NCBI GenBank assembly: GCA_947598395.1
Contig: CANQFG010000005.1
Span: 1-50,021 of the forward strand
Origin: an uncultured Bacilli bacterium
GTDB lineage: Bacteria > Bacillota_I > Bacilli_A > RF39 > UBA660
DNA length: 50,021 nt
Direction of reading: 5' to 3'
Shown here: positions 1 to 50,021 of the stretch, one piece after another
How the letters are laid out: the number at the start of each line of letters is the position of its first letter
How positions within the stretch are numbered: the first letter of the stretch is position 1
Program-made: the position numbers and the translations under genes
The notes under the pieces: model-generated
Seen by the model: the letters and a program-made list of their open reading frames with translations, nothing else
Told to the model about the DNA's origin: nothing
The model's database searches: none

Positions 1-48
1 ATTTTTCGAAGTTATAAATACTTCTCGGTTACAATTCGGACATTTCAC
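1..48 (-). CDS. 5' end of a zinc-ribbon-domain protein (runs off the window edge)
   Basis: Minus strand reads AGGTGG RBS, then GTG AAA TGT CCG AAT TGT... = MKCPNCNREVFITSKN. This is the same CxxC start seen in the ORFs at 47990 and 49552. Not in the ORF track. Confidence 0.6.
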   Translation of the reverse strand, partial: MKCPNCNREVFITSKN

Positions 49-114
49 AGATAACCACCTATTCTATTCTTCTTAAGAATACCACACCCAAAAAAAAAAG
101 TAAACGAATTACAT

Positions 115-564
115 TTACTTTTGATTAGCAAAATGCTTTTTCAATTGTTTGCTCTTGATGTTAAAAGTCTTTTCGCGAAGACATAAATCGCGGCTGATTA
201 AATCCTTAAAGCCATATCTTTCATATGTCAATAATTTTAAAATTATTTCCACGATTTCCGTAACGGATAGTTCGTACTCCTCTTCCGTCATAGGCATAAA
301 TTCGGCCAAACTGGCCACATATTTTCGCGCAAAGATATTTATCCATCCCAAATCATCTTCGCAGATGTCGACATTATTTTCATGAGATAAATACTCGCGA
401 TAATAAGCTAAATAAAGATAATATTTTTGATATTCTTCTTTGATATGATGCCACGATAGAAAGTGGCCATATTCCGAAAAAATATCGTTGATAAATTGCG
501 CCCGTCGATACTTAAAATACGTATTATCGACATTAAGTTCGAGAACATCTTTAATTAAGTCCAT
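115..564 (-). CDS. hypothetical protein
   Basis: 149 aa ORF with an AGGTG RBS, co-oriented downstream of the glycosyltransferases; no recognisable motif. Confidence 0.7.
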   Translation of the reverse strand: MDLIKDVLELNVDNTYFKYRRAQFINDIFSEYGHFLSWHHIKEEYQKYYLYLAYYREYLSHENNVDICEDDLGWINIFARKYVASLAEFMPMTEEEYELSVTEIVEIILKLLTYERYGFKDLISRDLCLREKTFNIKSKQLKKHFANQK

Positions 565-608
565 AGCTTCACCTAATTAAATTTATTCGCGATTGGTTCA
601 ATAAAGTC

Positions 609-1613
609 CTAGATATTTTTAAGCCATTCGCCCTTGATAATCTTGATGTCATAGTTCATTATCGTCTCGCGCGCACAGCTGCCAAGTTCGTCGAGCAATG
701 TTCGATCATTTAGCAGTTTTTCGATCTTCTTCGCCATCAAGGCTTTATTTCGATTGGGAATAAGATAGCCATTTAATTCGTTTTTTATGATATCGGTTTG
801 TTCTTGATCCGAAAAGGCCACACAGGGAAGTCCATAGCTCATGGCCTCTAATAAAGATATGCTGAAGATATCATCTTGACTCCCAATTAGAAAAATACTC
901 GATGTCCTAAGCAATTTATGGTACTCATCTTCGCTGATATAGCTATATATCGTGATATTTTTTTCCAGGTGTTTTTCCTTTATCGCATTGGTAAGCTGCC
1001 GCTTTAAAGGTCCATCGCCGATGATATTTAAGACGACATCACTTTGCTTTTGAAGAAGTATTTCCATGACATCGATTAAATCACGTATGCCCTTTTCCCT
1101 GACGAGTTTGCCAACAGCTAGGATATTTAAAGTATCGTTAGAAACGCGATTTTCGGGAATATATTCCAAGGCATTCGGAATATAGATGATCTCTTTTCTT
1201 GAATATATCTTTTGAAAACGCGCCGTTAAATCCGCATTGGCAAGGACTAATTTTGGAATCTTTTTAATACTATTTAATAGGCGCCATTCATTAAATTTAG
1301 AATAGTAATTTTGATTGTCCCAAGCTATTACATCGCATCTTTTAACCCAATTCCCGATATATTTATGCAAAGAAGGCGTCGTACTTATTAAAATATCGGC
1401 CGCATTTTCCGCTAAGAACGCAGCCATTTGCCCTTTTTTAGCAAAGAAGCGAATTACTACTTTCTTATTTAGCGGATAGGCAATAATTTCTTTTTGGCTC
1501 AAGACGATTATTTCGACATGAAAGATATCGATAAGGGCATTAGCTAACATGACGATGCTCTTCTCTCTTCCACCATAGTTTAAGGATTCCGAAAAGAATT
1601 GAATAGTTTTCAA
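609..1613 (-). CDS. GT4 (GT-B) family glycosyltransferase
   Basis: N-terminal GGREK motif, AVGKLVREKG, IIGDGP and LLEAMSYGLPCV are typical of Glycos_transf_1. Confidence 0.9.
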   Translation of the reverse strand: MKTIQFFSESLNYGGREKSIVMLANALIDIFHVEIIVLSQKEIIAYPLNKKVVIRFFAKKGQMAAFLAENAADILISTTPSLHKYIGNWVKRCDVIAWDNQNYYSKFNEWRLLNSIKKIPKLVLANADLTARFQKIYSRKEIIYIPNALEYIPENRVSNDTLNILAVGKLVREKGIRDLIDVMEILLQKQSDVVLNIIGDGPLKRQLTNAIKEKHLEKNITIYSYISEDEYHKLLRTSSIFLIGSQDDIFSISLLEAMSYGLPCVAFSDQEQTDIIKNELNGYLIPNRNKALMAKKIEKLLNDRTLLDELGSCARETIMNYDIKIIKGEWLKNI

Positions 1614-1621
1614 AGTTTCAC

Positions 1622-2479
1622 CTACTTTCGCTTTATTTTATAATATATACTAAGAAAGGCATATTTTATTTTAGCCGTTATCTTAAAGAGAAATAGTTCC
1701 CATTTATTGGCCCGATTATACGTTGTTTGATAATAATACTGACTCTCATAAAAATGACGATATTTATTGATATTCGATAGGGACTTATCGACACTTTTGG
1801 CATAATTATGTTTAATCTTGACGCCATTATCGACGACGACCATCAAACCCAAATTATGAATCTTTTGACATAGAATACTCGATTCATAATAGAGAAATAT
1901 CGCTTCATCCATATAATTGATCTTCTTCATCGTCTCCGATGTAATCAAGAAAAAACAGCCACTTACGACATCGACAATACTCGTTGCCTCTTCATAGTAA
2001 TCATCTTTATAATAGATAAAGTGCTCGCTTAAAAAATCTCTGAGGAAGGAAAAACTATATAGATAATCGATTAGGGGTTTAGTCATCTTCCAACCTCGAA
2101 GAATCCGCCCTCTTTCGAGAATTTGTGGAGCAACTAAGCCAATTTTCTCATAATTTAAAAGATCGAGAAGCTCTTTTAAGTCTTCTTCGCTCATGATGAC
2201 GATATCCGAATTGGCAATAATTAAATTACATTGATCATATTTATCGATGAGATACTTACTGCCAATATTAATGGCATTGGAATAACCATTATTTTCCGTA
2301 TTATAAATAATCTCAATCTTTTTATGTTTAATATTAGCTAATTTTTGCTTTTCTTTATCCGTCGAATTATTATCGACGATGACGATTTCATCGATTATTT
2401 TGTAATCGATAATATTATCTACTAAGTGTTTTGTCGAATCATAATCATTATAGTTGACGATAATAAAACCGTTTTTCAT
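1622..2479 (-). CDS. GT2 family glycosyltransferase
   Basis: IIVNYN, IVIVDNNSTD, NNGYSNAINIG, ANSDI, VVSGCFFL and MDEAIFLYYE motifs. Confidence 0.9.
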   Translation of the reverse strand: MKNGFIIVNYNDYDSTKHLVDNIIDYKIIDEIVIVDNNSTDKEKQKLANIKHKKIEIIYNTENNGYSNAINIGSKYLIDKYDQCNLIIANSDIVIMSEEDLKELLDLLNYEKIGLVAPQILERGRILRGWKMTKPLIDYLYSFSFLRDFLSEHFIYYKDDYYEEATSIVDVVSGCFFLITSETMKKINYMDEAIFLYYESSILCQKIHNLGLMVVVDNGVKIKHNYAKSVDKSLSNINKYRHFYESQYYYQTTYNRANKWELFLFKITAKIKYAFLSIYYKIKRK

Positions 2480-2561
2480 ATGCTCACCTTAAATAAATTG
2501 TATCATATTTTAGACGTTTTTTAATTTTTTTTCATTTAGTACTAGATTTTTTAATTTTTTA

Positions 2562-2570
2562 TGTTATAAT
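2562..2570 (+). promoter_or_regulatory. extended -10 promoter for the tRNA cluster
   Basis: TGTTATAAT about 20 bp upstream of tRNA-Lys. Confidence 0.6.
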
Positions 2571-2589
2571 GATTAAGTACTTCACTGAT

Positions 2590-2665
2590 GTCTCCTTAGC
2601 TCAGTTGGTAGAGCAACTGACTCTTAATCAGTGGGTCTAGAGTTCGAATCTCTAAGGGGACACCA
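2590..2665 (+). tRNA. tRNA-Lys (CTT)
   Basis: Cloverleaf with GTCTCCT/AGGGGAC acceptor stem, anticodon arm CTGACT-CTT-AATCAG, GTTCGAATC T-loop and encoded CCA. Confidence 0.95.
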
Positions 2666-2674
2666 TTTTAAAAT

Positions 2675-2751
<77 letters not shown>

Positions 2752-2761
2752 TTTTGAATAT

Positions 2762-2838
2762 GGCCCGTTGGTGAAGTGGTTGAACACATATGCCTTTCAC
2801 GCATACATTCATGGGTTCAAATCCCGTACGGGTCACCA
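2762..2838 (+). tRNA. tRNA-Glu (TTC)
   Basis: GGCCCGT/ACGGGTC acceptor stem, anticodon arm TATGC-CTTTCAC-GCATA, GGTTCAAATCC and encoded CCA. Confidence 0.95.
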
Positions 2839-2848
2839 AGTGATTACC

Positions 2849-2875
2849 AAAAGTCCTTAAATATGGGCTTTTTTT
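2849..2875 (+). terminator. intrinsic terminator after the tRNA cluster
   Basis: AAGTCC...GGGCTT stem followed by a T run. Confidence 0.7.
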
Positions 2876-2964
2876 ATATTATTTTTTACTCTCATTTTAT
2901 ATTTCGGAGTAATTTTGGAATATTTGGGATATATTCTATTTAATAACCATAAGAAAAGCACTCA

Positions 2965-3936
2965 TTAAAGAGTACTTATCGCTTCTAAGATATAATTTTC
3001 GCCATCATAGGTAAAGTGATAGGCAACTTGGGATAAACTTTCGCGCATCGTATCGAGGTTCATTCCCGGAATATATGCGGCTAGTGGATCTTCTAAATTA
3101 TTGACATTATAGATATTATTATCTTTAACTAAGGCGACGATACAGGTAAATATCAAGGAATTATTTACCTCTTTGATATCGATGAGGCTATTGTAAATCT
3201 CATCATTACTAATTTGACTATCATCGACAATAGCTATATAACTTTTATTGATACTTGAATAGGCAAAATTTTTATTATCGACGGTAAAGTTGCTAACATT
3301 ATACCCCGTTCCAAAGAGTTTAGTATAGGCCGAATTTATGACCTCTTCAGATATCGTATATATGGAACCATCGACATTGATATCTTGCGCATTTAAGGTC
3401 TTGTAGGCCATAGCTAATTTTAAAGGCATATCGACAAGGGCAAAATTATTATTGGATGTAACTAAATCTGGACTAGTAATATGAATATTGCGCATTAAAT
3501 AGCCATAATTGCTCATATAGTAATTGTAATCTTTTACGACACTTGTCGTCGTCGTCAATGAAGTCGTCCTAACATACTTATCGGGTTTTAGCAATTCGAG
3601 ATTGCCCGTTTGATAGAGGCGATACATCAAATAACAACTCAAGACTATGAGAATTAATATATATAAGGAAAGGCGAAAGATCTTAAATGACTTACGACGA
3701 TTTAATTTCGCCTGTGAAGCGCGAATATTATCCTTGATCTCATCTTGGATTTCTTCCGTTATGCGTTGTTTTAAATTATCTTTATATTCGGCATTTAATG
3801 AATCCTCGATCGAAGACATGACACTTTGACAGACCCTACTTTTTAAATCCGGTTCTAACTCGGCAATAATTTCTTGCGTTAGACGTTCTTTCGTCTTTTT
3901 ATCAACCATGACTTCGGCTTTTTCCTTTTTAGCCAT
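2965..3936 (-). CDS. hypothetical bitopic membrane protein
   Basis: Charged helical N-terminus, one TM segment (LSLYILILIVLSCYLMY), Thr-rich linker and an outer domain. Confidence 0.8.
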   Translation of the reverse strand: MAKKEKAEVMVDKKTKERLTQEIIAELEPDLKSRVCQSVMSSIEDSLNAEYKDNLKQRITEEIQDEIKDNIRASQAKLNRRKSFKIFRLSLYILILIVLSCYLMYRLYQTGNLELLKPDKYVRTTSLTTTTSVVKDYNYYMSNYGYLMRNIHITSPDLVTSNNNFALVDMPLKLAMAYKTLNAQDINVDGSIYTISEEVINSAYTKLFGTGYNVSNFTVDNKNFAYSSINKSYIAIVDDSQISNDEIYNSLIDIKEVNNSLIFTCIVALVKDNNIYNVNNLEDPLAAYIPGMNLDTMRESLSQVAYHFTYDGENYILEAISTL

Positions 3937-3984
3937 AATACCACCTACTACTTAAATTATAAAATACATAAAACGGATTGGCAA

Positions 3985-5478
3985 TTAATTTTGAATGCTA
4001 TGATGAACAGTTGGCGCATTTTTAGTCAAAGGCAAGAAAGTATAACCATTGGCTAATCCATAATTAATGATATCTTCGATGACACTTATCGTATTTGCTT
4101 TGATATCGTGCATCAAGACGACCGAACTCTTACGATTTTTGATACCTTTGATGACATTGTTATATATCTGCGTCTTATTGGCCCCAGCGGCATCATTGGA
4201 ATCGACATTCCAATCGAAGTAGACATAGCCATATTCCGTCATCTTACTGCGAATAGCTTTGACGACACCCGTGGCATAGTTCCGACTTACCGTATTGCTA
4301 CTACCGCCTGGGAAACGGAAGATCTCCGAACGCGTACCCGTATATTTATAGATGATATCATTCATATCATTAAAGTCCTTGACATAGGTTTCGACACTCT
4401 TATAGATACTCCATTTATGCGTTAGACTATGAACGGCAACCGTATGACCACTTTCATATTCGCGCTCAATTAGAGGCACATAATTTTTAAATTGATTCGT
4501 AACGAAGAACGTTACCTTGATATGATATTTATCCAAGATATTTAATAGTTTTTCCGTATATTGACCTGGTCCATCATCAAAAGTTAAGTAGACGACCTTG
4601 TCGAAGTTAGAGGTCACATTAGGGCTTTCATTGACTTCATAGACGATGATCTTGCGTTCCTTAGAATAAGTCTTCCCGGTATCGGATTTTAAGGAATACG
4701 TAACTTTTTGTTCGCCAACTTTCGAAGTATCGACATGACTATCGATGATGATGTCCTCGTCGATCTTTTTGCCACAGCCATCGGAGGCACTGGCCCCTTG
4801 TTCGCGGTATTCGCTGCCCTTTTGAATATAGATGGTCGAATTGCCATTTAAATTGATAACGGGACTCGGCTTTTCGGATATCGATAAGGCCACCTCTTTG
4901 ACCGTCTTATTGCCCGCTGAATCGGCAACAGATAGGACGATTTTATCATCCAAGCGCTCGACTTTAACCTTATCGGTAATATCGCCATCGTAATTGTCAT
5001 GGGCTTGATAATCGAGATTTATTTCGCTATCCTTCTTGCAATAATAGACATCGATGGTCTCATTGGCGACCTCGATAATTGGTGCTTCGAGATCGACGAC
5101 ATTGACTTCGCGCGCCAATTGATATTTTTTATTTTTATATTTGATATCATAGATTATTTCGTATTGGCCGACGACATTAGAATTAATATTTTCCAAAATA
5201 GAATAATCGATTTTTTCCGAAGGTATTTCTTCATCATTGACGGTTACTTTAAAGCCTTCATCGCGATAATCGGTATTCAAAGCGATATTTAAAGATTTAT
5301 TGCCAATTAAGGATACATTAACTTTTTCTTCGCGAAGGGGCTTTTTATAAGGAATTAAAGCTATGGAGACGATTACCGTTAAAAAGATAAAGACCATAAT
5401 GGCAACTCTTCGGTCGACTGTCTTTAAAAATTTAAAAAATTTATCTTTAAATGATTTCCTTACTTCCATAACTACCAC
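3985..5478 (-). CDS. membrane-anchored polysaccharide (peptidoglycan) deacetylase, CE4, with Ig-like repeats
   Basis: YLTFDDGP, HSLTH, FRFPGGS, DWNVDSND and VVLMHD NodB motifs; N-terminal TM; DUF5011-like repeats (AHDNYDGDIT, INLNGNSTIYI). Confidence 0.92.
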   Translation of the reverse strand: MVVMEVRKSFKDKFFKFLKTVDRRVAIMVFIFLTVIVSIALIPYKKPLREEKVNVSLIGNKSLNIALNTDYRDEGFKVTVNDEEIPSEKIDYSILENINSNVVGQYEIIYDIKYKNKKYQLAREVNVVDLEAPIIEVANETIDVYYCKKDSEINLDYQAHDNYDGDITDKVKVERLDDKIVLSVADSAGNKTVKEVALSISEKPSPVINLNGNSTIYIQKGSEYREQGASASDGCGKKIDEDIIIDSHVDTSKVGEQKVTYSLKSDTGKTYSKERKIIVYEVNESPNVTSNFDKVVYLTFDDGPGQYTEKLLNILDKYHIKVTFFVTNQFKNYVPLIEREYESGHTVAVHSLTHKWSIYKSVETYVKDFNDMNDIIYKYTGTRSEIFRFPGGSSNTVSRNYATGVVKAIRSKMTEYGYVYFDWNVDSNDAAGANKTQIYNNVIKGIKNRKSSVVLMHDIKANTISVIEDIINYGLANGYTFLPLTKNAPTVHHSIQN

Positions 5479-5535
5479 TAGTTTTATTATACCACGATTA
5501 TAATAAATATATAAAATAAAAAATAAGCACTGGGC

Positions 5536-6117
5536 TTATTTCGTAATTTTTGACATCTCTACTTCATAATCATAGTAAACATCGGCTTCCGTACTATCTT
5601 TTTTGGTCGAGGCCTTGATGATAAAATGTAAGTTTTCGATATCTTGGATAACTTCATCGGTAAAGAAATAATCCGAGGCGGCTTTTTCGGCAAAATTCCA
5701 ACCACTCATCTCCGAGACGACTTCTTTTAGGGATGTACTGCTATCGAGTTGGCGACTCCGCGTGGCAAATTCGACTAAATCGCCCTTTTCATTTTTGACA
5801 TAATAGCCAATTTGAAAATTATAGATCTTTTTATCTTCGGCTAAAAAATTGGCATTCGAAGCATAGAAATAATTGACATCATTATTCGTAAAATAATGGA
5901 CATTGACGACTTGGATATCCTCCTTATCGATTAAACCGATAAAGATCGTATTTTTCGTATTCGTTCGACTGATATAGATTAATAAAAAGGCAATTATGGC
6001 GATGAAGACGATGAAGATCGGAGCTGGATTATTGAAAAATTTCTTTAAGCTGGCGCCAACTTTTTTTAATTTTTCCTTATTATCATGCTTTTTTTTATTC
6101 GGTGTCATCATTATCAT
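5536..6117 (-). CDS. hypothetical membrane-anchored protein
   Basis: Lys-rich N-terminus and one TM; overlaps the pbp stop, suggesting coupling. Exact start among several Met codons is uncertain. Confidence 0.75.
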   Translation of the reverse strand: MIMMTPNKKKHDNKEKLKKVGASLKKFFNNPAPIFIVFIAIIAFLLIYISRTNTKNTIFIGLIDKEDIQVVNVHYFTNNDVNYFYASNANFLAEDKKIYNFQIGYYVKNEKGDLVEFATRSRQLDSSTSLKEVVSEMSGWNFAEKAASDYFFTDEVIQDIENLHFIIKASTKKDSTEADVYYDYEVEMSKITK

Positions 6118-8287
6118 CCTTCTTTTCTAAAGTTAAAGCTACGGGATCAATCTTCTTTAGATCCGCTTTAACAATCGTCGTTACATCAATTATATCACCG
6201 GCCTTGATATTTGTCGAGGTAACGATGCCATAACCATTTAATTCATAGGGAACCTTGAGAATATTACAGAGACTTACGAGGTCACTGCTGCTCCATCCGA
6301 TGACATCGGGAAAAGCGCTCTTCGTGCCATTCGTCATGAGGAATATCTTCGAATTCTTTAGAAGGGTCGTTTCAGATTTCGGATATTGATCGATTACCAT
6401 ATTGCCATCGCCAATGATGATCGGCGTCAAACCACTGCTTTGGGCCGTGGCAACGGCGGAAACAGTAGATTGATTTAAATAATTGGCAACGGAGACGATT
6501 TCCGTCGTATCCTTTTCGGCTGGAACGATATCGAAATGGCGATATTTGGCCACACTTTCGACGATATCTTTGACGATATTACCCATATTTTTACTCGTTC
6601 CTTTAAAATCTTTGACGGCGACATAGATGATATATTCGGGATTTTCTTTGGGGAATACGCCCGCGAAGGAACGAATATTATTATACGTTCCCGTAACATA
6701 TTGGCCATTAGAACCCGCATAGTTAGCCGTTCCCGTCTTGCCAATTAAGCGGACAGCCGGCGTTTGATAGACGCGTCCGGTTGCCGTTTTGTCTTCGCCA
6801 TTGACCGTCAAATCCATGAGTTCTTTAATTTTATTGATCGTCGAAGTCGAATAGACTTTCTTTAATTCCGTTTTCTTTCCTTGATAGACGACTTCATTCG
6901 TATTGGGGTCGATGATCTTATCGATTATATATGGTTTTAAAGTCGTACCATCATTGCTGATAACCGAAAGGGCTTGAATCATTTGAATCGGCGTTACCGT
7001 TATACCTTGACCATATGAGGCCGAAGCCAATTCCGATTCATATTGAAAATCAATTTCACCCTTATATTCATTAGATAATTCAATGCCCGTTTGGGAGCCA
7101 AAGCCGAGATTATTATAATAATCCGTAAGCTTATTCTTGCCCACCCGCTTAGCTAATTTGACGGCAGCAACATTGGAGGAATAGGTAAAACCGGTATCAA
7201 AGGTAATGGATCCCCAACCGACTTTATTCCAATCGCGAATGGTATAATCATCGACTTTAATATTTCCCGAAGCATATTTTTCACTGCCGTCATATTTGCC
7301 CTCTTCCATGGCACTCATGAAGGAAAATATCTTCATCGTACTTCCGGGTTCATAAGTAAATGACGTCAAGGGATTGTTATAATTTTTGATATTATAAAGA
7401 TTCGGATTAAAGCTCGGATAGGTAGCACTGGCCGTAATCGAACCATCATTGGCATCGGCGACCGTTATCGTCACCCAATCGGGTTCATATTTTTCGAACT
7501 CCGTCATGGCATTTTCCAAATACATTTGCACGTTGGCATCTAAAGTTAGATAGACGTTATAGCCATCTTGAGCAGGCGTTTCATAAGTATCGCGGCCCGC
7601 CATTTGATAGCCATAGGCATCCTTTTGATAAGTAATGCTGCCATCTTTACCCTTTAAGTAGCGGTCCGTATATCCTTCGATTCCAAGTTCCCCCACCATC
7701 TCATCACTGCCATCATGTTTAATGGCATAACCGATAATATATGAAGCAAAATCGCCATTGGGGTAATATCTCTTTGTCGTCTTCGTAAATTCAATTCCCG
7801 GCAAGGCCAAAGCTTCGATAGCTTGTTTCGTAACTTCCGTAATATCGCGGCCTCCGGGCCCAAGTTCGACTTGATAAGAGCCATACTTATCGTCATATTG
7901 GAGTAACCCGAGGATATATTCACTCGTCATCTTATTATTTAACGGATATAAAATTTCCGAAAGCTTTTGGGCCGTCATATTTTTATCGACCACATGCTTT
8001 GGGTAGCGTTCATCCTTAGTACGACTTTCATCTAAAATCGCGATAACCGTATAGGAATTTAAATTTTGGGCCAATGTTTGCCCCGTCTTATCGTATATGC
8101 CACCTCTTACCGCCTTTAAAGTCCGCGTGGCAATCGTCCGACTATTGGCCAGTTCTTGCAGATTGGTCCCTTCGACATCCGTAGCTAAAGCCACATAGCC
8201 GAGTTTACCAAAAAAAAGGACAAATAAAAGAACAATACAAATAACGAATATAAAATTAATTCTTATCGTATTGTTCACATATTTCAT
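6095..8287 (-). CDS. class B penicillin-binding protein (FtsI/Pbp2B type) with C-terminal PASTA domains
   Basis: EPGSTMK (SxxK), SSN (SxN) and KTGT motifs; RGGIYD, RYYPNG and GIEG dimerisation-domain motifs; located after ftsL. Confidence 0.93.
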   Translation of the reverse strand: MKYVNNTIRINFIFVICIVLLFVLFFGKLGYVALATDVEGTNLQELANSRTIATRTLKAVRGGIYDKTGQTLAQNLNSYTVIAILDESRTKDERYPKHVVDKNMTAQKLSEILYPLNNKMTSEYILGLLQYDDKYGSYQVELGPGGRDITEVTKQAIEALALPGIEFTKTTKRYYPNGDFASYIIGYAIKHDGSDEMVGELGIEGYTDRYLKGKDGSITYQKDAYGYQMAGRDTYETPAQDGYNVYLTLDANVQMYLENAMTEFEKYEPDWVTITVADANDGSITASATYPSFNPNLYNIKNYNNPLTSFTYEPGSTMKIFSFMSAMEEGKYDGSEKYASGNIKVDDYTIRDWNKVGWGSITFDTGFTYSSNVAAVKLAKRVGKNKLTDYYNNLGFGSQTGIELSNEYKGEIDFQYESELASASYGQGITVTPIQMIQALSVISNDGTTLKPYIIDKIIDPNTNEVVYQGKKTELKKVYSTSTINKIKELMDLTVNGEDKTATGRVYQTPAVRLIGKTGTANYAGSNGQYVTGTYNNIRSFAGVFPKENPEYIIYVAVKDFKGTSKNMGNIVKDIVESVAKYRHFDIVPAEKDTTEIVSVANYLNQSTVSAVATAQSSGLTPIIIGDGNMVIDQYPKSETTLLKNSKIFLMTNGTKSAFPDVIGWSSSDLVSLCNILKVPYELNGYGIVTSTNIKAGDIIDVTTIVKADLKKIDPVALTLEKKDDNDDTE

Positions 8288-8305
8288 ATATTAACCTCAC
8301 AAATT

Positions 8306-8599
8306 CTAATCGACGACTACGACGTTATCATTAATATAACTCAAACCATTATCTTTTGCAACATCTTGAATTGTCGAAAGACTGGCCAATTCATCGACTT
8401 GCATCGATAGACTAGCATTGACATTCTCTTGTTTTTCTATTTTCTTTTTTAACTTTTCAACTTCGATATTCGAACTAGATAGACAAGCATTAGAATAGAC
8501 GATCATCAAAGGCGTCAAGAGGGCAAAGATAAATAAAATGATCATTATCCCCTTTTCACCACGACGTATTTTTAATTTTAGACCCGTTGTTTTTCGCAT
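8306..8599 (-). CDS. ftsL: cell division protein FtsL
   Basis: Short basic N-terminus, TM and coiled coil (N..L...V.ELAS...I...AK..GL); canonical position between rsmH and pbp. Confidence 0.85.
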   Translation of the reverse strand: MRKTTGLKLKIRRGEKGIMIILFIFALLTPLMIVYSNACLSSSNIEVEKLKKKIEKQENVNASLSMQVDELASLSTIQDVAKDNGLSYINDNVVVVD

Positions 8600-8600
8600 A

Positions 8601-9515
8601 TTATTTTACCCTTTCTATTACTCGTAATTTGGCACTTTTACTACGTGAATTAGTGCTCATCTCTTCCGAACTCGGAAGAATAGGCTTTTTATTTATAAGT
8701 TTAATCTTCGGTTGATATTCCTCTGGAATTTCCGGTAAACCTTTGACTAAATCTGGTATTTCACTATTTAATTTAAATGTCTGCTTGGCAATGCGATCTT
8801 CTAAAGAATGAAACATTATTACACATAAGCGTCCACCGATATTTAATAAATCGATCGCTTGCGGCAATGTGCTTTCTAAGACCCTTAATTCGCGATTGAC
8901 TTCGATGCGAAGGGCTTGAAAGATCACGCGTTCCGGATGTCGCGTATTGGCATATTTGACGGGAACGGATTTCTTGATGATGTCGACGAGCTCCAGGGTC
9001 GTCGTTATGGGACGATTGGTTACGATATTCTTGGCAATCGCTTTGGAATATTTTTCTTCGGCATAGCGGTAAAAGATATCGACGAGTTTTTCTAAGGGAT
9101 AGTTGTTGACGACCTCATAGGCACTCATCTTTTGTCGCCTATCCATGCGCATGTCCAAGGGAGCATCTTTCATGAAGGAAAATCCGCGACTTTCATCATC
9201 GATTTGGGGTGATGAAAAGCCTAAATCAAAGATAATGCCATCGACTTTAAAGACACCTAATTCATTTAACTTCTCTTTTAAATTTTCAAAATTAGCATAA
9301 ATTACCTTAAAATTATGGCCAACTTTGGCCAATCTCTTTGAAGCATAGACCAAAGCCTCTTCATCTTGGTCAAAGCCGTAGAGAAATCCGTTGGGAATTT
9401 GTCTTAAGATGGCTTCGCTATGGCCACCATATCCTAATGTACAATCGACATAAATACCATCACTTTTGATATTTAAGTTTTCGATACTTTCCTTTAAAAG
9501 TACGCTATTATGCAT
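8601..9515 (-). CDS. rsmH: 16S rRNA m4C1402 methyltransferase RsmH
   Basis: MHNSVLL start, DCTLGYGGHS, DLGFSSPQID, PLDMRMD, FQALRIEVNREL, FHSLEDRI and RSKSAKLR. Start reassigned to the ATG at 9515. Confidence 0.97.
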   Translation of the reverse strand: MHNSVLLKESIENLNIKSDGIYVDCTLGYGGHSEAILRQIPNGFLYGFDQDEEALVYASKRLAKVGHNFKVIYANFENLKEKLNELGVFKVDGIIFDLGFSSPQIDDESRGFSFMKDAPLDMRMDRRQKMSAYEVVNNYPLEKLVDIFYRYAEEKYSKAIAKNIVTNRPITTTLELVDIIKKSVPVKYANTRHPERVIFQALRIEVNRELRVLESTLPQAIDLLNIGGRLCVIMFHSLEDRIAKQTFKLNSEIPDLVKGLPEIPEEYQPKIKLINKKPILPSSEEMSTNSRSKSAKLRVIERVK

Positions 9516-9948
9516 TAAAATCACCTGCAGCAAACAAATTCTCAGCTATATCGGCAAAATGTTCTTCATTTGTCGATATGAAAGAATCCCACTCTTCTTT
9601 GGCCCAAATTTCAATTCGGTCATTCGCGCCGATAATAACACAATCTCTTGTTATACCGGCGTATTCGACCAAAGGGGAGGTAATGCTTACTCGACCGGAA
9701 CGATCAAGTTCGCAAATCGCAGCACCAGATAAGAAGAAACGAGTGAAGTTACGAGCATCTCTTTGCGTGAAAGGTAGAGTTTTTAATTTCGCGACAATCT
9801 TATTCCACTCTTCTTCCGAATAGACGAATAAGCATTTGTCTAACCCGCGAGTTACGATGAACTTCTCGCCGAGTTCAAAGCGAAATTTGCTGGGGATTAC
9901 GAGACGATTTTTTTCGTCAATATTGTGATGATATTCACCCATCAACAT
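9508..9948 (-). CDS. mraZ: division/cell wall cluster transcriptional repressor MraZ
   Basis: MLMGEYHHNIDEKNRLVIP, TRGLDKCL, ELDRSGR and RIEIW. Start reassigned to the ATG at 9948. Confidence 0.97.
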   Translation of the reverse strand: MLMGEYHHNIDEKNRLVIPSKFRFELGEKFIVTRGLDKCLFVYSEEEWNKIVAKLKTLPFTQRDARNFTRFFLSGAAICELDRSGRVSITSPLVEYAGITRDCVIIGANDRIEIWAKEEWDSFISTNEEHFADIAENLFAAGDFNA

Positions 9949-9958
9949 TTTAAATCCC

Positions 9959-9982
9959 CCACTTTCTTCCACTATCTGCCAC
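9959..9982 (-). promoter_or_regulatory. MraZ binding repeats
   Basis: Three GTGG boxes with 10-bp period (CCAC on + at 9959, 9969, 9979) just upstream of mraZ, matching the known MraZ operator pattern. Confidence 0.8.
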
Positions 9983-10068
9983 TGTCTACATATATAATAC
10001 TACTTTTACGGAATAAATAGCAAGAATAAACCATCAATTTTTTATTTTTTGTAATACTTTACGTCAAC

Positions 10069-10091
10069 AAAAAAAGTGCCATATAAGCACT
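10069..10091 (-). terminator. intrinsic terminator of CLec paralogue A
   Basis: Minus strand AGTGC-TTATATG-GCACT followed by a T run, right after the stop codon. Confidence 0.7.
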
Positions 10092-10097
10092 CTAATA

Positions 10098-11876
10098 CTA
10101 TTGTGGAGCTAAGGAAATGCGGAAGCCAGCACCATTATAGATAGTGTCACTGTACCTAAAGAAATCGAACTGCCCCGCTATAACTCCGTAGTCGGAAACG
10201 CCGCCTCGATGGAACCACGGGTTCGACGCTTCAACGAAATGGGAACCGTCAGCGTACCAACTGTTGTGCCACCTCCAATTGTTATCAGTATCTTCATAAC
10301 GAGTAAATGGCCCCATCTCTCCTGTTGCATCTCCTAAAATCATTTTGTTATAAGATGTCGTTGTACTATCTTTAGCATATACATCGACAAATCTTTCATC
10401 TAAACTTTGTAATTCCTCTTTACTAAATCCAGTTTTATCTTCACTGGATTCTTGGACATAAGATGCCATATATTCCCAAGCTCCTCCAGACATATCGTAG
10501 ACACCCGTTATATTTCCCGTGGTACTGGCAGTAAATCCATTGAAAGTATTCCATGGAGTATTAAACGGTTCACCATCGCCTGTTTCGCCAAGGATTTTAC
10601 TTTGGTCTATTGTTGGTAACGCCGCATATCCAGTTTTATGTGCACTATTGTTATTAATAGTTAATTCTTTATTTATTCCAAATATTGAATGTGATAGATA
10701 GGCAACGGCTCCCCATTCAGTGTTTTTCATCATATGCGATTGTAAGCTTTCTTTATAATTTTGTGAAGCTTCAAACATATTTTTTACTGTATTGCTTCTC
10801 CACGAATAAACATCTGGTTTTATGATTATATGACTTGAATCATTATTATTTATTCGCGCTTCAACTTCTTTTTTTGCTTCTTTGTATCCCGTTTCAAACT
10901 TTCCAACCCAGAAGCCATCTACTCCAAATGATTTAAATGCAGGATGTGTCATATATTCCCCATTATTACAGTTTCCTATATTTCCACTTTCCATTGGTGT
11001 TGCACATGATACACCTTCAATATCTTCAGTGTCTTTAGTATCAAATTCTATTTCTATAGAATGCACATTATATAATGGATCTTCAACTTCAACATTCCAT
11101 AACCGATATTTATACTTTGGTATCCACACAAACATTGCTTCAATGTTGTCCATGTCAATTTTTTGATTATCTTCTGGTGCTGTCTCACCATCTTTTAAGA
11201 TGACTGCGTTCGCCCATTTTTTATCACAATAATCATACCAACTTTCATTATCTTCGCTTACTTTTGTTACTGTTCCATCATCACTTATTGTAACTGGTAT
11301 AAGCTTATCATTTGTTCCTAAATTTGGCTTTGCTACACTATCACAGTAATTATCCGCAATATATGTACTTGATTCTTTTTCTCTTTCACCTGGATTTACA
11401 GTAAGACTACATTTAAACTTTTCGTCAATTTCTTCTGTACTTACGTTCTTTAGTTCTACTGTTATCGTTCCTTTTCGACTCTCTTGGGCTTTTACTGTTA
11501 AACTTATTGGACTTGCTGTAATTTCCGTATATTTACTAGTTATTTCATCGCTTTCTTGATTTTCAGCATCAAGTCGCTTACATTCGATAGCTACAGTAGC
11601 ATCATATTGTTTACTATTATTCATTACTTGATATTCTAAGATACTTCTATCTCCTTTTTTACTTAATTCTTTGGTTGTAAATGTAATACTCTTTTTGGTT
11701 GTATCAATTAGTTCTTCACTTTTTACTTCACCATCAAGTATTGCTTCACTAAAGTATACATCAAAGTCTTTGGTATCATATCCATAATTTATTGTTCCAT
11801 TTATTACTAGTGATGTTGTTACTGCTGCAAATCCTATGCTCATTAATATTAATGCTACAACTATTCCTTTTTTCAT
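10098..11876 (-). CDS. exported protein with C-terminal C-type lectin/FGE-sulfatase-like fold (paralogue A; candidate DGR target)
   Basis: Signal peptide; HMMKNTEWGAVAYL, GNITGVYDMSGGAWEY, PWFHRGG and terminal GFRISL parallel the FGE-sulfatase/CLec motifs (EW, GLYDMxGNxWEW, RGG, GFR). Confidence 0.8.
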   Translation of the reverse strand: MKKGIVVALILMSIGFAAVTTSLVINGTINYGYDTKDFDVYFSEAILDGEVKSEELIDTTKKSITFTTKELSKKGDRSILEYQVMNNSKQYDATVAIECKRLDAENQESDEITSKYTEITASPISLTVKAQESRKGTITVELKNVSTEEIDEKFKCSLTVNPGEREKESSTYIADNYCDSVAKPNLGTNDKLIPVTISDDGTVTKVSEDNESWYDYCDKKWANAVILKDGETAPEDNQKIDMDNIEAMFVWIPKYKYRLWNVEVEDPLYNVHSIEIEFDTKDTEDIEGVSCATPMESGNIGNCNNGEYMTHPAFKSFGVDGFWVGKFETGYKEAKKEVEARINNNDSSHIIIKPDVYSWRSNTVKNMFEASQNYKESLQSHMMKNTEWGAVAYLSHSIFGINKELTINNNSAHKTGYAALPTIDQSKILGETGDGEPFNTPWNTFNGFTASTTGNITGVYDMSGGAWEYMASYVQESSEDKTGFSKEELQSLDERFVDVYAKDSTTTSYNKMILGDATGEMGPFTRYEDTDNNWRWHNSWYADGSHFVEASNPWFHRGGVSDYGVIAGQFDFFRYSDTIYNGAGFRISLAPQ

Positions 11877-11934
11877 GTCAATCTCTGCTCCTATTTTCCA
11901 TTTTCTCTATTGTATTGCACCCCCCCCAGTTGCA
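11874..11934 (-). repeat. conserved promoter/leader element, copy 1 (G8)
   Basis: TGCAACT-G8-TGCAATACAATAGAGAAAATGGAAAATAGGAGCAGAGATTGACATG; identical to copy 2 over 61 bp. Confidence 0.95.
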
Positions 11935-11946
11935 GTTTTTCAAAAT

Positions 11947-11968
11947 AAAAAAAGACACTTGAGTGCCT
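11947..11968 (-). terminator. intrinsic terminator of the Fic gene, abutting element copy 1
   Basis: AGGCAC-TCAA-GTGTCT followed by a T run on the minus strand. Confidence 0.65.
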
Positions 11969-12001
11969 AAATTATTTACTTAATTATTTTATAAGTAATT
12001 A

Positions 12002-13009
12002 CTATAGCATGTTTTTATAGTACATTTGCCTTCTACTTGTTGGTTTATCAGGAATTGTTTGTTTAACTAAACCCTCTTTAATCGCCGGATCTAAATATGT
12101 CTTTCTCAAAGTTTCTTTTGATTTGATTCCCAATTTATCCATTATTTCGTTGGCTGTCATTGGCACATTTACTTCTAAAACACTTAAAAGTTTATTTATA
12201 TTAATTGCTTCTTCCGTTAATGCAGTAGTAGCATTATTAATAAAATCACTTAATATTTCATCAAACATATTTAACATAAATTCTATAAATAATGTCGAGT
12301 CACCATTTTTATTACATTTATCAATTACATCATAATAATCATTTTGATATTTAAGTAATTGAGATTCAATTGGAATATATTCAAATATATCTTTCCATTT
12401 AGACAATATTACATTTTGCCATAATCGGGAAATTCGACCATTGCCATCTGAAAAAGGGTGAATAAAGACAAATTCATAATGAAAAACAGAAGATAATATT
12501 AAAGGATGAATTTTATTTTTATTTTCTTTCATCCAATTAAATAAGGAGTTCATCAGTATCTTTACTTGATCAGGGGAAGGACAAACATGAATACAGTTGC
12601 CATGTTCATCAAATACACCTTCATCATCTATTCTAAACTTGCCATTATCTTCAATAATTAAATGCATCATCATTTCATGAGCTTTTTTTAAATCTCTTAA
12701 AGAATACGGATTAAACTCTTTTATCATTTCATATGTTTTATAGGAATTTTTTATTTCTTGAATTTCTTTTTGTGGACCAAAGACAAGCTTGCCATCAATA
12801 ACATCTTTTACTTGATTTAAAGATAATGAATTTGCTTCAATTGCCAAAGACGAATGAATGGATTTTATTGTGTTATTTTTTCTAAGTATTGGCATTTTAT
12901 TTAAATTGATATGATTGTTTAACTTACCTAATTTTTCCATTATGCTTGATATATAATTTAACATTTCATTAGTAATTGTAAATGATACATTAAAATCACT
13001 CATGGTCAT
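12002..13009 (-). CDS. Fic family protein with C-terminal helix-turn-helix-like region
   Basis: HPFSDGNGRISR Fic motif; N-terminal SSLAIEAN resembling the inhibitory helix; C-terminal TANEIMDKLGIKSKETLRKTYL. Confidence 0.92.
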   Translation of the reverse strand: MTMSDFNVSFTITNEMLNYISSIMEKLGKLNNHINLNKMPILRKNNTIKSIHSSLAIEANSLSLNQVKDVIDGKLVFGPQKEIQEIKNSYKTYEMIKEFNPYSLRDLKKAHEMMMHLIIEDNGKFRIDDEGVFDEHGNCIHVCPSPDQVKILMNSLFNWMKENKNKIHPLILSSVFHYEFVFIHPFSDGNGRISRLWQNVILSKWKDIFEYIPIESQLLKYQNDYYDVIDKCNKNGDSTLFIEFMLNMFDEILSDFINNATTALTEEAININKLLSVLEVNVPMTANEIMDKLGIKSKETLRKTYLDPAIKEGLVKQTIPDKPTSRRQMYYKNML

Positions 13010-13058
13010 CCCCCTACATGTTTATTATAAAACAAAATATAAAAAAATAAGTAAGATA

Positions 13059-13102
13059 TCTTGCTTAAATTTTGCTTAATTCTTGCTTAATTCTTGCTTA
13101 TT
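13059..13102. repeat. 4 x 11-bp tandem direct repeat (core TTGCTTA)
   Basis: TTGCTTA starts at 13061, 13072, 13083 and 13094, upstream of the Fic start. Confidence 0.9.
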
Positions 13103-13109
13103 TATAATA

Positions 13110-14567
13110 TTAATTAGTTGGATGCTTATTTTCACCAGCAAGAACAATCCGAAATCCATTACTAGCTTCTAAAGCACCAGAATGGCGATTAAATTCGAAT
13201 TGTCCGCCATTTGATCCATCTGTATATGGTCCTCCCCGACGAAACCAAGAATTCGAAGAGTCAATAAAATAAGCAATATCGCCATACCAGCCATTGTGAA
13301 AGTCGTTCGAGCTTCCCCCAGTTACATATTGCCTAAAAGGTCCCATTTCTCCGGTTGCATCTCCAAGAATCATATATTGATAAGAGTCACCTGTACTATT
13401 TGCATTATATACATCGTAATAATCATCATTATACATATCATTTAATAATGTACTATTAAATCCACTGTTTCCGTATTTTCCAAATGTATAGCTTGCCATA
13501 GTATCAAAAGCTCCACCCGACATATCATATACACCGGTAATATTCCCAGTGGTACTGGCTATATAACCAACATTTGTATTCCATTGTTGATTATAAGAAT
13601 TATCATCGCCCGTAATTCCTGGAAAAGTTTGCTGATTTGTAGAAGGTAAGGCAGAATATCCAGTTTTATATGAACTTTTATTATTAATGTTTATTTCTCT
13701 ATCTATTCCATACTTTGAATGGGATAGATATGCTACGGCTCCCCATTCCGTATTCTTCATCATATGCGAGTCTAAGTCGCGTTCATAATCGTATGCTGCT
13801 TCAAACATATTTTTGACCGGATTATTTCGCCATGAAAAAGCATTTGGTTTTACAACAATATAACTTGGATCGTTGCTACTGACTTGAGCTTGAGCGGTTG
13901 TTGTTGCATTTTTATATCCTGTCTCAAATTTGCCGACCCAAAAACCATCGACATCAAATGAAATAAATGCTGGATGTGTCATATATTCCCCATTACTGCA
14001 GTTCCCAATATTTCCACTCTCCATTGGAGTTTCACATGATACACCATTTTTTTCAATTGTATTTGTCGTATCGAAAACAATATCTATTGAATGTTTTTGT
14101 TCAATTGAATCTTTTCCAGTGGAATTGACATTCCATAATTTATATTTATACTTTGGTATCCATACAAACATCGATTCTATATTAATCATTTCAATTGCTT
14201 GATTATCATTCGGAATTGGCACACTATCATTTAAGATTACTGCATTGGCCCATTTCTTCTCACAATAGTTATACCAATTCGGATTATTTTTATTTACTTT
14301 TGTTACTGTCCCATTGTCATCTATTATTACTGGTATTATTTTTTCTTCATTTCCTAAATTAGGTTCAGCAACATTATTACATGAATCATTAGTATTACTT
14401 CCCTTACTTTTATATAAATCATTTAAAGCATCACTTACCGTATCGACGTCCCAGTTAATATCACTAGCATTATACTCGATATCTTTCGCATTACATAGAT
14501 TCAGAGCAACGACACTTATAGCACTTAAAGATAGTCCAATTAATATTCCCAAAATTACTTTTTTCAT
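13110..14567 (-). CDS. exported CLec/FGE-sulfatase-like protein (paralogue B, different N-terminal module)
   Basis: Aligns with A/C/D from SCNNVAEPNLG onward (KWANAVIL, MFVWIPKYKY, THPAF, GFWVGKFE, GVYDMSGG, WFRRGG, GFRIVL). The N-terminus is short and unrelated (AKDIEY...WDVDTVSDALNDLY). Confidence 0.8.
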   Translation of the reverse strand: MKKVILGILIGLSLSAISVVALNLCNAKDIEYNASDINWDVDTVSDALNDLYKSKGSNTNDSCNNVAEPNLGNEEKIIPVIIDDNGTVTKVNKNNPNWYNYCEKKWANAVILNDSVPIPNDNQAIEMINIESMFVWIPKYKYKLWNVNSTGKDSIEQKHSIDIVFDTTNTIEKNGVSCETPMESGNIGNCSNGEYMTHPAFISFDVDGFWVGKFETGYKNATTTAQAQVSSNDPSYIVVKPNAFSWRNNPVKNMFEAAYDYERDLDSHMMKNTEWGAVAYLSHSKYGIDREININNKSSYKTGYSALPSTNQQTFPGITGDDNSYNQQWNTNVGYIASTTGNITGVYDMSGGAFDTMASYTFGKYGNSGFNSTLLNDMYNDDYYDVYNANSTGDSYQYMILGDATGEMGPFRQYVTGGSSNDFHNGWYGDIAYFIDSSNSWFRRGGPYTDGSNGGQFEFNRHSGALEASNGFRIVLAGENKHPTN

Positions 14568-14625
14568 GTCAATCTCTGCTCCTATTTTCCATTTTCTCTA
14601 TTGTATTGCACCCCCCCCAGTTGCA
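14565..14625 (-). repeat. conserved promoter/leader element, copy 2 (G8)
   Basis: Identical to 11874-11934. Confidence 0.95.
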
Positions 14626-14713
14626 TTTTTTCTAAAAAGAAAAAAGACTCTAAAAGCCCTTTTTTATATAACAAATAGCAAGCATAGTTTTTATAATTAC
14701 TTTACACATATTT

Positions 14714-14741
14714 AACATTTTGCCGACGTCGGTAAAATGTT
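14714..14741. repeat. 28-bp near-perfect palindrome
   Basis: AACATTTTGCCGAC|GTCGGTAAAATGTT with one mismatch. Confidence 0.85.
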
Positions 14742-14760
14742 CACCTGACTTTGTGATTTA

Positions 14761-15309
14761 TTATTTTCTTTTACTATAACCTCTTTTTATCTTTACTACT
14801 TTTAATATTATTAAACCAGTTATTATAATAATGACAGCTATACCTATTATTATAATTAAATTATTATTATCATTCTTATAAATATTTTTATTTAATTCTA
14901 AACAATCATCCGTATTTAAATTACTTTTTATACGATAAACTAAATCACAATAGTCATCATTTTTTAAATAACTTTCAATTACTTTATCTAATTTTTTACG
15001 ATCTAATTTATAGAAATAGTTAGAACCAATTATTATTAATGGATATTTATTATCTTTAAAATTTAACAACTCTCTTGTGTTTGTATAAACATCTTTTTCT
15101 TCTTCAACATTAATTTCATTTAATATAATACGGGAATTTTCTTTATGTTTTTCCTCAACATATTTTTTTATTTCTTCACAACTTTGACAATCACTACTGA
15201 TAAAAAGATGAATATTTAAATCACGTTTATCTACTGAGGTTGCTACGGCAGCATTAATTGTTAGAGGAAAAAGACAAAGTAAAAATATCAATATAAATAA
15301 TCTTTTCAT
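14761..15309 (-). CDS. exported thioredoxin/glutaredoxin-fold protein with C-terminal membrane anchor
   Basis: Signal peptide, LFISSDCQSC (CxxC), YPLIIIG cis-Pro-like loop, and a C-terminal TM followed by a basic tail. Confidence 0.75.
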   Translation of the reverse strand: MKRLFILIFLLCLFPLTINAAVATSVDKRDLNIHLFISSDCQSCEEIKKYVEEKHKENSRIILNEINVEEEKDVYTNTRELLNFKDNKYPLIIIGSNYFYKLDRKKLDKVIESYLKNDDYCDLVYRIKSNLNTDDCLELNKNIYKNDNNNLIIIIGIAVIIIITGLIILKVVKIKRGYSKRK

Positions 15310-15398
15310 TTGACCACCTTACAACTTAAATATATCATATTATACTTGTAATTCATATAATTAATTGACAAGAAAAAAGGCATGAATTTAATCATACC

Positions 15399-18300
15399 CT
15401 ATTCTTTTATTACTAGATTAACTTCTCCAGCTTCGTTATGTTCTGCTTCTTGCTCACCATTTAAGTAATATAGTTTTACTTTATCTTTAAAATTTCTACC
15501 ACCAGTAATGGTCAAATCAGAATAATCAGTATTTTCATCAGCTTCAAGAGCAATCTTTAAGATCTTATCCGAACTATTAAACCAATCATATCCTAAATCA
15601 ATTGTTGCGTTTATCTTATCAGTTGGTTTCTTAATTCTAATACCATATTCATGTTCACCAACAAAATCAGCTTCTGTTTGGGTAATATCGAGTTTTGCTC
15701 CATTTTCAAACGATTCGATGATGATAAATTCCTTCGTTTCACTGGCTCCTTTAAAATCATTGCCAATTAAACGTGAATGTTTATCACCGATGAGATCTTT
15801 GGATAATTGGCCTTTAAAGTCAATTAGACTAGTGGCATTAGAACCATCAAAAACATTATAGAATAAAACCGTTGTTGGATTTGTATGAGTATAACATAAA
15901 ATATTATCCCAATTACTGCCAATATTATTAGCTTTGTAATTAACTTGCGAAGAATTAAAGCCCGTTCCCTCAATAGTTACTACTGATTTTGTTTCACTAT
16001 TAGCTATAGTATTACCAGTTATACTCATCAATGAGAATCGTACATTATCACCACTTACTTTAATCTTACCTTTTAAAGCACCATTTACTTCATTAACACC
16101 TGATACTTTACCAGTAATAGTAATGTCACTCGCTGTTATGTCAAGTTCTTTAGTTAAAGTGATTTCATTTTTTATAATGACAATTTTATTATTACTATCA
16201 GCTTTGACGGCCTCAATTAAACTTTCTTCATCTTCTACTTGAACAGTACCTTGTTTATAATCAACTTTATAAATTATGCCATATGAACCATCTTGTGTTG
16301 GATTGACAGTACCATAGTCATAAGTAGCACCACTATTCGCCCATTTGTCGACCGTATAGGTTCCCAAAGAACCATCATAAGTTGTAAGATACTTAATATC
16401 TTTAGCCGGTTCAGCATTATTGCCATCTGTATCTTTGCCTTTTTCTTTATCAAAATAAATAGTATATATAACTGGCTTATTAGTAATAGAACGATCGCCA
16501 TTATAGACTAATTTAAGCCACTTATTGCTCTTAGAGGCATCGAGATAATGGTTGATGTAGCTGTAGTTTTTAGCTACTAAGGTATCGCCAATATAGATAT
16601 CTTTTTCGGCATCATAACCACTATTTTTATCGAATTTCTTTACATCGTAAAGTGTTTCTACTTTAGTTAAATCTGTTACTTCTATCTTATGATTATTTTT
16701 TTGTTCTTTTGGAATGCGAACTAGCGGTTTCTCGTAAGATTCATTAGAATAGGTAATTTTACTCTTATCACCTTTTAATGTTACTTTGCCATTTAATTCG
16801 ATTCCGGCTTCAGTATTATTCGATAAGTCGACAGTATCAAGATTAACTGTACCAGCCGTAGCAAGTATTCCCACTTTAGCTCCCGTCAATTTGATATTTT
16901 TAAATGTTACTTCGCCACCAGTTACTTTAAAAATAGATTCTCCATTACCCGTAATTGTATTGTTGTCATCCGTTCCAGAGATGGTAACTTTGCGACTGAC
17001 TTGATATTCTTTATTGACATTAAGAGCTTTTGTAACATAAATAGTATTGACTTCCTTAGCTGCTAAAGCTTCATTTAATTCCGTTTCATTTTGGATAACT
17101 CTAAAATCAGCAGTAAAAGTCAAACTATAATCTTTTTTTTCATCAAACTCAACTAAAGCATCACCTTTCTTTTCAAAAGAAATGGTTATAGTTTTAGTAA
17201 TTAATTCATCTAAATCCGTTTTTTCAGTTAGTAAAGTATTTTCAATGGCTGTTTTTATTGCATCATCATCACTACTGGTGATATCTGCCGTCTTATCATC
17301 TAATTTAAGCGTTATCTTTTCAAACTCATTAGTTTTTAAAGCTTCGGCAATAATTGGCGACAATAATTCACTTAATTTTTCTTTACTTAGATCATTTTTC
17401 TTAATATTAAGGGTAATGTTCGTTCCATCGATCGTTGGCTTATCATAATTTTCATCGCCCTCAATGCCATTTACTTTAGCATTGATATATTTACTTACTA
17501 AGATCGTCCAATTGGGATTTAAGGTAATATCCTCATTGACGACAGTCTTATCAAACTCAAATAATTCGTTTTTAGTATCAGTCCATTTAGTAAATTCATG
17601 GTATTCATCATATGTAGGATCATCTACTAACTCTTTTTTAATAGTTTCGCCCGGATATAATTTTAAAACTTTATTTTGTTCTGGTTCACGATAATTGAAA
17701 GTTGCCGTAATATGTTTAATCAAATTAATACCCGAATAATCTAATGTAAACTTCGCAGGAATATACAAATCTTCACTGCCATCTAAATCGACCGTAAATT
17801 CAAATTGACAATTTTTAGCTTCTTGTTTACAATTTTCTATTTTACTAGGTTGAATAGATAATAAGACACTTAGACCATATTCATCATTAATTATTGTAGT
17901 TGGATTTTCAGTACCATGCTTAATCGGTCTCGTAACCGTCGTCTTGCCGATGATGACACTCGTTGGATTAATATTGTATGGAATATAGAAGTTAGTTACT
18001 TCATCGCCAGTAAAAATGCCATCTTTTATAACTTGTTCATGAACATCGCCACTTATTTTAAAGACATTGTCTTCTCTTGTTACAGTTAGATCATCCATGA
18101 AGTTATAGCCATAGACATCTTCAAAATGCGTTTTATCATTTCCTTCCGGAATGGTGGCTTTGACATCGACATCATTCATAATCGTGTTCTTTTGAGTCGT
18201 TAGCTTACTTAAGTCAATGGTATAAGTAGTCGGTGCATATATTTCCTTTTGGCCATCATAATCTAACGTAATTTCCAATTTTTGATATTCTGATGCCGAT

Positions 18301-19115
18301 TTATAGGCAAATAACATGGCAATACCGGTATCGCTATCGAAAGTATTTTTGGTAAATGTTTTCGTACTCGTCGTCTTTTCATTTCCTTGTTGATTGAGAA
18401 CTTTAATGGTAATAGTACTATCATTCGTAACTAGATCTTTATTTTCAAAATCGACATAATAAGAGAAATAATATTTTGTCAAATCATCGCCTTGAAAGAC
18501 ATTATTTAAATTCCCATCGAATTTCTTTAATAAACCCGTTAAGTTATATTGATTAGATCCCGTAGATTCCAACTTTAAATTTTCCGAATTGGCCGTATTG
18601 CCATTAGTAAAGCCATAAGTTTCCTCGATCAATCTTTGATAAGCATCCTTATTACTATCACCATAACCTAGATCGATTTTAGCTTGCGTCGGCGTCTTTA
18701 AGATTTCATAATCGATATATTTGATATTGATCTTTTTATTATCGTCGGTAGCGCTGAGGCTTTGGTTTAAATCAGTTTTACCTAAATAATTATTTTGAAT
18801 TTTCCATTCATTGCCCTCTTTTTTGACATAATTAATCGTCATGGCATCATAGATAGCTTCCCCTCTTATCGCCCCTTCGGCATCACCAACAGATCGTGCG
18901 CCAAGCATAAAGTCTTGAATCGATAACTTGGTATTGTCTCCTTGACCATAAGTACTTGTAAATACATATTCGCCTACTACGTAATACCAAGTTGCACCCT
19001 TCTCTTCAACGGCAGCATTTAATTCTTTAAAATTGACTTCTCTGGCCATTGGTTGCATTGTACCAATAAAGAATAGAGCTATAAATAACCATAATTTTTT
19101 CATTTTCCTACTCAT
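15399..19115 (-). CDS. large secreted surface protein (InlB B-repeat-like and beta-helix-like segments)
   Basis: Signal peptide; PTYDEYHEFTKW...FEFDKTVVNEDITLNPNW B-repeat; two helix-cap motifs (IQNETELNEAL, VEDEESLIEAV) followed by beta-rich repeats. Confidence 0.75.
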   Translation of the reverse strand: MSRKMKKLWLFIALFFIGTMQPMAREVNFKELNAAVEEKGATWYYVVGEYVFTSTYGQGDNTKLSIQDFMLGARSVGDAEGAIRGEAIYDAMTINYVKKEGNEWKIQNNYLGKTDLNQSLSATDDNKKINIKYIDYEILKTPTQAKIDLGYGDSNKDAYQRLIEETYGFTNGNTANSENLKLESTGSNQYNLTGLLKKFDGNLNNVFQGDDLTKYYFSYYVDFENKDLVTNDSTITIKVLNQQGNEKTTSTKTFTKNTFDSDTGIAMLFAYKSASEYQKLEITLDYDGQKEIYAPTTYTIDLSKLTTQKNTIMNDVDVKATIPEGNDKTHFEDVYGYNFMDDLTVTREDNVFKISGDVHEQVIKDGIFTGDEVTNFYIPYNINPTSVIIGKTTVTRPIKHGTENPTTIINDEYGLSVLLSIQPSKIENCKQEAKNCQFEFTVDLDGSEDLYIPAKFTLDYSGINLIKHITATFNYREPEQNKVLKLYPGETIKKELVDDPTYDEYHEFTKWTDTKNELFEFDKTVVNEDITLNPNWTILVSKYINAKVNGIEGDENYDKPTIDGTNITLNIKKNDLSKEKLSELLSPIIAEALKTNEFEKITLKLDDKTADITSSDDDAIKTAIENTLLTEKTDLDELITKTITISFEKKGDALVEFDEKKDYSLTFTADFRVIQNETELNEALAAKEVNTIYVTKALNVNKEYQVSRKVTISGTDDNNTITGNGESIFKVTGGEVTFKNIKLTGAKVGILATAGTVNLDTVDLSNNTEAGIELNGKVTLKGDKSKITYSNESYEKPLVRIPKEQKNNHKIEVTDLTKVETLYDVKKFDKNSGYDAEKDIYIGDTLVAKNYSYINHYLDASKSNKWLKLVYNGDRSITNKPVIYTIYFDKEKGKDTDGNNAEPAKDIKYLTTYDGSLGTYTVDKWANSGATYDYGTVNPTQDGSYGIIYKVDYKQGTVQVEDEESLIEAVKADSNNKIVIIKNEITLTKELDITASDITITGKVSGVNEVNGALKGKIKVSGDNVRFSLMSITGNTIANSETKSVVTIEGTGFNSSQVNYKANNIGSNWDNILCYTHTNPTTVLFYNVFDGSNATSLIDFKGQLSKDLIGDKHSRLIGNDFKGASETKEFIIIESFENGAKLDITQTEADFVGEHEYGIRIKKPTDKINATIDLGYDWFNSSDKILKIALEADENTDYSDLTITGGRNFKDKVKLYYLNGEQEAEHNEAGEVNLVIKE

Positions 19116-19130
19116 TTTAATACTTCCTTT

Positions 19131-20330
19131 TTAACAACTTTCCGGTGCTTTATATTCGACACTGGCGGTAAATTTACCTTCATTGGTTTCAATAGTAACC
19201 GTCGTAATGCTAGCTTTAATTTCACTCGTTGCTATCGAATAACTGCGCGGCGTGGCTTCCGTTCCATTATAGATAAATTTAATATAATCAGTCGTTTGAG
19301 TTCCATCCTTATATACTTTAAAAATATATCGTTGGGGAACCATACCCGGTATTTCAATACATTCGGGATTCATTATCACTTTATATACGGATTTAATCGT
19401 AATTTCTTTCGTGGCCGTCTTGCCATTAGAGGTCGTAACCTTAACGGTAATTTTTCCAGACTTCTTAGCACTTACCTTGCCACTTTGATCAATCGTGGCC
19501 TTATCAGAGCCACTAGTGATTTCCCAAGTTACGCTCTTATCAGTTGCATTACTTGGCGTAATATTAACACCTAATTTTAAGCTTTCCCCGGCATTGACGG
19601 TATCATTACCCGTTATAGTGACATTGGTAACTTCTACTCCTTTGGTAGTTGTCGTCGTACCCTCAGTGCTTCCACCACTTGGTTTAGAATTGCCACCCGT
19701 ATTGGGCTTTTTATTTCCGCCGGCCTTAGTCGTCGTCGTCGTGGTCTTATCGGGTTCCGTTATTGTAATTTCATCGGCCTTCTTCGTTACCGTTATCGTC
19801 ACACTTTCTTGATATTTGCCATCTTTTGATTTGACAGTGACAACGGCTGTTCCCTCTTTTAAAGCCGTAATTTTTCCATCTTCCATAACCTTGACGACAT
19901 CTTCCGCACTTGATATAAATACTAAATCTTGTAAATCTACTGCACTAGGATATGCTAGTATTTTAACTGCTCCCGTTGCTCCGACCTCTAATGACAAAGT
20001 TTTACTTTCGAGGACGATTTTTTCTTCCGTAATCCATCTGGCAACTAAAGTAATATCTTCGGTAATCTTCGTATTAAAATCAAACAATTCGTCGTGATAA
20101 TACCATCCTGCAAAGATACTACCCTTTTTAGTTGGATCACTTGGTTTGTTTATCTTTTCATTTTCTTTGACATCGATATTATTTATTAGAGATCCACCAT
20201 TAGAATCAAACGATACCGTAAACTCTTTAGCACAACCCTTTAAGAAAAATAAAATTGCCAAAACGATAACAATAATTCCAGAAATTACCCCACATATTAT
20301 TTTCGTTTTCTTAGTAGATTTTTCCTTCAT
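19131..20330 (-). CDS. membrane-anchored protein with InlB B-repeat and two Big_2 Ig-like domains
   Basis: TM; FTVSFDSNGGS...PTKKGSIFAGWY...FDFNTKITEDITLVARW; GKITALKEGTAVVTV and PSNATDKSVTW...GKVSAKKSGKITVKV; Thr/Gly-rich linker. Confidence 0.85.
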   Translation of the reverse strand: MKEKSTKKTKIICGVISGIIVIVLAILFFLKGCAKEFTVSFDSNGGSLINNIDVKENEKINKPSDPTKKGSIFAGWYYHDELFDFNTKITEDITLVARWITEEKIVLESKTLSLEVGATGAVKILAYPSAVDLQDLVFISSAEDVVKVMEDGKITALKEGTAVVTVKSKDGKYQESVTITVTKKADEITITEPDKTTTTTTKAGGNKKPNTGGNSKPSGGSTEGTTTTTKGVEVTNVTITGNDTVNAGESLKLGVNITPSNATDKSVTWEITSGSDKATIDQSGKVSAKKSGKITVKVTTSNGKTATKEITIKSVYKVIMNPECIEIPGMVPQRYIFKVYKDGTQTTDYIKFIYNGTEATPRSYSIATSEIKASITTVTIETNEGKFTASVEYKAPESC

Positions 20331-20503
20331 ATTTTTTACTCCTCACCGTAGTATTTTCTATTACTACTTTTTTTTAAACTACCATAAAGTATATTATTAT
20401 AATAATTCATATTAAGCGTATCATATATATGATTAACTTGTCAAAAAATATGTTAAATATTAGTACATATAATGTAAATATATGATCTTAAATTATTCCC
20501 ATT

Positions 20504-20535
20504 AAAAAATGCCCACCATAGTGAGTATTTTTTTT
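20504..20535 (-). terminator. terminator downstream of mutL
   Basis: AAAAAATGCCCAC...GTGAGTATTTTTT imperfect stem flanked by A and T runs. Confidence 0.55.
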
Positions 20536-20541
20536 GTTATC

Positions 20542-22311
20542 TTAATTCATGACGCGTTTAAACATTCTTTCGAGTTCATAACGGGTAAATGTTATTATCG
20601 TTGGTCGACCATGGGGACAGTTATAGGGGTTATCGCAGAGGACGAGATCATCTAATAAATTTTGCGCTTGTTCTAAAGTTATGGCTTCATTGCCTTTAAC
20701 GCTCATCTTGCAGGCCATCGTGGCGGCGATATGATCTTGGAATTTGACGCGATCGAAGAGATCCTTGCCTTCGATAATGATATCAAATATCCGGCGAACA
20801 CTTTCCGTCTCCAAGCCCTCGCGCAACCAAGTCGGGTGTTCTTTAATGATATAAGTATTGACGCCAAACTCTTCGATTTTAAAACCTAAATCGCAAAGGA
20901 TTTGCATGTTTTCCTTTATCTTCATAAATTCGCTCGCCGACAATTCGATCGAAATCGGAATGAGCAACGAAGTCGTAAAGATCTTATCGGAAGCTAGGGC
21001 ATGTAATACTTTTTCATAATTGATGCGCTCCTGAGCGGCATGTTGATCGATTAAATACATGCCATCTTGATTTTGGGCAATGATATATGTTCCCAAGGCA
21101 ATGCCGACGGGGTATAATTCCAATTTCTTGATATCTTTATCTGGTTCATAGACTTCCTCTTGCGCTTGTTCGAAGCTGATATCTTTTTCATCGATATTAT
21201 CTTGTTTAAAATCGATGATCTCTTGCCTCGTCGAAGGCTGATAATCGGTTTCCTCTTCGTGAACTTCCGGAAGCGCTATTTCATTATAGACGGTTTCGGG
21301 AACGCGAACTTCAATTTTTGGAACGAGCATCGCCTTCCTCAAGGCTGCACCGATCATTTCGGTAATTAGGCTCGTCAATTCTTCCAATTTGGAGAATTTA
21401 ATATCTTGTTTCGTCGGATGGATATTGACATCGATAATCGTGGGATCCGTTTCGATTAAAAGGACGACGACGGGGTATTTGATATCCGGTTTAAACGTAT
21501 GATAGCCATCATTAATGGCCTTATTGACATCATTATTCCTGACAATGCGACCATTGACGATCGTCGTCATATGCAAGCGACTCGACTTTAAAACGGCGGG
21601 TTTACAGATAAAGCCATAGATATCATAATCGTCCGTACTAGCATTGACGGCAATCATATTCGAACTCACGGTATAACCATAGACTTCATGAATGGTCTTG
21701 AGTAGATCCCCACTGCCGGAAGTAAAGACGATCCGGCGCTCATTATTCGTTAGAGAAAACGAGATATGGGGATGCGATAAGGCGAGTTTTTCGATATAGG
21801 TCGTAACATTGGCAAGTTCCGTAGCGTCGCTCTTTAAATATTTGAGGCGCACCGGCGTATTATAAAATAGATCGGCAACCGTGATATCCGTACCCTGACG
21901 GGCATCCGTATTATCGATACTTTCGATATTGCCACCATTGATGACGATTTCCGTTCCAATACTTCCCTGACTCGTCTTTAAAGTAACTTTCGAAACGCTT
22001 GCAATGCTGGGAAGAGCCTCCCCGCGAAACCCGAGCGTATTGATAAAAAAGAGATCATCTTCTTTTAACAATTTCGAAGTTGCATGCCGTAAAAAGGCCA
22101 ACTTAGCATCCTCGCGATCCATGCCGATGCCATCGTCGATGACGCGTATTTCCTTAATGCCACTTTCCACCAAGGAAACTTTAATGGTCTTGGAATTGGC
22201 ATCGATACTATTTTCGACCAATTCTTTGACGACACTGCTAATGCGTTCGACGACTTCGCCAGCCGCGATTTTATTAGCTAAGTTTTCACTCATTACTTGA
22301 ATTTTGCTCAT
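20542..22311 (-). CDS. mutL: DNA mismatch repair endonuclease MutL
   Basis: NKIAAGEVVER, KELVENSIDA, TLGFRGEAL, DVNIHPTK, DQHAAQERINYE, ACK and CPHGRP. Start at MSKIQVM. Confidence 0.97.
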   Translation of the reverse strand: MSKIQVMSENLANKIAAGEVVERISSVVKELVENSIDANSKTIKVSLVESGIKEIRVIDDGIGMDREDAKLAFLRHATSKLLKEDDLFFINTLGFRGEALPSIASVSKVTLKTSQGSIGTEIVINGGNIESIDNTDARQGTDITVADLFYNTPVRLKYLKSDATELANVTTYIEKLALSHPHISFSLTNNERRIVFTSGSGDLLKTIHEVYGYTVSSNMIAVNASTDDYDIYGFICKPAVLKSSRLHMTTIVNGRIVRNNDVNKAINDGYHTFKPDIKYPVVVLLIETDPTIIDVNIHPTKQDIKFSKLEELTSLITEMIGAALRKAMLVPKIEVRVPETVYNEIALPEVHEEETDYQPSTRQEIIDFKQDNIDEKDISFEQAQEEVYEPDKDIKKLELYPVGIALGTYIIAQNQDGMYLIDQHAAQERINYEKVLHALASDKIFTTSLLIPISIELSASEFMKIKENMQILCDLGFKIEEFGVNTYIIKEHPTWLREGLETESVRRIFDIIIEGKDLFDRVKFQDHIAATMACKMSVKGNEAITLEQAQNLLDDLVLCDNPYNCPHGRPTIITFTRYELERMFKRVMN

Positions 22312-23287
22312 CTTTATATCCCCCAAACATGGAATCCCGTACTTCTAAGAAAGATGCTGGGATATTACAAGTTACCGTACAGGGCTTTTTAATCGTCAAA
22401 AAGCCAATGCCCTTTAGGACGATATCTTGGTTATCCTTCACAATATCGATTTTCGTAACTAAATCGGGAGCAGCCTTATAATACTTCTTGACAATTTTTT
22501 TGCCACTTTGATTGGCATATAGGACTACGGAAGTCTTAGCATCGAATTTAAAATAGTATTTATTATCAAAAAGGGCTATCGTCTCGCATTCCTTCATCTG
22601 CATCGTATATGAGACAATCGTCTTACTGCTCGTCGTATTATCCAAAAAATTATCGATGATAAAACCGGGCGAATCGATCAAAGTCATGCCATTAGCTAAC
22701 TTTACGCGAATGAAATCCAAAGTCGTATTGGCCCGCTTATTGACATTGATCTTGGCCATATCCGTCTTCGTAACATCGATAAAATCATTGATAAAAGTCG
22801 ATTTACCACTATTGGAAATCCCCAAGACATACATCTCCATAATATTATTTTCCTCTAAATAATGTAAAACGGGCTTGATTCCATGAAAGCTATTGCTGCC
22901 CTTCAGTTTGATCTCCGAATCGATATGATAATAATCTTGTAGGTATTTTAAGAAATTTAATTTATTGACATCTTTGGGCAATAGTTCGCATTTATTGACG
23001 ATTAATAACTTAGGTCGCGTAATGCTCTTAAAAATCGTCATTACTTCGTCATTGATATTTAAAAAATCGACTAAAAAGATGACAAAGCGATGATCTTTAT
23101 TGACTTTATTGATAATCTCCTTTTTATCTTTAGGAGTAGTCATCTCCTGTTGTTCCCCATAATGCATCATGCGAAAACACCGCATGCAATAGGATGCCGT
23201 ATTAATCTTACCTTCGGGAATATAGCCCTTGCTCTCCTTATCGACACTTTGTAATTTGGCCCCACAGCCAAAGCATATCTTATTCAT
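22286..23287 (-). CDS. yqeH: ribosome biogenesis GTPase YqeH
   Basis: CFGCGAKLQ and CMRCFRMMHY zinc finger; circularly permuted GTPase (NKCE, GISNSGKS, TT, DSPG); downstream of yqeG. Confidence 0.9.
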   Translation of the reverse strand: MNKICFGCGAKLQSVDKESKGYIPEGKINTASYCMRCFRMMHYGEQQEMTTPKDKKEIINKVNKDHRFVIFLVDFLNINDEVMTIFKSITRPKLLIVNKCELLPKDVNKLNFLKYLQDYYHIDSEIKLKGSNSFHGIKPVLHYLEENNIMEMYVLGISNSGKSTFINDFIDVTKTDMAKINVNKRANTTLDFIRVKLANGMTLIDSPGFIIDNFLDNTTSSKTIVSYTMQMKECETIALFDNKYYFKFDAKTSVVLYANQSGKKIVKKYYKAAPDLVTKIDIVKDNQDIVLKGIGFLTIKKPCTVTCNIPASFLEVRDSMFGGYKDEQNSSNE

Positions 23288-23804
23288 AATATCTTCCCCT
23301 TTTAAATAGATCTTTTTTGGTCAAATGCTTGATGACTTGATTTTCCATTTGCCGATTTAATTTCGTAGTAGCAAATTCATCGGTACTGATCGGATTGACG
23401 AGAATAGAGGTAAAGTTCATGCGATTAGCACCATAGATATCAAAAAATAATTGATCGCCAATACAGGCAATTTGATTATCCTTTAAATCGTGAAAGCGCA
23501 TGATCTTTTTATATTTATGTTTTAAGGGTTTAAAGGATAAAAAACAGGAATCGACACATAGTATTTCCTTAAAGGGTGTCACATCTTTTTTCAAGCCATT
23601 GCTCATGATGACGAGATAAAAATTCATGTCTTTTAGATCTTCAAAGAGATCTTTTATTTTGCGCGTGGGACTTTTAATATTGGTTGGACTTATCGTATTG
23701 GATAGATCAAAGATTAGACATTTGATACCACTCTTTTTTAAAGCTTTATAATTGATATCATAGATACTTTTAAAATATTTATCCGGTACAAATCGATCTA
23801 ACAT
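23280..23804 (-). CDS. yqeG: HAD IIIA phosphatase YqeG
   Basis: PDKYFKSIYDI, GIKCLIFDLSNT, SN, KP and IGDQLFFDIYGANR; yqeG-yqeH synteny. Confidence 0.88.
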   Translation of the reverse strand: MLDRFVPDKYFKSIYDINYKALKKSGIKCLIFDLSNTISPTNIKSPTRKIKDLFEDLKDMNFYLVIMSNGLKKDVTPFKEILCVDSCFLSFKPLKHKYKKIMRFHDLKDNQIACIGDQLFFDIYGANRMNFTSILVNPISTDEFATTKLNRQMENQVIKHLTKKDLFKRGRYYE

Positions 23805-23844
23805 AATATCCCTCTTCTTTTAATATTGTATCATACCCGATAAT

Positions 23845-23885
23845 AAAAAAATAGCTCATATCTTTGCAATATGAACTAATTTTTT
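23845..23885 (-). terminator. terminator after the 23884-25527 gene
   Basis: TAGCTCATAT...ATATGAACTA imperfect stem flanked by A and T runs. Confidence 0.6.
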
Positions 23886-25527
23886 ACTTACATGAAGAGG
23901 AGATATCGACGCGATAATCGATGGTCCTATTTTGATATTTGGCCGTAAAGATCATATAGCCATCTTTATTATTGCAGCCCCAATCCGCCTTATCTTTAGT
24001 CGTATAGCATTGGATATCGACCTTAGCTCCCATGAGTGGCGCATTATCCGCATTGCCCAAGGCCGTATTGCCACTATAGAGGATCAAATTATTTTGAATA
24101 TAGGTTCGGTCTTTGGTCGTAAAGCAGCCGTTAGGGTTTTCAATTTTAAAGCTTAATTCTTCGCTCGTTGGTGGAATTCGCGTCTCAGCTCCATCACAGC
24201 TATCTTTGACATCAAAGCGCATGGAGTCCTCTAATCCCGTCTCCGTCGTGGCTTTAACTTCGATATAACCACCCGTCAAGTTACTGCTACAATTTACACT
24301 TTTACCGGCCGCATTATAGCAGAATGGTTCGATGCGTGCTTGTTGGTTGGCACTGATATTGTCCAAAAGATCGCCTAAATCATCATTGGTAAAGCACGTC
24401 TTATTGCCCCAATAGGTCAAGGTGAGCTTATCCGGACGCTTAGCCGTCGTAACCGTCGTCGTCTTGCCGGCACTTTCGCCCTTGCCACAGTCACTTAAAT
24501 CCTTATAGAAGTAGACGACTTGTTTGACCGTCGCTCCCTTATAAGTCGCCGTATACTCGACCCAACCGGGTTCATTGCAGGCAAAATCACCTTTGCCATC
24601 CATCTTATAGCATTGGGCTTCGATAACCCCACCATTTTGAATAGCCGTATAGGTATTGCCCAAATCGAACTTCTTATTATCTTTCGGATCCTTATAGATC
24701 AAATGGATATTGTTATGAACGGTATCGCGGTCTGTAGTATTGTTGATAAAGCATGTCTTAGAAGTATTTTCCAAGACGAGCTCTAAATCCTTAAAATTAG
24801 CTCCCGCTTCCTTCGATTGACTTCCCTCACAGCTATCCTTTATATTAAATGAATATGTCAAGCTCTCGCCACTGCGATCATCGCGCGCCGTAAATTCGAC
24901 GCGACCACCAATAAGGGCATCATCCGAACAATCGATTTTCTTGCCATCTTTATCATAACAAGTCGGATTGGCTTTATACGTACTATTAGCTGGTTCGGGA
25001 TCGGCATGAAGATTAGCTATGATATCGTCATAATCATCGACTGTGAAGCACGTCTTGGTGCCATAATACTCGAGCGTAAAGGCCCGGTTGGGATCCAAAC
25101 TCTCATATTTTGGTACTTCGAGAGCCGGTTTTTCCTCGGGTTGTTCGATGATCTCGGGCGTATTTTCAAATTTACAGCCGCCCTCATCATCCCAAACATT
25201 CATCATCTGCATCACTTGGTCTACTAAGACGGGAAGAAAGAAGATGAGCGCCGCTAGACCGACGCGCTTGCAAAAGCGAATGAAGACTTTTTTAAGTTCC
25301 ACTTGGGCATCGCCTTTGGTAATGGCAATGACGGCCTCATAAGTCGAGACGACGATGACGAGCAAGGGCGCCACGATCTTGAATATATTTAAGACATTGG
25401 TCAAATCCTTCGTTACATGGGGTCCTAGAGGACAAGCCGCATAGACATCGACCCGAAAAGTCATTAAGCTGATGAGTAAAATGCCGATAAGGCCTAAAAG
25501 TTTTTTGGATTTTTTCATGAAAATCAC
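23884..25527 (-). CDS. pilin-like (two-TM hairpin) membrane protein with four Cys-rich extracellular repeats
   Basis: Signal peptide, two hydrophobic helices separated by a charged loop (GDAQVELKKVFIRFCKR), then four modules each with CF...CY...C...C. Confidence 0.75.
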   Translation of the reverse strand: MIFMKKSKKLLGLIGILLISLMTFRVDVYAACPLGPHVTKDLTNVLNIFKIVAPLLVIVVSTYEAVIAITKGDAQVELKKVFIRFCKRVGLAALIFFLPVLVDQVMQMMNVWDDEGGCKFENTPEIIEQPEEKPALEVPKYESLDPNRAFTLEYYGTKTCFTVDDYDDIIANLHADPEPANSTYKANPTCYDKDGKKIDCSDDALIGGRVEFTARDDRSGESLTYSFNIKDSCEGSQSKEAGANFKDLELVLENTSKTCFINNTTDRDTVHNNIHLIYKDPKDNKKFDLGNTYTAIQNGGVIEAQCYKMDGKGDFACNEPGWVEYTATYKGATVKQVVYFYKDLSDCGKGESAGKTTTVTTAKRPDKLTLTYWGNKTCFTNDDLGDLLDNISANQQARIEPFCYNAAGKSVNCSSNLTGGYIEVKATTETGLEDSMRFDVKDSCDGAETRIPPTSEELSFKIENPNGCFTTKDRTYIQNNLILYSGNTALGNADNAPLMGAKVDIQCYTTKDKADWGCNNKDGYMIFTAKYQNRTIDYRVDISSSCK

Positions 25528-25618
25528 CTAGCTTTATTATAAAATAAGTGTCTACCACATTCAAGTCTTTACATTTTATTTAACATTTATTTTAGCAAAT
25601 ATTCATAAACTTTATTAG

Positions 25619-26320
25619 GTGAATTATATGTTGTTTTTAATCCATATCATGAATATGCTCTCCTTGGCCATGGGTTCATACTCGATCAATGTCTTTCCCG
25701 AACCCCTTCCAAAAGAGGAAGAGGAAGATTTGATCAATAAAATGATGAATCACGATATCGAAGCACGCAATAAACTCATCGAACATAATCTCCGCTTAGT
25801 AGCCCATATCGTCAAGAAATTTGAACGTATCGAAAATAACACCGATGATCTCATCAGCATTGGCACCATCGGTCTAATTAAAGGCATCGATTCCTTTAAA
25901 CCGGATAAGAAAAATCGCCTCACGACTTATGTGGCACGGTGTATCGAAAACGAAGTCTTAATGCACTTTCGGTCCAACCGCAAGAATAATAACAACGTCT
26001 CCTTAAACGATACGATCGGCTATGATAAAGATGGCAACGAGATAAACCTCATCGATGTCATCAAGGCCAATTCCGAAGATCTAATCGAGGACCTGCACTA
26101 TAAGGAGAACAAGGAAGCGATCAATACCTATCTAAAAGTCTTAACGCCCCGGGAACGGCAGATCATCACGAAGCGGTACGGCCTTTATAATAATGATGAA
26201 CTAACCCAAAAGGAAATCGCCAAAGAATTAGGAATTTCCCGCTCATATGTCTCTCGAATTGAAAAGCGGGCCATATCGAAGATGTATCGCGAATTTAAGA
26301 AGAATAAAAAAGAGCTCTAA
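25619..26320 (+). CDS. sigK: sporulation sigma factor SigK (pro-sigmaK), uninterrupted
   Basis: FPEPL, ARNKLIEHNLRLVAHIVKKF, DDLISIGTIGLIK, CIENEVLMHFR and TQKEIAKELGISRSYVSRIEKRA; hydrophobic pro-sequence. Confidence 0.9.
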   Translation: MNYMLFLIHIMNMLSLAMGSYSINVFPEPLPKEEEEDLINKMMNHDIEARNKLIEHNLRLVAHIVKKFERIENNTDDLISIGTIGLIKGIDSFKPDKKNRLTTYVARCIENEVLMHFRSNRKNNNNVSLNDTIGYDKDGNEINLIDVIKANSEDLIEDLHYKENKEAINTYLKVLTPRERQIITKRYGLYNNDELTQKEIAKELGISRSYVSRIEKRAISKMYREFKKNKKEL

Positions 26321-26553
26321 TCCAAAGGTCTAAAGAACTCCGCCATATCGACATCTAAAGCTTTGGCAATCGTCCATAACGTCCCCAAGGCAAATGTCTG
26401 TAAATATTTTTTGCTCTCAATATTCATGATAAATCCCAAGGAATAAGTACTTCTCTGTGCTAAATCACTTTGTTTTAAGCCCTTTTCGATGCGAATCCGT
26501 TTGATATTTTGGCCCACTAAATAATAGACATAGTTTTCATCATCTTTATTCAT
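26317..26553 (-). CDS. XRE-family HTH transcriptional regulator
   Basis: VGQNIKRIRIEKGLKQSDLA...IMNIES...TLWTIAKALDV. Confidence 0.85.
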   Translation of the reverse strand: MNKDDENYVYYLVGQNIKRIRIEKGLKQSDLAQRSTYSLGFIMNIESKKYLQTFALGTLWTIAKALDVDMAEFFRPLD

Positions 26554-26669
26554 TGGACCACCACTCTTATAAAATTATTTTCCCACAAGATTAATTATTT
26601 TTACCTCACCAATTCGTTGAGAAAAAATCTTTCTTATGTTATAATAATTTTGGTTAAGGAGTCGGCTAT

Positions 26670-26954
26670 ATGAAAAAGAAAAACGAAGCAACATTTATTT
26701 TAAATTCCGATATCAAAAAATGGCGGCAAAGGGATTACTATACTTCTATCGATGCCGAATTTGAAAAGAGATTAGCGGAGATAACGGGGCTACAAAATGC
26801 CTTTATCATCATTTGGAAAGCCGAGAGGAATGCCCTAACTAAAGAATTTGACTATTATGAATTTCAATATGGCAACAAGTATTTTCAACTCAAAAAGAAT
26901 AAACTTAAGGAAATCACTCGCGAAGATGTCTTTGGCGAAAAAAAGAAGAGATGA
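26670..26954 (+). CDS. hypothetical protein, divergent from the XRE regulator
   Basis: AAGGAG RBS and upstream TGTTATAAT; 94 aa. Confidence 0.65.
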   Translation: MKKKNEATFILNSDIKKWRQRDYYTSIDAEFEKRLAEITGLQNAFIIIWKAERNALTKEFDYYEFQYGNKYFQLKKNKLKEITREDVFGEKKKR

Positions 26955-26957
26955 TGT

Positions 26958-27593
26958 TCAACTCTTCTTTTTAAGTTTGATAAAACCAACTTCTAACATA
27001 ATTATGGCGATTCCCAATAATATATGTTCGTAGCGTCTAAACAAATAGTTAAATATGGGCTCTTTAAAGGACAATATCAGATATAAAAAGCCATAGATCA
27101 TAACTAAGAGGAAAAAGCTTAAGATCATGATCCATTCTAAGTCATGATGTTTTTTGGTATGTAAAAAGAAATTGCCAACGATAAAAATCGTCACTAAGGT
27201 TACCAAATAGATGATATAGCTCTTTTTATGCAATTGATATTTCTCTGCCTCGCGATGGAAGCGTACATGATCGTTATAGATAGCATCGATTTCGGCTAAA
27301 TCGCCCTCCTTTTTAATGCGAATCTTATTGCTGATGAGATAATCTTGCGAAAAGTGCTTTTTGACATAATTATCGACATCGCGTTTTAGATCTTGACTAG
27401 CCAATTCATAGTCTAAATACCCTCTTTCCTCTAAGGATTTGGCTATATTATGTTCGATCGTAGTATAGTAATCATGATCCTCTAACGTATCGATGATGAA
27501 GTGATCATTTAAGATCGTCAAGCTAAATAACACGATGGTGATCGTCGCGGAAAGGAGTATGGAAGCTAAAATATTTAAAGACCACCACTTCAT
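26958..27593 (-). CDS. hypothetical membrane protein (about 4 TM)
   Basis: One N-terminal and three C-terminal hydrophobic helices; ATGA-coupled to the VanZ-family gene. Confidence 0.75.
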   Translation of the reverse strand: MKWWSLNILASILLSATITIVLFSLTILNDHFIIDTLEDHDYYTTIEHNIAKSLEERGYLDYELASQDLKRDVDNYVKKHFSQDYLISNKIRIKKEGDLAEIDAIYNDHVRFHREAEKYQLHKKSYIIYLVTLVTIFIVGNFFLHTKKHHDLEWIMILSFFLLVMIYGFLYLILSFKEPIFNYLFRRYEHILLGIAIIMLEVGFIKLKKKS

Positions 27594-28045
27594 GATTGGC
27601 CCCTTTTAAGATAGATAAAATAGTGATAGAGATACTCGGCGAAGAGGGCCCCACTGGCATCGAGCAATACGTCACTCAAAGCGCCGACGCGACCACTTAT
27701 GAAGCTCTGATGAAATTCGTCCGATATGGCAAAAAGGGTCGAAATAATGCCGGCAATAATCAAAGTTTTAAGGCGTATTCCCCAGATATAGCAGGCATTC
27801 ATGATGAGAAAACCGAGAATAAAGTAGATCGTAAAATGCGCCAGTTTGCGTACGGGAAAGGATAGATCTTCGACGATTCTTTGCATTTCGGGCGTATCCT
27901 TCTTTATATCAGTAAATAAAGTGACGGCCGTCGTAATGATCTCTTCCGATAGGGAGCCCGATTCCCGACCATTTTGATTGGAAAAGTTAAAAATTACGCT
28001 CATCCAGACGATGACTAAGATCAGGGAACATATTTTTTTCATCAT
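27590..28045 (-). CDS. VanZ family membrane protein
   Basis: IFNFSNQ...S, VRKLAHFTIYFILG, AISDEFHQSFISGR and DVLLDASG. Confidence 0.9.
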   Translation of the reverse strand: MMKKICSLILVIVWMSVIFNFSNQNGRESGSLSEEIITTAVTLFTDIKKDTPEMQRIVEDLSFPVRKLAHFTIYFILGFLIMNACYIWGIRLKTLIIAGIISTLFAISDEFHQSFISGRVGALSDVLLDASGALFAEYLYHYFIYLKRGQS

Positions 28046-28650
28046 AAATAATTGATCCGCCCTTCGATATAGTCATTGGCAACATGTAAAAATTCTTTGA
28101 TATATTTCATATCTAATTTAGCCTTTTCGCCACTGATGCTATTGAAGTCATATTGACATAATAAGTCACTCATCTGCGTCTCATCCGTGATAAAGCGTTC
28201 CCAACAATTCATATCGCCATATTTCATGGAAACGACCTTATGCCATCCGATATTGATATCGTCGATATTTTCCAAGGCATCAATATTTAGAAATTTCTCT
28301 TTGGCCAAGGCGACATACTTGGGCGATAAAAAGATATTCGATATATACCCGATGCGTTCAAATTCACAGTTAAATTCACTTAGGGTATCGACCATGTCGA
28401 AGATTAGAGTTGCTAGATGATCAAAATAGTTATGATTGACGACGATCGATAAAAGCGTATAATTCGCCTGCATTTTAAAGTCGCCATTTTCATTGAAGAG
28501 AATGAGCGGTACTTTGCTATTGTCACTTTTAGGCAAGACGAGGGGCCGACCCAATTCGGGATAGCGGTTGCTCATCTCCTTGGCAACATCGAGGGGTTGA
28601 TAAAGCGTTGATTCTTTAAAATATAAGATTATTTCTTTGGTATCTTTCAT
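28042..28650 (-). CDS. hypothetical protein
   Basis: 202 aa with an AGGTG RBS, in an operon with neighbours. Confidence 0.75.
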   Translation of the reverse strand: MKDTKEIILYFKESTLYQPLDVAKEMSNRYPELGRPLVLPKSDNSKVPLILFNENGDFKMQANYTLLSIVVNHNYFDHLATLIFDMVDTLSEFNCEFERIGYISNIFLSPKYVALAKEKFLNIDALENIDDINIGWHKVVSMKYGDMNCWERFITDETQMSDLLCQYDFNSISGEKAKLDMKYIKEFLHVANDYIEGRINYL

Positions 28651-28657
28651 ACTTCAC

Positions 28658-30496
28658 CTACGTTCCATAATAATTGGTAAGCAATATTCCTTGATTCTTT
28701 AAAATATTATAATTAGCTTTGGTCAAAAGGGCCCGATCATCTAACGTGACATCGCTGCCAGCAATATAAGTTCCATCGTCAAACCAGACGAAGTCATCGT
28801 GTTCATCGCCAAAGACATCCGTTCCCAAATAGTTATTGGCATCATACGTTATTCCCAACATATTTAAAAGTGTCGGCAAGATATCGGCCGTATCGAGAAT
28901 CGTCGTAATATCTTCATGCGCCACACTCGGACTCCAAATGATAAAAGGCGTATTTTGCAATTGTTTGCGGTTGTTCATGACTCCTTTTCTAATGGCAACA
29001 TATAGGGAATCCGAATAGCCATAGGAATAGTGGTCGGTTACTAAGACGAGAATCGTATCGTCTAAGAGATCGCGTTCCCGTAATTTATCGATGAGGATGC
29101 CAATAGCTTCGTCCGTATCATGAGCTAGACGCCGATATATGGCCTCCTCTTCCGGATAATCCCTCTCCCACGACGTATCGCCAATATCTTTATATACCTT
29201 ATTATCCTTTGTATATTCTAAATGGGCCGAATAAGTCGTATAAAAGGCCAAGAATTTTTTGCCATTCGTCATTAAATCGACAATCGTATCATCACTTAAG
29301 GCATTGGCATCGCGAAAGTAATTGACCTTCTTATTTAAAAGGCCACTCTTTTGCATATCGAGAAACGAATAATGATGATTATAGCCGAGTAACCGATGGA
29401 AGGACCCACGATTGTAAAAATCACTGGAATTAGCATGAAAGGAATTGACCGAATAGCCATTGCGGCTTAGGACATTGGCCAAGCTATAAGGATAGTCGAC
29501 ATCATCGATATCATATATCGTCTGCCGCGACGTTATCGCATACATGCCCGTATTACAGGCAAATTCGGAATTAATCGTCTGTCCCCCATTGAAGAACGGT
29601 GAATAACGATTTTGAAAATTGAGCCCTTCTTGCCTTAAGCGATAAATATTGGGCGTCGTCTTCTCATCGATGATCCACGAATCGATACTTTCCATCATGA
29701 TATAGATGACATTTTTATTCTTGAAGATTCCCGTATGGTCATTATCTAAATGATTGACGCCATAGATGCGATTATATTCGTCGATCTTATTTTTTATCGC
29801 CTTCTTATCGAGGGTAATGAGATTATAAAAATATTTATAAATCGAACGAAAAGTATATTCATAATAACCACTTATATACATCGAAGTATTGGGATTCGTA
29901 TAGTTAATATAGATATTTTTCGCATTGTAATTTTCTTCCCATGTAGCGTCGCTTTTTTCGCCGAGGGCCAGATAACTACTAAAGCGCGCGATAAAGATCA
30001 AGAAGACCATGATGGCAATATTTACTTTATTGATCTTATGATGCATCTTATTTTGACGATTGATCAAAACGACGATGATCGATATGGCAAGGGATATGGC
30101 ATTGGTAATGAGCATGCCAATATTTAAATTTAAGAAGATCGATTTAATATATTGAAAACCTTCACCGGCAATAAAGAGATCGGAAAGAATTAAAAATTTT
30201 CCCAATTGTTGAACATAGCATATTTGAGCAAAGAATAGTATATTCCAAGCTAGATTGATAAAAAAATAAGTCGCGATTTGATATTTGGATGGAATTAAAT
30301 AGATGAGCAATAAAAAGGCTAGAATCCATGATAAGGAAAATCCTACCCATATGAGTTCATAATTAATCGTATCAAAACCATAGAGATGCGGATTAAAAAG
30401 ACTCTTGGCATATAAGGACATATAAAAGGCCAAGGCAAATAGAGATATAAACATCAAACTATAATTTAAGATTATTCGTAATTTATCCTTTTTCAT
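28658..30496 (-). CDS. LTA synthase family (sulfatase-fold) membrane protein
   Basis: About 5 N-terminal TMs; NVIYIMMES, GGQTINSEF, FHAN..FYNR, SAH, DH, TPFIIW and DILPTLLNMLG. Confidence 0.9.
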   Translation of the reverse strand: MKKDKLRIILNYSLMFISLFALAFYMSLYAKSLFNPHLYGFDTINYELIWVGFSLSWILAFLLLIYLIPSKYQIATYFFINLAWNILFFAQICYVQQLGKFLILSDLFIAGEGFQYIKSIFLNLNIGMLITNAISLAISIIVVLINRQNKMHHKINKVNIAIMVFLIFIARFSSYLALGEKSDATWEENYNAKNIYINYTNPNTSMYISGYYEYTFRSIYKYFYNLITLDKKAIKNKIDEYNRIYGVNHLDNDHTGIFKNKNVIYIMMESIDSWIIDEKTTPNIYRLRQEGLNFQNRYSPFFNGGQTINSEFACNTGMYAITSRQTIYDIDDVDYPYSLANVLSRNGYSVNSFHANSSDFYNRGSFHRLLGYNHHYSFLDMQKSGLLNKKVNYFRDANALSDDTIVDLMTNGKKFLAFYTTYSAHLEYTKDNKVYKDIGDTSWERDYPEEEAIYRRLAHDTDEAIGILIDKLRERDLLDDTILVLVTDHYSYGYSDSLYVAIRKGVMNNRKQLQNTPFIIWSPSVAHEDITTILDTADILPTLLNMLGITYDANNYLGTDVFGDEHDDFVWFDDGTYIAGSDVTLDDRALLTKANYNILKNQGILLTNYYGT

Positions 30497-30511
30497 GGCT
30501 ATCCTCCTTTT

Positions 30512-31108
30512 CTAATCGATAATGCGGATACTTTTGATGATAAAGCGTTCATCTTCGGGAACTAAGCCATTGGCATCGGCATTTTTAGTAGCATCGACAA
30601 TGGCATCGACGTATTCCATACCACTAGTTACGTGACCAAAGGCGGAATAAGAGCCATCTAAGTAAGTAGAATCCTCTTGAACGATGAAGAATTGACTCGA
30701 GGCACTATCGTAGTCGGTTGCCCGGGCCATCGAAATAGTTCCACGCGTGTGCGAGATGTCATTTGGGACTCCATTGGCGGCAAATTCGCCCTTGATCGTC
30801 TTGCCCGAACCGCCCGTCGTATCGCCTAAGGGATCGCCTCCTTGAATCATGAATCCCCCGACGACGCGATGGAATGTTAGACCATCATAAAACTTTTGAT
30901 TGGCCAAATTGACAAAATTCGTAACCGTAATCGGTGCCGTATCGGCATCGAGTTCTAAGGCAATGGTTCCCAAATCTTGAACTTCGATAACGGCATTTAC
31001 TTTACCCGTCATGAGTTCACCTCCTCGACTTTTATTTTCTAACAGACACGATATTACGACGATGATGATGATGCCGAAAATGATCAAGGCCGATTTATTG
31101 AGTTTCAT
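30512..31108 (-). CDS. cyclophilin-type peptidyl-prolyl isomerase with N-terminal anchor
   Basis: APITVTNF, FYDGLTFHRVV.GFMIQGGDP, SHTRGTISMAR, SASSQFFI and LDGSYSAFG. Confidence 0.95.
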   Translation of the reverse strand: MKLNKSALIIFGIIIIVVISCLLENKSRGGELMTGKVNAVIEVQDLGTIALELDADTAPITVTNFVNLANQKFYDGLTFHRVVGGFMIQGGDPLGDTTGGSGKTIKGEFAANGVPNDISHTRGTISMARATDYDSASSQFFIVQEDSTYLDGSYSAFGHVTSGMEYVDAIVDATKNADANGLVPEDERFIIKSIRIID

Positions 31109-32450
31109 CTTTTCCTCCTAAGTACTTATCGATTTCTTCGGCTGCTTCTAAGGCTGCGCCCATCGCTTTAATAACCGTCGCCGAACCCGTAACGATATCG
31201 CCACCGGCAAAGATGCACGCGATATTAGTATGTCCTTTAGAAGTGACGATCTTATCATCTTCCGTCTTTATTTCGGTATTGTCGATGACAATTTTATTGG
31301 GATTAGTACCCAAAGCTTCGATGATGATATCGCCCTTTATTTGGGTATAATCATCGGGAATAATTTGATATTTGTCCCCGTCAATGCTGGTCTTCACGAC
31401 TTCTAAGCCCGTGACGCGATAGTCCGCATCCGTCAAAACTTTAGTAGGAAGGGTATTAAAGACGAGATCGATGCCTTCCTCTTTAGCATGCACTATTTCT
31501 TCGTGGCGCGCTTTTAAATGAGCTTCGTCGCGTCTGTAAACAATTTTAACTTCTAAGCCGAGGCGCCGCATACTGCGAGCCGCATCGAAGGCGACGTTGC
31601 CACCGCCGATGACTAGAGCAGTCGATCCACGCTTGATCGGCGTCGCCGAGTTCGGTTCATAAGCTTTCATCAAATTAATGCGCGTCAAGATCTCATTGGC
31701 CGAAAAGACGCCATTGGCATCTTCATTTTCCAAGCCCATAAATTTGGGCAAACCAGCTCCGGTTGCGATATAAATCGCGCGGTATTTTTTCCGCAAATCA
31801 TCCAACGTGAGCGTCTTGCCAATAAGGGTATTTAGTTTTAATTTAAGGCCATTTTGAACTAAATTATCGACACTTTTGTCGACGATTTCCTTTGGCAACC
31901 GAAATTCGGGAATGCCATAACGGAGGACCCCACCTGCTGCATGAAGAGCTTCAAACATCGTCACGTCATAGCCCTTGCTGAGCAAGGCTTGAGCACAGGC
32001 CAGACCACTAGGTCCCGAGCCAATAATGGCTACCGGAATATGATTATCCGATTCTTTCTTTAAAGGAAAGGCATTTTTCTTCAAAGCCCAGTCGCCGAGA
32101 AAACGCTCGAGAGCGCCAATCGCGATTGCCTCACCCCGAAGGCCCCGGACACACATCTTCTCGCATTGCTCCTCTTGGGGACAGACGCGACCACATATGC
32201 TTGCCAAAGTCGAAGAAGCGGCAATGATTTCATAAGCACCCTCTAAATCGTCATCTTTTAAAGCCGCGATAAATTTGGGAATTTGAATTTTGACCGGACA
32301 CCCCAAGACACAGCGCGGATTTGGACAATTTAGACAGCGACTAGCTTCCCTTTTGGCATCGGCTTCCGAAAAGCCCAAGTCGACTTCTTTAAAGGTTTTG
32401 ATGCGCTCGTTCGGATCGAGCTTTGTCGTCTTTACGCGTTCATTATTCAT
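31095..32450 (-). CDS. nfnB: NADPH-dependent oxidoreductase, GltD/SudA-like large subunit of NfnAB transhydrogenase
   Basis: EASRCLNC...C..GCP, CGRVCPQEEQCE..C, IIGSGPSGL, YGIPEFRLPK, GGGNVAFD and FAGGDIVTG. Start reassigned to MNNERV. Confidence 0.85.
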   Translation of the reverse strand: MNNERVKTTKLDPNERIKTFKEVDLGFSEADAKREASRCLNCPNPRCVLGCPVKIQIPKFIAALKDDDLEGAYEIIAASSTLASICGRVCPQEEQCEKMCVRGLRGEAIAIGALERFLGDWALKKNAFPLKKESDNHIPVAIIGSGPSGLACAQALLSKGYDVTMFEALHAAGGVLRYGIPEFRLPKEIVDKSVDNLVQNGLKLKLNTLIGKTLTLDDLRKKYRAIYIATGAGLPKFMGLENEDANGVFSANEILTRINLMKAYEPNSATPIKRGSTALVIGGGNVAFDAARSMRRLGLEVKIVYRRDEAHLKARHEEIVHAKEEGIDLVFNTLPTKVLTDADYRVTGLEVVKTSIDGDKYQIIPDDYTQIKGDIIIEALGTNPNKIVIDNTEIKTEDDKIVTSKGHTNIACIFAGGDIVTGSATVIKAMGAALEAAEEIDKYLGGKDETQ

Positions 32451-33285
32451 GATCATCACCATTTTGGGCCTTATAGGCAGCAAGTTTGACCCGCTCCTCT
32501 TCTCTATAAAGTTCCAAGCGCTTTTCGGCGGCAGCAAAATCGACTAAGTGCCCATCGAATTCCGGTCCATCGACACAGGCAAACTTAGCTTCGCCCCCGA
32601 CATTGACACGGCAGGCTCCACATAAGCCCGTTCCATCGACCATGATGGGATTCATGCTGACGATCGTCTTAATCTTATTTTCGCGCGTCATCTCCGATAC
32701 GCGTTCCATCATCTTCAAGGGACCGATTGCCAAGATAGCATCGAAATCTTCATTAAGATGATCTTTTAATATATCCGTTACAAAGCCCTTATTTTGATAA
32801 CTGCCATCGTCGGTCGTAATAATTACCTCATCGGCCACGGCGCGTAATTTATCCTCTAAGATAATTTGTTCGCGATTTTTAGCACCATAGATAATCGTCG
32901 GCTTGATGCCATGATTCATTAAAAATTTAGCTTGGGGATAGATGGCAGCAATGCCAATTCCCCCACCGACTAAGATGACCTTTTTCCCTTGATATTCCGA
33001 GACTCTATCGATCAAATACCCCGGTTTGCCCAAAGGTCCCGCAAGGCTAAAAAGGGTATCTTTGGCCTTCGTCAAATCCCAAGTCGAGGCCCCAACGACT
33101 TGATAGATAAGTTCAACTTTATCGTCATAGGCATCATAGATCGTCAAGGGAATGCGTTCACTTTTTTCATCGCGCATGACGATGACGAATTGCCCAGGCG
33201 CAAAGTGCTCGATAATTTCCGGTGCTTGAACGACCATCAAATAAATTCCCGATGCTATTTTTTCATTTTTGATAATTGCGTACAT
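32443..33285 (-). CDS. nfnA: ferredoxin-NADP reductase-like small subunit (SudB/NfnA)
   Basis: PGQFVIV, ERIPLTI, GPLG, GGGIGIA and SMNPIMVDGTGLCGACRV...FACVDGPEFDGH. Start MYAIIKN. Confidence 0.85.
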   Translation of the reverse strand: MYAIIKNEKIASGIYLMVVQAPEIIEHFAPGQFVIVMRDEKSERIPLTIYDAYDDKVELIYQVVGASTWDLTKAKDTLFSLAGPLGKPGYLIDRVSEYQGKKVILVGGGIGIAAIYPQAKFLMNHGIKPTIIYGAKNREQIILEDKLRAVADEVIITTDDGSYQNKGFVTDILKDHLNEDFDAILAIGPLKMMERVSEMTRENKIKTIVSMNPIMVDGTGLCGACRVNVGGEAKFACVDGPEFDGHLVDFAAAEKRLELYREEERVKLAAYKAQNGDDHE

Positions 33286-33339
33286 AATCTCACCTTTAAC
33301 TATTATATCATAAAGCAAGAAAAAAAGATGCACGCATCT

Positions 33340-33771
33340 TTATTCCATATCAACTTTATCTAAATCATCGATAATATCCGCTTGTTGATCTATTAAATTT
33401 CTAATTCGCCGTTTAAAGGTGATGATATTTCGCCGCATCCTAGCACTGTCGTTTTCCAATTGTTCCGCTTTTAAAAGGGCATCGTTGATAATGCGATTGG
33501 CATTCCGCTTGGCATCATTTATTATGGCATCACTTTCCACCATCGAAGATGTATTTAACTTACTAGCTGCTTCATTGGCCAAGTTAATCGCCCGATTAAG
33601 TGTTGTTTCCATATCCTTATAATGCTCTAATTCTTTGCGTAAATGTTCAATTTCTCGATCTTTTTGCTTCATCTTATCGATCATTTCATCGACATTTTTT
33701 ACGACATCATCGACAAAGGAGTTTACTTGGTGAACATTATAACCATTTAAGCTTTTATCAAACTTCCTCAT
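33340..33771 (-). CDS. divIVA: DivIVA family protein
   Basis: FDKSLNGYNVHQVNSFVD followed by coiled coils; next to sepF. Confidence 0.85.
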   Translation of the reverse strand: MRKFDKSLNGYNVHQVNSFVDDVVKNVDEMIDKMKQKDREIEHLRKELEHYKDMETTLNRAINLANEAASKLNTSSMVESDAIINDAKRNANRIINDALLKAEQLENDSARMRRNIITFKRRIRNLIDQQADIIDDLDKVDME

Positions 33772-33794
33772 TATCTCACCTCAAACAAGTTGTC

Positions 33795-34193
33795 TTAAAA
33801 ATCTATTTCATCTTCAATTTTCGATTTATTCTTCTTATCGCTTTCTTCGTCACTTATGCGGCCTTCGACATCGACATTCTTGGGAGTACATAGATAAATA
33901 CCATTACCTAATTTTTGTAAATCGCCGCCAATGGCATAAAGAGTTCCACTCAAAAAGTCAATGATGCGCTTCGCTTGATCAGCCGTTACGCGCTTTAAAT
34001 TGACGACGACGGAATTTCTTCGCTTTAAATGATCGGCAATTTGTTGTGATTCCGAATATGCTCGTGGTTCGACGAGAATCATTTTACCGGATTTGCCGGC
34101 TGTACTTTTATCGGTATCATATGCTTCATTCTCGACGTCTCTTCCCTCATCATTAGCCGGAAATAAGGCTTTTTTTAATGACTCTAAAGCCAT
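33795..34193 (-). CDS. sepF: cell division protein SepF
   Basis: [16 protein letters not shown]...VVVNL...[16 protein letters not shown]...IYLCTP. Start MALES after a GGAGGT RBS. Confidence 0.93.
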
Positions 34194-34269
34194 ACGAAAC
34201 ACCTCCATATGTTTACTATCACTATAATATCATACTTTTAACTTTTTAAGTAACTTTTTTTCACGTTTT

Positions 34270-35637
34270 TTAAAATTTTATTGCTTCTTCGATCATCTTA
34301 AGAGCTTCTTCAATCGTTACGCGTTGTTGTTCCATCGTATCGCGGAAGCGAATCGTGACCGTTTGATTCTCCAAAGTCTCATCATCGATTGTTAGACAGA
34401 AAGGGGTTCCAACGGCATCGGCCCGGCGATAACGCTTGCCAATATTGCCCGCATCATCATAGGAAGTCATGAAATATTGACGGCATTTTTCATAGATGGC
34501 CATGGCTTCACTAGCATGATTCTTTTTAATCAAGGGAAGGACGGCTACTTTATATGGGGCAAGGACCGGCTTTAGCTTTAAGACGAGGCGCGTATCCCCA
34601 TTTTCCAAAGTTTCTTCAGTTAAGGCTTCATTTAAAAGGGCTAAAACGGTGCGATCGAGGCCATATGTCGATTCGACGATATAGGGAACATATTTTTCGT
34701 TGGTCTCAGGATCCAAATAAGTTTGGGCAACTCCCGAATATTCTTGATGACGCGTTAGATCATAATCCGTTCGATTATGCGTACCATTGATCTCGCCCCA
34801 TCCAAAGACGAATTCGTATTCGATATCACAAGCCGCTTTGGCATAGAAAGCCAATTTTTCATGATCGTGAAAACGCAGTTTTTCTTCCGGTAGACCTAAA
34901 TCCATAAAGAAATGTTTGCCATAATCTTTAAAGTAGTCATATAATTCCATATCATTGCCTTCCTTACAGAAAGTTTGATATTCCATTTGTTCAAATTCGA
35001 TAGTTCGGAACGTAAAATTACCCGGCGTTATCTCATTGCGGAAAGCTTTACCGATTTGGCCGATCGAAAACGGAAGTTTAGCCCGCATCGTTCGAGCAAC
35101 ATTTAAGAAATTGACGTATTCACCTTGGGCATTTTCGGGACGCAAATAAATCTTATTCTTGGCATCTTTAATGACTCCCCTTTGGGTTTCAAACATCAAA
35201 TTAAATTCCCGGATATCCGTATATTCCGTATGACCACATTTAGGGCATGGAATCTTTTTCTCGCGAATATAGGCAATTAGTTCATCGTTGGTCATACCAT
35301 CGGCATGCGCATTGGGATCGAAATCATTTATCAAGTTATCAGCTCTATGCCGCATCTTACAATGTTTACAGTCGATTAAAGGATCCGAAAAAGAGGCGAC
35401 ATGACCCGATGCTTCCCAGACCCGCGGATGCATTAAAATATCGGCATCGACTTCATAGGCATTAGTGCGCTCTTGAATAAAGCGCTTGCGCCAACAATCC
35501 TTGACATTATTTTTTAAACGACTTCCCAAAGGACCATAGTCCCAAGTATTGGCAAGTCCTCCATATATTTCACTTCCTTGAAATATAAAACCATATTGTT
35601 TAGCATAATTGACTAACTCATCCATATTTTTAATCAT
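34270..35637 (-). CDS. glyQS: glycine--tRNA ligase (alpha2 type)
   Basis: GSEIYGG.ANTWDYGPLG, VWEASGH, LRPE.AQG, GKAFRNEITPGNF.FR..EFEQME and GNIGKRYRR.D.VGTP. Confidence 0.96.
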   Translation of the reverse strand: MIKNMDELVNYAKQYGFIFQGSEIYGGLANTWDYGPLGSRLKNNVKDCWRKRFIQERTNAYEVDADILMHPRVWEASGHVASFSDPLIDCKHCKMRHRADNLINDFDPNAHADGMTNDELIAYIREKKIPCPKCGHTEYTDIREFNLMFETQRGVIKDAKNKIYLRPENAQGEYVNFLNVARTMRAKLPFSIGQIGKAFRNEITPGNFTFRTIEFEQMEYQTFCKEGNDMELYDYFKDYGKHFFMDLGLPEEKLRFHDHEKLAFYAKAACDIEYEFVFGWGEINGTHNRTDYDLTRHQEYSGVAQTYLDPETNEKYVPYIVESTYGLDRTVLALLNEALTEETLENGDTRLVLKLKPVLAPYKVAVLPLIKKNHASEAMAIYEKCRQYFMTSYDDAGNIGKRYRRADAVGTPFCLTIDDETLENQTVTIRFRDTMEQQRVTIEEALKMIEEAIKF

Positions 35638-36190
35638 CTTCATCTTTCCTTTCATTATCTAAATGATTTAAATAAATTTTTAATCCCGCCATATCCGTAA
35701 CGATATCAAATAATTTTAATTCTTGAGCTGTAATAAATTTATTCTTATAGGCATCTTTTAAGAATTTAATAATGGGACTAAAATAATGGTTATAGTTATA
35801 AAGGATAATTCGCATGGACCGTTGGCGAATGCGAATTTCATCTAAAAAAGTCATCATCTCGGCCAAAGTAGAAATTCCTCCGGGCAATATAACCACCAAT
35901 TCACTTGTCTTATAGATTTTTTCCATGCGTTGCATAGCCGAAGTAACGACATCATAAGCATCGATCTCCAAATTGTTTAAATTGTCCGTATCCTTAATAT
36001 CGACGATTGCTTTCGTATGAGCTCCCTCATATTTAAACGTCATATAGCTTTTTCCCATCATGCCCGTTTCATAGCCATCAAAGACTAACTTATGGCCCCT
36101 TTTGGCTAGTTCAAAAGCTACTTCCGAAGCTAACTCGCGATATTCTAAGGGAATATAATCCCGATTAGAACAAGCAATATATACTCGCAT
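35630..36190 (-). CDS. LOG family (lysine-decarboxylase-like nucleotide-binding) protein
   Basis: GMMG, R and VILPGGISTLAEM motifs. Start reassigned to MRVYIACS after a GGAGGTG RBS. Confidence 0.85.
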   Translation of the reverse strand: MRVYIACSNRDYIPLEYRELASEVAFELAKRGHKLVFDGYETGMMGKSYMTFKYEGAHTKAIVDIKDTDNLNNLEIDAYDVVTSAMQRMEKIYKTSELVVILPGGISTLAEMMTFLDEIRIRQRSMRIILYNYNHYFSPIIKFLKDAYKNKFITAQELKLFDIVTDMAGLKIYLNHLDNERKDEDD

Positions 36191-36194
36191 CTTA

Positions 36195-36320
36195 CACCTC
36201 CAAAGACAAATAAAAGACCAAATTGTATGGGCGTATTTTGTACTACGCTGTTCCACCATACTTTGGTCTTTGTTTATAAACATATAGCTCGAGGCTTGCC
36301 ACACCCGTCATCACTTCATA
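36195..36320 (-). promoter_or_regulatory. T-box riboswitch-like leader (Gly), miniature
   Basis: Antiterminator GTATGG-[TGGAACA]-GCGTA-loop-TACGC-CCATAC at 36225-36261; GGC at 36298-36300; upstream of the LOG-glyQS operon. Confidence 0.7.
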
Positions 36321-36325
36321 AGAGC

Positions 36326-36354
36326 ATTATATTATTTTTTTGATATTTTCGCAA
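36326..36354 (-). promoter_or_regulatory. sigmaA promoter of LOG-glyQS
   Basis: TTGCGA-17 bp-TATAAT. Confidence 0.75.
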
Positions 36355-36387
36355 GATATTTTAACTAAGTTATTTAAGTTTCTTGCT

Positions 36388-38172
36388 TTAATTAGATGGT
36401 GCTAAGACTATGCGGAAACCAGCATCGCCATTGACTGCACCAACATATCTATTAAAATAAAATTGTCCAGCTACAACTCCGTGTAGGTATGCACCGCCTC
36501 GAGCAAACCAAGGTAAAATATCATCAGCTAAATATGACCAGTCAGCATACCAACGATTGTGCCATCTGTTTTCATTATCTTCATCTTCATAATTATCAAA
36601 TGGGCCCATCTCTCCGGTGGCGTCACCAAGAATCATTTTATCGTATGAATTAAGTTTGATTTCTTTATCATATACATCAAAATATTTTTCATCTATTGTC
36701 TTCAATTCGTCTTTGCTAAAAGTACTTTTATCTTTTTCAGATTCTGGCACATAAGCGGCTACGTATTCCCCAGAACCGCCGGACATATCATATACTCCAG
36801 TCGTATTCCCCGTGGTACTTGCTGTAACTCCATTTTCTGTATTCCATGCTGTGTTAAATGGTACCCCATCTCCTAAAACGCCCAAATATTTACTTTGATC
36901 AGCTGTTGGTAAAGCGGCATATCCGGTTTTTAGTTGATTATTGTTATTAATTGTTACTTCTTTATTTATTCCAAATATTGAGTGACTTAAATATGCTACT
37001 GCTCCCCATTCCGTATTTTTCATCATATGTGATTGTAAATTTTCTTCGTATCCTTTTGCGGCATTAAACATATTCTTTACTGTTAAATTACACCATGAAT
37101 AAACATCTGGTTTTATTATTATATGACTAGTTTCGCTATTGTCTTGTTGGGCACCAGCTTTACTTTGAGCATCTTTATATCCCGTTTCAAATTTGCCAAC
37201 CCAGAAACCATCAACATCAAATGATTTAAATGCGGGATGTGTCATATATTCCCCATTAGAACAATTTCCAATTTTTCCACTTTCCATTGGCGTTGCACAA
37301 GAAACACCATCTATATCAGTTGTATCTTCAGTATCAAATTCTATTTCTATGGAATGAACTGTATATAATGGATCTTCAACTCCAACATTCCATAATCTAT
37401 ATTTATATTTTGGTATCCACACAAACATTGCTTCGATATCGTCCATATTTATTTGTTGGTCGTCATCATAACTTTTTAATGGTTCACTTTTTAAAATAAC
37501 GGCATTTGCCCATTTTTTATTACAGTAATCATACCAATCTTCATTAGCTTTATTTACCTTCGTAACATTTCCATTTTCATCGATTGTTACTGGAATTAAT
37601 TTTCCATTAGTTCCTAAATTAGGCTTTGCAACATTATTACATGAATCTTCAGCAATATACTCGTTTGCTTCTTCTTCTCTTTCTGTTGGTGTTACCGTTA
37701 AACTACATTTAAATTTTTCTTCTATATCTTTAGTACTTACTTTCTTTAACTCTACTGTTATTGTCCCCTTCCGACTCTCTTGAGCTTTTATTGTTAAACT
37801 TGCAGGACTTGGCGTTATTTCCGTATATTCACTGGTTTGAGTTTCAGATACATTTCCACCTGACTCTAGTCTTTCACAATTAATTGCTACTTCCGCATCA
37901 TATTGTTTGCTATTGTTCATTACTTGATATTCTAAAATACTTCGATCTCCTTGTTTACTTAAATCTTTTGTTGTAAATGTTATGCTTTTTTTAGTACCTT
38001 CATCAATATACTCATTATGGACTACACCATCAAGTATAGCTTCACTAAAGTATACACCAAATTCATCACTATCATATCCATAATTGATTGTTCCATTTAT
38101 TACTAGTGATGTGGTTACAGCTGCAAATCCTATACTCATTAAGATTAATGCTATTATTATTCCTTTTTTCAT
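36388..38172 (-). CDS. exported CLec/FGE-sulfatase-like protein (paralogue C)
   Basis: Closely similar to paralogue A along its length, with the same motifs; ends PWFARGG...GFRIVLAPSN. Confidence 0.8.
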   Translation of the reverse strand: MKKGIIIALILMSIGFAAVTTSLVINGTINYGYDSDEFGVYFSEAILDGVVHNEYIDEGTKKSITFTTKDLSKQGDRSILEYQVMNNSKQYDAEVAINCERLESGGNVSETQTSEYTEITPSPASLTIKAQESRKGTITVELKKVSTKDIEEKFKCSLTVTPTEREEEANEYIAEDSCNNVAKPNLGTNGKLIPVTIDENGNVTKVNKANEDWYDYCNKKWANAVILKSEPLKSYDDDQQINMDDIEAMFVWIPKYKYRLWNVGVEDPLYTVHSIEIEFDTEDTTDIDGVSCATPMESGKIGNCSNGEYMTHPAFKSFDVDGFWVGKFETGYKDAQSKAGAQQDNSETSHIIIKPDVYSWCNLTVKNMFNAAKGYEENLQSHMMKNTEWGAVAYLSHSIFGINKEVTINNNNQLKTGYAALPTADQSKYLGVLGDGVPFNTAWNTENGVTASTTGNTTGVYDMSGGSGEYVAAYVPESEKDKSTFSKDELKTIDEKYFDVYDKEIKLNSYDKMILGDATGEMGPFDNYEDEDNENRWHNRWYADWSYLADDILPWFARGGAYLHGVVAGQFYFNRYVGAVNGDAGFRIVLAPSN

Positions 38173-38231
38173 GTCAATCTCTGCTCCTATTTTCCATTTT
38201 CTTTATTGTATTGCACCCCCCCCCAGTTGCA
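38170..38231 (-). repeat. conserved promoter/leader element, copy 3 (G9)
   Basis: Same as copy 1 except one substitution and one extra G. Confidence 0.95.
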
Positions 38232-38272
38232 TTTTTTTGACAAAGATAACCTACTTATGTTAATATGTATTT

Positions 38273-38386
38273 AGCAAAGGTTTTTGCATAAAATAAAAAG
38301 AGGAACATTTAGTTTAGCAAGTGAATGTCACCTCCAGAATTTGGATGATTGACACTCTATCAAAGCTATAGAGTGTCTATTTTTTT
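38273..38386 (+). ncRNA. putative antisense (antitoxin) sRNA; 5' end approximate
   Basis: TTGACA (38237-42), 18 bp, then TG-n-TAATAT promoter on +; ends in the GACACTCTAT/ATAGAGTGTC hairpin plus T run; convergent with the small hydrophobic ORF. Confidence 0.55.
38351..38386 (+). terminator. perfect 10-bp stem terminator overlapping the small-ORF stop
   Basis: GACACTCTAT-CAAAGCT-ATAGAGTGTC-TATTTTTTT. Confidence 0.8.
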
Positions 38387-38469
38387 ATCGCTAACACCAA
38401 TAAGGTAGATAGTAATAAGATGATAGAAATGAGCTTGAGAACTCTAATAATAAAATTCTTAGTTTTCAT
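38377..38469 (-). CDS. 30-aa hydrophobic peptide, putative type I toxin
   Basis: MKTKNFIIRVLKLISIILLLSTLLVLAIKK; AAGGGGGT RBS 8 nt upstream; below the ORF-track cutoff. Confidence 0.7.
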   Translation of the reverse strand: MKTKNFIIRVLKLISIILLLSTLLVLAIKK

Positions 38470-38533
38470 CAATATCTACCCCCTTTCTTTTAAAAGATTG
38501 GAGGTGACACTCACGCTAAATGTTCCTTAAGTA

Positions 38534-38562
38534 ATTATATAAAACATTTGTTTGTATGACAA
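38534..38562 (-). promoter_or_regulatory. sigmaA promoter of the small peptide gene
   Basis: TTGTCA-17 bp-TATAAT. Confidence 0.8.
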
Positions 38563-38613
38563 TATGTTTTTTTATTTTATATAAAATTAAATTTATTTCA
38601 CAATCTAAAAATT

Positions 38614-40389
38614 TTATTTAGATGGAGCAAGTGCGATGCGGAAGCCATCGCCTACACGGGCTGCGCCAGTAAACGTATCGAAATAGAACTGTCCAGCTAC
38701 AACTCCGCTAAAGCAATAGCCGCTTCGATAGAACCAAGGGGACGACGCGCCAGCGAAAAATGAATTGTCGGAATACCAACGATTGTGCCCTCTTTTTATT
38801 TTATCTCCATCTTCATAACTATCGAAAGGACCCATTTCTCCTGTTGCGTCTCCCAAGATCATGTTCTTATATGTTGTCGCACTAGAACCTTTAACATATA
38901 CATCAACATATCTTGGATCTAATTTTTTCAATTCTTCAGCTTGAAATTCACTTTGATCATTTGAAGCTTCTGCTACATAAGCCGCCATACTCTCCAATGC
39001 TCCACCAGACATATCATAAACACCGGTAATATTTCCCGTCGTACTAGCTGTTACTCCATTTCCCGTATTCCATCCTGTATTAAAAGTTCCATCATCACCT
39101 ACTTCACCAGGATTTTTACTTTGATCTGTAGTGGGTAAAGCTGCATAACCTGTTTTGCGTTGATCATTGTTGTTAATCGTTACTTCTTTATTTGTTCCAA
39201 ATATTGAATGAGATAGATAAGTTACTGCTCCCCATTCCGTATTTTTTAACATATGGGAGTTTAATGTGCCTTCATATCCTTTTGCGGCATTAAACATATT
39301 CTTTACCGTTAGCTTTCTCCAAGAGTAAGAATTTGGTTTTATAATTATTTTATTGGAATCATTACTATCTACCTCAGCACTTGTTTTATCAGTTGCGTCC
39401 TTATATCCAACTTCAAATTTGCCTATCCAGAAGCCATTACCACCAAAAGCTAAAAATGCTGGATGCGTCATGTATTCTCCATCATTACAATCGCCTAAAG
39501 TTCCACTGGTTTCTGGAGTTATGCATTCTTTATCATTAATATCTTCCGTATTTTTAGTATCAAATATTATCTCTATACTATGTTTTCCAACTTCTGTATT
39601 ATCCGTCTCAACATTCCATAATTTATATTTGTACTTTGGTATCCATACAAAATAACTTTCAATTGATGTATCTTGTATAACTTCACCGACATTTGGTAAA
39701 TTTGCTCCATCATTTAAAATGACCGCATTCGCCCATTCTCTCTTACAATAGTCATACCAATTAGTATCCGTTTTTTCTACACGCGTTGCATTACCTTCTT
39801 CATCTAGTACTACCGGTATTAATTTATCTTCATCTCCTAAACTTGGTATTCCTATATCCCGACAACTATTTTCAGCTAATATTGGATCTTTTAGTTCTTC
39901 ACTTCCTACAGGATTTACTGTTAATTCACAAGTAAATTCTATATCAATTGGTTCTACTGTTACTTTCTTTAATTGAACACTTACAGTTCCCGTTTCTCTC
40001 GTCTGAGCTTTTATAGTTTTATTTGTCATATCATTATTTATAGTTACATAATCGTTAACCACTACTGAATTAGATTCATTGGGTGTACATTCTATTTCCA
40101 CTGTTGCATCATATTGAGTACTATTATTTGTTACTTCATATTCCAAGACACTTATATCACCTACTTTACTTAAATCTTTTGTTGAATATTTTATTGATTT
40201 TCTAGTATCAGGATCTATTACTTCATAACTTTTATCAACTTCATCTACTACGGCTTTACTAAAATATATTTGATAATCTTCTTCATTAAAATTTATATTT
40301 ACTCTTCCCGTGATTGTTAGTACTGTAGCTACTGATGCAAATCCAATAGTTAGAAATAATATAGTTAATAATACCCATCTCTTTTTCAT
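38614..40389 (-). CDS. exported CLec/FGE-sulfatase-like protein (paralogue D; candidate DGR target)
   Basis: Same domain motifs as A/C with a more diverged N-terminal half; ends PWFYRSG...GFRIALAPSK. Confidence 0.8.
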   Translation of the reverse strand: MKKRWVLLTILFLTIGFASVATVLTITGRVNINFNEEDYQIYFSKAVVDEVDKSYEVIDPDTRKSIKYSTKDLSKVGDISVLEYEVTNNSTQYDATVEIECTPNESNSVVVNDYVTINNDMTNKTIKAQTRETGTVSVQLKKVTVEPIDIEFTCELTVNPVGSEELKDPILAENSCRDIGIPSLGDEDKLIPVVLDEEGNATRVEKTDTNWYDYCKREWANAVILNDGANLPNVGEVIQDTSIESYFVWIPKYKYKLWNVETDNTEVGKHSIEIIFDTKNTEDINDKECITPETSGTLGDCNDGEYMTHPAFLAFGGNGFWIGKFEVGYKDATDKTSAEVDSNDSNKIIIKPNSYSWRKLTVKNMFNAAKGYEGTLNSHMLKNTEWGAVTYLSHSIFGTNKEVTINNNDQRKTGYAALPTTDQSKNPGEVGDDGTFNTGWNTGNGVTASTTGNITGVYDMSGGALESMAAYVAEASNDQSEFQAEELKKLDPRYVDVYVKGSSATTYKNMILGDATGEMGPFDSYEDGDKIKRGHNRWYSDNSFFAGASSPWFYRSGYCFSGVVAGQFYFDTFTGAARVGDGFRIALAPSK

Positions 40390-40448
40390 GTCAATCTCTG
40401 CTCCTATTTTTCATTTTCTCTATTGTATTGCACCCCCCCCCAATTGCA
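40387..40448 (-). repeat. conserved promoter/leader element, copy 4 (G9)
   Basis: Same as copy 1 except two substitutions and one extra G. Confidence 0.95.
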
Positions 40449-40461
40449 GCTTTTTAGGCAT

Positions 40462-40490
40462 AAAAAAAGGCACCATCTATGTGGTGCTTT
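40462..40490 (-). terminator. terminator of the 40495-42084 gene, abutting element copy 4
   Basis: AAAGCACCA-CATAGA-TGGTGCCTTTTTTT on the minus strand. Confidence 0.75.
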
Positions 40491-40494
40491 CCCC

Positions 40495-42084
40495 TTAATT
40501 CATTTTTGAAATACTATATTTTAAGATAGCTTCTTTGGTATCTTCCGAATAACTTAATTCCGTATCTTTGATATTTAAACTATCGAACATCGAATTATCA
40601 TATTCATGGAATGGGAACCAAAATGAGAACCATGTACTGCGATTATCTTCAGGATGATCGGCATATTGATCGATAAAGTTATCTAAGAAATCACCATACA
40701 TAACTGGGTCAATCGTTCGATCTCCCAATCCCAATCTAAAGATATAATTCATCTCTTGGAATAGAGCAATATCATTTAAATTTGGATCGACTTGGATATT
40801 TTTAAATAACTCTTCATAATTGATATTGCCATTGCTAAAATATGAAGCAATAAAGCGCATATCTAATCCCGATTCCTTTAAAGTATTATACATATGAGCA
40901 GCCATGACATAATTATCGATCTTACTATAATCGGTAATTTGTTCATCATTCATTCTCGTCAAAGTATAAAGATACATTAAGAAACGGCAATCTATTTCGT
41001 CATAATTGAGATTATCTTGATATTTATCGATCAATAACTTAATGCGTTTAATATATTCCATATCCGTACAATCATAAAGTAATTCTGGAGCTACCCCATT
41101 ACTCTCATAACGATCATAATATTTGGCATATGTTCCATATTGTTTATCATTGGTATTGACCGTAACCATCGAATCAAAACTATTATTAAATATCTCAAAA
41201 TCGCCATAGAACATTTGACTACCTAAGATATAATTATCGATAGTATCCGGTTCGACATCTTGATAATAATTCATGATAATAGGTTTTAATCGATGATAAG
41301 TTTGAGCTTTACTGAGATCTTGTCTCAATAGACCTTCCAATGTCTCTTGTAAATCTTGTTTATCATTCTTCGATAGATCATATTCCTTAGCTAAGATATC
41401 GATAAGTTTATCATTACTAGCAAGATATTTGCCAAAGATATTTATTCTTTTCGGCAAAGTTATGAGTCCCATTACTTCACTTTCCGTACTCTTAGTATCT
41501 TTAACAGTATCATATAATTGATAACCTAAATATGTTGCTAATTCATCATCACCACATAAAAGATAACCTAAGACCCGTGGATAATCGACTTCTTGAACAT
41601 TAGTAAAATCATAATTCTTAAGACGATTACTCAAAGCTATCGAATAATCAATATTAGCATCAGCTAAATAACTATTGGCAATTTTTTCAATATAAGGAAG
41701 TAATTCTTTCTTCGTATTTTTATCAATCGTCATATTATTATTTAAACTTGTCACTAAATAATCTTTAGTAGCTGACATTTCAAATTGGCTATCGTTACTA
41801 GCTTCGATAATATCTTTATAATTTTGATCTTCGATTGGAAGTTCTTCAGATTTTGTCATCTTTGATATGCCATAAAGAGCTAAAGTACCTAAAGCTATAC
41901 AACCTAAGAATACTCTATGACCGACAACTTTATGAGTATGTTTTTGAAATTTATCATAAATCATAATCTCATGTTTATCAGTTACTCTTTCAAAACTATA
42001 TTCATCGATTTTTCGATAATAAATTTTATCTTTAGTATCATAAAATATATTATCTATTCCTTTTATTACTTTAAATCTATTCAT
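40495..42084 (-). CDS. hypothetical acidic protein with one N-proximal TM
   Basis: 529 aa, Asp/Tyr-rich; VFLGCIALGTLALYGI TM. Confidence 0.8.
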   Translation of the reverse strand: MNRFKVIKGIDNIFYDTKDKIYYRKIDEYSFERVTDKHEIMIYDKFQKHTHKVVGHRVFLGCIALGTLALYGISKMTKSEELPIEDQNYKDIIEASNDSQFEMSATKDYLVTSLNNNMTIDKNTKKELLPYIEKIANSYLADANIDYSIALSNRLKNYDFTNVQEVDYPRVLGYLLCGDDELATYLGYQLYDTVKDTKSTESEVMGLITLPKRINIFGKYLASNDKLIDILAKEYDLSKNDKQDLQETLEGLLRQDLSKAQTYHRLKPIIMNYYQDVEPDTIDNYILGSQMFYGDFEIFNNSFDSMVTVNTNDKQYGTYAKYYDRYESNGVAPELLYDCTDMEYIKRIKLLIDKYQDNLNYDEIDCRFLMYLYTLTRMNDEQITDYSKIDNYVMAAHMYNTLKESGLDMRFIASYFSNGNINYEELFKNIQVDPNLNDIALFQEMNYIFRLGLGDRTIDPVMYGDFLDNFIDQYADHPEDNRSTWFSFWFPFHEYDNSMFDSLNIKDTELSYSEDTKEAILKYSISKMN

Positions 42085-42095
42085 TTTTTTATCAC

Positions 42096-43895
42096 CTATA
42101 CTTTCTCCTTTTTAGGAGTATCATTTTGTTTTAATAATGAAGGAGCTGCTTTTAAAAAGCATATTTTGGGATAATAATCCGCTTCATTATTTATTAAAAA
42201 TATCTCTTTATATTCATTTTCAATCATGATATTTAGACGAATGCCAGAACAAGGACATTTTTCGGGAATACCGGCAATATTCATAAAAGTAATGACGGGT
42301 TCGGCATCCTCATAGCCCTCTGGTACTTCATAATAGACATAAGAGTTTCCATTATAATTAATCGTATTATATTTGACTTCTTTACTGGCCATATAGACAT
42401 TATCTTTAATATCGTTATTCGTCTTCCATGTAGGAATATATTCATTATCTAAATAGATATGACTATATGGTAAATTGCTATCTTCGAAGATGCTTTCAAT
42501 TTCGCGAAATTTACCTTCCATATCATAGCAATATGGGCTTAAACTAGAAGAGATAAAGCTCGTTGCAACAATTTTTTGAGCATCATATTTAGGCATCTTT
42601 AAGATATCTTCGGAAGTATACTTTTCAGCATCACTAGTATTTAAATAATGAAAATTCGTATATGTTAATTCTTTATATAAATTGATAAAGTTTGCATAAC
42701 GCCAGCAATCTTCTTCCGTTAATTCCTTACTCTTTAACTTATATAGATAAATATCAAAGAAGCGATCATATGCTTGATTTGTCCGATTTATTAAACTGAA
42801 GGTAAAATCTAAACAGTCATCTTCATCTTTAAAGAATTCCTTTAGAGGTTGATAGATATCGTCAAAGGAAGAGGCCCAGATGAGATTATCATCGCCCATA
42901 ATTAAAGATAATAAGGCATAAAGACTTTGATTATTATCCGAAACAATATACGAATCGATATTCTCTTTAGCTATGTCCTTTAAAGATTTGGCTTTAAATA
43001 AATCCTCTTTAGGTATCGTGAGTCGATAAGAGCCATATGAACCATTGATGGTAAGATCAATAGGTTCATCAAAACTACCCAAGATATCGCGTTCATAAGT
43101 TACTAAGTCCGTATCTTGATAGTAGCTACTTTGCGTGAGAATTTGGGCCAATAACGAATTATCAAATTCATCATCAGTTAGACGTTTATTTTCGATCATA
43201 TCGTGGATGATATGTGTTATCTGCATATCATAGGACGTCAAGACATTTAAGATATCTTCAAAGAAGGTAATATTATCGACATTGTCCAATAAAATATTCA
43301 TATAAAATTCATGGATGCATTCGTTATAACGTTTAAATAAAAGGGCTAGTTCGCGAACTTGGACGACATCCGTTCCCGTATTTTCCGCTAAGACGCGAAT
43401 TAATCGTTCATCATTTTCGGAAAACATGGCGCGATAGAAGGCTTCGTCATCATGACATAAATCTTTTAAGGTTAGCAAATGCTTGCTTAAACCACCATCG
43501 CCTAAATAATATGAACTCTTTAAGTCATAAGAATATACTAAAGCTTCATTAAAGGCCCGGGCAAACCCTTCGGATGCGGCCGTCATATTCGTGATATCAT
43601 TTAAGACATCGATGGTATCTTCAGGTCGACCATGGCGGGCTAAATCGTGAAGTTTTAGCTTTTGATCGCTTGATAGATAGGCCTTAAAGTTATCGTAATA
43701 AGTCGGTAAAAAATCGGCATAATTCAAATTATTATAATCGAGACCATCATCAGTTAGAAAATCATTATTATCAAGATCTTCTTGTAAAGTATTCTCAGTA
43801 ATAAAAGAAGCACGGATATCATTTTTAAAAGCTGCCGTTAAACTGAGTAAGGCCACTAAGCCATATATCCCTATTTTTTTGTTGTTTTTCGTCAT
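42096..43895 (-). CDS. hypothetical exported acidic protein
   Basis: 599 aa with signal/anchor KKIGIYGLVALLSLTAA; Asp/Tyr-rich. Confidence 0.8.
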   Translation of the reverse strand: MTKNNKKIGIYGLVALLSLTAAFKNDIRASFITENTLQEDLDNNDFLTDDGLDYNNLNYADFLPTYYDNFKAYLSSDQKLKLHDLARHGRPEDTIDVLNDITNMTAASEGFARAFNEALVYSYDLKSSYYLGDGGLSKHLLTLKDLCHDDEAFYRAMFSENDERLIRVLAENTGTDVVQVRELALLFKRYNECIHEFYMNILLDNVDNITFFEDILNVLTSYDMQITHIIHDMIENKRLTDDEFDNSLLAQILTQSSYYQDTDLVTYERDILGSFDEPIDLTINGSYGSYRLTIPKEDLFKAKSLKDIAKENIDSYIVSDNNQSLYALLSLIMGDDNLIWASSFDDIYQPLKEFFKDEDDCLDFTFSLINRTNQAYDRFFDIYLYKLKSKELTEEDCWRYANFINLYKELTYTNFHYLNTSDAEKYTSEDILKMPKYDAQKIVATSFISSSLSPYCYDMEGKFREIESIFEDSNLPYSHIYLDNEYIPTWKTNNDIKDNVYMASKEVKYNTINYNGNSYVYYEVPEGYEDAEPVITFMNIAGIPEKCPCSGIRLNIMIENEYKEIFLINNEADYYPKICFLKAAPSLLKQNDTPKKEKV

Positions 43896-43952
43896 AGGAA
43901 TCCCCTCTCGAGATATAGATTTTACCGCATTTTTATAAATAAATCAAGTTTT

Positions 43953-46139
43953 CTAAATTCGCAAAGGGTTGATATCGATTTCAATATTGATATTTTTGTT
44001 TAATATATATTCATTATCCAATTCTTTTAAGACTTCTTTGAGCTTGATCTCGTGACGATATTTGATGATTATTTGAAAGCGATAGATATTATTTATCTTG
44101 AATACTGAAGCGGGAGTTGGTCCTAAAGTGATCGTTTCGGGGCTCAACTTGCGACGCAAAAAAGTGGCAACCTTAGTAGCTTCTTGGGATAAAAGAGCAT
44201 AGTCTTTGCCCGTTATCTTAATGCTAGTTAAATAATAGTATGGAGGATATTTTAAGAGCTTGCGGATATTCATCTCATATTGATAATTGGCAAGATAATT
44301 ATTTTCTTGGACATATTGCAAGGTCTTATTGTCGGGGTTGAAGGTTTGGATGATGACTTCGCCGGGGATCGTCCCTCGACCAGCGCGGCCACTTACTTGG
44401 CTTAAGAGGCTAAAGGTATTTTCGCCACTGCGAAAGTCGGGAATATTTAAGGATTCGTCGGCATTGATGATTCCAACGAGGGAAACGCGTGGAAAATCGA
44501 GGCCCTTGGAGATCATTTGGGTACCGATGATGATGTCGTATTCCAAGTTTTCGATGCCGCGAATAATTTCTTCGTGACTGCCCTTTTTACTCGTCGTATC
44601 GGCATCCATGCGAACGATGCGATATGAGGGAAATAATTCCCGAATTTGTCTTTCGACCTTTTCGGTTCCCAAGCCAAAGTCTTGAATTGCCTTTTCATGG
44701 CACTCGGGACATAATTCGGGGCGAATTACGGTATAGCCACAATAATGGCAGCGAAGATTGTTGTTCGTCTTATGATAAGTTAGAGTGATATCACAATGTG
44801 GACATTTAAAGGTATAGCCACAACTTTGACACGTAATGATGGTCGAATAACCCCGACGATTGAGGAGGAGCATGATCTGTTCGTGATTATCGAGACGTTC
44901 CATGATCTTTTCCTTTAATAAATCGGATAAGATCAAGTTTCGCTTCTTATATTCGGCAGCCATATCGACGATATTTATGGTTGGCAAAGTCGCTTGGCCA
45001 ATGCGCTTCTTTAGGGAAACATAGGTATAGACCCCTTTTAAGGCGCGGGCCATACTCTCTAAAGAGGGCGTAGCCGAACCCAAGACGACGGGACAATGAT
45101 GATATTTACTGCGCCAAATAGCCATATCCAAGGCGTGATAGCGCGGATTATTTTCCTGCTTATAATTGGCCGAATGTTCTTCGTCGATGATGATCAAGCC
45201 AAGATTTTTAACGGGGGTAAAGATGGCCGAACGGGTTCCGACGACGATATGGACTTCGCCATTCATGATCTTTTTATATTCATCGTACTTTTCCCCTTCC
45301 GATAGATTGGAATGAAAGACGGCAACTTCGGAGGCAAAGCGATCGTAAAAGCGCCGGACAATTTGGGTCGTAAGAGAAATTTCGGGAACGAGCATGATGA
45401 CGGTCTTATCTTGGCGGATGATATCGCTGACTAAATGCATATAGACTTCGGTCTTCCCCGATCCCGTGACGCCATGTAAAAGATACGTATTAGCTTGATT
45501 GAAGCCCGCCTTTATCGTCTCATAAGCACCATTTTGATCTTCCGTTAAAGTATATATTTGATGATTTAGACTGTGCGGTTTAATGCGATAGTCTTCCTCT
45601 TGTTCTTCGCGGACTAATTCTAAGGTCAATAATTTATTCAAACTCGAACCGGCAATTTTCCCTTTTAAGATTCGACCAGTCTTCAATTTTAAAAGAATTT
45701 CATTTTGCTTTAAGGCCCGCTTATTATGGTCTATATAATCGGCGATGACATCATCTGGTTTATTGAGAGCAATATACGTCTTCGTCAGACGATAATCCTT
45801 CGAATTTTTGACTTTTAAAGAAGTGGGAAGCATCGTCTGATAGGCCGTTATCAAACTGCATAGCGTTTGATCCTTTAAATATTTTCCCAATTTGATCAGT
45901 TCATCGTTCAATTTTAATTCCCGCGTTACGATGCCGATGATGTCTTTGGTATCATTCACCTCAGTCGTAGGCGTTATATTCAAGACAAAACCATTAATTT
46001 TTTGCTTGCCAAAAGGAACATAGACCTTCATTCCGACGGCAATTTGCTCCTCTAAAGATTGCGGAATATGATATGTAAATGTGCGATCTAAAGTTTTTAC
46101 GCCATAGGCAATTAAGACATCAGCATACATTTTTTTCAC
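43953..46139 (-). CDS. priA: primosomal protein N' (PriA helicase)
   Basis: LHGVTGSGKTEVY, LVPEISLT, DEEH, GSATPSLES, LLNRRGY, four CxxC pairs, GTQMISKGLDFP and QVSGRAGR. Confidence 0.97.
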   Translation of the reverse strand: MKKMYADVLIAYGVKTLDRTFTYHIPQSLEEQIAVGMKVYVPFGKQKINGFVLNITPTTEVNDTKDIIGIVTRELKLNDELIKLGKYLKDQTLCSLITAYQTMLPTSLKVKNSKDYRLTKTYIALNKPDDVIADYIDHNKRALKQNEILLKLKTGRILKGKIAGSSLNKLLTLELVREEQEEDYRIKPHSLNHQIYTLTEDQNGAYETIKAGFNQANTYLLHGVTGSGKTEVYMHLVSDIIRQDKTVIMLVPEISLTTQIVRRFYDRFASEVAVFHSNLSEGEKYDEYKKIMNGEVHIVVGTRSAIFTPVKNLGLIIIDEEHSANYKQENNPRYHALDMAIWRSKYHHCPVVLGSATPSLESMARALKGVYTYVSLKKRIGQATLPTINIVDMAAEYKKRNLILSDLLKEKIMERLDNHEQIMLLLNRRGYSTIITCQSCGYTFKCPHCDITLTYHKTNNNLRCHYCGYTVIRPELCPECHEKAIQDFGLGTEKVERQIRELFPSYRIVRMDADTTSKKGSHEEIIRGIENLEYDIIIGTQMISKGLDFPRVSLVGIINADESLNIPDFRSGENTFSLLSQVSGRAGRGTIPGEVIIQTFNPDNKTLQYVQENNYLANYQYEMNIRKLLKYPPYYYLTSIKITGKDYALLSQEATKVATFLRRKLSPETITLGPTPASVFKINNIYRFQIIIKYRHEIKLKEVLKELDNEYILNKNINIEIDINPLRI

Positions 46140-46155
46140 CGCTTTTTATTATAGC

Positions 46156-46183
46156 AAAAAAGATAGGCTTCCGTCTATCTTTT
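46156..46183 (-). terminator. intrinsic terminator
   Basis: AAAAGATAGAC-GGAA-GCCTATCTTTTTT on the minus strand (imperfect stem, T run). Confidence 0.7.
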
Positions 46184-47990
46184 AATTAAGGGGATTAGTA
46201 CTCATATCCGGCGTCACTGGAGTCTCGATCGCTTGATTAGGATCGACTTCCGGACTTGGCAAAAGCGTATCCAATTGTTGAGCTAGTGCCATACCTAATT
46301 CGCCAAAATTAGCTAAGTTATTTCTAATCGTTTGCACATCTTCTAAGGTTAGATAAGCAACATTTACGCTTTCGCGAACATTGACCTTTTCGACTTTAGG
46401 ATTGATATCCTTCTTTTGCGTTAATTCGAGGTTAATATTATAGGCAACATCAGAAATATAGATAACGGCATCGATCTTATAATTCTTATCGATCGTCTCT
46501 TTGGTTCTTTTAGATGTCGAGACGTACGATAAATCCAAGACATTCTTCGTATCTTCCTTCGCTTCTAATTTATAGCCGTTAGTTATCGGATATAACACGA
46601 TACTGCGTTTCGTTTCCTCAGCATAGAGCTTTAAACCGAGAAATTTTTCGCCCATAAGTTTGGTAATTATTTCAAAAGTTACATCGTTATTTTCATCGGG
46701 AATTTCTAATTCATCTAAATATTTTTGAAGAGATTCCTTTAAGGCATCGGCCGTACTATCGCTTATCTTGGCAAATTCTTCCAATCCGCGCTTATTGTTC
46801 ATAAGGGAGTTAATGATAGCCGTAATAATGCGCCGCTTGTTAGCTTGATCAAATCTGATGCGAACGACATTGGCTTTCTCCTTAGTCGAACCGATATTGA
46901 CGTCTTCAATCGTTTGGGTAAAGGCACTGGCTTTGAGTCCGGACTTTAACGCCATTTTAAACATATTAATGATAAGTTGATAATCGATATCATTTTGCTC
47001 GACACCGGCAAATAAGTCATCATATCCTTCGATATCGGTATAGATATATTTCGAGAAGAAATTTTGAAGTAAGACATAGGCTTTCGCATCGTACAAGTAT
47101 AATTCGACATTTAATGGTTGGGGTAAAAGTTCTTGATTGACGCTTAAACTATTGACATTGGCCGTATAATCGATCATCTTACTAGGTAAATCGACCGCAT
47201 ATTTGCCATCTAACTTCAAGGAATATTGTTCTTCATTGGCCCCAACATTTAAAGTGATATCATAAGAGCCACTGCTCTTTTCGATGGCATCATTCTTTAG
47301 GGAACTCGTGAATGATAAGATGTTATTGACGACGGCATCGATGCGCTTTTCACCACTTTTGAATTCATAAAAATAGGCATAGACTCCACCGCCAACTATG
47401 ATGGCGAGCAAGAGGATGATGACTAAGATGATGATGAGTTTCTTAGGACTTTTCTTTTCCTTGACCGGAGCTTCCGTGGCAATCTTCATGCCGACATTGG
47501 TAAGTTCCCCTTGGTTCGATAAGACGACGGGTTCATTCTCATTCGGGTTTGTACTGGCCGTCGGTCCAACTTCGGCCGTCGTCGGTGCCGCGGTTGCACT
47601 TATCGGTACTTGCATCGCATCGGCACTGGGAAGTGGATTTGAAACATTGGCCGCTGGTTCAGTTGGCGCTGGGGTAACTGGCGCTACAGGACTTGCTGGT
47701 TGGGCCCCACTATTTAAATTGGTTGCTCCAACATTTTCTCCGACGGGAGCCTTAGGTTCCTCTTCCGGCAAAGGATTTAAAGACATCCCTTGATCTTGTG
47801 GTAAAACCGGAGCCGTCGGCGTTTGGGGAACGACCGTTTGATTGGTGCTTTCATTCGTCGCATTCGAAGCATTCGCATTTTCGACATTATAAACTGGCGT
47901 ATTAGTACTCTTAGGTTCAACAGGCGCATTGCAATATGGACAAACCGTTGAAGCATCAGGTATTAAATTGCCACATGATATACATTTCAT
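46182..47990 (-). CDS. zinc-ribbon, Pro/Thr-rich linker, TM and large extracellular domain protein
   Basis: MKCISCG...VCPYC; low-complexity P/A/T/N linker; LIIILVIILLLAIIVGG TM. Confidence 0.8.
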   Translation of the reverse strand: MKCISCGNLIPDASTVCPYCNAPVEPKSTNTPVYNVENANASNATNESTNQTVVPQTPTAPVLPQDQGMSLNPLPEEEPKAPVGENVGATNLNSGAQPASPVAPVTPAPTEPAANVSNPLPSADAMQVPISATAAPTTAEVGPTASTNPNENEPVVLSNQGELTNVGMKIATEAPVKEKKSPKKLIIILVIILLLAIIVGGGVYAYFYEFKSGEKRIDAVVNNILSFTSSLKNDAIEKSSGSYDITLNVGANEEQYSLKLDGKYAVDLPSKMIDYTANVNSLSVNQELLPQPLNVELYLYDAKAYVLLQNFFSKYIYTDIEGYDDLFAGVEQNDIDYQLIINMFKMALKSGLKASAFTQTIEDVNIGSTKEKANVVRIRFDQANKRRIITAIINSLMNNKRGLEEFAKISDSTADALKESLQKYLDELEIPDENNDVTFEIITKLMGEKFLGLKLYAEETKRSIVLYPITNGYKLEAKEDTKNVLDLSYVSTSKRTKETIDKNYKIDAVIYISDVAYNINLELTQKKDINPKVEKVNVRESVNVAYLTLEDVQTIRNNLANFGELGMALAQQLDTLLPSPEVDPNQAIETPVTPDMSTNPLN

Positions 47991-48073
47991 ATAAATCCCT
48001 CTTTACTTCTTTATATTCTAACTATTTAAATAATAAACTATTTTAAAGCATTTTTCAATAATTTTTAACTATA

Positions 48074-49552
48074 TCAGCTACTCTTCGGGCAACTGATATT
48101 CTCCGTTACGCCATTATTATCATAAAGGCAGCGACACGTATCGCTTTCATCATTGCAAAGACAATTAGTTGCCTTATCGCATTTTAAAGTAAAGATATCT
48201 ATTACTTTATCGATGAGATTAACATCGAGATTATATTCTTTTAAGAAGCTCTTGACGCGATTTTTATCTTCTTCCGTAAAATCTTTGATATTTTTATATG
48301 CCGGTATATCTTGCCGTTTAACTTGGGCCGTATCGCCAAACTCTAATTCCAAAGTATAATCGATAAGGGCCTTTTCCGTATCAAAAGTTCCCGAATACGT
48401 CTTCGCCGTGATGCCTCCAATCGTCGAACTCGTGACACTTAAAGTACCATTGGCAATCAAATTATTGTCTTTTTGATAGCTAAACGTATATTTATTATCC
48501 CCGATTTCTAAAGTATATATTTCATCGTCATGATTCTCTTCATTGACCAACAATTCTATTTGATAGATATTATCCTTTTTATAATAGATACTTACCTTTG
48601 TACTATGGGAACTATTGCCACTATAGGCATATTCAAAAGTCGTCTGATAATTAGCTAGGATTTTTTTGATCTCTTCCGGATTTTTACCGACAATCCGCGA
48701 TATTTCATTGATAAAGTTAGAATCATCGGCTAAATTACGATAGAAATCAATATAGAGTTGTTTCTTGCCGGCATTATCTAAATTAAGGCTTCGTTTCAAG
48801 ACCGTCATATCCGATCCTTGGTGATTGATCTTGGCACTTTCCGTCGTATAAGGCATCGCCTTTAAAGAGGTAATTAAGGCATCGCTTATCCCTTCAATAA
48901 TCGTGCGCATATCATAGTTCAAAGTTCCCAAAAAGGGATATTTTTCGGGAATATCAAATAAAATATAATCATCGCCATATAATTCTAAAGATTTAAAATA
49001 GACGTGATTTAAGGTGCCATACATCGAAAAATTAAAGGGCTTGCGATCTAAAATGAGACCACCCGAATTTTCTTGGGGATCGCGCATGCTGCCCGTCAAG
49101 GAAAGCACTTTGCCCTTTAAATCGAGGCCATATTCCCCTTTAAATTCCGTCTTAAAATCGTTGATGCCTAAACTCAAAGTATAATCCCCTTGTTTGATGG
49201 CATTATTCCCCGTATAATTATCGATTAAATAAGTGGATAAAGTCGTTATGACATCCGTAAACTTTTCATACTCTTTTTCCTTTTTCGTCATGAACATCGA
49301 GGCAATTAGGATGCCGAAGATGACGATGACGAGAACGATAACGGCAATGCCAAAAAAGATAACCTTTTTATTCTTAGGCTCTCTCATATAAGTTATTAAA
49401 TTGGCTCGTTCATCATAATCCGTCGCACTTATATCGCCAAAATCCGTCATTGGTTTGGCTTCACCAAGACGAATATCGCTTTGGCAGTACGGACAAACGG
49501 CACTAATTTCGGGAATTGTTTTACCACAATTGGGACATTTCATATCAATCAT
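48074..49552 (-). CDS. zinc-ribbon, TM and extracellular domain protein (distant paralogue of the neighbour)
   Basis: MKCPNCG...VCPYC; one TM; GDYTLSL...F.GEYGLDL parallels GSYDITL...LDGKYAVDL in the neighbour; Cys-rich C-terminus. Confidence 0.8.
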   Translation of the reverse strand: MIDMKCPNCGKTIPEISAVCPYCQSDIRLGEAKPMTDFGDISATDYDERANLITYMREPKNKKVIFFGIAVIVLVIVIFGILIASMFMTKKEKEYEKFTDVITTLSTYLIDNYTGNNAIKQGDYTLSLGINDFKTEFKGEYGLDLKGKVLSLTGSMRDPQENSGGLILDRKPFNFSMYGTLNHVYFKSLELYGDDYILFDIPEKYPFLGTLNYDMRTIIEGISDALITSLKAMPYTTESAKINHQGSDMTVLKRSLNLDNAGKKQLYIDFYRNLADDSNFINEISRIVGKNPEEIKKILANYQTTFEYAYSGNSSHSTKVSIYYKKDNIYQIELLVNEENHDDEIYTLEIGDNKYTFSYQKDNNLIANGTLSVTSSTIGGITAKTYSGTFDTEKALIDYTLELEFGDTAQVKRQDIPAYKNIKDFTEEDKNRVKSFLKEYNLDVNLIDKVIDIFTLKCDKATNCLCNDESDTCRCLYDNNGVTENISCPKSS

Positions 49553-49639
49553 CCTTTATTCTATATCCAGTATAAAATAAATAAGACGTAATTTCAATTC
49601 GTTTTTTTATTGACTTAAACATCGCCAATTTATTAAACA

Positions 49640-50021
49640 ATCGAGTAGAGAAAACTTTTCAAGATAATTCTTGAATACTTTTTCATCTCACACCACCGTA
49701 CGTACCGTTCGGTATACGGCGGTTTGTAATAATATGTACTTTTAAGTAATGGTCTAGCAAATTAACTAGACCTCTTTTATTTAATCTTTCTTTTGAAATC
49801 GCAGTTTGTAGTACTCTTGTACTTGCTATATGATAATATTCCCTTCTTGAATTGGCTGTTACATAGGCATCCCTATGACTTATTCCTAGTTTTCTAAGAC
49901 AGGTATATCTTTTCCTTATCTTTTTCCATTGTTTCCATATGATAACTCTAAGTTTTCTTCGTATCCATTCGTCTGTTCTTTCAAGAAATACTTTCATATC
50001 TGCAATTTTAAAGTAGTTAAC
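49640..50021 (-). mobile_element. 3' end of a bacterial class C group II intron (domains V-VI and end of the RT/maturase ORF)
   Basis: DV AACCGCCGTATACCGAACGGTACGTACGGTGGT (49692-49724, CGC triad); DVI ending CTCTACTCGAT at 49640. Confidence 0.92.
49683..50021 (-). CDS. C-terminal maturase (domain X) part of the group II intron reverse transcriptase
   Basis: VNYFKIADMK...DEWIRRKLRVIIWKQWKK..KRYTCLRKLG...ANSRR.YY...LQTAISKERL..RGL; the frame is open to the window edge. Confidence 0.92.
   Translation of the reverse strand, partial: VNYFKIADMKVFLERTDEWIRRKLRVIIWKQWKKIRKRYTCLRKLGISHRDAYVTANSRREYYHIASTRVLQTAISKERLNKRGLVNLLDHYLKVHIITNRRIPNGTYGGVR

Follow-up and report, generated by a model that had tools for sequence, protein, structure and literature searches.

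Slippage as a means of switching genes is already known from porA, tp0126, and vlp. porA of Neisseria meningitidis and tp0126/tpr of Treponema pallidum have a poly-G tract between the -35 and -10 boxes, where loss of the 17-bp spacing lowers transcription and run length varies within isolates over 7–11 G; the DNA analyzed here is alike in having poly-G in the promoter spacer of predicted surface-protein genes (PMC7864442). However, porA and tp0126/tpr are single genes or few paralogues of diderm pathogens, whereas the present system comprises about 60 copies with a weak -35 box in an uncultured monoderm commensal known from sequence alone.

Vlps are repetitive lipoproteins with tandem repeats in the C-terminal region, a handful per genome. 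In Mycoplasma hyorhinis (vlp) and M. mycoides (vmm), each paralogous surface gene is described as having its own transcript and a slippery promoter tract (PMC10502178). The gene-by-gene tract layout is similar here, and congeners of the source species even have poly-A tracts of similar length. The proteins nevertheless do not belong to the Vlps, as the tracts are G rather than A (0 runs of A12 or longer), the type-A N-terminus has no Cys and no canonical lipobox, and the products have folded Ig-like and CLec domains. The vlhA genes of M. gallisepticum are likewise many paralogues, and the conserved promoter of each has a variable repeat of which one length alone is considered active; instead of a spacer homopolymer, the repeat is made of GAA triplets and lies about 40 nt ahead of the start site (PMC6258824). 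In the gut commensal Bifidobacterium breve, G-tract slippage likewise controls surface adhesion structures (pili), although by intragenic frameshift at two loci (PMC9187656), whereas here the tracts lie in promoter spacers at dozens of loci.

The CLec/FGE fold predicted here is that of the variable proteins TaqVP, TvpA, and Mtd of diversity-generating retroelements, and the source genome has a reverse transcriptase, a template repeat, and an Avd-like gene. A literature search found no slippage promoter on a retroelement-fed family, nor did it find the scale, the lineage, the G/A convergence, or the retroelement link, with most subscription journals outside its coverage. For such tracts in the source lineage, no published report was found among main texts, with subscription journals thinly covered. 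Taken together, the comparisons below indicate that the repeated leader is probably a slippage-controlled sigma-A promoter present in about 60 copies.

The leader cassette in the window and in the genome

The window is a stretch of 50,021 nucleotides from the genome of the uncultured bacterium, a member of the Bacilli in RF39/UBA660. It has four copies of one leader cassette, all on the minus strand, with the following features:

11930..11935, minus strand: likely -35 box of copy 1, CTGCAA, weak and without T at position 1 (register from homology with congeners and the genome's own -35 profile)
11920..11927, minus strand: G8 tract of copy 1, spacer 15 bp
11909..11914, minus strand: likely -10 box of copy 1, TACAAT, 5 nt behind the tract
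11888..11892, minus strand: ribosome-binding site of copy 1, AGGAG, 11 nt before the ATG
11953..11968, minus strand: terminator-like hairpin and T-tail, following the Fic gene and directly before copy 1
14565..14626, minus strand: cassette copy 2 (ATGCAA 14626-14621, G8 14611-14618, TACAAT 14605-14600, ATG 14567)
14640..14665, minus strand: terminator-like hairpin before copy 2, -8.0 kcal/mol
38170..38232, minus strand: cassette copy 3, spacer 16 bp (ATGCAA 38232-38227, G9 38216-38224, TACAAT 38210-38205)
40387..40449, minus strand: cassette copy 4 (CTGCAA 40449-40444, G9 40433-40441, TACAAT 40427-40422)
40466..40494, minus strand: terminator-like hairpin before copy 4, -9.2 kcal/mol

A sequence-only reading had listed run lengths of G8, G8, G9, and G9, with the run as the only indel among the copies, and both statements hold: from TGCAA to ATG, the copies differ by three substitutions and at a single indel site, the G run. 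The distance from (A/C)TGCAA to TACAAT is 15 bp with G8 and 16 bp with G9, as that reading had calculated. The linker between the -35 box and the tract is 2 nt here, such that G8, G9, and G10 give 15, 16, and 17 bp, respectively. The sequence TGC(A/G)A stands on either side of the run as a direct repeat with a spacing of 15–16 bp, and the cassette of the source species has no extended -10 TG. The claim that copies 1 and 4 directly follow a terminator is correct and extends to copy 2, whereas no hairpin was found within 60 nt before copy 3. Between copies 1 and 2 lies a Fic-domain gene (12002-13009; Pfam Fic and Fic-like_C).

The source genome has 1.30 Mb and 35% G+C. Its G/C runs number 285 (G5), 21 (G6), 3 (G7), 31 (G8), 37 (G9), and 1 (G10), and the decay in run length predicts fewer than one run of 8 in the genome. 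The G runs, earlier called striking for AT-rich DNA, are thus far beyond chance. Most runs of 8 or more G (62 of 69) belong to the cassette, 56 in complete cassettes and six in cassettes cut by a contig end. By run length, the 58 complete cassettes comprise one G5, one G7, 22 G8, 33 G9, and one G10, and only one of the 58 has a 17-bp spacer. The figure of about 60 loci refers to the 58 complete and six end-cut cassettes, with two pairs being one locus each. A hairpin with a T-run is present upstream in 51 of 60 testable copies, compared to five of 180 shuffles. The exact flanked motif was found in none of 40 relatives and had no match in metagenome contigs.

Two findings weigh against the proposed slippage-controlled promoter. 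Of the full-length family genes, at least four lack a cassette. Moreover, four genes with a cassette (C2:5576, C6:18599, C12:9927, and C73:1898) have a leader of 145–170 nt, in which there is another TTGTAA-17-TATAAT-like site that lacks a tract, along with a short inverted repeat (ACAAT..ATTGT). In addition, G9 tracts with similar flanks occur in or before membrane-protein ORFs outside the family (C1:56548 and C7:30970), whose sequences give the impression of acyltransferases.

Probable promoter type and the proposed effect of tract length

Spacers of ordinary promoters in the source genome peak at 17 bp. Among 431 tract-free upstream regions, TTGAC[AT]..TAnnnT pairs occur with spacers of 15, 16, 17, and 18 bp in 0, 4, 32, and 5 cases (controls about 1), and TTGnnn..TATAAT pairs in 3, 14, 43, and 4 cases (controls 1–2). 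In congeners, the tract before the same gene family lies in the layout TTGACA/TTGAAA/TTGCAA-ATC-Gn-TATTA-TAnnnT, where 5 nt likewise separate the tract from the -10 box. Among 180 clean congener matches, 157 have G8 (16 bp), 10 have G7, 10 have G6, and three have G9 (17 bp); the pattern required at least six G, and 19 matches with no TTG box or an impure tract were left aside. The over-represented homopolymer of at least 8 bases lies between a -35 and a -10 box, of which the -35 box of the source species is weak and assigned by homology. Two points fit the sigma-A reading less well: the -35 hexamer starts with T in none of 64 copies, and ordinary promoters with [ACG]TGCAA are enriched at no spacing. 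The canonical TTGACA/TTGAAA and TAnnnT boxes around the tract of congeners nevertheless strengthen the proposed promoter-spacer position and indicate that the cassette is likely a sigma-A-type promoter rather than a sigma-E/K promoter. The proposal that a 17-bp optimum would need G10 gains from both the genome's own spacer statistics and the congeners. A consensus promoter scan does not list the cassette, as expected from its spacer and -35 box.

The sequence-only reading had left the sigma factor uncertain. The resemblance of ATACA(A/T)T to a sporulation -10 box remains, yet the doubt is now largely settled toward sigma-A. Promoters of sigma-E and sigma-K have a CATA-type -10 box (CATACAnT) with an ATA or AC -35 box at a fixed spacing. 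A mother-cell sporulation promoter, with phase-variable spore-surface proteins as its products, would fit a genome that holds spoIVA and sigma factors looking like E, K, F, G, and H by sequence, and a G11 tract would imitate the GCATA-15-CATA layout before spoIVA. We give this reading very little probability, as all 58 complete copies have A or G, and never C, in front of ATA, the matching upstream place has no ATA at G8–G10, a tract-free version of the motif is absent from the genome, and congeners have plain sigma-A boxes; against the usual consensus, the cassette is not of the CATA type, and it differs from the spoIVA upstream region. Another reading has a small chance of being right, in which the tract varies and controls expression by way of the distance from a regulator site to the -10 box, a model proposed for Neisseria opc, and not through the -35/-10 spacing. 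In its favor are the TGCRA repeat flanking the run, the lack of an extended -10 TG, and the absence of a TTG -35 from the left repeat copy in all 64 copies. However, congeners have canonical -35 boxes in the same layout and no repeat, the repeat spacing of 15–16 bp is out of helical phase, and the exact flanked motif is missing from all 40 relatives. An ECF-sigma promoter (TGCAAC) was also considered and rejected, as there is no -10 box that matches the consensus and the motif is absent before the ECF gene.

Regarding sporulation genes, SpoIIID was not found in a search of the genome. The window has only one long gene on its plus strand, which is sigma-K-like and has an uninterrupted frame (25619-26320). 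The match to the SpoIVA ATPase is split between two adjoining contigs (C25:257-619 and C12:19523-19876), with the pieces several kb apart, which suggests an insertion in spoIVA.

If the cassette is a sigma-A-type promoter with the boxes assigned above, which RNA polymerase presumably uses, output would likely be off at 15 bp (G8), weak at 16 bp (G9), and full at 17 bp (G10). It is plausible, at about even odds, that most copies are OFF, as had been suggested. Copies with G9 may be partly on because some ordinary promoters here use 16 bp (14, compared to 43 at 17 bp, for TTGnnn..TATAAT). Two points weigh against this scheme. With G8 copies roughly as frequent as G9 copies, there is no single resting state. 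Tracts of congeners are 87% G8, with contractions (20) exceeding expansions (3), a pattern that is also compatible with G8 as the working state.

Possible tract-length variation and putative slippery tracts across the lineage

Data on length variation come from contigs only, including those of one rabbit-gut sample, whose four runs contain the window (Logan contigs X1–X4). In the assembly, all 56 contig overlaps are 77 nt. Contig C18 ends with 69 nt, G8, and another 69 nt. The first of these 69-nt stretches also opens C32, where it is followed by G9 and the same downstream bases. This is the geometry of a k=77 bubble, with one locus assembled as both G8 and G9, and lends support to the idea of slippage in the promoter spacer; library slippage or a recent duplication may also explain it. 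Six contigs stop exactly on the eighth G, of which five share at most 28 upstream bases with another copy and the sixth continues as G9 in C45. Among the Logan contigs, records stop on the eighth G of window copy 1 in X2, of copy 2 in X1 and X2, and of copy 4 in X2. Read-through is found for copy 1 in X3 (as G8), for copy 2 in X3, and for copy 4 in X1 and X4 (as G9); copy 3 is crossed by no listed piece. Illumina reads can run on in G past a G tract (PMC9187656), which could make contigs stop at G8. For the congener motif, five of 20 clusters vary in length across samples, with several clusters being paralogues of one genome. Indel counts from contig alignments, in which all paralogues are pooled, were left out. 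The source genome encodes MutS, and the window has a MutL-like gene.

Slippery tracts are found beyond the source species, in relatives that are kin and not independent, such that the counts carry no test statistic. At least 10 runs of G8 or longer are present in 25 of 120 genomes of the bacterial family, one per genus (raw counts, G+C uncontrolled). Five genomes of other genera were opened, with 25–30 loci each. In G121, spacers are 18–19 bp in 23 of 30 tracts and 17 bp in one, and are thus above the optimum. In G133, spacers of 15–20 bp have perfect boxes, with 17 bp in five of 15. In G135, most spacers measure 19–20 bp and go with extended -10 boxes, a pattern that a simple 17-bp rule leaves unexplained. 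G098 has G8 in 28 of 29 loci and no TTG box; these 28 tracts are preceded by AAACATATGTTCG, which we take to resemble a Firmicute LexA box, and lie upstream of another paralogous family. In G137 and part of G133, runs of G9–G13 lie within the first 6–8 codons of paralogous genes and are mostly out of frame (in frame in two of 23 and two of nine, respectively), constituting a frameshift version of the switch. Downstream of the tracts in these five genera, in loci of only 1.5 kb, N-terminal profiles of the family had no matches and the CLec profile matched only in G137 (7/23) and G133 (5/26). Among the congeners, G005, G012, G016, and G018 each have 9–34 runs of A12 or longer, compared to none in the source genome, and 22 of 30 examined loci with A13–A21 tracts precede the same gene family in the same promoter position. 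The presence of different slippery sequences in one promoter position argues that mutability, and not G itself, is what is selected and kept.

These patterns bear on a rival explanation, in which gene duplication has spread the cassette as a fixed promoter, with G8 and G9 reflecting neutral drift or sequencing error and having no effect on expression. The 50–90 nt downstream are identical among many copies, such that duplication accounts for the number of copies; the tract is mostly fixed at G8 in congeners, and Illumina data are described as error-prone at G tracts (PMC9187656). We nevertheless regard a fixed promoter as quite unlikely, considering that poly-A tracts have independently taken this position before the same family, that other genera have frameshift versions, and that 25 of the 120 sampled genera have 10 or more G8+ runs, all of which points to selection for slippery tracts. 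Moreover, modal lengths vary by genome (8, 8–9, 10, or 10–11), which is unexpected from one error process. In the slippage-controlled promoter favored here, the G run likely slips during replication, presumably in a reversible manner.

The downstream gene family and the retroelement

The four cassettes of the window precede paralogues of 485–594 aa, three of which share 54–72% identity with gene 1:

10098..11876, minus strand: gene 1, 592 aa, hydrophobic N-terminus, Ig-like domain, CLec/FGE-fold domain
13110..14567, minus strand: gene 2, 485 aa, second N-terminal type and CLec/FGE domain
36388..38172, minus strand: gene 3, 594 aa, 72% identical to gene 1
38614..40389, minus strand: gene 4, 591 aa, 55% identical to gene 1

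The family domain is present in 77 ORFs, which account for 7.8% of the source genome. Family matches occur in 19 of 21 congeners, with at least 10 in most, up to 62, and a minimum of seven. The structural model of gene 1, with the first 22 residues removed, has a pLDDT of 83 and consists of Ig-like and CLec/FGE domains. Its best structural match is TaqVP (Z 18.4, rmsd 3.6, 252 aligned), and other close matches are PvdO, TvpA, and Mtd. Pfam gave a sub-threshold FGE-sulfatase match for gene 1 and none for genes 2–4, and NCBIfam gave nothing useful for the window genes. The basic-hydrophobic N-terminus together with the Ig-like and CLec folds predicts surface proteins. We infer an adhesion role for the family from the model, with a shared fold in itself showing no function.

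A diversity-generating retroelement is located at C11:1-2470, behind a family gene that bears a G9 cassette. It includes a reverse transcriptase (cut by the contig end), an Avd-like gene (120 aa), a MutS-I-like gene (131 aa), and a template repeat. The adjacent C11 family gene differs from the template at nine of 34 adenines and at none of 106 other positions. A gene on C21 differs at 14 of 34 adenines with two mismatches at the 106 other positions, such that its differences are nearly confined to adenines, and may be a remote target of the retroelement. The window genes differ at 15–17 of 34 adenines and at 15–40 of about 106 other positions; because many non-adenine positions differ from the template, they are not demonstrably current targets, and the gene 1 model does have the C-terminal CLec fold of such targets. 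These comparisons suggest that the retroelement introduces variation into the binding end of one or more family proteins.

In the mechanism proposed here, about 60 paralogous genes for predicted adhesins each stand behind a copied leader cassette, likely a sigma-A promoter, and each would likely be switched independently, with an upstream terminator tying each gene to its own switch. The retroelement, located elsewhere in the genome, would diversify the binding end of at least one of them, and the genes in use would be a random selection from a large repertoire that is still diversifying. A fuller model, which is possible but which we hold only tentatively, is a two-layer adhesin switchboard: the retroelement would write CLec binding sites and duplication would spread them behind insulated slippery promoters, giving about 60 independent switches just off the 17-bp optimum, with each cell showing a random few. 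Sister species would have rebuilt the switch from poly-A or as a frameshift, and the system would rank among the densest contingency-locus systems of commensals.

If true, an abundant group of uncultured gut Bacilli would spend about 8% of its genome on a randomly switched surface repertoire, at a scale usually linked to mycoplasma pathogens. This would hint at targets of binding or evasion such as host surfaces, antibodies, phages, or partner cells. Metagenomes would then offer dozens of naturally replicated switches on which slippage and spacer rules could be measured, and the assembly breaks at tract sites would be accounted for.

Finally, C2:21666-23698 and C56:3-3196 have tandem arrays of three and five short Ig-like-only proteins, respectively, the former with an in-frame G9. 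These are possibly fibre or stalk subunits.
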